Shown here: in pieces, positions 1 through 4,213 of the stretch
How positions within the stretch are numbered: position 1 is the stretch's first letter
Layout of the letters: the number at the start of each line of letters is the position of its first letter
IMG/VR virus record: IMGVR_UViG_2529292882_000010
DNA from: a virus
Lineage: Duplodnaviria; Heunggongvirae; Uroviricota; Caudoviricetes
Length of the DNA: 4,213 nucleotides
Direction: 5' to 3' (one strand)
Translations under genes and position numbers: made by a program
The notes under the pieces: model-generated
Seen by the model: only the letters and a program-made list of their open reading frames with translations
Told to the model about the DNA's origin: nothing
Databases searched by the model: none

Positions 1-249
1 GGTTGTCACTTAAGCGTATGGTCAACCTGACAACCCGGTGCCACTAATGGGGTAAGGATAACCCCGCCATACTTACCGCCGCGCCATTTCGCGGAGTGCC
101 ACAACCGGAAGCGCACGGTCGAATTAAATTTAACGACACCGTACAGTGAGACGAACTTCGCCGTGCGCTTTCGTGTTGTGTGCCTGCTTTTAACCACGTC
201 AGGCGAGGTGGTATCCTTCTCATCCCGAATAACCAAGAAGGAAATCTAT

Positions 250-450
250 ATGACTAAAGAAGAATTTGTCTCTTATATTTTTGATAAAACGGTTGAAATG
301 TATGCTGCTACTCACGAGTCCTGTAATCCCCTGAATAAACCAGAGGGGAAAGATGATTTCGACAAAATTTACTGCTTCCTGGAGGACCGCTATATCAAAA
401 GGTTAGAGGACGCAGGGATCAAACCCCCAGTGAAGTCACCATTGTCCTGA
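250..450 (+). CDS. hypothetical small protein (66 aa), AT-rich accessory gene
   Basis: Seen in sequence: ATG at 250 in frame with the 163..450 ORF, preceded by AAGGA (238-242) at 7 nt spacing. The 163..249 extension has no RBS and is probably not translated. The region is markedly more AT-rich than its neighbours. No recognisable family. The 3' end overlaps the convergent ORF 419..784 by 32 bp, so one of the two may be mis-called. Confidence 0.45.
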   Translation: MTKEEFVSYIFDKTVEMYAATHESCNPLNKPEGKDDFDKIYCFLEDRYIKRLEDAGIKPPVKSPLS

Positions 451-784
451 GAACTTGCAGGACGTCATGATCGTAACTTCCATCCAAACCGCGACGGCGA
501 ATTGCTTCTCGTATTATCGGAAGCAGCTCGCTGGAAATCTCGGTGCATATTTCACCTGATAATACGCCTGGTTCAAGTGAGAATATTGGTGAACTTATGG
601 TCCTGGTCTCGACAGTTTCAGAGTCAGTGTCAACATTATAAAGCTCAACGAAAGCGGTCTTGATTTTCCGGGCCAGATCTTTTGCTGGCTCGCTTTCAAT
701 GTCTTTCCCGATTTCTCGCAGCACAGAATGCAATGTATGAGCTGCTGTTTTCTGTACATCAGGCGGTAAATCTTTAAATTCCAT
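419..784 (-). CDS. hypothetical protein (121 aa), second gene of a leftward two-gene unit
   Basis: Seen in sequence: ATG (complement of 782-784) lies 11 nt downstream of the stop of ORF 796..1002 on the same strand, suggesting co-transcription. Only a weak G-rich RBS. No recognisable family or motif. Confidence 0.5.
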   Translation of the reverse strand: MEFKDLPPDVQKTAAHTLHSVLREIGKDIESEPAKDLARKIKTAFVELYNVDTDSETVETRTISSPIFSLEPGVLSGEICTEISSELLPIIREAIRRRGLDGSYDHDVLQVLRTMVTSLGV

Positions 785-795
785 CTTTAACCCCG

Positions 796-1002
796 TTAGC
801 CGTTAGATTTTGCCGAACTGGAAAGTGCCTGTTTAAACTCACTGAAGCTGAGAGCTTCTTCGCCTTCGGCAAGGCCTTCGAAGTATTCTTCGTAAGCCTT
901 TTCCATGATTGCGTCGAAATCCATGTTGACCTCATTTCCCCTTAACGCCGGGGTAGCGGAACAAAAACCTGCTGCATAGTTAAAGTTGAACCCTGCCGTC
1001 AT
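796..1002 (-). CDS. small acidic hypothetical protein (68 aa from ATG at 1002; 42 aa if initiated at internal ATG at 924)
   Basis: Seen in sequence: two candidate starts. ATG at 1002 has GAGG about 10 nt upstream. Internal ATG (complement of 922-924) has GAGG at 5 nt spacing, arguably the better RBS. The C-terminal 42 aa are strongly acidic. No arginine-rich N-terminus, so not an N-type antiterminator. Function unknown. Confidence 0.45.
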   Translation of the reverse strand: MTAGFNFNYAAGFCSATPALRGNEVNMDFDAIMEKAYEEYFEGLAEGEEALSFSEFKQALSSSAKSNG

Positions 1003-1105
1003 GTTCTTACGCCTCGGGCTGGCTACTTAACCCCTGACCACTACCTGGTAACTCGAAGTATTGCCCGGCATTCTGTGGGGTGGAGTGGGTTGGTATGAAA
1101 GGAAG

Positions 1106-1154
1106 GATACCCATGGGTATCTAAAAAGTAAATACCCATGGGTAATTTTTTTTT
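1106..1154. promoter_or_regulatory. candidate OL-type operator pair: two copies of palindrome TACCCATGGGTA, then a T9 tract
   Basis: Seen in sequence: perfect 16-bp palindrome GATACCCATGGGTATC at 1106-1121 (core 1108-1119) and a second TACCCATGGGTA core at 1133-1144, centres 25 bp apart, followed by T9 at 1146-1154. Same TACC/GGTA half-sites as the three sites in the divergent region at 1630-1680. Inference: repressor binding sites. The second palindrome plus T-run could also act as a weak intrinsic terminator on the + strand. Confidence 0.55.
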
Positions 1155-1189
1155 GAGGTGTCTTAACTGGTGATTGGTTGTTTGGTTAG

Positions 1190-1609
1190 TTATGATGCGT
1201 TTTGTGCTTTCTTTTTACGGATTTCTTCGTAGATCATATTGTAATACTGTTTTTTCTCTTCAAGAGTTTTTAATAAGTTATCCGCTTCACTTTCTGGCAG
1301 TTCGTCTAAGAGATCTAAAAAAATACGTTGTCGTGGCGTTAGAACCCTTGTTTCATAATTGGAGGCTGTGTTCGTTGATGATGAAACGATACCATCCATC
1401 CATCCTCGGGGTAACCCAAAGGACTCTTCGATAATCTCCACCATATCATCAGCGATCCGTTTTTTTCCCTTTTTCCCCTCTGGGTACAACATTCTTGATA
1501 CATAAGAAGGCTCGCGACCGATTTTTCTGGCTACGTTAACCGCTTTACCATCGCATTTCTCATCACGAATTTTGATGAGTTGCTGTCGTCTAAATTCATA
1601 TTTGTCCAT
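1190..1609 (-). CDS. prophage immunity repressor, short Cro/CI-type HTH protein without S24 peptidase domain (RacR-like by position)
   Basis: Seen in sequence: 139-aa ORF divergent from a cro-like gene across a 100-bp operator-bearing intergenic region. The N-terminal segment KAVNVARKIGREPSYVSRMLY fits a helix-turn-helix, and the C-terminal region is charged and coiled-coil-like. At 139 aa it is too short to carry a LexA/CI-type autocleavage domain. No Shine-Dalgarno upstream of the ATG. Confidence 0.8.
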   Translation of the reverse strand: MDKYEFRRQQLIKIRDEKCDGKAVNVARKIGREPSYVSRMLYPEGKKGKKRIADDMVEIIEESFGLPRGWMDGIVSSSTNTASNYETRVLTPRQRIFLDLLDELPESEADNLLKTLEEKKQYYNMIYEEIRKKKAQNAS

Positions 1610-1615
1610 AGGTAA

Positions 1616-1685
1616 ATAATAGATGCGATTACCGCAAGGTAAACAACCTGCAGGTATTGACTTTTGTTTACCTGTGGGTATTCTT
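1616..1685. promoter_or_regulatory. divergent OR-type control region: three TACC-N4-GGTA operators with candidate pR and pRM
   Basis: Seen in sequence: TACCGCAAGGTA (1630-1641), AACCTGCAGGTA (1645-1656, with perfect inner palindrome ACCTGCAGGT) and TACCTGTGGGTA (1669-1680). Rightward candidate promoter: -35 TTGACT (1657-1662), -10 TATTCT (1679-1684), overlapped by the third operator. Leftward candidate promoter on the - strand: -10 TATTAT (complement of 1616-1621), -35 TTTACC (complement of 1638-1643), overlapped by the first operator. Promoter calls are inference from consensus matching only. Confidence 0.55.
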
Positions 1686-1709
1686 TACTGTGTTTACTAA
1701 GGAGTAGCT

Positions 1710-1991
1710 ATGGAAGAATTAAGAATATTTCTCAATTCTCTTTCGTCAGATGAACAGCGTATGTTTGCATGCGAGTGTGGTACCAGCATCGGTTATCTAA
1801 GAAAGGCATTGAGTAAAGGTCAGGTGTTAGGGGCATCGTTATGTGTCCTTATTGAGCGAGCCAGTAATGGTGAAGTTACACGTCAGCAACTAAGGCCTTT
1901 TGATTGGATGAATATTTGGCCCGAGCTGGAAGATACCAAAACGTTAACACAACCACTTTCTAGGAGCTTGATTCATGAAAATCAAGCATGA
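1710..1991 (+). CDS. ydaS: Cro-like HTH protein (YdaS-like)
   Basis: Seen in sequence: 93-aa ORF, ATG at 1710 with AAGGAG (1699-1704) at 5 nt spacing, first gene rightward from the operator region. Contains the HTH-like segment GTSIGYLRKALSKG and the motif VTRQQLRPFDW, which I recall as typical of YdaS/Cro-like prophage proteins. Overlaps the next gene by 17 bp. Symbol assigned by family resemblance and gene order, not by verified identity. Confidence 0.7.
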   Translation: MEELRIFLNSLSSDEQRMFACECGTSIGYLRKALSKGQVLGASLCVLIERASNGEVTRQQLRPFDWMNIWPELEDTKTLTQPLSRSLIHENQA

Positions 1992-2400
1992 ACACATCCG
2001 CATGGCGATGAGTGCCTGGGCGCATCCGGACGGTGAAAAAGTTCCGGCAGCTGAAATAACCCGGGCTTATTTTGAGCTGGGTATGACATTCCCGGAACTG
2101 TATGACGACAGCTATCCGGAAGCCCTAGCTCGCAATACTCAGAAAATTTTCCGCTGGGTAGAGAAAGACACTCCTGATGCGGTTAAAAAAATTCAGGCAC
2201 TGTTACCAGCGATCGAAAAAGCAATGCCACCTCTGCTGGTGGCCCGAATGCGCAGTCACAGTTCAGCCTATTTTCGGGAGCTGGTGGCGACGCGGGAACG
2301 ATTGGTGAGAGACGCTGATGATTTTGTCGCAGTGGCGATCGCTGGTTTCAACCAGATGAATCGTGGTGGTCCGGCGGGAAATGCCGTGGTGATGCACTAA
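1975..2400 (+). CDS. ydaT: YdaT-like protein (proposed CII-like regulator family of Rac-type prophages)
   Basis: Seen in sequence: 141-aa ORF, ATG at 1975 with AGGAG (1962-1966) at 8 nt spacing, overlapping the cro-like gene. The N-terminus MKIKHEHI and the length match my recollection of the YdaT family, and the racR-ydaS-ydaT-like order supports it. From memory only; needs a homology search. Confidence 0.7.
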   Translation: MKIKHEHIRMAMSAWAHPDGEKVPAAEITRAYFELGMTFPELYDDSYPEALARNTQKIFRWVEKDTPDAVKKIQALLPAIEKAMPPLLVARMRSHSSAYFRELVATRERLVRDADDFVAVAIAGFNQMNRGGPAGNAVVMH

Positions 2401-2423
2401 AAGCACGGTGTTCGGAGTTTTTT

Positions 2424-3371
2424 ATGAGCAGCAAGCTTCATGGTCTTGTCTGGGAAGGGTGTGCCTTCACCGGCATGATCTTATCCAGGGTGGCAGTAAT
2501 GGCTCGCCTTGCAGATTACAGCAATGACGAAGGTGTGTCATGGCCTGCAGTGGAGACCATTCGTCGTCAGATTGGGGCAAAGAGTGAATCAACGGTTAAA
2601 GCTGCGATAGCGGAACTGGAAAAGAACGGCTGGCTGACGAAGGAGGAACGTAAGGTCGGTGGGCGTAATGAAAGCAATATCTACCGTCTTAATGTGGAAA
2701 AACTCGAAGCAGCAGCAGCGGCGGCGCGTGAGGCATATAAACCGAAAAGAAAAATTAGCCAGGCAAAAAATGACCCGTCAAATATTGCCCCCTCAACGGT
2801 TGACCCCTCAAATTTTGATGGATCAACCATTGATAAAAAACAGCCGGATAGGGGGGCGATGGTTGGCCCCGATCCGTCAGTATTAAAACCTGATCCGTCA
2901 GATAAAAGATCTTTTCGTCCGGAAGCTTCGCAACCGGACTCGCAGACGGCTGAACAGGATTTTTTAACCCGACACCCTGACGCTGTTGTGTTCAGTGCGA
3001 AAAAACGCCAGTGGGGTAGCCAGGAAGATTTAGCGTGTGCGCAGTGGATCTGGGGACGAATCGTGAGTCTTTACGAACAGGCTGCCAGCGATGATGGCGA
3101 GATCACGCGACCGAAAGCCCCCAACTGGACCGCATGGGCTAATGACGTGCGCACAATGCGGATGCTGGATGGCAGAACTCACAGACAAATTTGCGAAATG
3201 TTTGGTCGGGTACAGCGGGATCCATTCTGGGTAAAAAACGTCATGAGTCCGTCAAAGCTTCGTGAAAAATGGGATGAGCTGGTTATTCGTCTGGGGCGTT
3301 CGCCTGTACAGCGTTGCGTGAATCACATTTCTGAACCGGATACCGAAATTCCGCCGGGCTTCAGGGGGTAA
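2424..3371 (+). CDS. phage replication initiation protein (N-terminal winged-helix DNA-binding domain, repeat-bearing linker, conserved Trp-rich C-terminal domain)
   Basis: Seen in sequence: 315-aa ORF, ATG at 2424 with GGAG at 6 nt spacing. The N-terminal region (LADYSNDEGVSWPAVETIRRQIGAKSESTVKAAIAELEKNGWL) matches the pattern of HTH-type replication initiator N-domains. The central linker carries four DPS repeats encoded by direct DNA repeats. The C-terminal region is Trp-rich and resembles the conserved C-terminal domain seen on phage replisome-organiser proteins. Domain names are from memory. Confidence 0.8.
   Translation: MSSKLHGLVWEGCAFTGMILSRVAVMARLADYSNDEGVSWPAVETIRRQIGAKSESTVKAAIAELEKNGWLTKEERKVGGRNESNIYRLNVEKLEAAAAAAREAYKPKRKISQAKNDPSNIAPSTVDPSNFDGSTIDKKQPDRGAMVGPDPSVLKPDPSDKRSFRPEASQPDSQTAEQDFLTRHPDAVVFSAKKRQWGSQEDLACAQWIWGRIVSLYEQAASDDGEITRPKAPNWTAWANDVRTMRMLDGRTHRQICEMFGRVQRDPFWVKNVMSPSKLREKWDELVIRLGRSPVQRCVNHISEPDTEIPPGFRG
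2771..2915 (+). repeat. iteron array inside the initiator gene: candidate phage origin of replication
   Basis: Seen in sequence: four direct repeats of TGAYCCNTCA at 2771-2780, 2801-2810, 2870-2879 (CGATCCGTCA) and 2891-2900, with a degenerate copy near 2818-2828. Spacings are about 30, 70 and 20 bp. Followed by the AT-rich palindrome AAAAGATCTTTT (2904-2915). Four GATC sites fall within about 90 bp (2821, 2871, 2892, 2908). Established parallel: the lambda origin lies inside gene O as iterons plus an AT-rich segment. Confidence 0.6.
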
Positions 3372-3391
3372 GTGTTTATTTCAGCTCATGA

Positions 3392-3407
3392 GGTAATTTT
3401 CAGGAGG
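3392..3407 (+). promoter_or_regulatory. copy 1 of repeated RBS-containing junction module GGTAATTTTCAGGAGG
   Basis: Seen in sequence: the 16-mer at 3392-3407 is identical to 3809-3824. It contains AGGAGG immediately upstream of the TTG start at 3410, only 2 nt away. Confidence 0.6.
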
Positions 3408-3409
3408 AC

Positions 3410-3835
3410 TTGTGGCAAAAGTATTTACACAAGAAGAGCGGGAAAAAAATTAAGGGGCAGATTGTTGAACTTGTACGTCTGAGCGGTCGCGAGACGTTAC
3501 GGCAACTGGAAGCGAAAACAGGTGCGACAAGATATCTGATGAGTGTTCTCGCCAGAGAGCTGGTTGCCAGTGGCGATGTATACAATTCTGGCTACGGGTT
3601 ATTTCCGTCTGAACAGGCTCGTAAGGACTGGCAAAACGCCCGCAAAAAACTATCGAGGGCAAAGGCGAAGAAACCGGTTGTGGTTGATCCGGACCTTATC
3701 TGGTCATTACCAGACGGAGAAATACGCCGCTACGACAGGAGCCAGAACATAATCTGTCGCGAGTGCCGGAAGAGTGAGGTTATGCAGCGAGTGCTGGCGT
3801 TTTATCAGGGTAATTTTCAGGAGGTGATGGCGTGA
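3410..3835 (+). CDS. hypothetical phage protein (141 aa) with a predicted winged-helix-like N-terminal segment
   Basis: Seen in sequence: the only open frame here. It must start at TTG 3410, because there is no in-frame ATG or GTG before residue 44 and the N-terminal segment (IVELVRLSGRETLRQLEAKTGATRYLMSVLARELV) looks like a real HTH or winged-helix fold. The basic middle and C-terminal CxxC are noted. The stop TGA overlaps the next start as GTGA. Family not recognised. Confidence 0.65.
   Translation: MWQKYLHKKSGKKIKGQIVELVRLSGRETLRQLEAKTGATRYLMSVLARELVASGDVYNSGYGLFPSEQARKDWQNARKKLSRAKAKKPVVVDPDLIWSLPDGEIRRYDRSQNIICRECRKSEVMQRVLAFYQGNFQEVMA
3809..3824 (+). promoter_or_regulatory. copy 2 of repeated RBS-containing junction module GGTAATTTTCAGGAGG
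   Basis: Seen in sequence: identical 16-mer at the 3' end of CDS 3410..3835, where it encodes GNFQE. AGGAGG (3819-3824) lies 7 nt upstream of the GTG start at 3832. Confidence 0.65.
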
Positions 3836-4137
3836 GGGTGAGAGTCTATATCGCCGGTCCAATGACCGGGTATAAAAATTTCAACCGTGAGGCGTTCCAC
3901 AATGCGGAAGAGGAACTGAAACGGGAAGGGCATACAGTCTTAAACCCGGCAGTACTTCCGGACGGGCTGACACAGCCACACTACATGGATATTTGCATGG
4001 CAATGATTCGTTGTGTGGATGCGATTTACATGCTGAAAGGCTGGCAGCGGTCAGCAGGTGCTAAGGCAGAACTGGCACTGGCGGAGAAGCTGGGGCATGC
4101 AGTTATTTTTCAGGAGGCAACCAGTGAGCAACATTAA
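3832..4137 (+). CDS. DUF4406-family protein (nucleoside 2-deoxyribosyltransferase-like fold)
   Basis: Seen in sequence: 101-aa ORF with GTG start overlapping the upstream stop (GTGA). The N-terminal motif VYIAGPMTG, then NPA, then GWQRSAGAKAE match my recollection of the DUF4406 family common in enterobacterial prophages. Family name from memory. Confidence 0.75.
   Translation: MRVRVYIAGPMTGYKNFNREAFHNAEEELKREGHTVLNPAVLPDGLTQPHYMDICMAMIRCVDAIYMLKGWQRSAGAKAELALAEKLGHAVIFQEATSEQH
4102..4117 (+). promoter_or_regulatory. copy 3 (variant) of the junction module: GTTATTTTTCAGGAGG
   Basis: Seen in sequence: TTTTCAGGAGG at 4107-4117 inside the 3' end of the DUF4406 gene, where it encodes IFQEA. AGGAGG lies 6 nt upstream of GTG at 4124. 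Confidence 0.6.
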
Positions 4138-4213
4138 TTACCAGGCACTGCGAATGGCGGCAGAAAATGCAACCCCTGGCGAATGGTGTTCTGATGATTA
4201 CTATGGGGTAATT
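4124..4213 (+). CDS. partial CDS (5' end only, runs off the window); possibly an Ead/Ea22-like phage protein
   Basis: Seen in sequence: GTG at 4124 with AGGAGG at 6 nt spacing, open to the window end, translating VSNINYQALRMAAENATPGEWCSDDYYGVI. An in-frame ATG at 4154 is an alternative start. The QALR..AAE..ATPGEW pattern recalls N-termini of Ea22-like prophage proteins, but this is weakly remembered. It is not in the supplied ORF track because it is truncated. Confidence 0.4.
   Translation, partial: MSNINYQALRMAAENATPGEWCSDDYYGVI

Follow-up and report, generated by a model that had tools for sequence, protein, structure and literature searches.

The dicBF operon of the Qin prophage of Escherichia coli K-12 (ydfA-ydfB-ydfC-dicF-dicB-ydfD) is repressed by DicA, and transcription from the DicA-repressed promoter through ydfABC was shown experimentally (bioRxiv 10.1101/2023.04.14.536235). 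Without dicF and dicB the K-12 operon is not growth-inhibitory (PMC5069750). The corresponding region of the Rac prophage comprises racR, ydaG-ydaF, the convergent sieB, kilS and kilR. P22 itself is spared by the SieB protein of its own lysogen (PMC10883804), and in pore-forming colicin operons the immunity gene is encoded opposite to the operon and has a promoter of its own (PMC9517006).

A stretch of 4,213 nt (the window) was analysed. It derives from a Qin/Rac-like prophage of E. coli, whose early-left operon begins within positions 250..1002. The following features are relevant for the comparison with these systems.

1..191, minus strand: conserved leader preceding a DicF/KilS-type sRNA in relatives (84% identity to the K-12 ydfC-dicF spacer)
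190..242, plus strand: promoter-like element and Shine-Dalgarno (SD) sequence for p66 (-35 TTAACC at 190..195, 16-nt spacer, extended -10 TGgTATCCT at 209..217, SD AAGGA at 238..242)
~205..637, no strand: exchangeable cassette (p66 plus C-domain), flanked by conserved DNA of the N-domain and, at the opposite end, of the leader
250..450, plus strand: p66 (phrog_34441), a predicted soluble helical hairpin of 66 aa; antisense cassette half, converging on the 121-aa gene
419..784, minus strand: 121-aa gene (N-domain, disordered linker, C-domain)
419..583, minus strand: C-domain (aa ~68-121, two helices, plus stop codon); sense half of the mobile cassette
584..631, minus strand: disordered linker preceding the C-domain
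632..784, minus strand: N-domain (aa 1-51), helical hairpin (AF2 pLDDT ~84, omega 0.16-0.27)
796..924, minus strand: ydfB, encoding an acidic 42-aa protein (pI 4.05, net charge -7.5)
925..1096, minus strand: conserved 5' leader of the early-left transcript (87.6% identity to Rac)
1103..1131, minus strand: putative PL promoter, read by eye (-35 TTTACT at 1131..1126, 17-nt spacer holding OL1, -10 TATCCT at 1108..1103)
1108..1119 and 1133..1144, no strand: two OL-type operators TACCCATGGGTA, palindrome TACC-N4-GGTA
1630, 1645 and 1669: three OR sites with the same TACC-N4-GGTA consensus as OL

The window is collinear with the dicBF operon of Qin and with the early-left operon of Rac. This collinearity, together with nucleotide identity to both K-12 prophages, the YdfB protein (41/42 residues) and the operators, establishes at the sequence level that 250..1002 comprises the promoter-proximal section of an early-left operon under repressor control in a Qin/Rac-like lambdoid prophage. 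The gene order is PL/OL, conserved leader, ydfB and 121-aa gene, and in relatives the last is followed by the leader preceding DicF-DicB or KilR. Operon position and direction are as in Qin, ydfB is 98% identical and has a ydfA-type RBS/ATG, and the leader upstream of dicF is 84% conserved. In contrast to Qin, ydfA is absent, ydfC is replaced by the gene for an N-domain::C-domain fusion plus the convergent p66, and repressor and operators are of different specificity. The Qin prophage of BL21 and phage mEp460, both relatives, continue into dicF-dicB-ydfD, and the closest relative (L019) continues into kilR, unlike Qin with its dicF-dicB. These division-inhibition functions are located further downstream, beyond the left edge of the window.

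The TACC-N4-GGTA consensus has seven matches in the window compared to 0.93 expected, and none of 200 shuffles reached this number. Conservation with Rac and L001 begins at ~1096, just downstream of the putative PL, and the leader 925..1096 is common to Rac, where it lies upstream of ydaG, and to other prophages with different repressors. The 5' part of this leader is C-rich; a structured RNA was rejected for it (z = -0.08). The leader 1..191 lies outside 250..1002, yet it is part of the same transcript. It contains a long imperfect stem (z = -2.7), which is consistent with the expectation for the RNase III site of a DicF precursor. An Rfam search revealed no family in the window, and no tRNAs are present in it. 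The earlier note had described leftward genes downstream of OL-like operators that would be expressed early on derepression, and this is borne out by the collinearity with Qin and Rac and by the transcription data for K-12 (bioRxiv 10.1101/2023.04.14.536235). Its three open reading frames were confirmed at their coordinates, with a 3' overlap of 32 nt (419..450), and the accessory and mosaic character of the module is supported; lambdoid mosaicism is evident throughout the window.

By sequence, the 42-aa mini-protein is the YdfB protein of the Qin dicBF operon of K-12, which is named yet uncharacterised. It shares 41 of 42 residues with K-12 YdfB (b1572) at equal length, the genes show 98.4% nucleotide identity, and the protein falls into phrog_2061 (E = 1e-26). 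The assumption that it belongs to no recognisable family thus had to be abandoned. In the literature searched, YdfB is mentioned in gene lists only. Operators and conserved leader are followed by ydfB as the first ORF. It lies behind a ydfA-type RBS and ATG: positions 919..962 match the start region of K-12 ydfA, the body of which is absent. The 42-aa ORF is contained in a 68-aa frame (796..1002, minus strand), but translation most likely starts at the ATG at 924 and not at 1002, because of the SD GAGG and the length equal to K-12 YdfB. The 68-aa reading was rejected, as its 26-codon extension is interrupted by a stop codon in Rac. Related prophages carry YdfA/DUF1391 in the YdfB slot, and the DUF1391 gene of L001 and L002 sits in DNA equivalent to 786..918 that is missing from the window. 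The label DUF1391 or YdfA-YdaF, which RefSeq gives to relatives, was rejected for the window ORFs, which have neither a Pfam match nor a blastp match to YdfA/YdaF. An antiterminator of the lambda N type, a basic protein usually encoded first in PL operons, was likewise rejected: YdfB has a pI of 4.05, and the 121-aa protein has a pI of 4.9 and an N-terminus (MEFKDLPPDVQ) without an Arg-rich motif.

Sequence comparison further revealed that in the 121-aa protein a common helical-hairpin domain at the N-terminus is fused to a C-domain of ~55 aa. The N-domain (~50 aa) is widespread and occurs in other phages alone (56-87 aa) or with unrelated C-termini. No secretion signal is present in the 121-aa protein, with which an exhaustive HMMER search yielded only 32 clusters, all hypothetical; one full-length relative (P0042, 46% identity) lies on a contig too short to show a p66 neighbour.

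When the window was compared with a 70%-identical copy from Cedecea, the p66 frame showed pS 0.75 and pN 0.15 and the C-domain frame pS 0.89 and pN 0.23, both without stop codons, while all other frames contain stops. pS also far exceeds pN in the annotated frames between L159 and L160. Judged by these substitution patterns, purifying selection acts on p66 as well as on the C-domain. Since pS exceeds pN solely in the annotated frames, both are genuine coding sequences. p66 is often disrupted by IS1 and is therefore dispensable to the host. A profile search added only two deeper homologues of p66. Loop and second helix had by eye suggested a relationship between the N-domain and p66; this was rejected, since hhalign showed none. 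The view of the 66-aa gene as AT-rich and compositionally distinct holds as far as its GC content is concerned (41.3% vs 47.7% in the window), but as a distinction it is weak, because the genes for the repressor (39.5%) and Cro (41.5%) are equally AT-rich.

The promoter-like element of p66 matches 8/12 positions of the hexamers and is below the threshold of a generic scan. In six cassette classes unrelated to one another, the convergent gene is preceded by the motif TCAGGCnnGGTGGTAnnnT (invariant TG, A2 and T6), followed by AAGGAAAT and ATG, with the extended -10-like motif at a fixed distance from SD and ATG. The L159 lineage (52% identity) has the motif upstream of p66 as well. Alternatively, it could serve an RNA of the opposite-strand leader. 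No terminator was found downstream of 450 on the plus strand; the nearest, a weak one, is at 864..883. The motif is absent from Qin and Rac of K-12, and the idea that p66 simply occupies the sieB slot behind the same promoter was therefore rejected.

Profile and structure searches, one of the checks proposed by the earlier note, left p66, the C-domain and the N-domain without homology or fold match. Pfam, NCBIfam and PADLOC gave no match for any of the three proteins, no component of PADLOC-DB 2.0 matches p66, the 121-aa protein or YdfB, and PHROGs returned only families of unknown function. PDB sequence searches with the single proteins and with the N-domain profile yielded noise only. The AF2 models are simple helical hairpins, and Foldseek found no match with E < 1 in PDB and BFVD. 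WP_001320327 and WP_000159335 are mentioned in no paper of the literature searched. A type II toxin-antitoxin module was rejected, as the genes are convergent and not co-directional and have no Pfam, NCBIfam or PDB match. Identity of p66 with SieB was rejected as well: blastp against SieB of Rac gave a chance match of nine residues (E = 6.9), and p66 is predicted to be soluble (GRAVY -0.67).

Comparison of loci defined the extent of the mobile unit. L010 has 163..204 and 638..784 in common with the window but not the interior, and Cedecea has only 228..541 in common with it. Among more than 60 IMG/VR and GTDB loci, all intact p66 genes have a convergent C-domain and the 32-nt overlap. The two were found together at each intact locus that was examined, and this in three fusion contexts. 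The first is the N-domain::C-domain fusion. In Cedecea the pair lies between cro and cII, and a standalone C-domain has its own SD and ATG. In L159/L160, p66 (52-55% identity) faces a convergent C-domain (36-43% identity) on an unrelated N-terminus. Orientation is constant in all three contexts, the C-domain being sense and p66 antisense to the early operon. These alignments show that the C-domain and the 3'-overlapping p66 constitute one mobile two-gene cassette. The separate acquisition proposed for the 66-aa gene was not borne out: it moves with the C-terminal half of the 121-aa gene (~205..637). About 7% of complete E. coli genomes carry the cassette, including BL21(DE3) and E. coli B; K-12 lacks it. 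Because the C-domain always travels with p66 on the opposite strand, the pair looks functionally coupled. The 32-nt overlap alone forces some co-inheritance.

In other phages the same site carries at least nine unrelated cassettes, each with its own convergent ORF. Among the N-domain genes, a convergent ATG-ORF was present at the 3' end in nine of nine C-terminal classes (per-locus shuffle frequency 0.001-0.067). With a conserved N-terminus, unrelated C-termini and a class-specific small ORF alongside, the architecture is that of a polymorphic effector-immunity locus. The C-terminal regions showed no domain match to toxins or enzymes in any class, and Pfam and PADLOC searches with the convergent proteins and long C-termini of the other classes gave nothing (the best PADLOC hit, E = 0.017, is noise). 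Some other classes show an overlap of 125-131 nt between the C-terminal extension and the convergent ORF, and therefore read-through may hold there.

Our preferred explanation, to which we assign a probability of about 35%, is exclusion with self-immunity: p66 would be an effector expressed by the prophage and the early C-domain protein its cognate antagonist. In the repressed prophage p66 would be transcribed from its own extended -10 promoter and thus behave as a moron. On derepression, or when a cassette-bearing phage infects the cell, early transcription would start from PL (PR in Cedecea) and run head-on through p66, which would be silenced. The same transcription would yield the C-domain protein among the very first early products, and this protein would bind and neutralise pre-existing p66. 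The pair would then comprise an effector of the superinfection-exclusion or abortive-infection type and an early-expressed cognate self-immunity protein, with the N-domain and the conserved promoter as fixed expression platforms flanking swappable cassettes. The biochemical roles of p66, the C-domain and the N-domain in this scheme are purely ones that we infer. In favour of the scheme are the pairing, the constant orientation, the conserved promoter motif and the architecture of the site; precedents are the exclusion gene sieB of Rac, which is convergent with ydaF at the equivalent position, and SieB of P22. The negative homology, fold and defence-database searches speak against it, as do the low score of the promoter, the other possible use of its motif, the missing terminator, the co-inheritance forced by the overlap, the short contig of P0042 and the frequent disruption of p66 by IS1.

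An origin of one or both ORFs in misannotation, for instance of the 121-aa C-terminus as read-through of the N-domain into inserted DNA, is hardly credible. The N-domain does exist alone as proteins of 56-87 aa, and the overlaps of 125-131 nt in some other classes would fit, but both cassette frames are free of stops with pS far above pN while all other frames are stopped, and the C-domain comes with an SD and ATG of its own in Cedecea and is conserved on a different N-terminus in L159/L160. It is doubtful, too, that a functional link is absent and that p66 and the C-domain, as an ordinary moron and early gene, respectively, travel together only by virtue of the 3' overlap and of conserved recombination anchors on either side. 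This would agree with the mosaicism throughout the window, with cassette boundaries that coincide with conserved flanks, and with the uneven identities in L015 (p66 95%, C-domain 79%), which suggest recombination between p66 and the C-domain. Nevertheless, the 32-nt overlap leaves unexplained why purifying selection has kept the entire C-domain ORF of ~165 nt in three contexts at identities as low as 36-52%, and the constant sense/antisense orientation to early operons is left unexplained as well.

The polarity could also be reversed, with the C-domain on its N-domain carrier as an early host-takeover or toxic effector and p66 as a constitutive immunity or antitoxin-like protein against leaky PL. 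The combination of a conserved N-terminus, variable C-termini and a class-specific small gene next to them, the strict linkage of the pair, the colicin precedent (PMC9517006) and the toxicity of leaky dicBF-type operons (PMC5069750) all speak for such an arrangement. We still consider it rather unlikely, as no toxin-like domain was found, the 121-aa protein is without secretion signal, and an effector neutralised at induction by a pre-made inhibitor has no obvious use unless p66 is unstable; moreover, the operon of K-12 does no harm when dicF and dicB are missing, with the reservation that K-12 lacks the cassette. Rightward transcription might finally act at the RNA level as an antisense brake on leaky PL transcripts and hence on DicF/DicB or KilR, the protein being secondary. 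Such a brake, like that of lambda OOP on cII, would be antisense; it would operate through interference between the converging transcriptions and through cleavage of the duplex by RNase III. The promoter-like motif is indeed conserved across cassettes with unrelated ORFs, no terminator follows p66, and over its whole length the p66 mRNA would be complementary to the part of the PL transcript that immediately precedes the leader processed by RNase III. As p66 is under purifying selection at the protein level (pN/pS ~0.2) with a conserved SD, and the Cedecea copy is not adjacent to a dicF-type leader, this explanation appears quite improbable.

If p66 and the C-domain are indeed a couple of effector and self-immunity protein, a compact class of two small proteins would be added to prophage-encoded phage defence, and the hypervariability of the site would be explained; cassette exchange would find a natural platform for expression in the conserved N-domain and the promoter facing it. 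It is a bold and, in our estimate, unlikely generalisation that in many lambdoid prophages of enterobacteria the early-left operon starts with a polymorphic two-gene locus that exchanges cassettes and encodes a hitherto undescribed family of exclusion or abortive-infection systems with self-immunity, p66/C-domain being one of at least nine. A fixed N-terminal adaptor translated from the PL transcript and a fixed opposing promoter would then flank cassettes that each consist of an early domain and its cognate, prophage-expressed partner. Even without a role in defence, the mini-protein is assigned to YdfB, both overlapping ORFs are genuine and the mobile unit is defined. The cassette sits in an experimentally studied operon (dicBF).

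Among the known systems, Rac shares the conserved PL leader (87.6%) and the sequence of small proteins first and then an opposite-strand gene that overlaps the 3' end of an early gene (sieB/ydaF, 4 nt); an sRNA and a division inhibitor come after sieB. SieB of Rac is a hydrophobic protein of 162 aa, whereas p66 is soluble and without similarity to it, and Rac has neither the conserved promoter motif nor a C-domain partner. The sieB system of P22 would resemble our proposal in combining an early-left function expressed by the prophage with a phage-borne escape via early or antisense expression, without any sequence relationship to p66/C-domain. In the esc/sas mechanism of P22, reportedly worked out by Ranade and Poteete in 1993, the escape factor is said to be encoded within sieB itself and not by a separate convergent protein. 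Colicin operons have in common with the present locus a repressor-controlled, inducible operon and a small opposite-strand gene specific to a variable effector; unlike in colicin operons, there is no colicin domain and no export or lysis gene here, and the logic of orientation may be reversed. OOP of lambda, a 77-nt antisense RNA against cII, is likewise convergent with an early gene and reaches over its 3' end, and processing of the RNase III type is plausible in both cases; unlike OOP, p66 is a conserved protein-coding gene. The p66/C-domain pair may be regarded as a variant of a known theme, the prophage moron.

The window comes from a lambdoid, Qin/Rac-like prophage of E. coli and its relatives and comprises the immunity and early region; in blastn comparison with K-12 its leftward part is a mosaic.

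Features of the window, with blastn matches to K-12
1..191: ydfC-dicF spacer, 84%
190..195 and 209..217: p66 promoter-like element, -35 TTAACC, 16-nt spacer, TGgTATCCT
250..450, rightward: 66-aa gene (p66)
419..784, leftward: 121-aa gene (N-domain, disordered linker, C-domain)
796..924, leftward: 42-aa acidic protein
798..924: ydfB of the Qin dicBF operon, 98.4% identity
919..962: match to ydfA RBS and start
937..1097: Rac region upstream of ydaG, 87.6%
1108, 1133: TACC-N4-GGTA sites left of the repressor
1190..1609, leftward: 139-aa repressor, phrog_5736
1630, 1645, 1669: TACC-N4-GGTA sites right of the repressor
1710..1991, rightward: YdaS/Cro-like gene
1975..2400, rightward: YdaT/cII-like gene
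2424..3371, rightward: O-like replication gene
DUF977/LygF and DUF4406 genes, rightward

The OL-like operators proposed in an earlier note are real, since TACC-N4-GGTA matches the window seven times where 0.93 matches would be expected, and five of these sites flank the repressor gene on its two sides. The DUF977/LygF gene (3413..3835; true start GTG 3413, preceded by AGGAGG) is frameshifted at an A-run (3441..3447; A7 in the window, A6 in L001, BLR(DE3)), the frame splitting after VAKVFTQEEREK; the cause is either mutation, sequencing error or homopolymer slippage.

All three ORFs of the early-left module were confirmed. Nei-Gojobori counts were made against the Cedecea copy for the non-overlapping parts of the convergent genes, giving pS 0.75 and pN 0.15 for p66 and pS 0.89 and pN 0.23 for the C-domain. 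In this comparison stops are found in all frames other than these two, and the other frames have pN ≥ pS except the antisense frame sharing third positions with each gene. For the two ORFs of the pair, comparison of the related loci L159 and L160 with each other gave pS/pN of 0.25/0.036 and 0.21/0.049. Judged from these substitution patterns both ORFs are genuine genes, and an artefact is excluded for this cassette.

The 121-aa gene is a modular fusion, as read from the homologue alignment and an exhaustive HMMER search (32 clusters only, E ≤ 1e-3). Residues 1 to ~50 occur elsewhere as standalone proteins of 56-87 aa or joined to unrelated C-termini, and the C-terminal ~55 residues in few other settings only (the relatives P0042 and P0051). 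The AF2 model has a helical hairpin at 8-54 (pLDDT ~84), disorder at 54-82 and two helices at 88-118 (pLDDT ~58); omega of the N-domain against Enterobacter copies is 0.16-0.27.

p66 and the C-domain form a mobile convergent pair of constant orientation: wherever it occurs, the C-domain is encoded on the sense strand of the early operon and p66 on the opposite one. An Enterobacter kobei prophage has 638..784 and 163..204 in common with the window and different DNA in between, and a Cedecea prophage shares only 228..541. There, cro and cII flank p66 (74% identical), which runs antisense to the early-right (PR) operon and whose convergent partner is an uncalled ORF holding only the C-domain with its own GGAG SD and ATG. 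This Cedecea ORF (L006 3568..3897, minus strand; 109 aa, also called as P0051) lacks the E. coli stop and runs ~55 more codons antisense across the whole of p66. Two deeper p66 homologues (52-55% identity) are again convergent, overlapping by 56 nt a 129-aa early-left gene that joins a C-domain (36-43% identity) to an N-terminus unrelated to the N-domain. A C-domain partner lies beside every intact p66 gene (>60 IMG/VR and GTDB loci), the sole exceptions to pairing being IS1 insertions after p66 codon 15. These were seen, following MTKEEFVSYIFDKTV, in several independent IMG/VR contigs (L075 3972..4040, L076 4001..4051, L077 1957..2001), and the knockout is either recurrent or inherited. Separate acquisition, formerly suggested for p66 alone, is borne out by comparison for the pair and not for the single gene. 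The compositional argument is weak: p66 has 41.3% GC (window 47.7%), but the repressor and cro genes are as AT-rich, and p66 does not stand out among them by its composition.

The pair occupies a polymorphic site with conserved flanks. Among N-domain loci the C-termini fall into at least nine unrelated classes, every one with a convergent ATG-ORF of 72-125 codons that terminates at or in the sense gene's 3′ end, an arrangement with a per-locus frequency of 0.001-0.067 in mononucleotide shuffles. Their SDs are mostly of AAGGA or GAGGA type. Upstream of the convergent gene, six classes and the L159 lineage have a conserved element in common, gCCTGtCTTTTnACCACnTCAGGCnnGGTGGTAnnnT followed by ~25 nt, AAGGAAAT and ATG. 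In the -10 of this element TG, A2 and T6 are invariant and positions 3-5 variable, as expected of an extended -10 promoter, although it may be part of the opposite-strand leader RNA instead. The p66 copy falls below the threshold of a generic promoter scan, and the motif was not found in K-12 Qin or Rac. The putative -10 elements of PL, the early-left promoter (1103..1108), and p66 (212..217) are identical hexamers in the same local context (GGTATCCTTC), a match that may be fortuitous or reflect a common type of promoter. Convergent proteins of three classes (minus strands of L010 4239..4469, L011 4269..4514, L143 3473..3703) have in common a motif around L-x-T-L-[ST]-[PA]-[ED] and may be one family; their sense partners diverge after a short common SDG..L....L segment.

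The acidic mini-protein, earlier without recognisable family, is YdfB (41/42 residues identical to K-12), which in the literature is named in gene lists only. It starts at the site serving ydfA translation in K-12. The DUF1391 label carried by RefSeq relatives was rejected for the window (no Pfam or blastp match); it belongs to the ydfA-type gene. The slot between leader and N-domain gene (796..962; L003 4471..4794) holds ydfA in most E. coli copies, ydfB in the window and its closest relative L019, both in K-12 Qin and neither in Enterobacter. An identical RBS and ATGGAT start in all variants suggests that recombination took place in this shared region. A 68-aa reading from ATG 1002 is unlikely, because the extension has a stop in Rac and the upstream DNA is conserved leader, which starts close behind the putative -10, at ~1096; the in-frame ORF is not conserved. 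This PL leader (925..1096, minus strand) recurs in Rac and L001, prophages whose repressors are unrelated, with conservation beginning at the predicted transcription start. Rich in C and poor in G, the 5′ part of the leader (ACCAACCCACUCCACCCCACAG) looks rut-like; a secondary-structure signal is absent (z = -0.08).

In K-12 a DicA-repressed promoter drives ydfABC-dicF transcription, by experiment (bioRxiv 10.1101/2023.04.14.536235), and this homologous organisation backs the proposed expression on derepression, which would hold here by analogy. A Plac-driven K-12 operon retaining ydfABC without dicF and dicB did not inhibit growth (PMC5069750). Many loci, among them L001, L002 and BL21, have dicF, with its start 27 nt to the left of position 1 (spacing also in L078), and then dicB and ydfD. 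In L019, 97.5% identical over 1..962, dicF-dicB is replaced by a kilS-type spacer like that of Rac and by a KilR with 81% identity to the Rac protein (3279..3751); thus two alternative division-inhibitor modules are found next to the same cassette. Judging by relatives, a division inhibitor would follow either way; which one is not visible from the window itself. The minus strand of 1..191, a conserved leader preceding dicF in most relatives, has a long imperfect stem (~95..175, z = -2.7), consistent with an RNase III site yielding the DicF precursor of 190 nt known from K-12.

Of 5426 complete E. coli genomes, 398 carry the cassette (95-99% identity), BL21/E. coli B among them in its Qin prophage. 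It further occurs in a single deposited phage (mEp460_ev081) and in Shigella, Salmonella, E. albertii, Enterobacter and Cedecea, annotated throughout as hypothetical proteins. Profile and structure-prediction searches placed neither p66 nor the 121-aa protein in a functional family: Pfam, NCBIfam and PADLOC gave no matches, PHROGs only families of "unknown function", PDB sequence and profile searches nothing beyond noise, and Foldseek against PDB and BFVD no match with E < 1. The sequence families at hand are shallow only. p66 is a predicted soluble helical hairpin (pLDDT 76, pI 5.0, GRAVY -0.67) related neither to SieB nor to the N-domain.

Operon membership is established, and the placement of the C-domain would always put it among the first early products. 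With no phage promoter in its direction p66 would need its own, and strong converging PL or PR transcription would silence it on derepression; expression of p66 would thus come mostly from the repressed prophage. The simplest model, to which we give a probability of about 0.35, is exclusion with self-immunity, a prophage-expressed effector whose cognate antagonist is expressed early. A reversed polarity resembling that of colicin and immunity genes (PMC9517006) appears unlikely, and we consider it equally unlikely that p66 and the C-domain are functionally unlinked. An antisense role like that of OOP is more improbable still.

Exclusion with self-immunity resembles P22 SieB in logic, P22 itself being spared by SieB (PMC10883804). 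The earlier interpretation was partly right overall. The finding corresponds to no known functional system but fits the known theme of accessory and moron genes in lambdoid early-left operons, to which it adds the strict convergent pairing, the modular fusion and the cassette-exchange architecture.

Follow-up and report, generated by a model that had tools for sequence, protein, structure and literature searches.

Five palindromes around a short phage repressor gene as probable operators of a lambda-type prophage immunity switch

Introduction

Does a cluster of short palindromes that brackets a phage repressor gene constitute the operator set of a lambda-type immunity switch, and which protein would recognize it? 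The question is raised by a 4,213-nucleotide stretch of Caudoviricetes DNA (IMG/VR record IMGVR_UViG_2529292882_000010), hereafter called the window, in which a sequence-only reading had placed five TACC-N4-GGTA sites at the positions of OL and OR and had taken them for the complete cis-regulatory logic of an immunity region built on a short, non-cleavable repressor. As judged from sequence comparison, the five palindromes very probably serve a lambdoid prophage immunity switch as its operators, an assignment that is borne out by a motif that travels with the N-terminal domain of the repressor over 44 divergent loci and is lost in phage Tritos, and by overlaps with the promoters that hold.

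Palindromic sites and putative divergent promoters

All five sites, four exact and one with a single mismatch, were found where they had been described, as was the divergent layout with a 100-bp gap between the open reading frames at 1190-1609 (minus strand) and 1710-1991 (plus strand):

1108..1119: OL1-like operator, TACCCATGGGTA, exact; in the spacer and -10 of the putative pL
1133..1144: OL2-like operator, TACCCATGGGTA, exact; adjoining the -35 of the putative pL
1190..1609, minus strand: CI-like repressor gene, ORF of 139 aa; PHROG 5736 transcriptional regulator, E 5e-70
1630..1641: OR3-like operator, TACCGCAAGGTA, exact; overlapping the -35 and spacer of pRM
1645..1656: OR2-like operator, AACCTGCAGGTA, one mismatch; between the two back-to-back -35 hexamers
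1669..1680: OR1-like operator, TACCTGTGGGTA, exact; in the spacer of pR and reaching its -10
1710..1991, plus strand: cro-like (probably YdaS-family) gene, 93 aa; PHROG 35 transcriptional repressor, E 5e-23

The motif TACCNNNNGGTA matches exactly at four positions in the window (1108-1119, 1133-1144, 1630-1641 and 1669-1680), against 0.04 expected from 200 dinucleotide-preserving shuffles of the window, none of which reached four. When one mismatch is allowed, seven matches are found against 0.93 expected, including the fifth site at 1645-1656, while the remaining two (at 2149 and 4199) are intragenic and unclustered. The 14-bp consensus of 175 related sites is tTACCYRYRGGTAa, in which the flanks prefer T/A and the four central bases follow a Y-R-Y-R pattern and are thus constrained rather than free. 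Variation among 40 E. coli haplotypes affects 4 of 40 positions in the cores, against 50 of 180 in intergenic sequence outside the sites (p = 0.024) and 12 of 20 in the centres; the changes in the centres within E. coli are mostly transitions that retain the Y-R-Y-R pattern. A literature search for the motif strings in a phage context and for the operators of mEp043, carried out mostly without subscription journals, found no relevant paper and no account of the operators of mEp043 or CharmingMan; an earlier description may exist.

The hexamers of the two divergent promoters were taken from a consensus promoter scan:

1616..1643, minus strand: pRM-like promoter, -35 TTTACC (1643->1638), 16-nt spacer, -10 TATTAT (1621->1616)
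1657..1684, plus strand: pR-like promoter, -35 TTGACT (1657-1662), 16-nt spacer, -10 TATTCT (1679-1684)

The positions of these hexamers imply that the site at 1669-1680 occupies the spacer of pR as far as its -10, and that the site at 1630-1641 overlaps the -35 of pRM, confirming the proposal that the outer OR sites lie on these two elements. The centre of the OR2 site is located approximately 41 bp from both predicted transcription starts (about -41.5 from that of pRM). In addition, the -10 of pRM ends 6 nt ahead of the repressor ATG at 1609, and the repressor mRNA is therefore predicted to be leaderless.

The repressor, the Cro-like protein and the YdaT-like protein

In the repressor, a disordered linker (aa 77-87) joins an XRE-like helix-turn-helix domain (aa 1-74) to a DicA-like helical hairpin (aa 89-138). 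The protein matches no Pfam family, its N-terminal helix-turn-helix included, and its sequence gave only insignificant matches (E > 0.07) to PDB chains. The AlphaFold model has a pLDDT of 85 overall and of about 90 over aa 1-70, and its N-terminal part superposes on C.Esp1396I with an rmsd of 2.2-2.6 A over 66-71 columns (Foldseek); further Foldseek matches of this domain are the N-terminal domains of the lambda repressor and of TP901-1 CI, and the Rep protein of SPC32H. The putative recognition-helix residues S35, Y36, R39 and M40 are invariant, which fits the invariance of the TACC half-site. Over 46 aa, the C-terminal tail shows 33% identity to DicA (E 1e-7). The match to the NCBIfam DicA model (NF007257, model positions 79-131) is confined to the last 50 residues, and the whole protein scores 24.1 bits against it, far below the cut-off of 101. 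An S24 domain (PF00717), which relatives of 221-242 aa do have, was not detected in the repressor, and the alignment places a helical segment of about 50 aa where these relatives carry it. Pfam, the homologues, the alignment and the model agree with the earlier description of a short, non-cleavable repressor in that the S24 autoprotease domain is absent. The protein is labelled 'hypothetical protein' in RefSeq.

The Cro-like protein reaches 25.8 bits (E 9e-6) with the Pfam family YdaS_toxin (PF15943), whose cut-off is 30, and is 73% identical to gp51 of mEp043 and 50% identical to Cro of CharmingMan; one allele is named 'YdaS family helix-turn-helix protein' in RefSeq. A neighbouring protein of 141 aa is YdaT-like (PDB 8bt1, E 6e-79; Pfam YdaT_toxin, 40.4 bits against a cut-off of 21), and a candidate binding site for such a protein is found at the end of ydaS:

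1968..1985: YdaT (CII-like) operator, TTGATTCATGAAAATCAA, exact motif match

The DNase-footprinted OM site of CP-933P has the same motif and the same position at the end of ydaS (PMC9986795). In the claim of a complete cis-regulatory logic, 'complete' is an overstatement, because this exact YdaT/CII-type operator adds a regulatory element and because the window reveals no route of induction. The window contains two matches with one mismatch to the LexA box (CTGT-N8-ACAG), a number at chance level, no SOS-controlled antirepressor is visible within it, and an Rfam scan of it detected no RNA family.

Related loci and phage Tritos

A search with the N-terminal domain of the repressor alone yielded 41 species-representative loci, whose range extends from Enterobacterales to Neisseria and Xanthomonas; the domain also recurs in mEp043 and CharmingMan. 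Within E. coli, 822 of 5,426 complete genomes carry at least 80% of window positions 1000-1760. The 41 loci contain 114 exact sites in 246 kb, compared with 3.4 expected; 59 of these lie in the 66-bp OR zone and 44 in downstream pairs, and 10 of the other 11 are one half of a pair with an imperfect partner, which brings the number at layout positions to 113. The layout common to most loci has OR1 at 73 bp (38 of 44 loci), OR2 at 48 bp (34 of 44) and OR3 at 33 bp (37 of 44) upstream of the repressor ATG, together with two sites at a leftward promoter that are 25-26 bp apart. The middle site is imperfect in every locus, its half-site on the pRM side being GGTT, GGGA or GGTC (locus orientation). 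The adjoining pR -35, TTGA(C/T), is conserved across the loci, TTGAC also adjoins OL2, and -10-like hexamers are found at OR1 and OL1; in 26 of the 41 loci, a -10-like hexamer ends 6-7 nt ahead of the ATG. Three loci (L025, L042 and L046) have no exact site and two (L033 and L039) lack most of the layout, and the N-terminal domains of all five are 38-67% identical to that of the window. The S24-type repressors of mEp043 and CharmingMan have only the N-terminal domain in common with the window repressor (76% and 70% identity, respectively). Each of these phages has a pair of sites, spaced by 25-26 bp, at its annotated or putative pL, and three more, spaced by 15/25 bp, at OR.

Phage Tritos serves as a negative control. 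Its left flank is 95% identical to the window and its repressor has the same C-terminal half joined to a different N-terminal domain; Tritos has no TACC-N4-GGTA site, and its sequence identity to the window breaks down precisely between 1097 and 1190.

An alternative is that only the Cro-like protein, or another factor, recognizes the sites and that the 139-aa protein binds a different sequence. The cro-like gene does travel along with the operators and with the N-terminal domain of the repressor, and a divergent Cro homologue is present in 33 of the 41 related loci; since Cro thus co-varies with the sites as well, the comparison alone cannot fully separate which protein binds. In CP-933P, moreover, the footprints of YdaS and PaaR2 overlap, and their recognition sequences were not separated (PMC8630535). 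However, four Klebsiella loci without a Cro homologue (L007 and L010-L012) keep the 73- and 33-bp sites, and three of them keep the OL pair, while L010 has a single downstream site. Furthermore, the repressor N-terminal domain as the only query recovered the sites, the swap of this domain in Tritos is accompanied by their loss, and the 100-bp intergenic region shows no other repeated dyad. Recognition by the Cro-like protein or another factor only is very unlikely.

The probable leftward operator pair

A second operator cluster at a leftward promoter is present at the sequence level at 1108-1144, where OL1 is the promoter-distal member of the pair, and the candidate promoter is placed as follows:

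1104..1132, minus strand: putative pL, -35 TTTACT (1132->1127), 17-nt spacer, -10 TATCCT (1109->1104)

This promoter, whose start would be expected near 1097, is weak (8 of 12 consensus positions); it fell under the threshold of the promoter scan, was not called and was read from the sequence. Its placement is backed by related loci, which have stronger hexamers there (the one immediately past OL2 reads TTGACx, TTGATx or TAGACA), and by the mosaic junction with Tritos at about 1097. An OL pair 25-26 bp apart is found in 33 of the 44 related loci, and its distal member always lies on a -10-like hexamer. The gene to the left of OL, into which pL would read, is ydfA-like (DUF1391); still further to the left, and also on that strand, the related strain C5 (the closest genome) carries dicB.

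The pair at 1108-1144 could alternatively be mainly an RNA hairpin terminator, for the repressor transcript or for the plus strand. The two identical palindromes fold as a 16-bp stem (dG -25.4 kcal/mol, z = -5.4), the OL region is marked as terminator-like by a scan, a T9 run at 1145-1153 is available to the plus strand, and the A/T tract beside OL2 is kept in related loci. Yet the complementarity between OL1 and OL2 centres across 33 loci does not exceed that of shuffled pairings (p = 0.61), and the commonest E. coli haplotype has unlike centres (A at 1115 in 32 of 40). In addition, the 13-14 bp spacer holds a conserved -35 and the distal site a -10, as OR2 and OR1 do at pR, and the minus-strand tract past the stem, CCUUCCUUU, makes a poor U-run. 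Because a strong hairpin is not matched by covariation of the centres across the 33 loci, termination was rejected as the main function of the pair, for which it is very unlikely; a secondary terminator role may exist. That the cluster arose by chance or from base composition, or is a functionless remnant repeat, is almost certainly wrong: the only point in favour of this reading is how common palindromes with CCATGG or CTGCAG are as restriction sites, and it is refuted by the shuffles, all 200 of which fell short of the observed count, and by the cross-locus data, in which 113 of 114 exact sites stand at the same two positions in 41 independent loci and the cores are conserved while the centres vary within E. 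coli.

Comparison with known systems

In lambda, OR1 and OR2 are 24 bp apart, the middle site lies at about -42 from pRM, the cI mRNA is leaderless, the sites are 17 bp long and OL has three of them. The window resembles lambda in the divergent repressor and cro genes, the three dyads between back-to-back promoters and the cluster at the leftward promoter, as well as in the OR1-OR2 distance of 24 bp centre-to-centre, the middle site at about -42 from pRM and the (predicted) leaderless repressor mRNA. It differs in that its sites are shorter (12-14 bp, against 17 bp) and unrelated in sequence, OR2 and OR3 are 15 bp apart, and OL has two sites instead of three; its repressor, of 139 aa, lacks S24, ends in a helical tail of about 50 aa and has an N-terminal domain outside the Pfam helix-turn-helix models.

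The 3 + 2 set of operators is also found in phage 933W, in which five natural operators, OR1-3 and OL1-2, provide 10 half-sites (PMC3317979). The repressor of 933W, however, is an S24-type CI with another DNA-binding domain and another operator consensus, and a tblastn search of a phage collection with the N-terminal domain of the window repressor gave no match on records named 933W or Stx-converting. The PaaR2/YdaS/YdaT system of CP-933P is an experimentally bistable switch with a short leaderless repressor gene (PMC8630535). The window is like it in having a short CI-like repressor that is non-cleavable by architecture and whose gene is predicted to be leaderless, a divergent operon of a Cro-like gene (probably of the YdaS family) followed by YdaT (CII-like), and a putative pL-type promoter with its own candidate operators; the window shares YdaT, which is POU-like and a tetrameric analogue of CII, and the exact TTGATT-N6-AATCAA operator at the end of ydaS. 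The operators of PaaR2 and YdaS are four 18-bp inverted repeats with the consensus GTTTAGTAA (PMC8630535, PMC9986795); the window contains one copy of this repeat with one mismatch against 0.84 expected, which is chance level. No paaA2-parE2 was found downstream of the window repressor, and no same-strand ORF lies wholly between its stop (1190) and the OL sites. The DicA/DicC/dicB module of the Qin prophage resembles the window in the C-terminal helical domain of the repressor and in the DUF1391/YdfA-type gene beside OL, whereas the N-terminal DNA-binding domain of DicA is unrelated in sequence to that of the window repressor.

Phages mEp043 (Aguilavirus) and CharmingMan share the N-terminal domain, the Cro family and the five-site layout with the window, and the three would in effect form one operator specificity group. 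Unlike the window repressor, those of mEp043 and CharmingMan are about 225-228 aa long and carry an S24 peptidase domain, and are therefore presumably RecA-inducible; mEp043 further differs in having lambda-type CII and N in place of YdaT. The best structural match of the window repressor is Rep of Salmonella phage SPC32H (5d50/5d4z; Foldseek E 1e-3, probability 1.0), a short, antirepressor-controlled protein without S24, a weak match (TM 0.44-0.48, 17-22% identity) that is a lead only. The Gifsy repressors are likewise short, antirepressor-controlled and without S24. The window has no antirepressor gene or LexA box.

Proposed mechanism and significance

The arrangement is an ordinary lambda-type layout, from which we infer repressor binding, the order of occupancy, activation of pRM, cooperativity and bistability. 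Dimers of the repressor would bind the 12-14 bp dyads through the N-terminal XRE-like helix-turn-helix, and occupancy of OR1 and OR2 would silence pR and with it the cro-like, ydaT-like and replication genes. OR2 adjoins the -35 of pR and also lies at about -41.5 from the putative leaderless repressor start, the position from which lambda CI activates, and OR3, on the -35 of pRM, would mediate negative autoregulation at high repressor levels. The OL pair at 1133-1144 and 1108-1119 appears to repeat the OR2/OR1 arrangement around the weak pL, and the Cro-like protein is a probable competitor of the repressor at these operators. With its short DicA-like tail, the repressor may be incapable of lambda-type pairwise cooperativity or of OL-OR looping, so that the dynamics could differ from those of lambda, as those of 933W do.

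More tentatively, and with some doubt on our part, the N-terminal domain, the five-site geometry and Cro may constitute one immunity cassette, whose layout is kept almost base for base from E. coli to Neisseria, Burkholderiales and Xanthomonas while the C-terminal domain is exchanged between a RecA-cleavable S24 domain and a non-cleavable DicA-like tail. If so, the promoter architecture, and not the oligomerization domain, would set the geometry of the switch, and these loci would offer a natural system for weighing cooperativity, looping and the mode of induction in a lambda-type switch.

The general picture of lambdoid switches is unchanged. The assignment of the operators yields a regulatory map that can be tested in a widespread Rac/Qin-like prophage; the genes to the left of pL in strain C5 include the cell-division inhibitor dicB. 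The shared specificity group predicts cross-immunity between prophages with cleavable and non-cleavable repressors that have the same DNA-binding domain, which would bear on superinfection exclusion and on prophage induction in mixed lysogens.

Candidate Operators in the Window

The window belongs to a lambdoid, Rac/Qin-like prophage of Escherichia coli; among the 5,426 complete genomes of this species, 822 contain positions 1000–1760 at a coverage of at least 80%. The motif TACCNNNNGGTA occurs four times exactly in the window (1108–1119, 1133–1144, 1630–1641, and 1669–1680), versus 0.04 expected, and none of 200 dinucleotide-preserving shuffles contained as many as four; a fifth site, AACCTGCAGGTA (1645–1656), has one mismatch. 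The sequence-only reading, which described these four perfect sites and one near-perfect site, was right in every coordinate. The sites bracket a 139-aa ORF on the minus strand (1190–1609), with three of them within the 100-bp gap between this ORF and a divergent 93-aa ORF (1710–1991), and together they form a well-supported candidate operator set for the prophage repressor.

RefSeq labels the 139-aa protein “hypothetical protein” and names the product of the 93-aa ORF either “transcriptional regulator” or “YdaS family.” The rightward neighbors encode a YdaT-family (CII-like) protein, an O-like replication protein, and proteins with DUF977 and DUF4406; leftward of the OL pair (1108–1144) is a DUF1391/YdfA-type gene, beyond which strain C5 carries dicB, recE-type genes, and an integrase gene. 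The whole immunity region was found in no isolated phage of the collection searched. Within 3372–3452, the DUF977/LygF-like ORF has a listed TTG start at 3410, and an in-frame TAA occurs in a neighboring frame at approximately 3450–3452, in aaaaaaattaagg, near an A-run, where a frameshift is possible.

Conservation of the Sites across Related Loci

The decisive evidence for reading these palindromes as candidate operators comes from the comparison of loci. A search of one genome per species, using an alignment of the repressor N-terminal domain alone as the query, identified 41 loci in Enterobacterales, Aeromonas, Neisseria, Burkholderiales, Nitrosomonadales, and Xanthomonadales. When the window and the phages mEp043 and CharmingMan are included (44 loci), sites start 73, 48, and 33 bp (±2) upstream of the repressor ATG in 38, 34, and 37 loci, respectively, and a downstream pair spaced by 24–26 bp is present in 33. 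The 246 kb of the 41 loci contain 114 exact sites, compared with 3.4 expected from base composition: 59 are located in the 66-bp OR zone, 44 belong to downstream pairs in which both members are exact, and 10 of the remaining 11 are pair halves whose partner is imperfect. A chance origin of the sites is excluded by the shuffle counts and by the site positions across the 41 loci.

The two phages encode S24-type repressors that have only the N-terminal domain in common with the window repressor (76% and 70% identity for mEp043 and CharmingMan, respectively). At its annotated putative pL, mEp043 carries a pair of TACC-N4-GGTA sites spaced by 25 bp, and its OR has three sites (spacings, 15 and 25 bp); the pattern is the same in CharmingMan (pair spacing, 26 bp; OR spacings, 15/25 bp). 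The pooled sites give the 14-bp consensus tTACCYRYRGGTAa. In every locus, the pRM-proximal half of the 48-bp-upstream site is imperfect (GGTT, GGGA, or GGTC in locus orientation), and its counterpart in the window is the AACC of OR2; the “near-perfect” site is thus a conserved design feature rather than a product of decay.

Among 40 distinct E. coli haplotypes of positions 1050–1760, 4 of the 40 TACC/GGTA core positions vary, three of them in only one or two haplotypes; the figure is 50 of 180 for intergenic positions outside the sites (Fisher p = 0.024) and 12 of 20 for the centers (core versus center, p = 8e-5). Most changes in the centers are transitions and preserve the Y-R-Y-R pattern. 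This distribution fits a protein that recognizes the four outer bases in each half-site, with a more tolerant center that is probably read by shape.

A Mosaic Repressor

The 139-aa repressor matches PHROG 5736 (“transcriptional regulator”; E = 5e-70) and no Pfam family, and database searching revealed a two-part mosaic. Residues 1–74 are 64–85% identical to the N-termini of the aligned 221–242-aa LexA/S24-family CI repressors of Salmonella, Yersinia, Edwardsiella, Pantoea, Klebsiella, and others, and residues 89–134 resemble the C-terminus of DicA, which is the repressor of the Qin prophage (33% pairwise identity over 46 residues; E = 1e-7); the NCBIfam DicA model matches only positions 79–131, with 24 bits versus a cut-off of 101. 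The AlphaFold model (mean pLDDT 85) shows a compact, helical N-terminal domain (helices 3–18, 23–30, 34–40, and 54–63), a disordered linker (77–87), and a helical hairpin (92–138). Foldseek groups the modeled N-terminal domain with HTH domains of the XRE/lambda-repressor type: the superposition on C.Esp1396I has an rmsd of 2.2–2.6 Å over 66–71 columns, the N-terminal domains of lambda repressor and TP901-1 CI are further matches, and the top match overall is Rep of Salmonella phage SPC32H (5d50; E = 1e-3), which is controlled by an antirepressor. No S24 peptidase domain is present in the 139-aa protein, and its earlier description as a short, non-cleavable repressor is therefore supported at the level of domain content.

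Some E. coli alleles (P0009–P0019 among the protein matches, e.g., P0016) are 135–136 aa long, align over 82% of the query, and have a differing N-terminal sequence of approximately 45 residues followed by identical C-terminal two-thirds; they look like frameshifted or recombinant repressors, which would be without the recognition helix.

Candidate Promoters and Proposed Mechanism

A consensus scan of positions 1000–1760 called two promoters, pR and pRM, which are arranged with the sites as follows.

Candidate promoters and operators of the window
1657–1662 and 1679–1684, plus strand: pR, −35 TTGACT and −10 TATTCT (consensus scan)
1643→1638 and 1621→1616, minus strand: pRM, −35 TTTACC and −10 TATTAT (consensus scan)
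1132→1127 and 1109→1104, minus strand: pL, −35 TTTACT and −10 TATCCT (8/12 consensus positions; not called by the scan)
1669–1680: OR1, fills the pR spacer and the −10 edge
1645–1656: OR2, exactly between the two back-to-back −35 hexamers
1630–1641: OR3, overlaps the pRM −35

OL repeats the OR arrangement, with OL2 (1133–1144) adjoining the pL −35 and OL1 (1108–1119) covering the spacer and −10; related loci carry TTGACA-like and TATATT/TAATAT hexamers at the −35 and −10 places of pL. The pRM −10 stops 6 nt upstream of the repressor ATG (1609; segment 1607–1621), and the distance is 6–7 nt in 26 of 41 loci (L006–L046, in the 20 to 1 nt preceding the ATG), with no Shine-Dalgarno sequence in either case; this spacing predicts a leaderless repressor mRNA, conserved across loci with the same N-terminal domain. 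The lambda cI mRNA is leaderless. The paaR2 mRNA has been shown to be leaderless (PMC8630535). Given such a start, the center of OR2 would lie at about −41.5 from pRM, which is the class II position from which lambda CI activates when bound at its own OR2.

The mechanism is thus most likely lambda-like: repressor at OR1/OR2 and OL1/OL2 would repress pR and pL, at OR2 it would activate pRM, and at OR3 it would autorepress pRM, while Cro would compete for the same sites. For this switch, binding, the order of affinities, cooperativity, and bistability are inferred; among short-repressor/YdaS/YdaT modules, bistability has its closest experimental precedent in CP-933P (PMC8630535).

The OL pair might instead form a terminator hairpin, as its two identical palindromes give a 16-bp RNA stem (dG = −25.4 kcal/mol, z = −5.4) and the scan called the region terminator-like. 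However, complementarity between the OL1 and OL2 centers is at the level of shuffled pairings (p = 0.61, 33 loci), the two centers differ in the commonest E. coli haplotype, and a conserved −35 lies within the spacer; a secondary terminator role beside that of an operator is possible. An A-rich tract, CAAAAWWWT in the pL direction, is conserved directly upstream of OL2 in most of loci L006–L045, its window counterpart being T9 on the plus strand (1145–1153); it could be a UP-element-like part of pL or the T-run of a plus-strand terminator using the OL hairpin.

YdaT Operator and Known Systems

At 1968–1985, where it spans the ydaS-like gene's end and the ydaT-like ATG, the window carries the YdaT operator TTGATT-N6-AATCAA as an exact copy, and the adjoining protein matches the YdaT structures 3c4r (E = 1e-87) and 8bt1 (E = 6e-79). 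The high-affinity YdaT operator OM of CP-933P was footprinted at this same place (PMC9986795). In the window, the inverted repeat probably marks a pRE-like control point. Because this operator is also present, the five sites are not the complete cis-regulatory logic that had been proposed. No LexA box or antirepressor gene was found in the window.

The switch appears to be of a known, lambda-type kind with a well-supported candidate operator set: it resembles lambda OR/OL in function, 933W in its 3 + 2 operator count (PMC3317979), the CP-933P and Rac YdaS/YdaT modules in gene set, and DicA/Qin in the repressor tail and leftward operon. It differs from classical CI systems in lacking an S24 domain, its sites depart from the PaaR2 operator consensus, and its repressor scores below the DicA family cut-off. 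No description of either the operator sequence or the DNA-binding domain turned up in the searchable literature, which leaves out most subscription journals.

Candidate Operators and the N-Terminal Domain

Phage Tritos (L004) encodes a repressor of equal length with a closely similar C-terminal half and a different N-terminal HTH domain, and its 5.3-kb immunity locus contains neither an exact TACC-N4-GGTA site nor any near-match of the sort seen in the other loci. The DNA of the window and Tritos is approximately 95% identical from 1000 to about 1096, unalignable exactly across the OL/pL region (1097–1190), and alignable again once the repressor gene's 3′ half is reached. The absence of sites and this break over OL indicate that the candidate operators accompany the N-terminal DNA-binding domain; they follow neither the flanks nor the C-terminal domain. 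The mosaic junctions (Tritos 2495–2850; window approximately 1097 and 1190–1350) imply recombination points at the pL start, predicted at approximately 1097, and within the repressor gene, where the parts for the N- and C-terminal domains meet.

The Cro-like protein is inherited along with the operators as well (73% identity to mEp043 gp51 and 50% to CharmingMan Cro), a divergently encoded homologue being present in 33 of 41 loci; the eight loci without one are those with an atypical OR. Neither YdaT nor the DicA-like tail shows co-variation with the sites. Four Klebsiella loci without a Cro homologue (L007 and L010–L012) all keep the 73- and 33-bp-upstream sites and lack the middle one, and three keep the OL pair, L010 having a single downstream site; this variant OR looks like a two-operator derivative that has another partner gene. 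In these four loci, TTTGCTATATTTT occupies the middle-site place (positions 2900–3000). Although Cro accompanies the operators, binding of the sites by Cro only is unlikely, since these Klebsiella loci still carry them, which argues that the repressor domain alone would suffice to account for the sites.

These well-supported candidate operators point to a widespread immunity specificity group with conserved geometry, and the foremost point of interest is that this geometry is conserved while the C-terminal domains change.

Follow-up and report, generated by a model that had tools for sequence, protein, structure and literature searches.

Background

The repressor gene cI of phage lambda is transcribed from PRM as a leaderless mRNA, with +1 at the A of the AUG, and the direct recognition of a 5'-terminal AUG is the mechanism established for its translation. 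In the lambda genome (NC_001416) this promoter reads TAGATA-17-TAGATT-TAACGT-ATG.

Leaderless mRNAs of this kind have also been mapped in prophages. The mRNA of PaaR2, encoded in the cryptic prophage CP-933P of E. coli O157:H7, was found to be leaderless using 5' RACE, N-terminal sequencing and mass spectrometry (PMC8630535). In the Rac prophage of E. coli K-12, primer extension and mutagenesis of the -10 element showed that the racR promoter PracR3 gives a leaderless transcript and is the strongest promoter (PMC9638921); the racR sequence reads GAATAT-TAAGCA-ATG, with the same 6-nt spacing as in the DNA analysed here. The cI mRNA of PY54 begins with AUG, as determined by RACE (PMC4488713), and in Gifsy-3 the gfhR promoter sits between two in-frame AUGs (PMC3121763). 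In CP-933P the leftward promoter PRE is activated by YdaT (PMC8630535), whose footprinted operator, TTGATT-N6-AATCAA, is located at the ydaS/ydaT junction (PMC9986795).

The window and its genes

The window, i.e. the whole 4.2-kb stretch of DNA that was analysed, covers the immunity and early-replication genes of a lambdoid E. coli prophage that resembles Rac and CP-933P. Among complete E. coli genomes, 822 carry its 1-kb core with an identity of 97-99%; one strain with this prophage is E. coli C5 (NZ_CP010122, 98.8% identical). It encodes the following genes.

1190..1609, minus strand: repressor gene, 139 aa, MDKYEF... (ORF listing; PHROG 5736 match; RefSeq WP_000362152.1)
1710..1991, plus strand: Cro-like gene of the YdaS type (Pfam YdaS_toxin below cutoff; PHROG 35; PDB Cro matches)
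1975..2400, plus strand: ydaT, the CII-equivalent gene (Pfam YdaT_toxin; PHROG 163 'CII-like'; PDB 3C4R and 8BT1)
2424-3371: gene for an HTH_36 replication-type protein (family searches)
Last two genes: a DUF977 gene and a DUF4406 gene (family searches)

The YdaS-type Cro matches Pfam YdaS_toxin at 9e-6 (25.8 bits, under the curated cutoff of 30) and the Cro proteins 8c7k and 8co2 in the PDB at 1e-10. The YdaT of the window scores 40.4 bits with Pfam YdaT_toxin (cutoff 21), and its PDB matches are 3C4R (~93% identity, 1e-87) and the CP-933P YdaT 8BT1 (6e-79). The layout is of the Rac/CP-933P type, i.e. a YdaS-type Cro and a YdaT-type CII are divergent from the repressor and a YdaT operator is located at their junction. 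An Rfam scan of the whole window (E <= 1) returned only spurious miRNA-model matches on the palindromic OL operators, so that no structured RNA or leader of a known kind is present.

The assignment of the ORF at 1190-1609 as the repressor is supported by the identity of its N-domain, its AlphaFold model, the fold matches of that model and the clustered palindromes around the gene. The protein is the same as RefSeq WP_000362152.1, with an identical start, which is labelled 'hypothetical protein', and it matches PHROG 5736 'transcriptional regulator' at 4.7e-70. Over its first ~75-86 amino acids it shares 65-85% identity with the N-domain of the 221-242-aa S24/LexA-family repressors, including the cI of phage mEp043, and these relatives carry PF00717. 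The window protein itself falls outside the self-cleaving S24 class: it has 139 aa, a Pfam search with it gave no match and no S24 peptidase domain, and the AF2 (AlphaFold) model (pLDDT 83) consists of an HTH N-domain, a disordered linker at residues 76-86 and a helical hairpin as the C-domain. This short helical C-domain is common to the CI of phage Tritos.

A Foldseek search with the model matched HTH_XRE regulators, the best one being the Rep of Salmonella phage SPC32H (5d50) with a marginal E-value of 1.5e-3, which does not establish control by an antirepressor. The PDB search by sequence gave nothing significant. A homology to RacR was considered and dropped, the two proteins having no similarity (E = 2.3).

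The promoter and the predicted start of the repressor mRNA

The minus strand upstream of the repressor reads ...GGTAATCGCATCTATTATTTACCT, then ATGGACAAATATGAA. The 16 nt before the ATG, CATCTATTATTTACCT, are A/U-rich. We identified the following features around the start of the gene.

1609..1607, minus strand: ATG start codon, the invariant Met of MDKYE, with no other in-frame start
1610..1615, minus strand: discriminator TTACCT, 6 nt, between the -10 hexamer and the ATG (read from the sequence; same length as the TAACGT of lambda)
1616..1621, minus strand: PRM-type -10 hexamer TATTAT, 5/6 to TATAAT (consensus scan; conserved in the family at the same offset)
1638..1643, minus strand: PRM-type -35 hexamer TTTACC, 4/6, with a 16-bp spacer, embedded in the putative operator O3 (consensus scan)
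1657..1684, plus strand: PR-type promoter TTGACT-16-TATTCT, which drives ydaS/ydaT (consensus scan)

On the evidence of the sequence the start codon of the repressor is secure. Upstream of 1609 the frame holds no ATG, GTG or TTG as far as the stop at 1687; downstream, the first candidate is codon 40, which already belongs to the conserved helix-turn-helix; and M1, K3, Y4, E5, R7 and R8 are invariant among the homologues. Alternative start codons were ruled out on the first two of these grounds.

The consensus scan of 1000-2500 found only two promoter-like sites, which lie back to back: the minus strand has TTTACC-16-TATTAT (1643..1616) and the plus strand TTGACT-16-TATTCT. No other promoter-like site was found by the scan on the minus strand in 1600-2500, and an extended -10 is absent at the repressor promoter. 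A -10 hexamer occupies -12 to -7, so that with a gap of 6 nt the predicted +1 is on the A of the ATG. The initial annotation had proposed that TATTAT is placed for a start at or next to this A, as in lambda PRM, and our analysis agrees with it: the hexamer (1621..1616) is separated by exactly 6 nt (TTACCT) from A1609, and the spacing between the -10 and the ATG is identical in lambda (6 nt).

The repressor gene does not have a Shine-Dalgarno (SD) sequence, unlike the rightward genes of the window. This had been noticed in the initial annotation, and we could put figures on it by calculating the anti-SD duplex energy of positions -20..-1 against the 3' end of the 16S rRNA. The repressor gives +1.9 kcal/mol, whereas the eight other window genes range from -5.7 to -11.6 kcal/mol, i.e. 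-8.6 for ydaS (AAGGAG), -6.5 for ydaT (TAGGAG), -6.1 for the gene at 2424 (GGAG), -10.3 for the DUF977 gene, -11.6 for the DUF4406 gene and -5.7 to -5.9 for three further ORFs. All the rightward genes are preceded by AGGAG or GGAG sites; that of the Cro-like gene, AAGGAG at 1699-1704, is carried by the ~20-nt leader which follows the PR-type promoter. The putative leaderless mRNA is predicted to be unpaired over its first 20 nt.

Judged by the window sequence alone, the TATTAT hexamer could be a chance occurrence (P about 0.12), as a -10-like hexamer is found 5-7 nt from the ATG in 12% of the shuffles of these AT-rich 24 nt. A full promoter match at 9/12 in the correct position is less frequent: the scan would give ~2 such matches in 800 bp when both strands are counted, from which we estimated ~0.4% for the three offsets. 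The hairpin TGCGGTAATCGCA (1636..1624), flagged as terminator-like, lies in the PRM spacer and consists of an O3 half-site plus 5 bp; it is not conserved as a hairpin in relatives, and was treated as a chance feature.

Conservation across the repressor family

The comparative data are decisive, and across the aligned loci they put the geometry of the -10 and the ATG well beyond chance. We scanned one genome per species and found 48 loci that encode the N-domain of the repressor, 46 of which have the conserved MDKYE-type start. Their hosts are Enterobacterales, Aeromonas, Neisseria, Burkholderiales, Nitrosomonadales and Xanthomonadales, covering Gamma- and Betaproteobacteria. The 46 loci were collapsed to 29 clusters at <70% identity over -24..-1. 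When aligned on the ATG, most of the loci read TCAATACC-N4-GG..TTTACC-N4-GGTAA, followed by ~8 nt, a -10-like hexamer, 5-7 nt and the ATG, while the bases between the promoter and operator elements vary freely.

The best match to a -10 PWM within -30..-1 is located 6 nt from the ATG in 11 clusters and 7 nt in another 7, i.e. in 18/29 clusters. A strict -10, defined as having A2, T6 and at least 4/6 matches at 5-7 nt from the ATG, is present in 15/29 clusters, compared with 2.75 +/- 1.5 in 5000 shuffles (maximum 10), and the mean PWM score over the 29 clusters is 3.7 versus -0.8 +/- 0.5 in the shuffles. In 36/46 loci and 24/29 clusters the hexamer is preceded, at a distance of 16-18 bp, by a TTTAC(C/T) -35. 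In about one third of the clusters, mostly from high-GC Betaproteobacteria and Xanthomonadales, the hexamer lacks the A at position 2 (TGAAAT, TTGAAT, TGCAAT), and the promoter call is weaker there. A pyrimidine at -1 with a purine at +1 is seen at the predicted start in only 29/46 loci, and this feature is not informative.

SD pairing is mostly absent in the family, with a median energy between -1.7 and -2.4 kcal/mol, and SD-like sequences were seen in a few relatives (AAGGGGGG in locus L036 and GGAGG at -18 in locus L006). The arrangement does not depend on the C-terminal half, being the same in repressors with an S24 peptidase and in those with the short helical domain. The cI of mEp043, a viable phage with a repressor of the S24 type, has TTTACC-16-TAGAAT-TAAATC-ATG. 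The CI of Tritos, which has an unrelated N-domain with the same C-domain, has TATCAT-7 nt-ATG and no SD. We found no direct transcription start data or promoter mapping for this repressor family or for the mEp043 cI in the literature.

We conclude that the maintenance transcript of the repressor is quite likely to be leaderless. This reading, which the initial annotation offered as a parallel to lambda PRM, is supported by the geometry, the lack of an SD, the AUG, the unpaired 5' end, the conserved spacing and the mapped precedents. In a lysogen, the repressor would be transcribed from the weak sigma-70 PRM-type promoter TTTACC-16-TATTAT, and RNA polymerase would start on the A of the AUG or at most one base away from it (predicted +1 = A1609), because the -10 ends 6 nt before the ATG. 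The resulting mRNA would have neither a 5' UTR nor an SD, and may be translated via direct recognition of its 5'-terminal AUG. That translation of the repressor might be weak and sensitive to the state of the ribosome, as had also been put forward, would be an extrapolation from lambda cI.

Operators and the switch

The predicted promoter is interleaved with putative operators. We searched the window for the pattern TACC-N4-GGTA with at most 1 mismatch and found 7 matches versus 0.93 expected. Five of these palindromes are located at the two ends of the repressor gene, three at 1630, 1645 and 1669 and two at 1108 and 1133. The three on the promoter side are conserved in relatives.

1630..1641: putative operator O3, TACCGCAAGGTA, centre at about -26.5 from A1609, over the PRM -35 and spacer
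1645..1656: putative operator O2, AACCTGCAGGTA, centre at about -41.5 from A1609, abutting the PR -35
1669..1680: putative operator O1, TACCTGTGGGTA, lying over the spacer and the -10 of PR

The position of O3 over the -35 and spacer suggests negative autoregulation by the repressor. O2 near -41.5 is at the position of a class-II activator, like OR2 of lambda, which suggests self-activation of PRM. Repression through O3 and activation through O2 would thus be exerted by the repressor on its own promoter, with O1 and O2 lying over or next to the divergent PR. The layout as a whole is that of a lambda-like switch, i.e. back-to-back promoters for the repressor and the cro gene overlapped by three palindromic operators, and it is kept in the relatives. 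A candidate for a fourth operator, TACCTATGGACA in the region 1603-1614 over the start, was rejected: only one half-site matches, and it is not conserved in the relatives.

The YdaT operator and a second transcript

The repressor may be transcribed by a second route as well. The window has one match, with 0 mismatches, to the operator of YdaT.

1968..1985: perfect YdaT operator TTGATTCATGAAAATCAA, OM type, at the ydaS/ydaT junction

Since this perfect operator adjoins a YdaT that closely matches the one of CP-933P, we predict that the repressor is probably also transcribed, during the establishment of lysogeny, from a YdaT-activated leftward PRE-type promoter with a start more than 360 nt upstream. 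YdaT bound at 1968-1985 would turn on this promoter, and the long-leadered transcript would carry the same AUG at an internal position, still without an SD, which raises the question of how an internal AUG of this kind gets translated. Such an upstream start would coexist with the leaderless PRM transcript, and therefore would not refute the leaderless reading. As RacR has three promoters, several repressor starts may coexist here too.

Alternative explanations

The start codon and the exact start of the transcript both bear on whether the mRNA is leaderless. Leaderless initiation needs AUG, and ATG is used by 46/46 loci of the family. A wrong annotated start, with the real start codon and a normal ribosome-binding site located elsewhere, could be suspected from the extensions such as MLAMDKYE and MVNDVKIAPMDKYE that gene callers give to many homologues. 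However these N-terminal extensions are variable while M1, K3, Y4 and E5 are not, 21/46 loci have no upstream in-frame start, and in the window nothing in frame is available between 1687 and 1609 or, downstream, before codon 40 in the HTH; we regard this alternative as highly improbable. A start that is heterogeneous or lies a few bases upstream of the ATG would give a leader of 1-5 nt in place of a true 5'-terminal AUG. The gap between the hexamer and the ATG is 7 nt in about half of the relatives (6 in the window), where the modal +1 would then be one base before the A, and the choice of start sites in E. coli varies by 1-2 nt. Yet the window and lambda, whose transcript has the A of the AUG as its +1, share a gap of exactly 6 nt, and a purine start after a pyrimidine is favoured (T1610, A1609), so a short leader appears improbable. 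It would also hardly alter the biological conclusion, as mRNAs with leaders of 1-3 nt behave as functionally leaderless.

A rival reading, in which leadered transcripts are the main source of the repressor and ribosomes initiate independently of an SD at an internal AUG (e.g. S1-assisted on an A/U-rich stretch), TATTAT not being the main promoter, is in our view rather unlikely. The starts in that case could be at the YdaT-activated PRE-type promoter near 1990-2060 or at others in the operator region. PRE-type promoters are silent without CII or YdaT and therefore cannot maintain lysogeny. The perfect operator at 1968-1985 and the A/U-rich 16 nt upstream of the ATG fit leadered transcripts, as do the close match of the window YdaT to that of CP-933P, a PRE activator (PMC8630535, PMC9986795), the additional upstream promoters at RacR (PMC9638921) and the production of GfhR* from an upstream promoter upon induction (PMC3121763). 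But the spacing of the -35, the -10 and the ATG is kept in 24-29 independent lineages, which would be unexplained if the hexamer were no promoter, and the minus strand offers no other promoter-like site in 1600-2500. The leadered and the leaderless routes are also not exclusive, and we retain the leaderless transcript from TTTACC-16-TATTAT as the predicted source of the repressor in the lysogen.

Implications

A leaderless repressor mRNA at this locus would be nothing out of the ordinary and would not surprise a specialist, as experiments on several related prophages have revealed the same arrangement there. The prediction adds a widespread family to the prophage repressors that are apparently expressed from leaderless mRNAs: more than 800 complete genomes of E. 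coli encode the repressor in the exact form of the window, and the distribution of its N-terminal domain extends to the Betaproteobacteria. The prediction also favours the view that leaderless expression of the maintenance repressor belongs to the design of lambdoid switches in general and has been selected.

It is possible, and we advance it tentatively, that the DNA-binding domain, the TACC-N4-GGTA operators and the promoter firing at the AUG form one compact immunity cassette, which has stayed intact in Enterobacterales, Neisseria, Burkholderiales and Xanthomonadales and through swaps of the induction-sensing C-domain. If so, leaderlessness would be under selection as part of the design of the switch and not an accident of lambda. 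The gain could be to hold the operator, the promoter and the start codon within ~35 bp, or alternatively a low repressor level that depends on the state of the ribosome. The AUG of the PRE-type transcript, having no SD, would then have to use a non-canonical internal initiation.

There is also a practical side for annotation. Gene callers often misplace the start of these repressor genes, and spurious extensions are found at the N-terminus of many homologues. As the spacing between the promoter and the ATG is conserved, it offers a simple rule for annotating the correct start.

Comparison with known systems

The locus resembles lambda in its divergent PRM and PR around three operators, its weak -35, the order -10, 6 nt, ATG with no usable SD, and the placement of one operator over PRM and of another centred near -42. 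It differs from lambda in several components. The window repressor has no detectable similarity to cI and, with 139 aa, lacks the S24 self-cleavage domain. Its operators are 12 bp long with centres 15 and 24 bp apart, whereas the 17-bp sites of lambda are 23-24 bp apart, and proteins of the YdaS and YdaT types stand in place of Cro and CII.

CP-933P has the same gene order, i.e. a repressor, the divergent ydaS-ydaT and then replication genes, together with a close YdaT and the operator TTGATT-N6-AATCAA at the ydaS/ydaT junction. Its PaaR2 is set apart from the window repressor by the N-terminus, MQKKE... versus MDKYE... (PMC8630535), and the operators of PaaR2 are repeats of the GTTTAGTAA type, unlike the TACC-N4-GGTA of the window. 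In addition, paaR2 is co-transcribed with the toxin-antitoxin pair paaA2-parE2, which is absent in the window. The Rac prophage likewise has its repressor divergent from ydaS-ydaT, but at racR two further promoters lie upstream, and the leadered forms have an AGGAG before the ATG, neither of which is found in the window. The window protein has no similarity to RacR and is not a homologue of it, and from PaaR2 it differs in the N-terminus, the part that was compared (MDKYE against MQKKE). PY54 is an unrelated type of phage, with a linear plasmid prophage (telomere phage), and its cro is leaderless too, whereas the cro of the window has a ~20-nt leader with an AAGGAG SD.

The window protein, with its short helical C-domain, would represent a new protein family in an already known arrangement, the arrangement itself not being new. 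The cI of mEp043 and the other MDKYE repressors of the S24 type are longer, with 221-242 aa and a C-terminal S24 LexA-like peptidase in place of that domain. They share with it the DNA-binding domain, the operators and the promoter TTTACC-16-(-10)-6 nt-ATG.

Repressor architecture and induction

The window repressor is built as a domain mosaic. S24-type cI proteins such as that of mEp043 share its N-domain, and the C-terminal helical module is found in the CI protein of phage Tritos, but there with a different N-domain.

Residues 88-139 of the repressor (gene 1190-1609, minus strand): C-terminal helical module LTPRQRIFLDLLDELPESEADNLLKTLEEKKQYYNMIYEE, also noted at 2720-3139 of L002, a locus of the comparative scan with the same repressor N-domain

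Because the repressor has no S24 domain, its induction is probably not through RecA-stimulated self-cleavage. By analogy, induction through an antirepressor could be possible, in the manner of the Gifsy/SPC32H phages.

We found that the gene calls for many E. coli copies of the repressor (homologues P0007-P0019 and P0097) have their N-terminus, MNLDDSNSSKFVMRNAMV..., out of frame, and that the normal repressor frame resumes at KKRIADDMVEIIE. Judged from these sequences, they are frameshifted copies with the helix-turn-helix destroyed, presumably the decayed repressors of cryptic prophages.

Other features of the window

At the left edge (1-40), in a region without a convincing ORF, there is an inverted repeat, GGTTGTCA...TGACAACC, for which the Rfam scan of the window gave no match.

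The DUF977 gene is frameshifted at 3412-3453 relative to its intact counterpart in E. coli B4103-1 (WP_001594978.1, VAKVFTQEEREKIKGQ...). The A-run at 3443-3449 is A7 in the window versus A6 in that strain, and hence the GTG-3412 frame stops at 3451, and the TTG-3410 ORF supplies the reading frame for the remainder of the protein. Gene decay, a sequencing error or homopolymer slippage may each account for this.

Regulatory sites

Shortly past the repressor stop codon we observed a region that looks like an OL/PL region (1104-1144), with a leftward promoter-like sequence placed between and over two palindromes.

1108-1119 and 1133-1144: two copies of the perfect palindrome TACCCATGGGTA
1132..1104, minus strand: promoter-like TTTACT-17-TATCCT, leftward

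Between them, the two palindromes make up a 16-bp hairpin with a T-rich tract after it, flagged as terminator-like by the consensus scan, and this hairpin could have a second role as terminator of the repressor transcript.

A further site overlaps the ydaT start codon.

1968-1985: perfect predicted YdaT operator TTGATTCATGAAAATCAA

Since this operator is accompanied by a YdaT ~93% identical to PDB 3C4R, a YdaT-activated leftward PRE-type promoter is predicted, like the one in CP-933P (PMC9986795).

The predicted repressor operators (1630-1680) are spaced, centre to centre, by 15 bp between O3 and O2, ~1.4 helical turns, which places these two on nearly opposite faces, and by 24 bp between O2 and O1. 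This arrangement is unusual and is kept in the related loci L004-L048. The corresponding spacings in lambda are 23 and 24 bp.

Follow-up and report, generated by a model that had tools for sequence, protein, structure and literature searches.

Non-cleavable short repressors are a known class in lambdoid prophages, with DicA, Gifsy GfoR/GtgR, PaaR2 and SPC32H Rep as members, and the core finding on the repressor described below is not new. DicA (135 aa), encoded by the cryptic prophage Qin of E. coli K-12, has no Ala-Gly bond, and the antirepressor Rem derepresses its target 165-fold (PMC10448788). The DicA/DicC switch also flips in about 1% of cells, and does so equally in a recA mutant (PMC10448788). 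Gifsy repressors (136 aa) stay uncleaved in the SOS response and are controlled by LexA-regulated antirepressors, which act also in trans (PMC3121763); this LexA-controlled route is found widely among the prophages of enterobacteria (PMC7380047). Rep of the Salmonella phage SPC32H (198 aa; PDB 5d50/5d4z) is inactivated by the LexA-controlled Ant, which is encoded 14 kb away from rep and preceded by a LexA box; as described for Kim 2016 in PMC9638917, an Ant tetramer disassembles Rep. PaaR2 of CP-933P from E. coli O157:H7 is CI-like without a peptidase motif, has a leaderless mRNA, is unresponsive to mitomycin C and makes up a bistable switch together with YdaS (PMC8630535). The Rac prophage repressor RacR, likewise short and exempt from cleavage in the SOS response, is essential in that it keeps ydaS/ydaT repressed (PMC5700377, PMC5700373). 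The reading of YdaS/YdaT as toxins is disputed, and the two are regarded as counterparts to Cro and CII (PMC5917428, PMC8630535, PMC9986795).

We analyzed a window of 4,213 nucleotides, the whole stretch of phage DNA available to us, in which the minus strand encodes a protein of 139 aa (1190..1609). The full-length protein matches PHROG 5736 'transcriptional regulator' (E 4.7e-70), and its gene is divergent to a cro-like gene with a cluster of operators on each side. Judged by this gene order and by predicted palindromic operators over PR/PRM and PL, the product is a CI-type maintenance repressor and belongs to a lambdoid prophage's immunity cassette, spanning about 1100-1968. RefSeq labels it 'hypothetical protein'. 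Pfam yielded no family for it at E<=1. Three segments can be distinguished: a DNA-binding domain at the N-terminus, of the SPC32H-Rep/mEp043-cI type and outside Pfam coverage (codons 1-75, 1385..1609, minus strand), a flexible linker (codons 76-87, 1349..1384, minus strand) and a DicA/Tritos-type tail composed of a helix, an LPxxE turn and a long helix (codons 88-139, 1193..1348, minus strand). In the AlphaFold2 model (mean pLDDT 84.9) the protein is entirely helical without any beta strand, having helices at residues 3-18, 23-30, 34-40, 54-63, 92-102 and 106-138, and residues 77-87 of the linker are disordered (pLDDT <50). The charged, helical tail is presumed to act as a dimerisation and cooperativity module. 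Alignment of intact and frameshifted alleles revealed a +1 frameshift hotspot at an A7 homopolymer on the coding strand (1460..1466, minus strand), at the KKGKK loop. Phmmer matches to the ADAR1 Z-alpha domain (E ~0.08) were weak and were dismissed as generic winged-helix background.

The original prediction held that this short repressor lacks an autocleavage domain of the LexA/CI type, that RecA-stimulated self-cleavage is consequently unlikely and that induction needs an antirepressor or some other mechanism. It had overlooked the documented class of S24-less repressors. A profile search for Peptidase_S24, which it had called for, found no such domain in the repressor (Pfam, E<=1), while the same search detected it with E 1e-17 to 6e-23 in relatives sharing the N-terminal domain. 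Neither an Ala-Gly or Cys-Gly dipeptide nor a G-[DT]-S-M serine motif is present in the sequence; among the S24-form relatives used as controls, the WVxAG-type cleavage context was recovered in 5/6 and the serine motif in 6/6. The linker shows no relation to the region in which the S24 forms are cleaved, and similarity to these relatives stops there. No S24 remnant was found in the six frames of the window, the best tblastn match having an E of 0.26 over 14 aa. Since the repressor is without S24 domain, cleavage dipeptide and catalytic motif, its inactivation by RecA-stimulated self-cleavage appears very unlikely from the sequence. The prediction is thus borne out by profile, motif, frame and model checks, and another route of induction is needed.

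The repressor is by its sequence a chimera, in which an N-terminal domain of the SPC32H-Rep type is joined to a tail of the DicA/phage-Tritos type. Residues 1-75 are homologous to the N-terminal domain of SPC32H Rep and share 65-85% identity with the DNA-binding domain of CI proteins that carry S24 (mEp043, Salmonella prophages) and have the same operators. The alignment with these S24 forms breaks at about residue 75. Beyond this point the tail aligns with the C-terminus of DicA (BLASTP, 33% identity over 46 aa, E 1e-7, including the LPESE turn) and is 72% identical to the tail of phage Tritos CI; both proteins join a similar tail to an Xre HTH domain. The same partition is seen in the DNA, where 1190-1306 and Tritos cI share 76% identity and the remaining cassette is unrelated to Tritos, so that the tail-coding DNA forms an island of identity within an otherwise unrelated cassette. 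Tritos and its relatives are viable phages that share this type of tail. A locus taken as a possible near-isogenic S24 counterpart proved to have an unrelated cassette.

The 12-bp palindrome TACC-N4-GGTA occurs seven times in the window (0.93 expected), a number that was reached in none of 200 shuffles. Five of the seven sites fall in the two intergenic regions flanking the repressor gene and overlap predicted promoters. In the region corresponding to OR, pattern search and promoter scan place TACCTGTGGGTA (1669..1680) in the spacer of a PR-like promoter, overlapping its -10 element, AACCTGCAGGTA (1645..1656, one mismatch) next to the -35 elements of both divergent promoters and TACCGCAAGGTA (1630..1641) over the -35 element and spacer of a PRM-like promoter. 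On the OL side, pattern search found TACCCATGGGTA twice, at 1133..1144 abutting the -35 element of a putative PL and at 1108..1119 in its spacer and -10 region. The PR-like promoter TTGACT-16-TATTCT (1657..1684, plus strand) is predicted to drive the cro-like, ydaT-like and replication genes. The putative PL, TTTACT-17-TATCCT (1104..1132, minus strand), was proposed from a comparison of the PR and PL cores; it scores 8/12, which is under the threshold of the scanner, and has a PR-like build with an operator overlapping the -10 element. The -10 element of the predicted PRM-like promoter TTTACC-16-TATTAT (1616..1643, minus strand) ends 6 nt before the ATG of the repressor gene and no Shine-Dalgarno sequence is present, which implies that the repressor mRNA would be leaderless, as are the cI and paaR2 mRNAs (PMC8630535). 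TACC-N4-GGTA recurs in the same layout around homologous repressors of a Salmonella prophage, a Klebsiella-type element and phage mEp043, including a pair spaced by 25 bp downstream of the repressor gene. The N-terminal domain belongs to a family, invisible to Pfam, that appears to be associated with a specific operator half-site, TACC/GGTA. Operator binding, promoter function and dimerisation through the tail are what we infer from these sequences.

In cI of the lambdoid coliphage mEp043 (228 aa) and in related prophage repressors of the 'LexA family' (Salmonella, Klebsiella, Pantoea, Edwardsiella), the DNA-binding domain is 65-85% identical and contains an identical REPSYVSRMLYPEGK stretch. 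The divergent region upstream of these repressors holds two or three TACC-N4-GGTA sites (three in mEp043), and the 25-bp-spaced pair follows downstream. They differ in carrying Peptidase_S24 with an Ala-Gly site and a GDSM motif, and are expected to be RecA-cleavable, whereas the 139-aa repressor has the DicA-type tail. No characterisation of the mEp043 immunity system was found in the searchable literature. SPC32H Rep, which has no S24 domain either, uses the same half-sites, but with a spacer of N5 (TACC-N5-GGTA between rep and cro) instead of N4. Its C-terminal half (residues 92-198) is an HTH_3-like tetramerisation domain in place of the DicA-type hairpin; Rep residues 105-150 match HTH_3, and the profile alignment with our repressor ends at Rep residue 117. 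The repressor thus has the N-terminal domain and half-sites of the SPC32H Rep family, but not its tetramerisation domain.

DicA adjoins a cro analogue and lies upstream of a PL operon of the DUF1391/ydfB/dicB type, as does the 139-aa repressor, but its N-terminal domain is a classic Xre HTH_3 (E 1e-16), while that of the repressor belongs to an unrelated family without HTH_3. The NCBIfam DicA model NF007257 aligns to the repressor at model positions 79-131 only and gives 24.1 bits against a cut-off of 101, so that the protein has a DicA-type tail but is no full-length member of the DicA family. PaaR2, which we compared by published description, has as neighbors the same CII equivalent of the YdaT type and the same OM site (PMC9986795). 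Its operators are GTTTAGTAA-type repeats (PMC8630535) and not TACC-N4-GGTA, and the paaA2-parE2 toxin-antitoxin pair that follows it is absent after the 139-aa repressor: the downstream ORFs 796..1002 and 419..784 gave no ParE or antitoxin match in Pfam or PHROG. GfoR and GtgR, compared by description, are short and stay uncleaved in the SOS response (PMC3121763), as is expected of our repressor. In the loci examined, nothing corresponds to their antirepressor locus, where a LexA box neighbors a dinI homologue downstream of the replication genes.

Rightwards of the repressor gene, a Cro-like gene of the YdaS family (1710..1991, plus strand; PHROG 35, PF15943 below threshold) encodes a product matching the PDB 'Cro' proteins 8c7k/8co2 (E 1e-10). 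OL, repressor gene, OR and this gene make up the exchangeable immunity cassette, whose right boundary falls at about 1963-1970. Outside the cassette follows a CII-equivalent gene of the YdaT family (1975..2400, plus strand; PF06254, PHROG 163 'CII-like'), whose product is nearly identical to PDB 3c4r (E 1e-87), close to CP-933P YdaT (8bt1, E 6e-79) and 33% identical to K-12 YdaT. A perfect YdaT operator of the OM type, TTGATTCATGAAAATCAA (1968..1985), spans the junction of the ydaS end and the ydaT start and agrees in motif and position with CP-933P (PMC9986795). By these matches the right arm is of the CP-933P type and not of the Rac type.

The earlier statement that the window contains no antirepressor gene agrees with profile searches of the window ORFs, in which no match to annotated antirepressor families was obtained; three small ORFs are of unknown function. 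The search was extended to prophages that carry the cassette. No homolog of Rem was detected by tblastn over four carrier prophage loci (best E 0.31) and none of the SPC32H-type Ant at E<=1, which sets these loci apart from both DicA and SPC32H Rep. The annotated products of five cassette-carrying prophages include no antirepressor. Small ORFs of the intact prophage fall into PHROGs of unknown function, none of them phrog_340, to which Rem belongs. An ORF of 90 aa occupies the syntenic 'rem slot', which lies upstream of the DUF968 gene, in Tritos and all carriers; it was dropped as a candidate because it is a widespread nin-region gene present in 61 phages, including N15, Gifsy-2 and mEp237, and is outside the PHROG of Rem. 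Antirepressors are small, fast-diverging and able to act in trans (PMC3121763), which makes their absence from BLAST results weak evidence. A scan that recovered the sulA and SPC32H-ant boxes found no LexA box in the window and none of at least 13/20 in the apparently intact prophage; a prophage at the mtfA locus has one good box (16/20), located at a DNA-methyltransferase gene and not at an antirepressor gene.

The cassette is found in 822/5426 E. coli genomes, about 15% of complete genomes, and in 0/50,697 phage records. Among the carriers examined, the majority are defective prophages whose integrase gene is frameshifted. Three of them represent a single defective lineage that combines the frameshifted integrase and many pseudogenes with intact repressor, cro-like, ydaT-like and dicB genes. 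In strain 720632, the prophage looks complete and lambdoid.

The explanation we consider best, with a probability of about 0.5 for the reading as a whole, is derepression by a small antirepressor encoded outside the window, possibly by another prophage acting in trans, on top of a RecA-independent flip of the switch. Repressor dimers formed through the tail would occupy the TACC-N4-GGTA operators and thereby block PL as well as PR with its cro-like, ydaT-like and replication genes, while the repressor would autoregulate its own leaderless transcript in a lambda-like manner. The antirepressor would antagonise it by protein-protein contact, for which Rem/DicA, Ant/SPC32H Rep and GfoA/GftA/Gifsy serve as models. 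Superimposed on this, the repressor/Cro-like bistable switch may flip stochastically or under stress, comparable to DicA/DicC and PaaR2/YdaS. Against this route speaks that no antirepressor homolog was found in the five carrier prophages and that no LexA box precedes a candidate antirepressor gene. The common tail does not by itself prove sensitivity to Rem.

These same absences fit a self-contained repressor/Cro-like switch without any dedicated inducer, which flips only stochastically or under general stress such as temperature, urea or stationary phase. The repressor would then be kept in mostly defective prophages mainly as an addiction-like silencer of harmful genes (dicB-type division inhibitors, replication genes, YdaS/YdaT-type regulators). 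Such a switch has precedents in PaaR2/YdaS of CP-933P, which has the same YdaT-type right arm and no known antirepressor, and in DicA/DicC, which flips independently of Rem and RecA. The essentiality of RacR in K-12, the intact regulatory genes in the decayed lineage of three carriers and the restriction of the cassette to bacterial genomes among the records searched point in the same direction, and defective carriers may lack a working route of induction altogether. However, a temperate phage is expected to have an induction route, and at least one carrier (strain 720632) looks complete. The same tail occurs in viable phages, both protein modules derive from antirepressor-controlled repressors, and disrupted repressor alleles beside intact neighbors indicate that the repressor is not strictly indispensable everywhere. 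We regard an inducer-free switch as possible but doubtful.

Proteolysis by a separate protease is less probable still. ImmA cuts ImmR and IrrE cuts DdrO, so that a phage metalloprotease of this type, or a host protease such as Lon or ClpXP, might remove repressors built from an HTH and a helical tail. Tritos, whose CI has the same tail, encodes an ImmA/IrrE metallo-endopeptidase, and the linker at residues 77-87, disordered in the model, would be accessible to proteases. An ImmA/IrrE-type gene is, however, annotated in 0/5 cassette-carrying prophages, the fold matches to DdrO and ImmR are generic Xre-HTH matches, no degradation signal is recognizable in the sequence and the literature searched contains no report of such cleavage for DicA-type repressors.

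We give very little credence to the idea that the repressor is SOS-cleavable after all, be it through an unrecognized protease fold or in trans by a co-resident S24-type CI/LexA protein with the same DNA-binding domain. S24 proteins with 64-85% identical N-terminal domains are common in enterobacteria and could co-reside, but the repressor offers neither the domain nor the bond nor the serine motif, its model is all-helical and its linker does not resemble the S24 cleavage region.

That the protein is a RacR ortholog and the locus the Rac immunity region, as its earlier designation as 'the Rac repressor' had it, is next to impossible: neighboring genes do belong to the YdaS/YdaT families and a stretch of about 160 bp to the left of the cassette (937-1097) is 88% identical to Rac DNA, but we rejected the identity because the repressor shows no similarity to K-12 RacR (best BLASTP E 2.3 over 7 residues), joining instead a DicA-like tail to an SPC32H-Rep/mEp043-cI-like domain, because the Rac immunity region has no DNA match to the cassette, and YdaT is likewise of the 3c4r and CP-933P kind.

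The accompanying claim that the Rac repressor is essential is accurate for Rac (PMC5700377, PMC5700373), but its extension to an addictive locus here is an extrapolation. Addiction at this locus is plausible by analogy. Several independent disrupted repressor alleles with intact neighbors exist in public assemblies, which argues against strict essentiality.

It is possible, though less likely than not, that a single N-terminal domain with its operators (TACC-N4/5-GGTA) circulates among temperate phages of enterobacteria, coupled to any of at least three exchangeable C-terminal 'induction modules': the self-cleaving S24 domain (mEp043), the Ant-targeted tetramerisation domain of Rep (SPC32H) and the DicA-type hairpin of the 139-aa repressor. 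The module, and not immunity specificity, would then set the inducing signal. A prophage that is not SOS-inducible could give stable immunity against SOS-inducible relatives with the same operators, and the tail of the DicA type would serve as a transferable receiver for antirepressors of some class. These repressors form a natural domain-swap series, in which the same DNA-binding domain and operators are combined with an S24, Rep-type or DicA-type C-terminus, and allow a direct test of whether the C-terminal module is sufficient to set the route of induction. In STEC and other pathogenic E. coli, which prophages answer to SOS-inducing antibiotics bears on the expression and transfer of phage-borne genes.

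The repressor gene occupies 1190..1609 on the minus strand and codes for 139 aa, in full agreement with the ORF of the original prediction. We found no Pfam family in the protein at E≤1, neither Peptidase_S24 nor any HTH model. This result is informative, since with the same library relatives having the repressor's N-terminal half give Peptidase_S24 hits at E values of 1e-17 to 6e-23. Ala-Gly and Cys-Gly dipeptides and the G-[DT]-S-M serine motif are all absent according to a motif check; among S24-bearing relatives a 'WVSA|G'-type cleavage context was present in five of six and a 'GDSM'-type motif in all six. No S24 remnant was found when the six frames of the window were compared with the S24 halves of these relatives (best E 0.26 over 14 aa). 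AlphaFold2 modelling with 37 homologs gave an all-helical structure (mean pLDDT 84.9), showing helices at residues 3-18, 23-30, 34-40, 54-63, 92-102 and 106-138 and a disordered linker at residues 77-87. Charged residues make up 38% of the tail. Pfam, motifs and model confirm the predicted layout of a DNA-binding head and a charged helical tail leaving no space for S24. The expectation that the repressor is not cleaved via RecA is thereby well supported, self-cleavage being excluded as far as sequence and predicted structure allow.

The label of Rac repressor proved wrong, as BLASTP with K-12 RacR gave nothing (E 2.3). Judged by sequence comparison the protein is a chimera of two modules. A search of 5.8 billion proteins returned two populations of relatives: short proteins of 135–145 aa matching over the full length and devoid of Pfam domains, and dozens of 'LexA family' proteins of 221–242 aa with PF00717, whose identity of 64–85% is restricted to the first 55–73% of the query. 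Similarity to the latter ends abruptly past 'GWMDGI' at about residue 75. An exhaustive representative search found the N-terminal module in 703 clusters; among the best 142 of these, 32 carry Peptidase_S24 and most others have no Pfam domain. In the cI of coliphage mEp043 (228 aa, S24 at 104–204) the N-domain is 65% identical and includes an identical REPSYVSRMLYPEGK stretch. The tail has other kin. Its last 46 residues can be aligned with the C-terminal end of the Qin repressor DicA (33% identity, E 1e-7), although the NCBIfam DicA model aligns only at positions 79–131 and scores far under its cut-off. Phage Tritos and three relatives encode a 139-aa CI in which a classic Xre HTH_3 head is joined to a tail 72% identical to that of our repressor. 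In SPC32H Rep (L022, 34336–34490) the sole Pfam HTH_3 match falls at residues 105–150, within the C-terminal 'tetramerisation' half, and Pfam is blind to its N-domain, the part homologous to the window repressor; this DNA-binding family appears to be without a curated model.

DNA comparison places the exchangeable cassette at about 1100–1968: homology to a prophage with a different cassette ends at 1099 and restarts at 1970, and the only island of identity with Tritos inside it is 1190–1306, which codes for the repressor tail. Just to the left, in the PL leader region, positions 937–1097 are 88–95% conserved in Rac and several prophages and phages. Sharers with unrelated immunity cassettes include Tritos and L018, and the stretch looks like a recombination flank common to them, perhaps with a nutL-like role. 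A 68-aa ORF at 796–1002 (minus) looks like a deletion fusion: residues 1–28 match the N-terminus of DUF1391/ydfA-type proteins (phrog_37620) and residues 26–68 match ydfB (phrog_2061), window positions 798–924 being 98% identical to Qin ydfB DNA.

The repressor gene is placed in a classic lambdoid immunity layout. Divergent from it lies a cro-like (ydaS-like) gene at 1710..1991 (PHROG 35; PDB 'Cro' proteins, E 1e-10), followed by the YdaT-family CII equivalent at 1975..2400 and an O-like replication gene. The window has seven copies of the 12-bp palindrome TACC-N4-GGTA where 0.93 would be expected (at least seven in 0/200 shuffles), and five of the seven copies fall within the two intergenic regions bordering the repressor gene: putative operators at 1630, 1645 and 1669 upstream (OR side) and at 1108 and 1133 downstream (OL side). 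A consensus scan independent of the palindrome search predicted two divergent promoters amid the upstream sites. The rightward PR-like promoter TTGACT-16-TATTCT (1657–1684) is overlapped by the 1669 site in its spacer and -10, the leftward promoter TTTACC-16-TATTAT (1643–1616) by the 1630 site in its -35 and spacer. The -10 of the latter ends 6 nt from the repressor ATG and a Shine-Dalgarno sequence is absent, which implies a leaderless transcript, as in lambda cI and paaR2 (PMC8630535). Downstream, a weaker predicted promoter on the minus strand (TTTACT-17-TATCCT, 1132–1104) has the same architecture as PR, the 1108 site covering the -10 and the 1133 site adjoining the -35. This arrangement would reproduce the OR/OL logic of lambda.

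TACC/GGTA palindromes were found in the same layout around every homologous repressor examined. A Salmonella prophage (L004) has two sites upstream and a downstream pair at 26-bp spacing, a Klebsiella-type element (L007) a pair upstream and a downstream pair at 25-bp spacing, mEp043 three upstream and one pair 25 bp apart, and SPC32H carries TACC-N5-GGTA repeats between rep and cro. This conservation across loci is the strongest evidence that residues 1–75 recognise TACC/GGTA sites. In L004 the S24-form repressor is followed directly downstream by genes for a ParE-family toxin and for a partner of 95 aa (4733–5298), an order resembling paaR2-paaA2-parE2 of CP-933P.

Repressors without self-cleavage are a class known from the literature. 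DicA, which is without the Ala-Gly bond, is countered by Rem, a small antirepressor whose gene lies 3.6 kb away in Qin. Spontaneous flipping of the DicA/DicC switch, which needs neither RecA nor Rem, is seen in about 1% of cells, and the switch also reacts to urea and heat (PMC10448788). The uncleaved Gifsy repressors (136 aa), with which the authors place DicA and RacR, are inactivated by LexA-controlled antirepressors able to act in trans between prophages (PMC3121763). SPC32H Rep is taken apart by tetrameric Ant (PMC9638917); the phage's ant gene is 14 kb distant from rep and is preceded by a LexA box, which our scan scored at 17/20. PaaR2 of CP-933P, in which the peptidase motif is missing, does not respond to mitomycin C and together with YdaS makes up a bistable switch (PMC8630535). 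Because both modules of our repressor derive from antirepressor-controlled repressors, we prefer a mechanism in which induction would involve relief by an antirepressor combined with a repressor/Cro-like switch, a model to which we assign a probability of about 0.5.

A serious rival, if a less probable one, is a pure bistable switch or locked silencer. It draws on the fact that neither Rem nor SPC32H Ant homologs were found in the prophage loci with the cassette, nor any annotated antirepressor across five carrier prophages, and that no LexA box was found in the sole apparently intact carrier (strain 720632, between potB and potC), whose small ORFs fall solely in PHROGs without known function. 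Furthermore, three carriers, all at the mtfA/tRNA-Ser locus, belong to one defective lineage whose integrase is frameshifted, and the cassette was detected in 822/5426 complete E. coli genomes and in 0/50,697 phage records. The defective mtfA-locus carriers contain a LexA-like box, TACTGTAAAAATATCCAGTT (16/20; L011 27852–27871, L020 22853–22872, L021 22870–22889), conserved at the annotated start of a DNA-methyltransferase gene downstream of the Q-like gene; the methyltransferase gene is possibly under SOS control in the late region. An ORF of 90–92 aa (phrog_1212) is conserved directly upstream of the DUF968/ydfU gene, the rem slot of Qin, in the apparently intact carrier (L012 28148–28420), L011 (25016–25288), the further cassette locus L003 (27226–27498) and Tritos (L019 38197–38475). 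We rejected it as antirepressor: it shows no homology to Rem, and its presence in 61 phage records (among them N15, Gifsy-2 and mEp237) means that it does not follow repressor type. In Tritos, which has our repressor's tail module on its CI, the nin region codes for a metallo-endopeptidase of ImmA/IrrE type that includes an XRE domain (36945–38090); no such gene was found in the E. coli prophages with the window's cassette. In the carrier prophage of L015, an assembly with a frameshifted repressor, a 284-aa Phage_ASH + Phage_pRha protein is inserted in the PL operon between repressor and dicB (4924–5778). Rha-domain proteins are at times annotated as antirepressors.

It had also been proposed that the locus is addictive, as RacR is essential through repression of ydaS/ydaT. 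This holds for Rac (PMC5700377, PMC5700373); the repressor of the window is not RacR. The right arm of the window is of CP-933P type: the YdaT-like protein matches crystallised YdaT homologs (3c4r, E 1e-87; 8bt1, CP-933P YdaT, E 6e-79), and a perfect predicted YdaT operator TTGATTCATGAAAATCAA (TTGATT-N6-AATCAA, 1968–1985) spans the cro-like gene end and the ydaT-like ATG, the ydaS/ydaT junction position of OM/PRE in CP-933P (PMC9986795). The cassette's right-hand recombination boundary (1963–1970) falls at this same place. In the CP-933P system YdaS and YdaT are regarded as Cro and CII equivalents, not toxins (PMC8630535, PMC5917428). Addiction is plausible, if generic: with PL and PR still driving dicB-type and replication genes, harm is to be expected from the loss of any prophage repressor. 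Several independently disrupted alleles in public assemblies speak against strict essentiality, with truncated or frameshifted variants including P0018, P0029, P0030 and P0033. One has an additional A (A8) in the A7 run of the coding strand (window 1460–1466) and occurs in three assemblies (L015, L016, L017) whose flanks differ and whose ydaS-like, ydaT-like and O-like genes are intact; it could be real slippage, pseudogenisation or a homopolymer sequencing error.

The non-cleavable repressor is thus an already known phenomenon, of which ours is an uncharacterised member with a new combination of modules. As a natural system it is well suited to asking if the induction pathway is set by the C-terminal module alone.

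Follow-up and report, generated by a model that had tools for sequence, protein, structure and literature searches.

Where does DNA replication begin in a lambdoid prophage whose replication module carries an initiator gene and no recognizable helicase loader? The stretch of DNA that we analysed, hereafter the window (4,213 nt), comes from a lambdoid (Rac/mEp460-like) prophage of Escherichia coli and spans its immunity and replication region. A copy with 98% identity is present in a prophage of E. coli P13-6, where dicB/relBE lie on one side and the nin-like, rusA, and Q genes on the other, and at least 80% of the initiator gene is covered by a match in 1515 of 5426 complete E. coli genomes. 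The window contains the following genes.

1190-1609, minus strand: RacR-like repressor gene (open reading frame with domain and PHROG matches)
1710-1991: Cro/YdaS-like gene (open reading frame with domain and PHROG matches)
1975-2400: CII/YdaT-like gene (open reading frame with domain and PHROG matches)
2424-3371, plus strand: O-like initiator gene of 315 aa (open reading frame; PHROG 391 'replication initiation O-like', E 3.5e-112)
3410-3835: DUF977/LygF 'Ren-like' gene, the next gene after the initiator
3832-4137: DUF4406 gene

A first-pass annotation of this DNA had placed an origin inside the initiator gene, in the part that encodes the linker between the two protein domains, and had likened it to ori-lambda in gene O with unrelated iterons. 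Our comparison of 79 loci strongly supports that placement. We estimate a probability of roughly 0.78 that positions 2771-2916 are the replication origin of this prophage, a putative site with the layout of the lambda origin and unrelated parts. Lambda is the classical case of an origin that lies within its initiator gene, and for that reason the existence of one here is to be expected. The parts themselves, and how the protein would use them, are considered below.

We examined the domain structure of the initiator using profile searches, translated alignments, and an AF2 model, which divide the protein up to aa 290 into three regions.

2424-2735, plus strand: winged-helix DNA-binding N-domain, aa 1-104 (Pfam HTH_36, PF13730, E 5.7e-8)
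2742-2939, plus strand: predicted disordered linker, aa 107-172, which holds all of the repeats (AF2 pLDDT <50)
2940-3293, plus strand: helical C-domain, aa 173-290 (AF2 pLDDT 85-91), homologous to the C-domains of lambda O and phi80 gp15

The AF2 model has helices and a beta-hairpin wing across aa 3-104 and a disordered tail at aa 294-315. The best Foldseek matches in the PDB were generic winged-helix proteins of the MarR/ArsR/PadR type, with weak E values near 5e-3, and no initiator structure was found as a close match in that database. HTH_36 was the sole Pfam match of the N-domain, which did not match Phage_rep_O, the lambda O family. In tblastn searches, lambda O aligned to aa 161 onward only, with 37.5% identity over aa 161-288 (E 5e-19), and phi80 gene 15 (gp15) was 36.3% identical in the C-domain. 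Because the N-terminus belongs to HTH_36 and the homology to lambda O is confined to the C-domain, we read the initiator as a mosaic O-like protein in which a foreign N-domain is joined to a lambda-type C-domain.

All of the sequence elements named in the first-pass annotation are present in the linker region at the coordinates that it gave, including repeats of TGAYCCNTCA, which it had counted as four. The repeats are real, but there are six of them in two classes, the copies at 2786 and, in inverted orientation, at 2816 having been missed. Exact matches to TGAYCCNTCA start at 2771, 2801, and 2891, and matches with one mismatch at 2870 (CGATCCGTCA), 2786 (TGCCCCCTCA), and, inverted, 2816 (TGATGGATCA). 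Allowing at most one mismatch, the whole window holds these six copies against 1.74 expected, and 0 of 200 shuffles gave six; all six lie inside 2771-2900, within 130 bp. Tandem Repeats Finder independently reported a 15-bp array at 2771-2818 with the consensus TGACCCCTCAAATAT. The repeats and the spacer between the two classes are arranged as follows.

2771-2825: class A iterons, four 15-bp tandem units with a TGA-N4-TCA core (cores TGACCCGTCA at 2771, TGCCCCCTCA at 2786, TGACCCCTCA at 2801, and inverted TGATGGATCA at 2816)
2793-2833: imperfect 41-bp palindrome (inverted repeat I1, 85% complementary, arms 1 nt apart) with head-to-head class A half-sites TCAACGGTTGACCCCTCAAA / TTTGATGGATCAACCATTGA
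2851-2869: G+C-rich spacer with the degenerate inverted pair GGGGGCGATGGTTGGCCCC, from the anchored alignment of homologues (GGGGTCAATGGTTGACCCC in close relatives)
2868-2901: class B repeats (repeat family D2), CCCGATCCGTCAG at 2868-2880 and CCTGATCCGTCAG at 2889-2901, with one GATC in each

The 15-bp register and the TGA-N4-TCA core of class A are kept in 62 genes from many genera, with the site centre on either strand, and the family consensus is (A/G)A(A/T)TC-TGAC-S-C-R-TCA-AAATC. Class B has a core of two GATCCGTCAG units (2870-2900) and the family consensus GATCCRTCAG(T)AA. Its two copies lie 21 bp apart in the window, and their distance among homologues is 24 bp (n=50), 18 bp (n=7), or 21 bp (n=2). 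The idea that the repeats recur at multiples of the helical turn does not survive these measurements, given the strict 15-bp period upstream, which sets adjacent sites on nearly opposite faces of the helix, and the distances of 18, 21, or 24 bp downstream. In translation, the repeats do encode the four DPS motifs that had been described (D117-S119, D127-S129, D150-S152, and D157-S159 of the 315-aa open reading frame), and as a whole 2771-2901 corresponds to aa 116-159, between the end of the N-domain near aa 104 and the start of C-domain homology at aa 161.

We compared codon usage within and outside the linker across homologues to determine whether the DNA is more conserved than the protein, a check that the first-pass annotation had proposed, and the answer was yes. 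In the [DE][PG]S motifs of the linker, serine is encoded by TCA in 204 of 217 cases (94%), compared to 472 of 1933 (24%) elsewhere in the same genes. The codon before the motif has T as its third base in 122 of 217 cases against a background of 25%, whatever amino acid it encodes. Considering alignment columns in which a degenerate amino acid is common to at least 85% of the sequences, the commonest codon has an average share of 0.91 in the linker (median 0.98, 13 columns) versus 0.52 in the N-domain (54 columns). In the first class B repeat, the codons GAT, CCG, TCA, and GTA show 93 to 100% invariance. In class A, TGA and TCA are fixed and the four central bases vary, so that the middle residue can be P, A, T, V, G, R, or H; when the site flips strand, CCNN becomes NNGG and P becomes G. 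The frozen synonymous sites, the free middle residue, and the strand flips together indicate a DNA site overlaid on a tolerant, disordered coding region. The codon comparisons show that the repeat DNA is selected as DNA, and the same bases encode the predicted disordered linker. A binding-site array that overlaps a coding linker in this way would be a clean natural case of dual coding, with a measurable footprint at synonymous sites.

To relate the array to the protein that carries it, we tallied 79 loci taken from contigs representing one genome per species, plus two annotated records and the window. The genera in this set include Escherichia, Edwardsiella, Erwinia, Morganella, Providencia, Proteus, Yersinia, Pantoea, Kluyvera, and others. 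We counted an N-domain as the window's type at 50% identity or more and scored an array as present when at least four motif hits fell within 200 bp. The array was found in 60 of the 62 genes with the window's N-domain type, although the 58 to 62 homologues used in our counts are related to one another and therefore do not represent independent events. Divided by domain combination, the tally is as follows.

Window's N-domain type with a lambda-O-like C-domain: n=22, array in 21
Window's N-domain type with a different C-domain (Phg_2220_C in the one scanned): n=40, array in 39
N-domain of another type, or distantly related at most (window's C-domain type in 15, a more distant C-domain in one): n=16, array in 0 (0-3 hits each)

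Elsewhere in the loci, the background is about 0.06 motif hits per 200 bp. Of the 62 genes, the two exceptions are one that is truncated at aa 100 and one with variant cores (TGAACGTTCA). Four more loci with 5 to 6 hits were not scored as positive for the N-domain; three of these have truncated N-domains, and the N-domain of the fourth belongs to the same family at 40% identity. Initiators with other N-domain types have their own arrays in the same place: the mEp460 type carries five 23-bp units (CATCGGGTCAAAATGACACGATG) followed by three 12-bp A+T-rich units (TACAGAGAATAC), and another array with a foreign N-domain comprises 4 to 7 units of 22-24 bp. Because the window's array is present with either C-domain and is replaced by other arrays when the N-domain differs, we conclude that it is specific to the type of DNA-binding domain. 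A lack of the repeats in close homologues, which the first-pass annotation had named as grounds for abandoning its proposal, is thus not what the tally shows.

When applied to lambda and phi80 as controls, the same repeat scan finds the four iterons of the former and the repeats of the latter, each just upstream of the C-domain homology. In the window, the repeats end at nt 2901 and the homology to the lambda O C-domain begins at aa 161, which is nt 2904; the lambda iterons end about 30 nt short of the start of homology. Judged by these alignments, the array sits at the same position as the lambdoid origins that have been proven by experiment (PMC7466680).

Downstream of the iterons, we profiled the stability of the duplex using nearest-neighbour values and examined the two other elements that had been proposed as unwinding or methylation-sensitive, the palindrome and the GATC sites.

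2876-2916: least stable 40-bp duplex within the initiator gene, comprising the class B block and an A-run; candidate unwinding element (nearest-neighbour profile)
2904-2915: perfect palindrome AAAAGATCTTTT, perfect in only 2 of 60 homologues, most of which have AAAAAACCTTCTTG

Of 58 homologues, 49 have the least stable 40-mer of their initiator gene at class B, where it starts 4-10 nt past the first of the two repeats and reaches about z = +3. The tract is short, with about 67% A+T over 30 bp, and is broken up by the class B repeats; less stable stretches are found elsewhere in the window, in intergenic regions and in the repressor gene. The resulting order, in which iterons are followed by a G+C-rich spacer, a low-stability block, and the coding region for the C-domain, mirrors that of lambda. 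DnaA boxes were not above chance, with one site at one mismatch versus 0.93 expected.

The palindrome is perfect in the window, as described, but is not a conserved element given its rarity among homologues, and it is probably incidental. The proposal of a dense cluster of Dam sites likewise stands only in part. The whole window has 17 GATC sites versus 15.9 expected, and the four within 91 bp are not significant as a cluster on their own, since 6% of random placements give as much (P about 0.06). Only two of these four are conserved, both of them in class B, where GATC is kept in all 60 first copies and in 54 of the 60 second copies (114 of 120 altogether), which makes the two Dam sites a conserved feature of the block. 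The class A units mostly read TGAC, without GATC, and 148 of 213 copies have C at position 8.

Several other explanations for the repeats can be weighed against these results. If they were merely a low-complexity DPS protein linker produced by replication slippage, with no role as DNA, it would follow naturally that the region is translated, that the linker is predicted to be disordered, and that whole 5-aa units are gained and lost. The near invariance of synonymous sites in the linker, across genera in which those of the N-domain are randomized, is hard to reconcile with this, as are the preference for TCA as the serine codon, the freedom of the central residue, the exchange of P for G exactly as a strand flip predicts, and the disappearance of the repeats from genes that keep the linker and C-domain but have a different N-domain. 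We regard slippage as a very improbable account. A role of the conserved bases in RNA structure, or as an internal promoter, within the initiator mRNA appears just as improbable: the palindromic sites do confer some foldability (z = -1.77), but 11 of 200 shuffles fold equally well or better, a sigma-70-like site was found nowhere in the gene, and the TTGAC of the window's subgroup is TCTGAC in most relatives.

A further possibility is that some factor besides the initiator recognizes the conserved DNA, either Dam/SeqA at the two GATC sites or recombination at a hotspot between N- and C-modules. The retention of GATC in class B would fit the former, as would the Dam or MT-A70 methyltransferase genes that directly follow the initiator in many relatives, and megablast mosaic breakpoints at query positions 448 and 481, that is nt 2871 and 2904 and exactly class B, would fit the latter. 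We nevertheless consider it a poor prospect that such a factor explains the array, because class A, mostly without GATC, strictly tracks the N-domain type as expected if the N-domain reads it; moreover, the GATC spacing of 18, 21, or 24 bp does not keep one helical phase, and a mosaic joint at a domain boundary is expected anyway. It is also conceivable that the repeats are initiator sites for autoregulation, handcuffing copy control, or exclusion of related phages, and that replication starts at another place in the phage genome. Specificity for the N-domain and selection on the DNA show only that the sites matter as DNA and not that replication starts at them, the A+T-rich element is weak, and in iteron plasmids the same sites do both initiation and control (PMC3401445). 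Against a purely regulatory role, the sites lie at the position of the proven lambda and phi80 origins, right before the homologous C-domain, and abut the least stable stretch of the gene in most homologues; a search of 12.9 kb of a near-identical prophage (L001) found no second array, and about 350 nt inside a coding sequence is an unusual place for an operator. We therefore judge it unlikely that the sites are regulatory only.

The reading of 2771-2916 as an origin can also be set against known systems. The origins of lambda (gene O), phi80 (gene 15), 82, P22, and Stx phages lie, as the window's would, inside the initiator gene between N- and C-domain, and the ori-lambda type further shares short sites with an internal dyad and a homologous C-domain, and perhaps the placement of the least stable DNA downstream of the sites. 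The window differs from lambda in its N-domain, which is HTH_36 rather than Phage_rep_O, and in its unrelated iteron sequences. Iterons in lambda, phi80, and the other arrays found here are spaced 20-24 bp apart, compared to a 15-bp period in class A and distances of 18-24 bp in class B; of the lambda-type description, iterons of about 19 bp placed 20-24 bp apart, the window thus shares the dyad and not the spacing. It also has a second, GATC-bearing repeat class in the low-stability block, a much weaker A+T tract, and no P gene after the initiator. The number of iterons varies among lambdoid relatives, with four in lambda and six in Stx phages (PMC7466680). Variation by whole units in the window's own relatives recalls this difference: among close E. 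coli relatives, linker length shifts by units of 5 aa, and one 7-aa class B unit is missing in two variants.

Iterons of plasmids are usually 17-22 bp long, in one orientation, and outside the rep gene, with DnaA boxes nearby. The window is unlike these plasmids in having its sites inside the gene, one unit inverted, and no DnaA box above chance. It is like them (RepA, RepE, pi, and TrfA systems) in having a winged-helix initiator and tandem short sites by an unwinding element, possibly with repeats within that element (PMC4081077). We also considered oriJ of the E. coli K-12 Rac prophage, which has the same neighbourhood as the window, with a RacR-like repressor, YdaS-like and YdaT-like genes, and an initiator. 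Identity with oriJ was rejected, given that the initiator in K-12 is YdaU, which belongs to DUF1376, and that the DnaC-like YdaV comes next. K-12 Rac is therefore a different replication module, and the oriJ literature does not describe the window's site. In the literature searched, including that on the origins of SfII, SfIV, and phiP27, we found neither the window's iteron sequences nor a description of its origin.

If 2771-2916 is an origin, we infer that initiation would begin with binding of the N-domain to the near-palindromic TGA-N4-TCA cores of class A, probably as dimers, to form a complex resembling the O-some. This complex would then strain the adjoining class B block (2868-2916), which contains the least stable duplex of the gene, and cause the block to open. 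More speculatively, the C-domain and the C-terminal tail might then bring in the host helicase. We found no P-like or DnaC-like gene after the initiator, where the next genes are the DUF977/Ren-like and DUF4406 genes; given the absence of a P-like loader gene, we propose that recruitment of the helicase could be direct, probably via host factors and perhaps through the following tail, which resembles DnaT. A cis site with two repeat classes, together with the N-domain that would read it, offers a clonable substrate for the start of replication without a loader.

3306-3368, plus strand: DnaT-like C-terminal tail VQRCVNHISEPDTEIPPGFRG (IPPGFRG), matching the last 21 residues of E. coli DnaT (PDB 2ru8, 6aep, and 9zbt; whole-sequence E 0.013-0.034)

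The initiator as a whole is not DnaT (primosomal protein I), scoring 16.7 bits against a cut-off of 201 bits (NCBIfam NF002770) with only the last 20 residues matching, and the label 'Primosomal protein I' on its relatives stems from the DnaT-like tail alone. The type of tail is associated with the presence of a loader gene. Among related loci with IP.GFRG tails, a P/DnaC homologue is absent within 2.5 kb downstream in 49 of 52, and in all 9 of the related loci with W[ED][DNQ][VT]L tails a lambda-P-like gene lies downstream; beside initiators with P-type tails, the four open reading frames that we checked belong to PF06992. Lambda O and phi80 gp15, which have a P gene, end in NTDW(I/A)YGV. The GFRG tail is found on two unrelated initiator C-domains and may therefore be a portable module. 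This association between tail type and P gene makes the tail a specific candidate for the missing helicase-loading step.

Removal of residues 154-179 from DnaT weakens its binding to single-stranded DNA and its cooperativity (PMC4132743), and a role for the last ~20 residues of DnaT is not addressed in PMC13377028. We therefore put forward mimicry of DnaT by the tail as a hypothesis suggested by the sequence match.

Lambdoid phages whose replication module encodes an O homologue only account for 34 of 314 such phages surveyed in Enterobacterales (Genome Res 2025, PMC12315714). According to the same study, these O-only phages are without experimental study, and their replication is 'not yet understood'; the study itself defines no origin for them (PMC12315714). 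The window has the composition of this group, with an O homologue present and a helicase or loader gene absent from the module. We tentatively suggest, as a possibility that we hold to be more doubtful than sound, that O-only phages use a two-part origin, in which 15-bp phased palindromic iterons are combined with two Dam-site repeats in an unwinding block, and that a peptide copied from DnaT on the initiator replaces the loader P by plugging into host helicase loading. LLS, the type phage of the O-only group, resembles the window: the product of its gene 44 shares the window's N-domain at 49.7% identity and ends in an IPEGFRG tail, and the class A array with its 15-bp period and the two class B repeats are also present in LLS. 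The C-domain of the LLS initiator differs from that of the window and is of the type scanned as Phg_2220_C in locus L041.

The class B repeats, the two GATC-bearing repeats of the candidate origin, coincide with the exact start of megablast matches to other Escherichia coli prophages and phages.
Window 2871 and 2904: megablast match starts (positions 448 and 481 of the initiator-gene query)
These match boundaries mark the mosaic joint, at which cassettes comprising an N-domain and its iterons are exchanged onto a common C-domain. In initiators that join another N-domain to the same C-domain, five 23-bp repeats (CATCGGGTCAAAATGACACGATG) precede two or three A+T-rich 12-bp repeats resembling TACAGAGAATAC. 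We found this array in three related loci, where it presumably represents a further uncharacterised origin type.
L002 4169-4340: 23-bp plus 12-bp repeat array
L010 2713-2870: 23-bp plus 12-bp repeat array
L039 2770-2907: 23-bp plus 12-bp repeat array

Repeat number also varies naturally among E. coli proteins closely related to the window's initiator, including P0004 and P0016. In some variants a 7-aa deletion (GPDPSDKRS) has removed one class B repeat and left the other, whereas the class A array is longer or shorter by one or two 15-bp units in others. These copy-number variants of class A and class B constitute ready-made natural mutants of the candidate origin.

In many relatives, the first or second gene 3' of the initiator gene encodes a DNA adenine methyltransferase: a Dam (PF05869) gene near the initiator in loci L028, L041, L050, L051, L054, and L057, an MT-A70 gene in L053 and L060, and a DNA adenine methyltransferase gene in L085 (gene 45). 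These relatives retain two GATC sites in the candidate origin repeats. Within the window, we detected no DNA adenine methyltransferase gene of the phage.

The initiator ends in a DnaT-like peptide, and the next gene sits where lambda has ren, behind O-P, so that the module amounts to O-ren without P.
Window 3306-3368: C-terminal peptide of the initiator, ending …SEPDTEIPPGFRG; a match to the last residues of host DnaT
Window 3410-3835: DUF977/LygF gene (PHROG 142, 'Ren-like exclusion protein')
Among loci L004 to L082, 49 of the 52 with a GFRG-type tail have no P or DnaC gene within 2.5 kb downstream, and a lambda-P homologue lies downstream in all nine whose initiator tail ends W-E-D/N-V/T-L. 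Two unrelated C-domains bear the GFRG tail among the related loci.

Probable repressor operators lie on both sides of the repressor gene.
Window 1107-1119 and 1132-1144: candidate operators, both ATACCCATGGGTA, left of the repressor gene
Window 1630-1642 and 1668-1680: candidate operators right of the repressor gene, within the divergent promoter region; one reads TTACCTGTGGGTA, the other resembles TACCGCAAGGTAA

Follow-up and report, generated by a model that had tools for sequence, protein, structure and literature searches.

The window, the whole 4,213-nucleotide stretch of Caudoviricetes DNA analysed here, carries on its plus strand a gene for a 315-residue, lambda-O-like replication initiator (positions 2424..3371). 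Downstream lie a gene for a 141-residue winged-helix protein of the DUF977/Ren family, also known as LygF (3410..3835), a gene for a 101-residue DUF4406 protein (3832..4137) and the start of an Ead/Ea22-like gene that is truncated by the window end (4124..4213). The original prediction, made from the sequence alone, had the ORFs at these positions and held that no helicase loader or helicase gene follows the initiator; our analysis confirms both. The initiator matches PHROG 391, annotated as replication initiation O-like, along its entire length (E = 3.5e-112, residues 1-315 on profile positions 1-298). The DUF4406 protein is nucleoside 2-deoxyribosyltransferase-like and is not a replication loader, matching PF14359 (E = 1.1e-37, 128.7 bits against a cut-off of 22) and PHROG 355, 'nucleoside 2-deoxyribosyltransferase' (E = 5e-48). 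The exact window was found in two assemblies: in L413 a run of N follows the window directly, whereas L414 is gap-free. The Ead/Ea22-like start was assigned from its translation and from the gene calls in these assemblies: L413 has a weak 30-residue Ead_Ea22 call at the window end, and in L414 the gene called next encodes a 180-residue Ead_Ea22 protein and begins about 100 nt farther on.

The initiator comprises an N-terminal winged helix, an iteron-encoded linker, a helical C-terminal domain and a flexible DnaT-type tail. The winged helix is an HTH_36 domain at residues 25-71 (2496..2636, plus strand; PF13730, E = 5.7e-8, above the curated cut-off) and is presumed to be the iteron- and origin-binding part. 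HTH_36 was the sole Pfam domain found there, with no Phage_rep_O match at E ≤ 0.1. In phages HannyBb and mEp460, a different N-terminal domain is joined to the same C-terminal domain. Within the initiator gene, at 2772..2901 on the plus strand, lies a candidate origin of four iterons with the pattern GAYCCSTCAR (2772-2781, 2802-2811, 2871-2880 and 2892-2901), which encode the repeated 'DPS' linker of the protein. A generic repeat search returned just two of these copies, and the pattern search returned all four, against 0.06 matches expected; four were reached in 0 of 200 shuffles. The cluster is a putative replication origin, and the iterons are putative binding sites. The DnaA-box pattern TTWTNCACA occurs once, against 0.43 expected, and therefore gives no evidence for a DnaA-dependent origin.

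The helical C-terminal domain (2904..3299, plus strand) is a homolog of the lambda O C-domain, with residues 155-270 of lambda O aligning to window positions 2904-3287 by tblastn at 37.5% identity over 128 residues (E = 1.6e-23). It is related to DnaD-like and replisome-organizer domains, also matching PHROG 2514/1701, 'DnaD-like helicase loader', and homologs are present in the organizers of Bacillus and Lactobacillus phages. A profile of the domain drew in 6033 cluster representatives at E ≤ 0.001, and its AlphaFold2 (AF2) model is all-helical at residues 26-116 of the modelled fragment, with a pLDDT of 62.7.

The last stretch of the initiator (3309..3368, plus strand), ending in ...VNHISEPDTEIPPGFRG, is predicted to be disordered, with a pLDDT below 50 in the AF2 model. 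By phmmer, residues 295-315 match chains of PDB entries 2ru8, 6aep and 9zbt, in each case over no more than the final 20 residues of DnaT. By blastp, the tail is 70% identical to DnaT over 20 residues (14/20), including the terminal IPPGFRG. The NCBIfam DnaT model NF002770 scores the initiator at 16.7 bits against a cut-off of 201, through profile positions 160-179 only, and outside the tail we detected no similarity between the initiator and DnaT. An IPxGFRG-type tail is present on several unrelated phage initiator families. Among the best 110 of the C-domain cluster representatives, the recurring tail motifs are short and aromatic: IPxGFRG, NTDWxxG and HWNSxEAWE. Our search of the literature on YdaU/YdaV and DnaT-like proteins turned up no account of DnaT-tailed phage initiators. 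We propose that this tail is a docking peptide for DnaB-DnaC.

A loader lying beyond the window, one of three explanations offered in the original prediction, is refuted by the gap-free assembly, in which exactly the same prophage is sequenced through to its lysis genes. In the 10 kb downstream, a stretch that takes in the Q antiterminator and lysis genes, it contains no Pfam loader or helicase family, and tblastn with DnaC, DnaB and lambda P gave no match. The same holds in this prophage within 10 kb on either side, where neither homologs of DnaC, DnaB or P nor Pfam loader families were found. Several ORFs downstream of the window have no assigned function, and a loader of a novel kind among the small unannotated ones would escape tblastn and Pfam searches, by which absence is defined here.

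The premise of the original prediction, that a loader normally follows, is an overstatement for this initiator family, as about half of the relatives are without one. Of 5426 complete E. coli genomes, 1868 contain the initiator-DUF977 junction and 1325 the junction of the initiator with a DnaC-like loader. Among 80 IMG/VR loci listed with a C-domain at least 94% identical, a DnaC-like gene begins at +10 nt in 43, and in the other 37 the loader is absent and DUF977 is next, starting within about 50 nt of the initiator end in 36 of these 37 and at +41 in 35. Both N-domain types were found with and without a loader among these 80 loci. Three 141-residue C-domain sequences are 100% identical across the two states, one of them, for example, occurring at 11 loaderless loci and 14 loci with a loader. 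The window initiator itself is 96.8% identical to that of locus L002, where a DnaC-like gene follows; the protein encoded by that gene served as a positive control and matched phrog_50 at 1.6e-84. Such phage DnaC-like loaders share 50% identity with host DnaC.

Three complete phage genomes, SfII, mEp460_ev081 and HannyBb, the latter two deposited as phage isolates, share this C-domain and tail, and none of them encodes a loader or helicase at any position. The loaderless junction is marked by a conserved spacer (3372..3409, plus strand) that is the same in L001, HannyBb and mEp460, and the 3' part of which resembles the junction between the 3' end of a dnaC-like gene and DUF977 in L019. An initiator without a loader is, on these counts, a normal and widespread state of lambdoid prophages, found in about one-third of complete E. 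coli genomes, and it bears on annotation, on judgements of prophage viability and on predicting which host functions a temperate phage needs.

The 141-residue protein had been described as winged-helix-like, and this description stands. It matches PF06163 (DUF977; E = 7e-27, 94.5 bits against a cut-off of 22.1) and PHROG 142 (E = 4e-43), a family that lambda Ren matches at 1.6e-41; residues 64-92 of Ren align to it at 48% identity. Its AF2 model, with a pLDDT of about 90 at residues 11-80, matches winged helices of the GntR, MarR and IclR types only; the underlying alignment was shallow, as the 120 homologs listed are all at least 88% identical. The same fold was given for DUF977 by Kinch 2009 (PMC2686095). 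Profile searches of the ORF at 3410-3835 in Pfam, NCBIfam and PHROGs, and a search of PDB sequences, gave no loader or helicase signal, the PDB search giving no match at all. AAA+ ATPase, DnaC and IstB-like profiles did not match the ORF, and neither it nor the downstream sequence matched lambda P (PF06992) by profile or by sequence. PADLOC returned nothing meaningful, and a literature search for LygF found nothing relevant. The K-12 protein YdaW, considered as a further DUF977 member, proved to be a truncated DUF1627 protein.

DUF977 occupies the position of ren, both with and without a DnaC-like gene upstream. In other loaderless modules that lack DUF977, its place is taken by a PerC-like activator, a methyltransferase, ParB or DUF1627. 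As a Ren-family member that occurs whether or not a loader is encoded, the protein is no substitute loader. Its gene is also altered in the window, where a run of seven A at 3443..3449 (plus strand; six in relatives), found in both assemblies with the exact window, frameshifts the 5' end. The ancestral GTG start at 3412 now meets a stop at 3451-3453, and the 141-codon ORF from the TTG at 3410 exists because the extra A shifts the frame.

The tail and the class of the next gene vary together. Among the cases listed for each search, dnaC directly follows DnaT genes in 60 of 62, and in the 22 other tail-bearing ORFs, taken from one genome per species and all from Enterobacterales, a DnaC-like gene is next in 13, no loader in 9, and P or DnaB in none. 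The tail-bearing ORFs listed from viral contigs number 110, with a DnaC-like gene next in 57, none in 48, a contig too short to tell in 5, and again no P or DnaB. Together, the informative cases listed for IPxGFRG-tailed initiators comprise 70 with a DnaC-like gene and 57 with no recognised loader (127 in all), and P or DnaB never follows; these loci are samples of the matches listed, many of them closely related, so the counts are not of independent events. Two controls were used: lambda-tailed O C-domains, for which P is the next gene in 76 of the 77 listed, and a Serratia C-domain that is 56% identical and has a different tail, for which it is Phage_lambda_P. On this comparative evidence, tail type would predict loader class.

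In gene order (cro, cII-like, initiator, optional loader, ren-like), in the iterons inside the initiator gene, as with ori-lambda in O, and in the Ren-family gene after the replication genes, the module resembles lambda O-P. It differs in having no P gene, in an HTH_36 rather than a Phage_rep_O N-domain, and in ending in the DnaT-type IPPGFRG, whereas lambda O ends in ...NTDWIYGVDL; where relatives of the window do carry a loader, it is DnaC-like (AAA+) and not P. The Rac ydaU-ydaV module and loader-bearing sisters (for example E. coli 720632, L002) share YdaS/YdaT-like regulators with it, and L002 also has DUF977 and DUF4406 downstream. Rac YdaU likewise ends in …PDSAIPPGFRG, but its N-domain is DUF1376 and its C-domain is of another kind. 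In these loci a DnaC-like ATPase, usually with DUF1627, lies between the initiator and DUF977, in place of the 38-nt spacer of the window. The module is best read as a lambda-type theta-origin replication module in which a phage-encoded loader is optional and, here, absent.

A loaderless counterpart is Shigella phage SfII (KC736978), whose O-family protein is 59% identical over its full length and has the same N-domain, DPS-repeat linker, C-domain and a …QIPAGFRG tail. SfII carries equivalent DPSK repeats and no loader or helicase in its whole 41.5-kb genome; there the initiator is followed by a PerC-like activator gene and dam, in contrast to DUF977 and DUF4406 in the window. Literature searches for solo-initiator phages ('initiator-solo') found nothing, and the 'Eru' replication types of Stx phages, all of which carry helicases, gave no match. 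Beyond phages, the E. coli dnaT-dnaC operon shares the last ~20 residues, and a DnaC-type gene is next in more than half of the tail-bearing initiators. DnaT differs in being recruited by PriA and PriB, whereas the initiator, with its winged helix and iterons, is origin-specific. DopC of Cellvibrionales and Oceanospirillales (Brezellec 2017, PMC5509034), compared by description only, also combines HTH_36 with a DnaT C-terminal motif; unlike the window initiator, it is a domesticated chromosomal protein without the lambda-O C-domain and iterons. Its partner, DopE, is lambda-P-like (PMC5509034), which may count against recruitment of DnaB-DnaC by the tail.

Direct recruitment of host DnaB-DnaC by the initiator, with a phage loader being optional, is in our view probable on balance. 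The N-terminal winged helix would bind the four iterons inside its own gene, and the helical C-domain would organise the origin complex. The flexible tail (…SEPDTEIPPGFRG), the same peptide as the end of host DnaT, would then recruit host DnaB6-DnaC6 directly, the initiator acting as an origin-specific DnaT. Relatives with a DnaC-like gene after the same initiator would bring their own copy of the partner. Since the tail is the same as that of DnaT, the host DnaB-DnaC machinery is most likely what is borrowed; we infer from sequence comparison that the tail is the recruiting element and host DnaB-DnaC its partner, as we do the subunit contacted. Direct recruitment of host helicase machinery by the C-domain is the part of the original prediction that stands, as the best-supported of its three explanations; lambda-O homology, the DnaT tail and C-domains identical with and without a loader argue for it on a comparative footing. 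Of its other two, the 141-residue protein as an accessory factor is not supported, and a loader beyond the window is refuted.

Papers published in 2014, 2024 and 2026 (PMC13377028, PMC11087952, PMC4132743) describe the recruitment of DnaB-DnaC by DnaT as not understood, the 2026 cryo-EM study proposing the DnaT N-domain, not the tail, as a possible recruiter (PMC13377028). The comparative pattern, a DnaT-type tail on unrelated initiator families with a DnaC-type loader or none and, among the loci listed, never P or DnaB, singles out a peptide of 7-13 residues as a candidate. We tentatively suggest, as a possibility that we rate below even, that O-type initiators carry a short 'tail code' (IPxGFRG, NTDWxxG, HWNSxEAWE) for loader class, with IPxGFRG a portable DnaB6-DnaC6 docking motif, borne by many Enterobacterales phage initiators, about half of which would have dispensed with a loader of their own because the motif gives them access to host DnaC. 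If true, IPxGFRG would be the missing link in the transfer of the helicase from DnaT to the restart primosome.

The tail, being that of DnaT itself, could instead mimic a DnaT contact with PriA or PriB, host DnaT then bringing DnaB-DnaC. The preprimosome structure has the DnaT C-domain docking on PriA through a hydrophobic interface, and the preprimosome literature that we examined does not describe a role for DnaT residues 154-179. We regard this route as unlikely. PriA is, to our knowledge, universal in bacteria, yet the genuine tail-bearing proteins sampled all come from Enterobacterales, the clade with DnaC and DnaT, and the co-occurrence of the tail with an adjacent DnaC-like gene (70/127, P or DnaB never) is not what a PriA contact predicts. 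A second lambdoid prophage in the same cell might also provide a DnaC-like loader in trans, Rac YdaV being one example: such genes are common, given the 1325 loader junctions in 5426 genomes and ydaV in K-12, and identical C-domains are used with DnaC-like loaders. This we hold to be very unlikely, as the early genes of resident prophages are repressed, host dnaC, 50% identical to the phage loaders, is always available, and dependence on another prophage would be fragile for a variant carried by one-third of E. coli genomes and by free phages.

That the arrangement is merely a deletion in a decaying, replication-defective prophage draws on the spacer, whose 3' likeness to the dnaC-like/DUF977 junction suggests an ancestral deletion, on the frameshift in DUF977, and on the recE-like exonuclease, which is split in L413. 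The A7 frameshift does show some decay, and this particular prophage is at most putatively competent to replicate. As an account of the loaderless state, decay is nonetheless distinctly improbable, since the same junction occurs in the isolates HannyBb and mEp460_ev081, SfII is loaderless too, and the junction is found with intact ORFs in 1868 genomes. No decay is seen in the C-domain and tail of the initiator, which match loader-bearing copies exactly, and L414 retains an intact 826-residue exonuclease, integrase, Q and lysis genes. Some non-AAA+ loaders, such as lambda P and DciA, are small proteins, and DUF977, always near replication genes, or another of the downstream ORFs of no known function could in principle be an unrecognised helicase loader or accessory factor. 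We give this the least credence: the DUF977 protein is a Ren-family member whose model matches winged-helix regulators only, and lambda Ren is dispensable for replication. DUF977 also lies downstream of DnaC-like genes, is missing from other loaderless modules, SfII among them, and is frameshifted in the window.

The window covers the early-right region of a prophage of lambdoid (Rac/CP-933-like) type and comprises a repressor gene on the minus strand (1190-1609), a YdaS/Cro-like gene (1710-1991), a YdaT/CII-like gene (1975-2400), the lambda-O-like initiator of 315 aa (2424-3371), a 141-aa DUF977 protein (3410-3835), a 101-aa DUF4406 protein (3832-4137) and, from 4124 to the window end, the first 30 codons of an Ead/Ea22-like gene. 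The ORF map and the Pfam and PHROG matches showed the coordinates and family assignments of the original prediction to be correct. The repressor (139 aa, PHROG 5736) has a weak DicA-like C-terminal match; Pfam gave no match for it and no peptidase S24 domain. At the same position, a LexA-family (S24) repressor is encoded in the sister prophages L001 and L416, whose replication genes are the same, which indicates a swap of the immunity region. Between the repressor gene 3' end and a 68-aa ORF (796-1002, minus strand) the 12-bp palindrome TACCCATGGGTA occurs twice in exact form (1108-1119 and 1133-1144), 25 bp apart (0.00 expected) and followed by a T-run, as a possible operator pair or bidirectional terminator.

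The initiator has an N-terminal Pfam HTH_36 domain, and its entire length matches PHROG 391, 'replication initiation O-like' (E = 3.5e-112). Four copies of GAYCCSTCAR (0.06 expected by chance) occur at 2772-2901, in the stretch of the gene coding for a repetitive 'DPS' linker, a layout like that of ori-lambda within gene O. Residues ~161-288, within the helical C-terminal domain (C-domain), are homologous to lambda O 155-270 (37.5% identity, E = 1.6e-23), the portion of O that contacts the P loader. The core of this domain is shared with DnaD-like proteins and replisome organizers of Firmicutes phages, and its profile matched 6033 cluster representatives at E ≤ 0.001. For the last 20 residues (…VNHISEPDTEIPPGFRG), the sole PDB/NCBIfam match was the extreme C-terminus of primosomal protein DnaT. 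This tail, which ends in IPPGFRG, is predicted by AF2 to be disordered, as expected of a short linear docking motif.

The absence of a helicase or helicase loader gene after the initiator was borne out both in the window, where ORFs 3' of 3371 on either strand gave no such signal with Pfam, NCBIfam or PHROGs, and beyond it. The exact initiator protein sequence is present on 20 contigs, two of which contain the complete 4213-base window exactly: L413, in which a run of N begins precisely at the window end, and L414, which has no gaps. In L414, DUF4406 is followed by Ead/Ea22, two small ORFs, DUF4014 and DUF551; then by an HTH gene and ParE/ParD, on the opposite strand; then by DUF968, RusA and a Q antiterminator; and lastly by a methyltransferase, holins and an endolysin. 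No loader or helicase Pfam family was found among these genes as far as the endolysin, and tblastn searches of five contigs, 10 kb to each side, gave no match to DnaC or DnaB of E. coli, to lambda P or to either of two DnaC-like phage proteins. The gap-free L414 thus refutes the proposal that a loader lies just past the window end, although a loader of unknown type, undetectable by homology, may be encoded among the small downstream ORFs. The two assemblies also show a RecE-like exonuclease in pieces of 378 and 224 aa in L413 (4749-6942) vs an intact 826-aa gene in L414 (4369-6849).

The original prediction had also offered the 141-aa protein as an unrecognised replication accessory factor. 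By profile this protein belongs to Pfam DUF977 (E = 7e-27) and to PHROG 142, 'Ren-like exclusion protein' (E = 4e-43). Lambda Ren hits the same PHROG (E = 1.6e-41), and Ren residues 64-92 align with the C-terminal CRECRxSxxMxRVLAxY motif of the 141-aa protein, whose gene sits where ren sits in lambda. In the AF2 model of the 141-aa protein (pLDDT ~90 for residues 11-80), the only matches were GntR/MarR/IclR-type winged helices with weak E-values, in agreement with a previous HHpred/COMPASS assignment for DUF977 (PMC2686095). DUF977 is present 3' of the DnaC-like gene in loader-bearing modules, and in other loaderless modules its place is taken by a PerC-like activator, a methyltransferase, ParB or DUF1627. 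As a Ren-family protein that coexists with a DnaC-like gene and is swapped elsewhere, it does not substitute for the loader. The gene has A7 at 3443-3449 in both exact-window assemblies, vs A6 in eight related loci checked, and the extra A shifts the frame of its 5' end. The ancestral GTG start at 3412 now reads VAKVFTQEEREKN, with a stop at 3451-3453; the 141-aa ORF is kept only via an out-of-frame TTG at 3410, its first 12 residues differ, and the gene is uncalled in L414.

As a variant of the lambda O-P type, the module is a loaderless sister of the Rac-type ydaU-ydaV modules and of that in L002, a sister prophage of E. coli 720632. The L002 initiator is 96.8% identical to that of the window and is followed, 6 nt 3', by a 248-aa DnaC-like ATPase (50% identity to E. 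coli DnaC; PHROG 50, E = 1.6e-84) and then by DUF1627, DUF977 and DUF4406, so the same initiator exists with and without a loader. E. coli K-12 YdaW (L008, 5753-6313), considered as a DUF977 protein, was rejected as such: it belongs to DUF1627 but is truncated, with 95% identity to residues 1-151 of the L002 DUF1627 protein.

Both arrangements are common. A 611-nt probe of the loaderless junction (initiator 3' end, spacer and DUF977 5' end; at least 80% covered) was found in 1868 of 5426 complete E. coli genomes, and an equivalent probe of the initiator/DnaC-like-gene junction in 1325. Among 80 listed IMG/VR contigs, phylogenetically non-independent and with C-domains at least 94% identical to that of the window, 43 have a DnaC-like gene at +10 nt and 37 have DUF977 directly next (35 times at +41 nt); each N-domain type is found both with and without the DnaC-like gene. 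Three distinct 141-aa C-domain sequences are 100% identical across the two states in the loci listed, the commonest in 11 loaderless and 14 loader-bearing loci. The complete genomes of HannyBb, mEp460_ev081 and Shigella phage SfII, whose O-family protein is 59% identical to the window initiator over its full length, carry this C-domain and are loaderless, with no DnaC, DnaB or P homolog found anywhere in them by tblastn. Given the common junction and these complete phages, the missing loader is not a sequencing accident, nor does it in general mark a prophage as dead. Genomes without the loader, SfII among them, were already public, their initiators sometimes annotated 'Primosomal protein I'; in the searchable literature we found no paper on an optional loader for one and the same initiator, nor on DnaT-type tails partitioning with DnaC-type loaders.

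We scanned for ORFs ending in D-x-x-I-P-x-G-F-R-G-stop and sought DnaC, P and DnaB within 3.5 kb downstream; all counts are among the phylogenetically non-independent matches listed. With one genome per species, dnaC follows 60 of 62 DnaT orthologs, with no dnaC-like gene found for the other two. The 22 further tail-bearing ORFs of at least 100 aa, all from Enterobacterales and of several different initiator families, have a DnaC-type gene in 13 cases, none of the three in nine, and P or DnaB in zero. On viral contigs, 110 such ORFs gave 57 DnaC-type, 48 with none, zero P or DnaB, and five on contigs too short to tell. Clustered without the tail, tail-bearing ORFs form three large initiator groups, two of them split about half loader-bearing and half loaderless. 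As a control, lambda-tailed O C-domains have P next in 76 of 77 listed matches and DnaC in none, and a Serratia protein with a C-domain 56% identical to that of the window, but ending …HWNTAEAWENTL, has a Phage_lambda_P gene next. From this covariation and the differing controls, the helical C-domain looks generic, with the terminal peptide tracking loader type.

IPxGFRG ends nine of the best 110 C-domain representatives; the rest have recurring aromatic end motifs, e.g. NTDWxxG (lambda-like) and HWNSxEAWE. Past a variable linker, the homologs end in IPxGFRG, D(F/W)xNTDW(A/I)xG (lambda O) or HWNSxEAWExx(I/L), recurrences that suggest a general 'tail code' for partner choice. Three ORFs on viral contigs that combine the tail with the DnaT signature WQQKLAR are candidate DnaT-like genes carried by phages; a search of the 3.5 kb 3' of each gave no homolog of DnaC, P or DnaB. 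In L134 (Citrobacter sp. Cu233), a DUF1627-like gene comes directly after a lambda-O-type C-domain initiator with an IPEGFRG tail, and a DnaC-like gene is lacking, so DUF1627 can occur without the loader.

Homology, loader absence, interchangeability and covariation favour the remaining proposal, that the C-domain directly recruits host helicase machinery; from them we infer a physical contact between the tail and DnaB-DnaC. The initiator would be an origin-specific DnaT, binding its own candidate iterons and bringing in DnaB-DnaC through its DnaT-type tail, and the phage DnaC-like gene would be an optional private copy of a partner always supplied by the Enterobacterales host. In a closely competing reading, PriA or PriB would be what the tail contacts, and loading would be routed via the whole restart primosome. 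No direct DnaC-DnaT interaction has been demonstrated (PMC11087952), and a 2026 preprimosome structure paper names the DnaT N-domain as a possible recruiter (PMC13377028); DopC, described as joining HTH_36 to a DnaT C-terminal motif, is partnered with the P-like DopE (PMC5509034). The loaderless module is of interest mainly because it can be linked, by experiment, to the still open question of DnaB-DnaC recruitment by DnaT.

The 38-nt loaderless spacer is conserved in L001 (a loaderless sister prophage), HannyBb and mEp460, and its 3' part (ATGAGGTAATTTTCAGGAGGACTTGTGGC) is closely similar to the junction of DnaC-like gene end and DUF977 in locus L019 (GTGAAGTAATTT-CAGGAGGACTTGTGGC). The motif A(A/T)TTTTCAGGAGG occurs at three successive gene boundaries (3395-3407, 3812-3824 and 4105-4117; 3 vs 0.03 expected), each copy uniting the stop region of the preceding gene and the ribosome-binding site of the following one, and may provide short homology for swaps of gene cassettes, the loader cassette included. 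Recombination between boundary sequences is a plausible route of loader-cassette loss or gain. Between the replication genes and Q, L001 also encodes a homolog of the DNA polymerase III theta subunit (15787-16032).

Follow-up and report, generated by a model that had tools for sequence, protein, structure and literature searches.

Gene organization

The DNA analysed here, called the window throughout, is a stretch of 4,213 nt that megablast identified as a Rac-like lambdoid prophage of E. coli. It carries a rightward early operon with an O-like replication gene, a Ren-like DUF977 gene, a DUF4406 gene and an Ead/Ea22 gene, and the gene map was drawn from Pfam, PHROGs and the annotation of relatives (Table 1). 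A sigma-70 promoter candidate of the PR type was placed between the divergent repressor gene and the YdaS/Cro-like gene; this predicted promoter would drive the operon together with all three copies of the motif described below.

Table 1. Coordinates of the genes, the promoter candidate and the motif copies in the window
Feature	Position	Strand	Basis or remark
Repressor gene	1190-1609	minus	Pfam, PHROGs and relatives' annotation
PR-like sigma-70 promoter candidate	1657-1684	+	Consensus scan, TTGACT-16-TATTCT, 9/12
YdaS/Cro-like gene	1710-1991		Pfam, PHROGs and relatives' annotation
YdaT/CII-like gene	1975-2400		Pfam, PHROGs and relatives' annotation
O-like replication initiator (HTH_36; PHROG 391)	2424-3371	+	Pfam, PHROGs; stop TAA 3369-3371
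Intergenic filler, 20 nt, from O-like stop to copy 1	3372-3391	+	Variable among class-B relatives
Copy 1, GGTAATTTTCAGGAGG, DUF977 ribosome-binding region	3392-3407	+	SD AGGAGG 3402-3407, 4 nt before GTG 3412
DUF977 / LygF / Ren-like gene (PHROG 142)	3412-3835	+	+1 frameshift in A-run 3443-3449
Copy 2, GGTAATTTTCAGGAGG, DUF977 codons and DUF4406 SD	3809-3824	+	AGGAGG 7 nt before GTG 3832
DUF4406 gene (nucleoside 2-deoxyribosyltransferase-like; PHROG 355)	3832-4137	+	Pfam DUF4406 1e-37
Copy 3, GTTATTTTTCAGGAGG, DUF4406 codons and Ead/Ea22-like SD	4102-4117	+	6 nt before GTG 4124
Ead/Ea22-like gene, 5' part (VSNINYQALRMAAEN...)	4124-4213	+	Runs off the window; overlaps DUF4406 by 14 nt

The genes opened by GTG 3412, 3832 and 4124 matched DUF977, DUF4406 and Ead_Ea22 in the Pfam and PHROG searches. 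The A-run in the DUF977 gene comprises seven residues in the window versus six in 203 of 207 relatives. As a result of this frameshift, the frame opened by GTG 3412 terminates at 3451-3453, and the body of DUF977 continues in the frame of an open reading frame that begins at TTG 3410. The repaired protein matched Pfam DUF977 at 3e-32 and PHROG 142 at 2e-48, and the gene also goes by the names LygF and "Ren-like exclusion protein". The 30 residues of the Ead/Ea22-like product present in the window matched Ead_Ea22 at 1.9e-6, and the homologue of this gene in Rac-SA53 is annotated as ead.

The repeated motif

The initial annotation of this DNA had recorded two identical copies of a 16-mer (copies 1 and 2) and a variant of it (copy 3) at three consecutive gene junctions, and the coordinates and sequences of all three proved to be exact. 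When up to three mismatches were allowed, the 16-mer gave three matches in the window, the expected number being 0.06, and three were never reached in 200 shuffles of the window that preserved dinucleotides; the core TTTTCAGGAGG occurred exactly three times against 0.13 expected. Each copy consists of a T-tract and a consensus Shine-Dalgarno (SD) sequence, 4-7 nt 5' of a GTG start, and all three lie on the coding strand of the rightward operon. The hexamer AGGAGG is present four times in the window, three of these being the motif copies.

Copies 1 and 2 are identical at all 16 positions, including ten bases beyond the SD. Local alignments of the 40-nt flanks, evaluated against shuffles, revealed no similarity among the copies (p 0.09-0.99), and the 20-nt filler preceding copy 1 did not significantly resemble the flanks of the other two copies. 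Since the flanks of the three copies are dissimilar, the repeat is an island of 11-16 nt alone. No terminators were found at the copies, and a literature search for the motif string returned unrelated eukaryotic sequences only, with no phage context found.

Predicted Shine-Dalgarno function and gene overlaps

It had been noted that copies 2 and 3 lie inside the end of the upstream gene and supply the SD of the next gene with overlapping stop and start, and the coordinates and translations agree with this. Copy 2 is read in DUF977 as GGT AAT TTT CAG GAG (G-N-F-Q-E), the protein ending in ...FYQGNFQEVMA, and copy 3 in DUF4406 as GTT ATT TTT CAG GAG (V-I-F-Q-E), the protein ending in ...HAVIFQEATSEQH. 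The stop codon of DUF977 (TGA 3833-3835) overlaps the start codon of DUF4406 (GTG 3832-3834) in the tetranucleotide GTGA at 3832-3835, and the Ead start at 4124 lies 14 nt inside DUF4406 (overlap 4124-4137). The three AGGAGG sequences stand 4, 7 and 6 nt 5' of GTG 3412, 3832 and 4124, respectively, and the same starts are annotated in relatives. At copy 2 the SD is extended to AGGAGGTGAT (3819-3828), whose ten bases complement the 3' end of 16S rRNA, ...GAUCACCUCCUUA. As judged from the sequence, the motif is the predicted ribosome-binding site of three consecutive genes.

It is probably the SD function that is conserved at the motif. Relatives differ freely at its other positions (GGGGAATTTTC, GGGAAATTTC, GGAAACTTTC, TTTTCC), and the copy-3 site in most of them reads ATTTTCCAGGAGG, with TTC as the Phe codon; copy 3 matches the 11-mer exactly in the window because of a synonymous TTC to TTT change, which is a minority variant. 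In DUF977 tails that are followed by no overlapping gene, the SD is gone and the length is kept (...QGDVRYLLK versus ...QGNFQEVMA; also NVRYFRRY). The variants AGAAGG and AGGATG found in relatives accompany a degenerate-looking downstream reading frame.

Overlaps of the ATGA or GTGA kind with coupling are known from tightly packed bacterial and phage operons, for example from the nin region of lambda. The present junctions resemble translational coupling through an embedded SD in that the SD is strand-specific, closely precedes the start and, at copies 2 and 3, lies inside the upstream reading frame, with the GTGA and 14-nt overlaps described above. The translational coupling proposed for the whole operon is suggested by a classic layout at copies 2 and 3, whereas copy 1 departs from it: this copy begins 20 nt after the O-like stop, and the start at 3412 follows the O-like gene end after a 40-nt gap with no stop/start overlap. 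No structure sequestering the SD was predicted at the copies. Since the DUF977 frame is broken in the window, DUF4406 could not be coupled to it in the normal way here.

The motif in related prophages

Loci were collected through the DUF977 protein (92) and through the DUF4406 protein (80), about 170 loci and 787 kb in total; a further 120 loci obtained with the exact 16-mer served as context only and stand outside the counts. The presence of the motif at gene boundaries of related prophages, which the initial annotation had offered as a check, was borne out: in the 787 kb of protein-ascertained loci, which belong to closely related Escherichia and Shigella prophages so that many counts are not independent events, all 196 occurrences of TTTCAGGAGG were on the operon strand, and 193 of them lay 3-11 nt before an ATG or GTG opening a reading frame. 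The pattern GGAGG-N6-7-GTGAG accounted for 30 junction types with 110 occurrences on the plus strand and none on the minus strand. Matches to these junctions are present in about 2,000 of 5,426 complete genomes of E. coli. A contig scan with DUF977 yielded 12 loci, essentially all from Escherichia or Shigella or from MAGs that probably contain contamination from these genera.

Three whole related phage genomes contained AGGAGG 12, 20 and 11 times on the plus strand. Among these genomes, TTTC- or TTCC-AGGAGG before a gene start was confined to the DUF977 and DUF4406 3' ends of Rac-SA53, with one further TTCCAGGAGG elsewhere in the Rac-SA53 genome. As TTTC-AGGAGG is not generic in these genomes, the identity beyond the SD points to common descent of the junctions and not to convergence. 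The motif is not a general linker of the operon or of the phage, TTTC-AGGAGG being confined to the DUF977 5' region and to the DUF977 and DUF4406 3' ends.

The ribosome-binding region of DUF977

According to the RefSeq and GenBank annotation, DUF977 starts in relatives at the codon equivalent to GTG 3412 and reads MAKVFTQEEREKIKGQ... In related prophages, TTTCAGGAGG-(a/g)ctt-[AG]TG is located before DUF977 in three upstream contexts that are unrelated to one another. The first is the O-like gene, as in the window; the second is a DnaC-like ATP-binding gene, whose stop codon is the TAA or TAG of the motif (gtgaagTAATTTCAGGAGGacttATG); the third is a further gene that ends 14 nt earlier. Because the same motif, spacer and start stand behind three left contexts, copy 1 is DUF977's own ribosome-binding region. 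Where DUF1627 is located 5' of DUF977 the region reads TGAttgccGGAGGcgcttATG, and in one variant (L228) a DUF1627-type leader is joined to DUF977 inside the SD, giving a junction that lacks DUF1627.

Copy 1 also resembles the junctions between the DnaC-like gene and DUF977 (GTAATTTCAGGAGGactt), and copy 3 over 19 of 22 nt. A descent of copy 1 from the 3' end of a DnaC-like or type-2 gene was considered and rejected; matches of 21 nt and 26 nt were suggestive, and the 20-nt filler alone was not significant. Concerted evolution of copies 1 and 2 was also rejected, the table of copy-1 against copy-2 variants showing no covariation.

Boundaries between modules

The genes that follow the DUF977 motif in relatives comprise DUF4406, several Ead/Ea22 variants, a rac21-like gene (VSESKCQ...) and a methyltransferase-like gene (...ATILDMCCG); all the alternatives start with GTGAG on the upstream TGA, and at least five families occur at copy 2. 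DUF4406 is followed by Ead variants, a rac21-like gene, a VSNQWRPDICP gene or a VNIDATM gene. DUF977 has at least three motif-bearing left contexts and at least five right ones, and DUF4406 has at least four right ones. The DUF977 cassette has a boundary sequence at both sides.

The coincidence of breakpoints with the motif was evaluated by comparing the window (blastn) with the 92 loci collected through DUF977, using HSP ends right of position 2300. The ends clustered at the 3' edge of the motif, with 22 at 3824, 18 at 3826, 14 at 3829 and 7 at 4117; a further 17 lay at 3807-3822, and the interval 4113-4128 held 13 in total including those at 4117. The intervals 3807-3829 and 4113-4128 took 86 of the 178 ends right of 2300. 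At copy 1, 53 HSPs started at 3403-3413, and 19 ended at the O-like stop (3369-3371), which is itself a mosaic breakpoint. Megablast matches in the database ended at the same places.

The sequence preceding CAGGAGG varies (GGTAATTTTC, GGGGAATTTTC, GGGAAATTTC) with no link to the identity of the downstream gene, and the spacers between SD and start are common to different downstream genes, yet differ for one and the same gene. This mixing of spacers and left variants places the joints within the SD or immediately 3' of it, and similarity breaks in the few bases that separate the SD from the start codon. Five loci share another type of joint (L165), in which an unrelated gene contributes 14 codons (MTTITKERIELFIK / NPLEN...) that are fused to TTTTCAGGAGGcggtactGTGAG; with microhomology of TAA/AA only (about 3 nt), this is plainly an illegitimate joint at the motif. 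The same architecture also occurs without TTTC, for example at the junction of Ead with rac21 (cgcaaAGGAGGcagccaGTGAG).

Interpretation of the motif

The motif is probably, as far as can be read from the DNA, a translation-initiation region used by three successive genes that is also a module boundary of the operon. A U-rich tract with the full-consensus SD AGGAGG would serve the Ren-like DUF977, DUF4406 and Ead/Ea22 genes of an early operon presumably driven from PR. The genes are tightly packed, such that the predicted SD of the following gene is written in the last codons of the preceding one (TTT or TTC CAG GAG, Phe-Gln-Glu), and with start codons overlapping the upstream stop (GTGA or 14 nt) ribosomes ending one gene would probably restart on the next. 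The same short sequence marks the module boundaries of the operon, different prophages having different genes to its left and right. The complete identity of copies 1 and 2 would reflect a shared descent of the boundary sequences flanking the DUF977 cassette, and neither chance nor a general preference in ribosome-binding sites. Microhomology at the SD may channel recombination, or selection may keep those joints in which the SD-start unit works; a mixture of the two is favoured.

A dedicated recombination linker, in which exchange within the conserved 11-16 nt (by annealing of the RecET/Red type, for example) would itself cause the shuffling of modules, is a rather doubtful alternative. It agrees with a short island of identity amid unrelated flanks, with the alternative modules at both sides, with the breakpoints at the 3' edge of the motif and with the cassette-precise junction inside the SD in L228; the shared and differing spacers are also those expected from crossovers on either side of the spacer. 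The boundary-sequence model is established (PMC3233612, PMC3029335), and Rad52-like recombinases including the RecT of Rac handle diverged sequences efficiently (PMC3945230). Against the linker stand the illegitimate joint with its TAA/AA microhomology and the junctions without TTTC. The island of 11-16 nt is also shorter than the homology usually needed for efficient recombination by RecA or Red.

The products predicted from recombination between the copies also speak against it. Three junctions were built, joining the left side of copy 1 to the right side of copy 2 (DUF977 deleted), the left side of copy 2 to the right side of copy 1 (tandem DUF977) and the left side of copy 2 to the right side of copy 3 (DUF4406 deleted). 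Piece counts and spans were read for each match, since normal loci otherwise mimic full-length matches. Among 5,426 complete genomes of E. coli, the normal two-piece arrangement accounted for each of the 55 places with at least 80% coverage of the DUF977-deletion junction and each of the 6 with at least 80% coverage of the DUF4406-deletion junction; the best 8 of 176 places for the tandem-DUF977 junction were all normal, and exact scans of viral contigs with two patterns for recombinant junctions gave 0 matches, a search that covers exchange between copies within a genome and not exchange between genomes. Beyond coinciding with gene boundaries, the motif may act as a recombination site. The initial annotation had described it as acting as a mosaic recombination joint; its coincidence with mosaic boundaries holds, whereas copy-to-copy recombinants of the predicted kinds were not found and one joint is illegitimate.

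That copy 1 is the stranded 3' end of a DUF977-like gene coding for GNFQE, left there by a deletion or a tandem duplication, is quite unlikely. The initial annotation had suggested that copy 1 looks like a gene 3' end left behind after recombination, observing that it is in frame with the downstream gene, encodes GNFQE again and is preceded by an in-frame stop. Its 16/16 identity with the DUF977 3' end and the stop just upstream agree with this, and the description is literally true of the window: TGA 3389-3391 precedes copy 1 in frame, and copy 1 shares its frame with the long open reading frame 3410-3835. This agreement of frames, however, is due solely to the one-base insertion that gives A7 in the window, and in relatives copy 1 and DUF977 stand in different frames. 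The similarity does not extend leftward of the 16-mer, no tandem DUF977 junction appeared among the best 8 of 176 places or in the pattern scan of viral contigs, and the same motif, spacer and start stand behind the DnaC-like gene, which ends with the TAA or TAG of the motif. The proposed gene end left behind at copy 1 is not supported, the region being DUF977's own ribosome-binding site.

Chance or convergence, by which three strong ribosome-binding sites would be alike since the optimal site is a U-tract with AGGAGG, appears very unlikely. The SD itself is under functional constraint, and copy 3 fits the 11-mer through the minority synonymous change, both as convergence would have it; the 0 of 200 shuffles with three matches, the ten further identical bases in copies 1 and 2 and the fact that TTTC is not the usual context of AGGAGG in the three related phage genomes all argue the other way. 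A cis-acting RNA site common to the three genes, by which a single repressor protein or small RNA acting in trans would control their translation together, is highly improbable: the same sequence does stand at three consecutive initiation regions, and SD sequences containing GGA can in principle bind regulators such as CsrA, but no significant or conserved RNA structure was found around the copies (fold z -0.46, +1.30 and -0.03), no Rfam match near them at E<=1, and the positions outside the SD vary freely among relatives.

Comparison with models of phage mosaicism

Phage mosaics classically have module boundaries that fall together with those of genes. The origin of this mosaicism, by exchange at short conserved boundaries or by illegitimate joints followed by selection, is an old debate that is still open (PMC3233612, PMC3029335, PMC3945230). 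Conserved boundary sequences belong to the modular theory of Susskind and Botstein (1978) and were treated by Clark et al. (2001) for HK620, as summarised in PMC3233612 and PMC3029335. Compared with the lambdoid boundary sequences, the present locus likewise shows a short conserved sequence amid unrelated flanks at gene boundaries, with alternative modules and breakpoints; it differs in that the element here is simply a ribosome-binding site and in that the predicted copy-to-copy recombinants were not found.

The Hendrix/Juhala model assumes illegitimate recombination and selection for function (summarised in PMC3233612 and PMC3945230). The L165-type joint, with its microhomology of about 3 nt, and the coincidence of boundaries with functional units conform to it, whereas the uniform AGGAGG-N6-7-GTGAG over at least five unrelated downstream families is more regular than would be expected of selected random joints. 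Rad52-like recombinases such as Red-beta and the RecT of Rac recombine diverged sequences efficiently (PMC3945230, PMC2327257). Prophages of the Rac type encode RecET, as Rac-SA53 does, and exchange DNA with lambdoid phages, which offers a plausible enzymology for homology that is short or diverged; the experiments on these recombinases, in contrast, involved hundreds of bp at 78-98% identity, versus an isolated island of 11-16 nt.

The locus is a well-populated fresh example of the recognised conserved-boundary pattern and represents no new kind of element or mechanism. It is a clean and abundant natural example, in which the boundary can be identified as a ribosome-binding site with a GTGAG start. 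Cassette-precise variants occur in it beside at least one clearly illegitimate joint, and the locus could serve as a test bed for the mosaicism debate.

It is tempting to speculate, unlikely as this appears to us, that the boundary of T-tract and AGGAGG (with GTGAG) is an active crossover hotspot, that the ren/nin-like segment of Rac-type prophages behaves as an array of cassettes and that phage annealing recombinases, using the microhomology at ribosome-binding sites, swap single genes in it. If true, this would give direct mechanistic support to the linker model of Susskind and Botstein, with thousands of natural variants. Genes such as DUF977, DUF1627 and DUF4406 would then be subject to precise gain, loss and swapping.

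Translation starts and joints in the rightward operon

All genes 3' of DUF977 (the Ren-like gene) in the operon segment, in the window and in the related prophage loci L001-L295, begin with GTGAG (Val/Met-Ser) placed on the upstream TGA, and this arrangement is common to at least five unrelated gene families. The element GGAGG-N6-7-GTGAG was found 110 times on the coding strand of the related loci, compared to 0 on the opposite strand. In L004, as in at least 25 further loci, an Ead-like gene beginning VSEISYQASIT is located 3' of the motif at the DUF977 3' end; its frame from GTGAG is short, a 137-aa ORF begins 4 nt later in a different frame, and the gene may be frameshifted or its start mis-set.

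Joints at the motif were found in related loci. The L165 deletion joint (4266-4330), which also occurred in four similar loci, fuses a gene's first 14 codons (MTTITKERIELFIK), normally continued as NPLENGL..., straight onto TTTTCAGGAGGcggtactGTGAG, with a microhomology of TAA/AA only. At the DUF977 start region of L228 the usual leader of DUF1627 (aagtaattttaccgGGAGG) meets the DUF977 gtttATG inside the Shine-Dalgarno sequence, and DUF1627 is absent with cassette precision.

The A-run of DUF977 is A7 in the window versus A6 in 203 of the 207 related genes (A5 in three), and the frame opened by GTG-3412 is closed by a TAA shortly after it. The A7 either marks the gene as a pseudogene or is a sequencing error in the homopolymer. 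Four DUF977 loci of the E. coli prophage type (L124, L127, L128 and L129; 88-93% protein identity) lie on short contigs in MAGs labelled Collinsella, Veillonella parvula and Bacillota, where they are probably binning contamination.

Immunity region and repeats in the O-like gene

The paired palindromes jointly make a 16-bp hairpin, after which the minus strand carries a T-run; this could be a terminator or an operator that separates the repressor gene from the leftward genes. Rfam miRNA matches at this place were weak and spurious. The inverted repeat spans both promoter candidates, and its arms are probably operators of the immunity region. The iteron-like repeats recall the lambda origin, located within lambda O.

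Positions of sequence features in the window
Feature	Position	Strand	Description
Palindrome pair	1107-1144		two perfect 13-bp ATACCCATGGGTA, 25 nt apart
PRM-like promoter candidate	1643-1616	-	
Inverted repeat	1627-1683		20 nt, GATTACCGCAAGGTAAACAA / TTGTTTACCTGTGGGTATTC
PR-like promoter candidate	1657-1684	+	
Iteron-like direct repeats	2765-2904		TGA(C/T)CC(G/C)TCA(A/G)AT, ~4 copies, within O-like gene
DUF977 A-run	3443-3449		
TAA	3451-3453		
GTGAG start	3832-3836		
GTGAG start	4124-4128

Follow-up and report, generated by a model that had tools for sequence, protein, structure and literature searches.

The open reading frame (ORF) at positions 3410..3835 of the window, the whole 4,213-nt stretch of the IMG/VR virus record IMGVR_UViG_2529292882_000010 analysed here, is very probably a frameshifted allele of the DUF977 gene of lambdoid/Rac-type prophages, with its native start at GTG 3412 and with its function lost or strongly reduced. 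An extra A in the A6 tract of codons 11-13, probably inserted by ordinary replication slippage in the homopolymer, ends the native frame at TAA 3451, 13 codons in. The 128 or so codons that remain lie in the +1 frame which, being open back to a TTG overlapping the native start, is reported as a 'TTG-started' protein of 141 aa. The coordinates of the features are collected in Table 1.

Table 1. Features at the DUF977 junction of the window (DtoStart, distance to the start codon as used in the text)
Feature	Position	Strand	Remarks
Junction module GGTAATTTTCAGGAGG, containing the Shine-Dalgarno (SD) sequence AGGAGG (3402-3407) of the DUF977 gene	3392..3407	+	also upstream of homologous DUF977 genes
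Probably fortuitous TTG overlapping the likely true start (cTTGTGg)	3410..3412	+	2-nt spacer 'AC', DtoStart 10
Probable native GTG start codon of the DUF977/LygF gene	3412..3414	+	4-nt spacer, DtoStart 12
Truncated native frame, 13 codons (M/V-AKVFTQEEREKN), then TAA 3451-3453	3412..3453	+	
A7 homopolymer (A6 plus one inserted A), the probable frameshift lesion	3443..3449	+	
Rest of the DUF977 coding sequence (codons about 13-140), out of frame with the start	3449..3835	+	
DUF4406 gene downstream	3832..4137	+	GTG start, 7 nt past AGGAGG 3819-3824

The junction sequence around the start is ...GGTAATTTTCAGGAGGACTTGTGGCAAAAG... in the window. An earlier note on this DNA had described the start of the 3410..3835 ORF as anomalous, and its coordinates were borne out on the window sequence. 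TTG 3410-3412 sits 2 nt past AGGAGG 3402-3407, the ORF contains no ATG or GTG in frame before codon 44 (ATG 3539), and the spacers of the next two genes are 7 nt (AGGAGG 3819-3824 to GTG 3832) and 6 nt (AGGAGG 4112-4117 to GTG 4124), corresponding to DtoStart values of 15 and 14 when AGGAGG is aligned as in UAAGGAGG. As an account of the real start geometry the description did not hold, the overlapping GTG 3412 and the A7 run having been overlooked. The 141-aa ORF is bounded upstream by an in-frame stop at 3389, and its own stop (TGA 3833-3835) overlaps GTG 3832 of the DUF4406 gene (GTGA). GTG 3412-3414 overlaps the TTG and belongs to a different frame, which reads VAKVFTQEEREKN followed by a stop, a 13-codon ORF whose TAA (3451-3453) lies directly 3' of the A7 run. 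The 'CDS 3410..3835, TTG start only' is a product of ORF calling on a frameshifted gene and represents no real start geometry; without the frameshift downstream, the TTG would not be the first start codon of the long ORF. The 4-nt spacer of the native GUG is rather short, is conserved across the family and is inside the known functional range.

Deletion of one A from the window yielded a 140-aa protein, MAKVFTQEEREKIKGQIVELV..., and this repaired translation is present verbatim in public data (P0012), encoded on two Logan contigs. One of these contigs, L135, is an A6 twin sharing 99.8% identity with the window over 2245 nt, the sole gap being at 3443. Because P0012 and L135 differ from the window by that indel, the lesion is a single-base insertion relative to an intact twin in circulation, and it is the A7 insertion that makes the GTG-3412 frame stop at 3451. 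The window copy, a frameshifted DUF977 member, lacks an intact reading frame from the conserved start of the family to its stop. Removal of one base restored exactly P0012 across a frame-changing indel, as is characteristic of frameshifted pseudogenes in the PGAP sense. A small deletion at the junction, one of the explanations that had been offered for the unusual spacing, can be discarded since the intact A6 twins (L134 and L135) have the identical junction AGGAGGACTTGTGG and the homologues conserve it. What remained of this suggestion was the small lesion as such: it is a 1-nt insertion (A6 to A7) and not a deletion, and it lies within the coding sequence, 31-37 nt downstream of the start and outside the 3402-3412 interval named in the earlier note, the junction itself being intact.

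The repaired protein is a full-length member of the DUF977 family. It matched Pfam DUF977 (PF06163) with 111.9 bits, well over the gathering cut-off of 22.1 bits, and the alignment extended from residue 1 to residue 136 and from position 1 to position 134 of the 134-position profile. The TTG-started form scored 94.5 bits and was aligned only from residue 11 (profile position 10). The alignment to PHROG 142, too, begins at residue 1 of the GTG-started repaired protein. Coverage of residue 1 by the family profiles supports the GTG start. The N-terminus of DUF977 has been predicted to form a winged helix (Fido paper); this prediction, given without functional data, was all that the literature search returned on DUF977, and a PDB sequence search with the repaired protein gave no significant match. 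The prophage gene family to which the window copy belongs, as a frameshifted allele, is a known one that is functionally uncharacterised. The copy occupies the same position as the DUF977/LygF/PHROG 142 genes of Rac-type and lambdoid E. coli prophages, with an O-like replication gene upstream and DUF4406 downstream, and the SD-GTG junction is kept. It differs from these genes in having A7 for A6 in codons 11-13, its native frame being over after 13 codons.

In BLAST searches the region had counterparts in thousands of E. coli prophages and in about 20 phage records, in which the gene is called 'DUF977 family protein', 'LygF' or 'Ren-like exclusion protein'. In B4103-1, CFSAN004176, phage vB_EcoS-689R5 and Rac-SA53 annotation places the start of the CDS at the GTG/ATG equivalent to 3412. 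These four homologues were collinear with the window at the junction in the alignment, except for A6 in place of A7, and the annotated CDS is 423 nt (140 aa) in three of them and only 258 nt in the case of LygF of phage vB_EcoS-689R5. The GTA/GTT, CAA/CAG and CGG/CGA differences found 5' of the A-run among the BLAST homologues are silent when read in the GTG frame and change amino acids when read in the TTG frame.

The junction was also scanned with a pattern permitting a run of 5-9 nt, which matched 5 times in species-representative genomes and at least 120 times in IMG/VR. The run was 6 nt long in all 129 pattern-matched junctions (127 with A6, 2 with AGAAAA). An A7-specific pattern gave no match in IMG/VR and detected one contig in the metagenome collection. 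At the position of 3412, RTG was universal in the 95 unique junctions (GTG in 61, ATG in 34). TTG was confined to the 61 GTG-type junctions, and TTA or CTA was present in 34 of the 95 unique homologues. A codon-phase test assigned four of four variable columns to third positions of the GTG frame, a partly circular result as the pattern allowed variation only there. This test was discounted; the non-circular support consists of the BLAST alignment and the N-terminal coverage by the Pfam and PHROG profiles. Comparison with homologous junctions had been proposed in the earlier note as a check, with a normally spaced start in the same frame as the observation that would speak against the anomaly, and it did reveal in the homologues a better-spaced start continuous with the ORF.

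The same insertion was encountered on other backgrounds. The 90% cluster that includes the window's protein has 11 distinct members, compared with 3511 in the intact cluster. All 11 carry the out-of-frame N-terminus ...WQK[YF]LHKKSGKK..., and their backgrounds and called starts differ. At the DNA level A7 was found in L130, where the SD is AAGGGGG, in L136, whose protein occurs on 5 contigs, in L137, whose Rac-type junction has ATG but lacks the TTG and for which the caller picks an upstream ATG, and in L138, the complete genome of strain CUVET19-970. RefSeq labels the last copy as a DUF977 pseudogene, 'frameshifted', beginning at GTG. This locus (NF091_RS10450, E. coli CUVET19-970, NZ_CP098910.1) has the same A6-to-A7 insertion in the same tract as the window, but its background is different (SD AGGAGGG, GTT and AAAGGA variants), which makes it an independent insertion event. 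A BLAST search of complete E. coli genomes with a 78-nt consensus gave one clear A7 case (H68); the ranking misses A7 alleles with more SNPs, and the 78-nt query gives no frequency. Because A7 was found on several backgrounds, the A-tract is a recurrent insertion hot spot at which A7 is rare and scattered. The recurrence could in principle reflect selection or switching and not neutral decay. An equivalent allele has already been called 'frameshifted' by RefSeq, and the window offers neither a start site nor a recoding signal nor a gene of a new kind.

In at least 11 distinct 'DUF977 family proteins' of public databases (P0001-P0011, e.g. EIG43993.1, EHK9649501.1 and EMM0719452.1) the first 13-33 or so residues are out-of-frame A7 artefacts. 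Their starts were chosen at any available upstream codon.

The window comes from E. coli B799 (GCA_000261385.1), matching its scaffold JH768573.1 with 100% identity, and the 141-aa protein as called is GenBank EIG43993.1 of this strain. The A7 allele was 100% identical over 3.3-3.8 kb in the ENA metagenome assembly ERZ27281786 (contig k141_4218) and in the Logan assembly of SRR13694741; independence of the three datasets was assumed from their differing sources. Occurrence of the same allele in separately assembled data makes a real inherited mutation likelier than a sequencing error, and a real, inherited mutation is most likely what A7 represents. If the extra A were a homopolymer miscall in the 2012 draft scaffold, the B799 prophage would have A6 and an intact gene starting at GTG 3412. 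The scaffold is indeed a draft with an N gap directly after the window, homopolymer indels are a classic error on some platforms, and A6 is overwhelmingly the norm among the junctions. Such an error is nevertheless improbable: the identical A7 allele is found in a MEGAHIT-style ENA metagenome assembly and in a Logan SRA assembly, comparison of the window with its 99.8% identical twin revealed no second indel over 2245 nt, and A7 alleles of other backgrounds occur in up to 5 contigs/assemblies, one of them a complete genome.

A real A7 could also have a function, either as a programmed +1 ribosomal or transcriptional slippage site setting a low DUF977 level, or as a phase-variable on/off switch. 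Re-pairing of tRNA-Lys from AAA 3445-3447 to AAA 3446-3448 would regenerate the exact wild-type protein, and so would loss of one A in the mRNA; moreover, A7 arose repeatedly in the same tract on different backgrounds. Restoration of the full protein by a one-base shift at an A-run is a feature shared with prfB +1 frameshifting and with slippage on A/T-runs. The window differs from those systems in having no conserved stimulators, in the rarity of A7 and in its short tract. At the AAA shift position the A site contains neither a hungry codon nor a stop codon, and a prfB-like SD 3 nt upstream is lacking. Known transcriptional-slippage or phase-variable genes have A runs of roughly 9 or more, compared with which A7 is short. 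With a short tract and no stimulatory elements, slippage would be expected to occur at trace level at most. A conserved frameshifted arrangement, as expected for programmed recoding, was not found among the homologues: A7 was seen in none of the 129 junctions, had no match in IMG/VR, is represented by 11 distinct proteins versus 3511, and is not fixed in the lineages examined. Apparently truncated DUF977 variants exist at other positions too, which fits with plain decay. A programmed site or switch is on this evidence very unlikely. There is likewise only a slim chance that the A6 tract in codons 11-13 serves as a mini contingency locus turning the gene off and on in lysogens, or as a site of tiny-dose slippage; if it did, A6/A7 switching would toggle a replication-region gene in lysogens, or slippage would set a tiny dose of its product.

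Initiation at overlapping start codons has been assayed with AUGUG and GUGUG placed behind UAAGGAGG, in vitro, in vivo and by toeprinting (PMC9841429). When the spacer was 2 or 3 nt (DtoStart 10/12 or 11/13) and the SD strong, initiation occurred exclusively at the 3' GUG, the 5' codon being physically barred from the P site by the short spacing (PMC9841429). GUG at short spacing was less efficient than at DtoStart 14, and in native GTGTG genes the 3' codon was always used (PMC9841429). The window likewise has two codons 2 nt apart behind a strong SD. Its DtoStart values of 10/12 belong to the class in which only the 3' GUG is used, and are shorter than the spacing for dual-frame initiation (about 12/14 or longer). 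It differs from the assayed set, AUGUG and GUGUG (PMC9841429), in that its 5' codon is UUG and UUGUG was outside that set, and also in that its second frame is meaningful only through the downstream frameshift, with no sign of dual-frame coding.

If the ORF is a frameshifted DUF977 allele, as preferred here, the SD-bound ribosomes would, by analogy with the spacing results of PMC9841429, start at GTG 3412 and yield just a 13-residue peptide. Intact alleles would produce DUF977 from the GTG 3412 start at a probably modest rate. The A7 allele would yield hardly any DUF977 protein or none at all, with next to nothing coming from the TTG; traces might arise only through a +1 slip of tRNA-Lys or through slippage during transcription of the A7 run. 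The product MAKVFTQEEREKIKGQ... is predicted at trace level at most, and a MWQKYLHK... product with the N-terminus of the TTG form is predicted to be absent. Rescue from a downstream start is unlikely, the nearest in-frame codons being ATT and CTG and ATG 3539 having no usable SD. The premature stop would leave about 380 nt untranslated ahead of the DUF4406 gene. A polarity effect on this gene is speculative, because it has a strong SD of its own.

Alternatively, the 141-aa protein might truly be made from TTG 3410, either weakly by design or by non-canonical initiation, as a form of DUF977 whose first 13 residues are novel. Bacteria do use TTG as a start codon, no stop interrupts the ORF between the TTG and its normal end, and proteins of this kind are annotated in GenBank (EIG43993.1) and by PGAP-type callers. 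UUG is, on the other hand, a weaker start codon than AUG or GUG. With AUG or GUG as the 5' codon of overlapping starts, no initiation at that codon was detectable at DtoStart 10 behind a strong SD, whether in vitro or in vivo (PMC9841429). Conservation of the TTG among the homologues is lacking, and the N-terminus that it encodes has no match to the family profile. A7 alleles without the TTG (P0002, L137) get another upstream codon from the callers, which indicates that such starts stem from ORF calling. Synthesis from the TTG must be regarded as having a very low probability. The suggestion of the earlier note that initiation is non-canonical found no support, given the absence of TTG in 34 of the 95 unique homologues and the exclusion of the 5' codon at a 2-nt spacer (PMC9841429). 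Its other suggestion, translation that is inefficient by design, can be retained only in a weak form, inasmuch as the 4-nt spacer of the native GTG (DtoStart 12) is suboptimal for GUG (PMC9841429). A start at Met44 (ATG 3539, 98-aa product), the first in-frame ATG of the long ORF, was rejected as extremely unlikely: it would remove the first 43 residues, which lie within the DUF977 domain covered from residue 1 and predicted to form a winged helix, the sole SD-like element upstream (AGGTG 3521-3525) is 13 nt off, far past the optimum, and the exact 98-aa product was absent from a collection of 15 billion proteins.

The 16-nt module GGTAATTTTCAGGAGG is present at 3392 and 3809, and an 88% copy at 4102 brings the number of copies to 3; none of 200 shuffles reached 3 matches, which marks the module as non-random. 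The copies (3392-3407, 3809-3824 and 4102-4117) mark three consecutive gene junctions. Those at 3809 and 4102 encode the C-terminus of the upstream gene (..GNFQEV.. and ..VIFQEA..). The copy at 3392 is intergenic, and the TTG frame reads G-N-F-Q-E there, resembling the C-terminus of DUF977. The module looks like the portable junction or linker sequences proposed for module exchange in mosaic lambdoid phages.

An O-like HTH_36 replication-initiator gene (2424-3371) directly precedes DUF977 in the window, with no P/DnaC-type loader gene between them. In Rac-SA53 (L004), ydaU, ydaV and ydaW lie ahead of lygF. Comparison of the two gene orders indicates that DUF977 is attached to different replication modules via different junction types. 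In E. coli CFSAN004176 (L002 504-1563) the annotation marks the adjacent replisome-organizer gene as a 'frameshifted' pseudogene, a second sign of decay of replication-region genes in resident prophages. The positions of cro and cII are occupied by YdaS-like (1710-1991) and YdaT-like (1975-2400) genes, which overlap by 17 nt; the YdaS-like match was weak, below the Pfam cut-off. Pfam calls YdaS/YdaT-type families 'toxins', and here they are located at lambdoid early-regulator sites. A perfect 12-bp palindrome, TACCCATGGGTA, occurs in two copies 25 bp apart (1108-1119 and 1133-1144), followed by T9 at 1146-1154, just 3' of a repressor-like gene (1190-1609, minus strand). The palindrome pair with T9 could be an operator-like or terminator-like element. 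At its other end the window (4213, equal to L131 3804) abuts a gap of 1695 N (L131 3805-5499) in the B799 scaffold JH768573.1, and this gap truncates the Ead/Ea22-like gene that begins at GTG 4124. In the ENA metagenome copy (L132) the sequence goes on into an Ead_Ea22 gene of 214 aa.

With the ORF interpreted as a frameshifted DUF977 allele, a single-base insertion in a homopolymer combined with the logic of taking the first start codon in an ORF would account for a false, odd-looking start site, and the annotation would be corrected to that of a DUF977 pseudogene whose native start is GTG 3412. The case would be of mild interest for the recurrent insertion on several backgrounds and for the natural UUGUG/short-spacer context, and would illustrate how accessory genes of prophages routinely decay at homopolymer hot spots.
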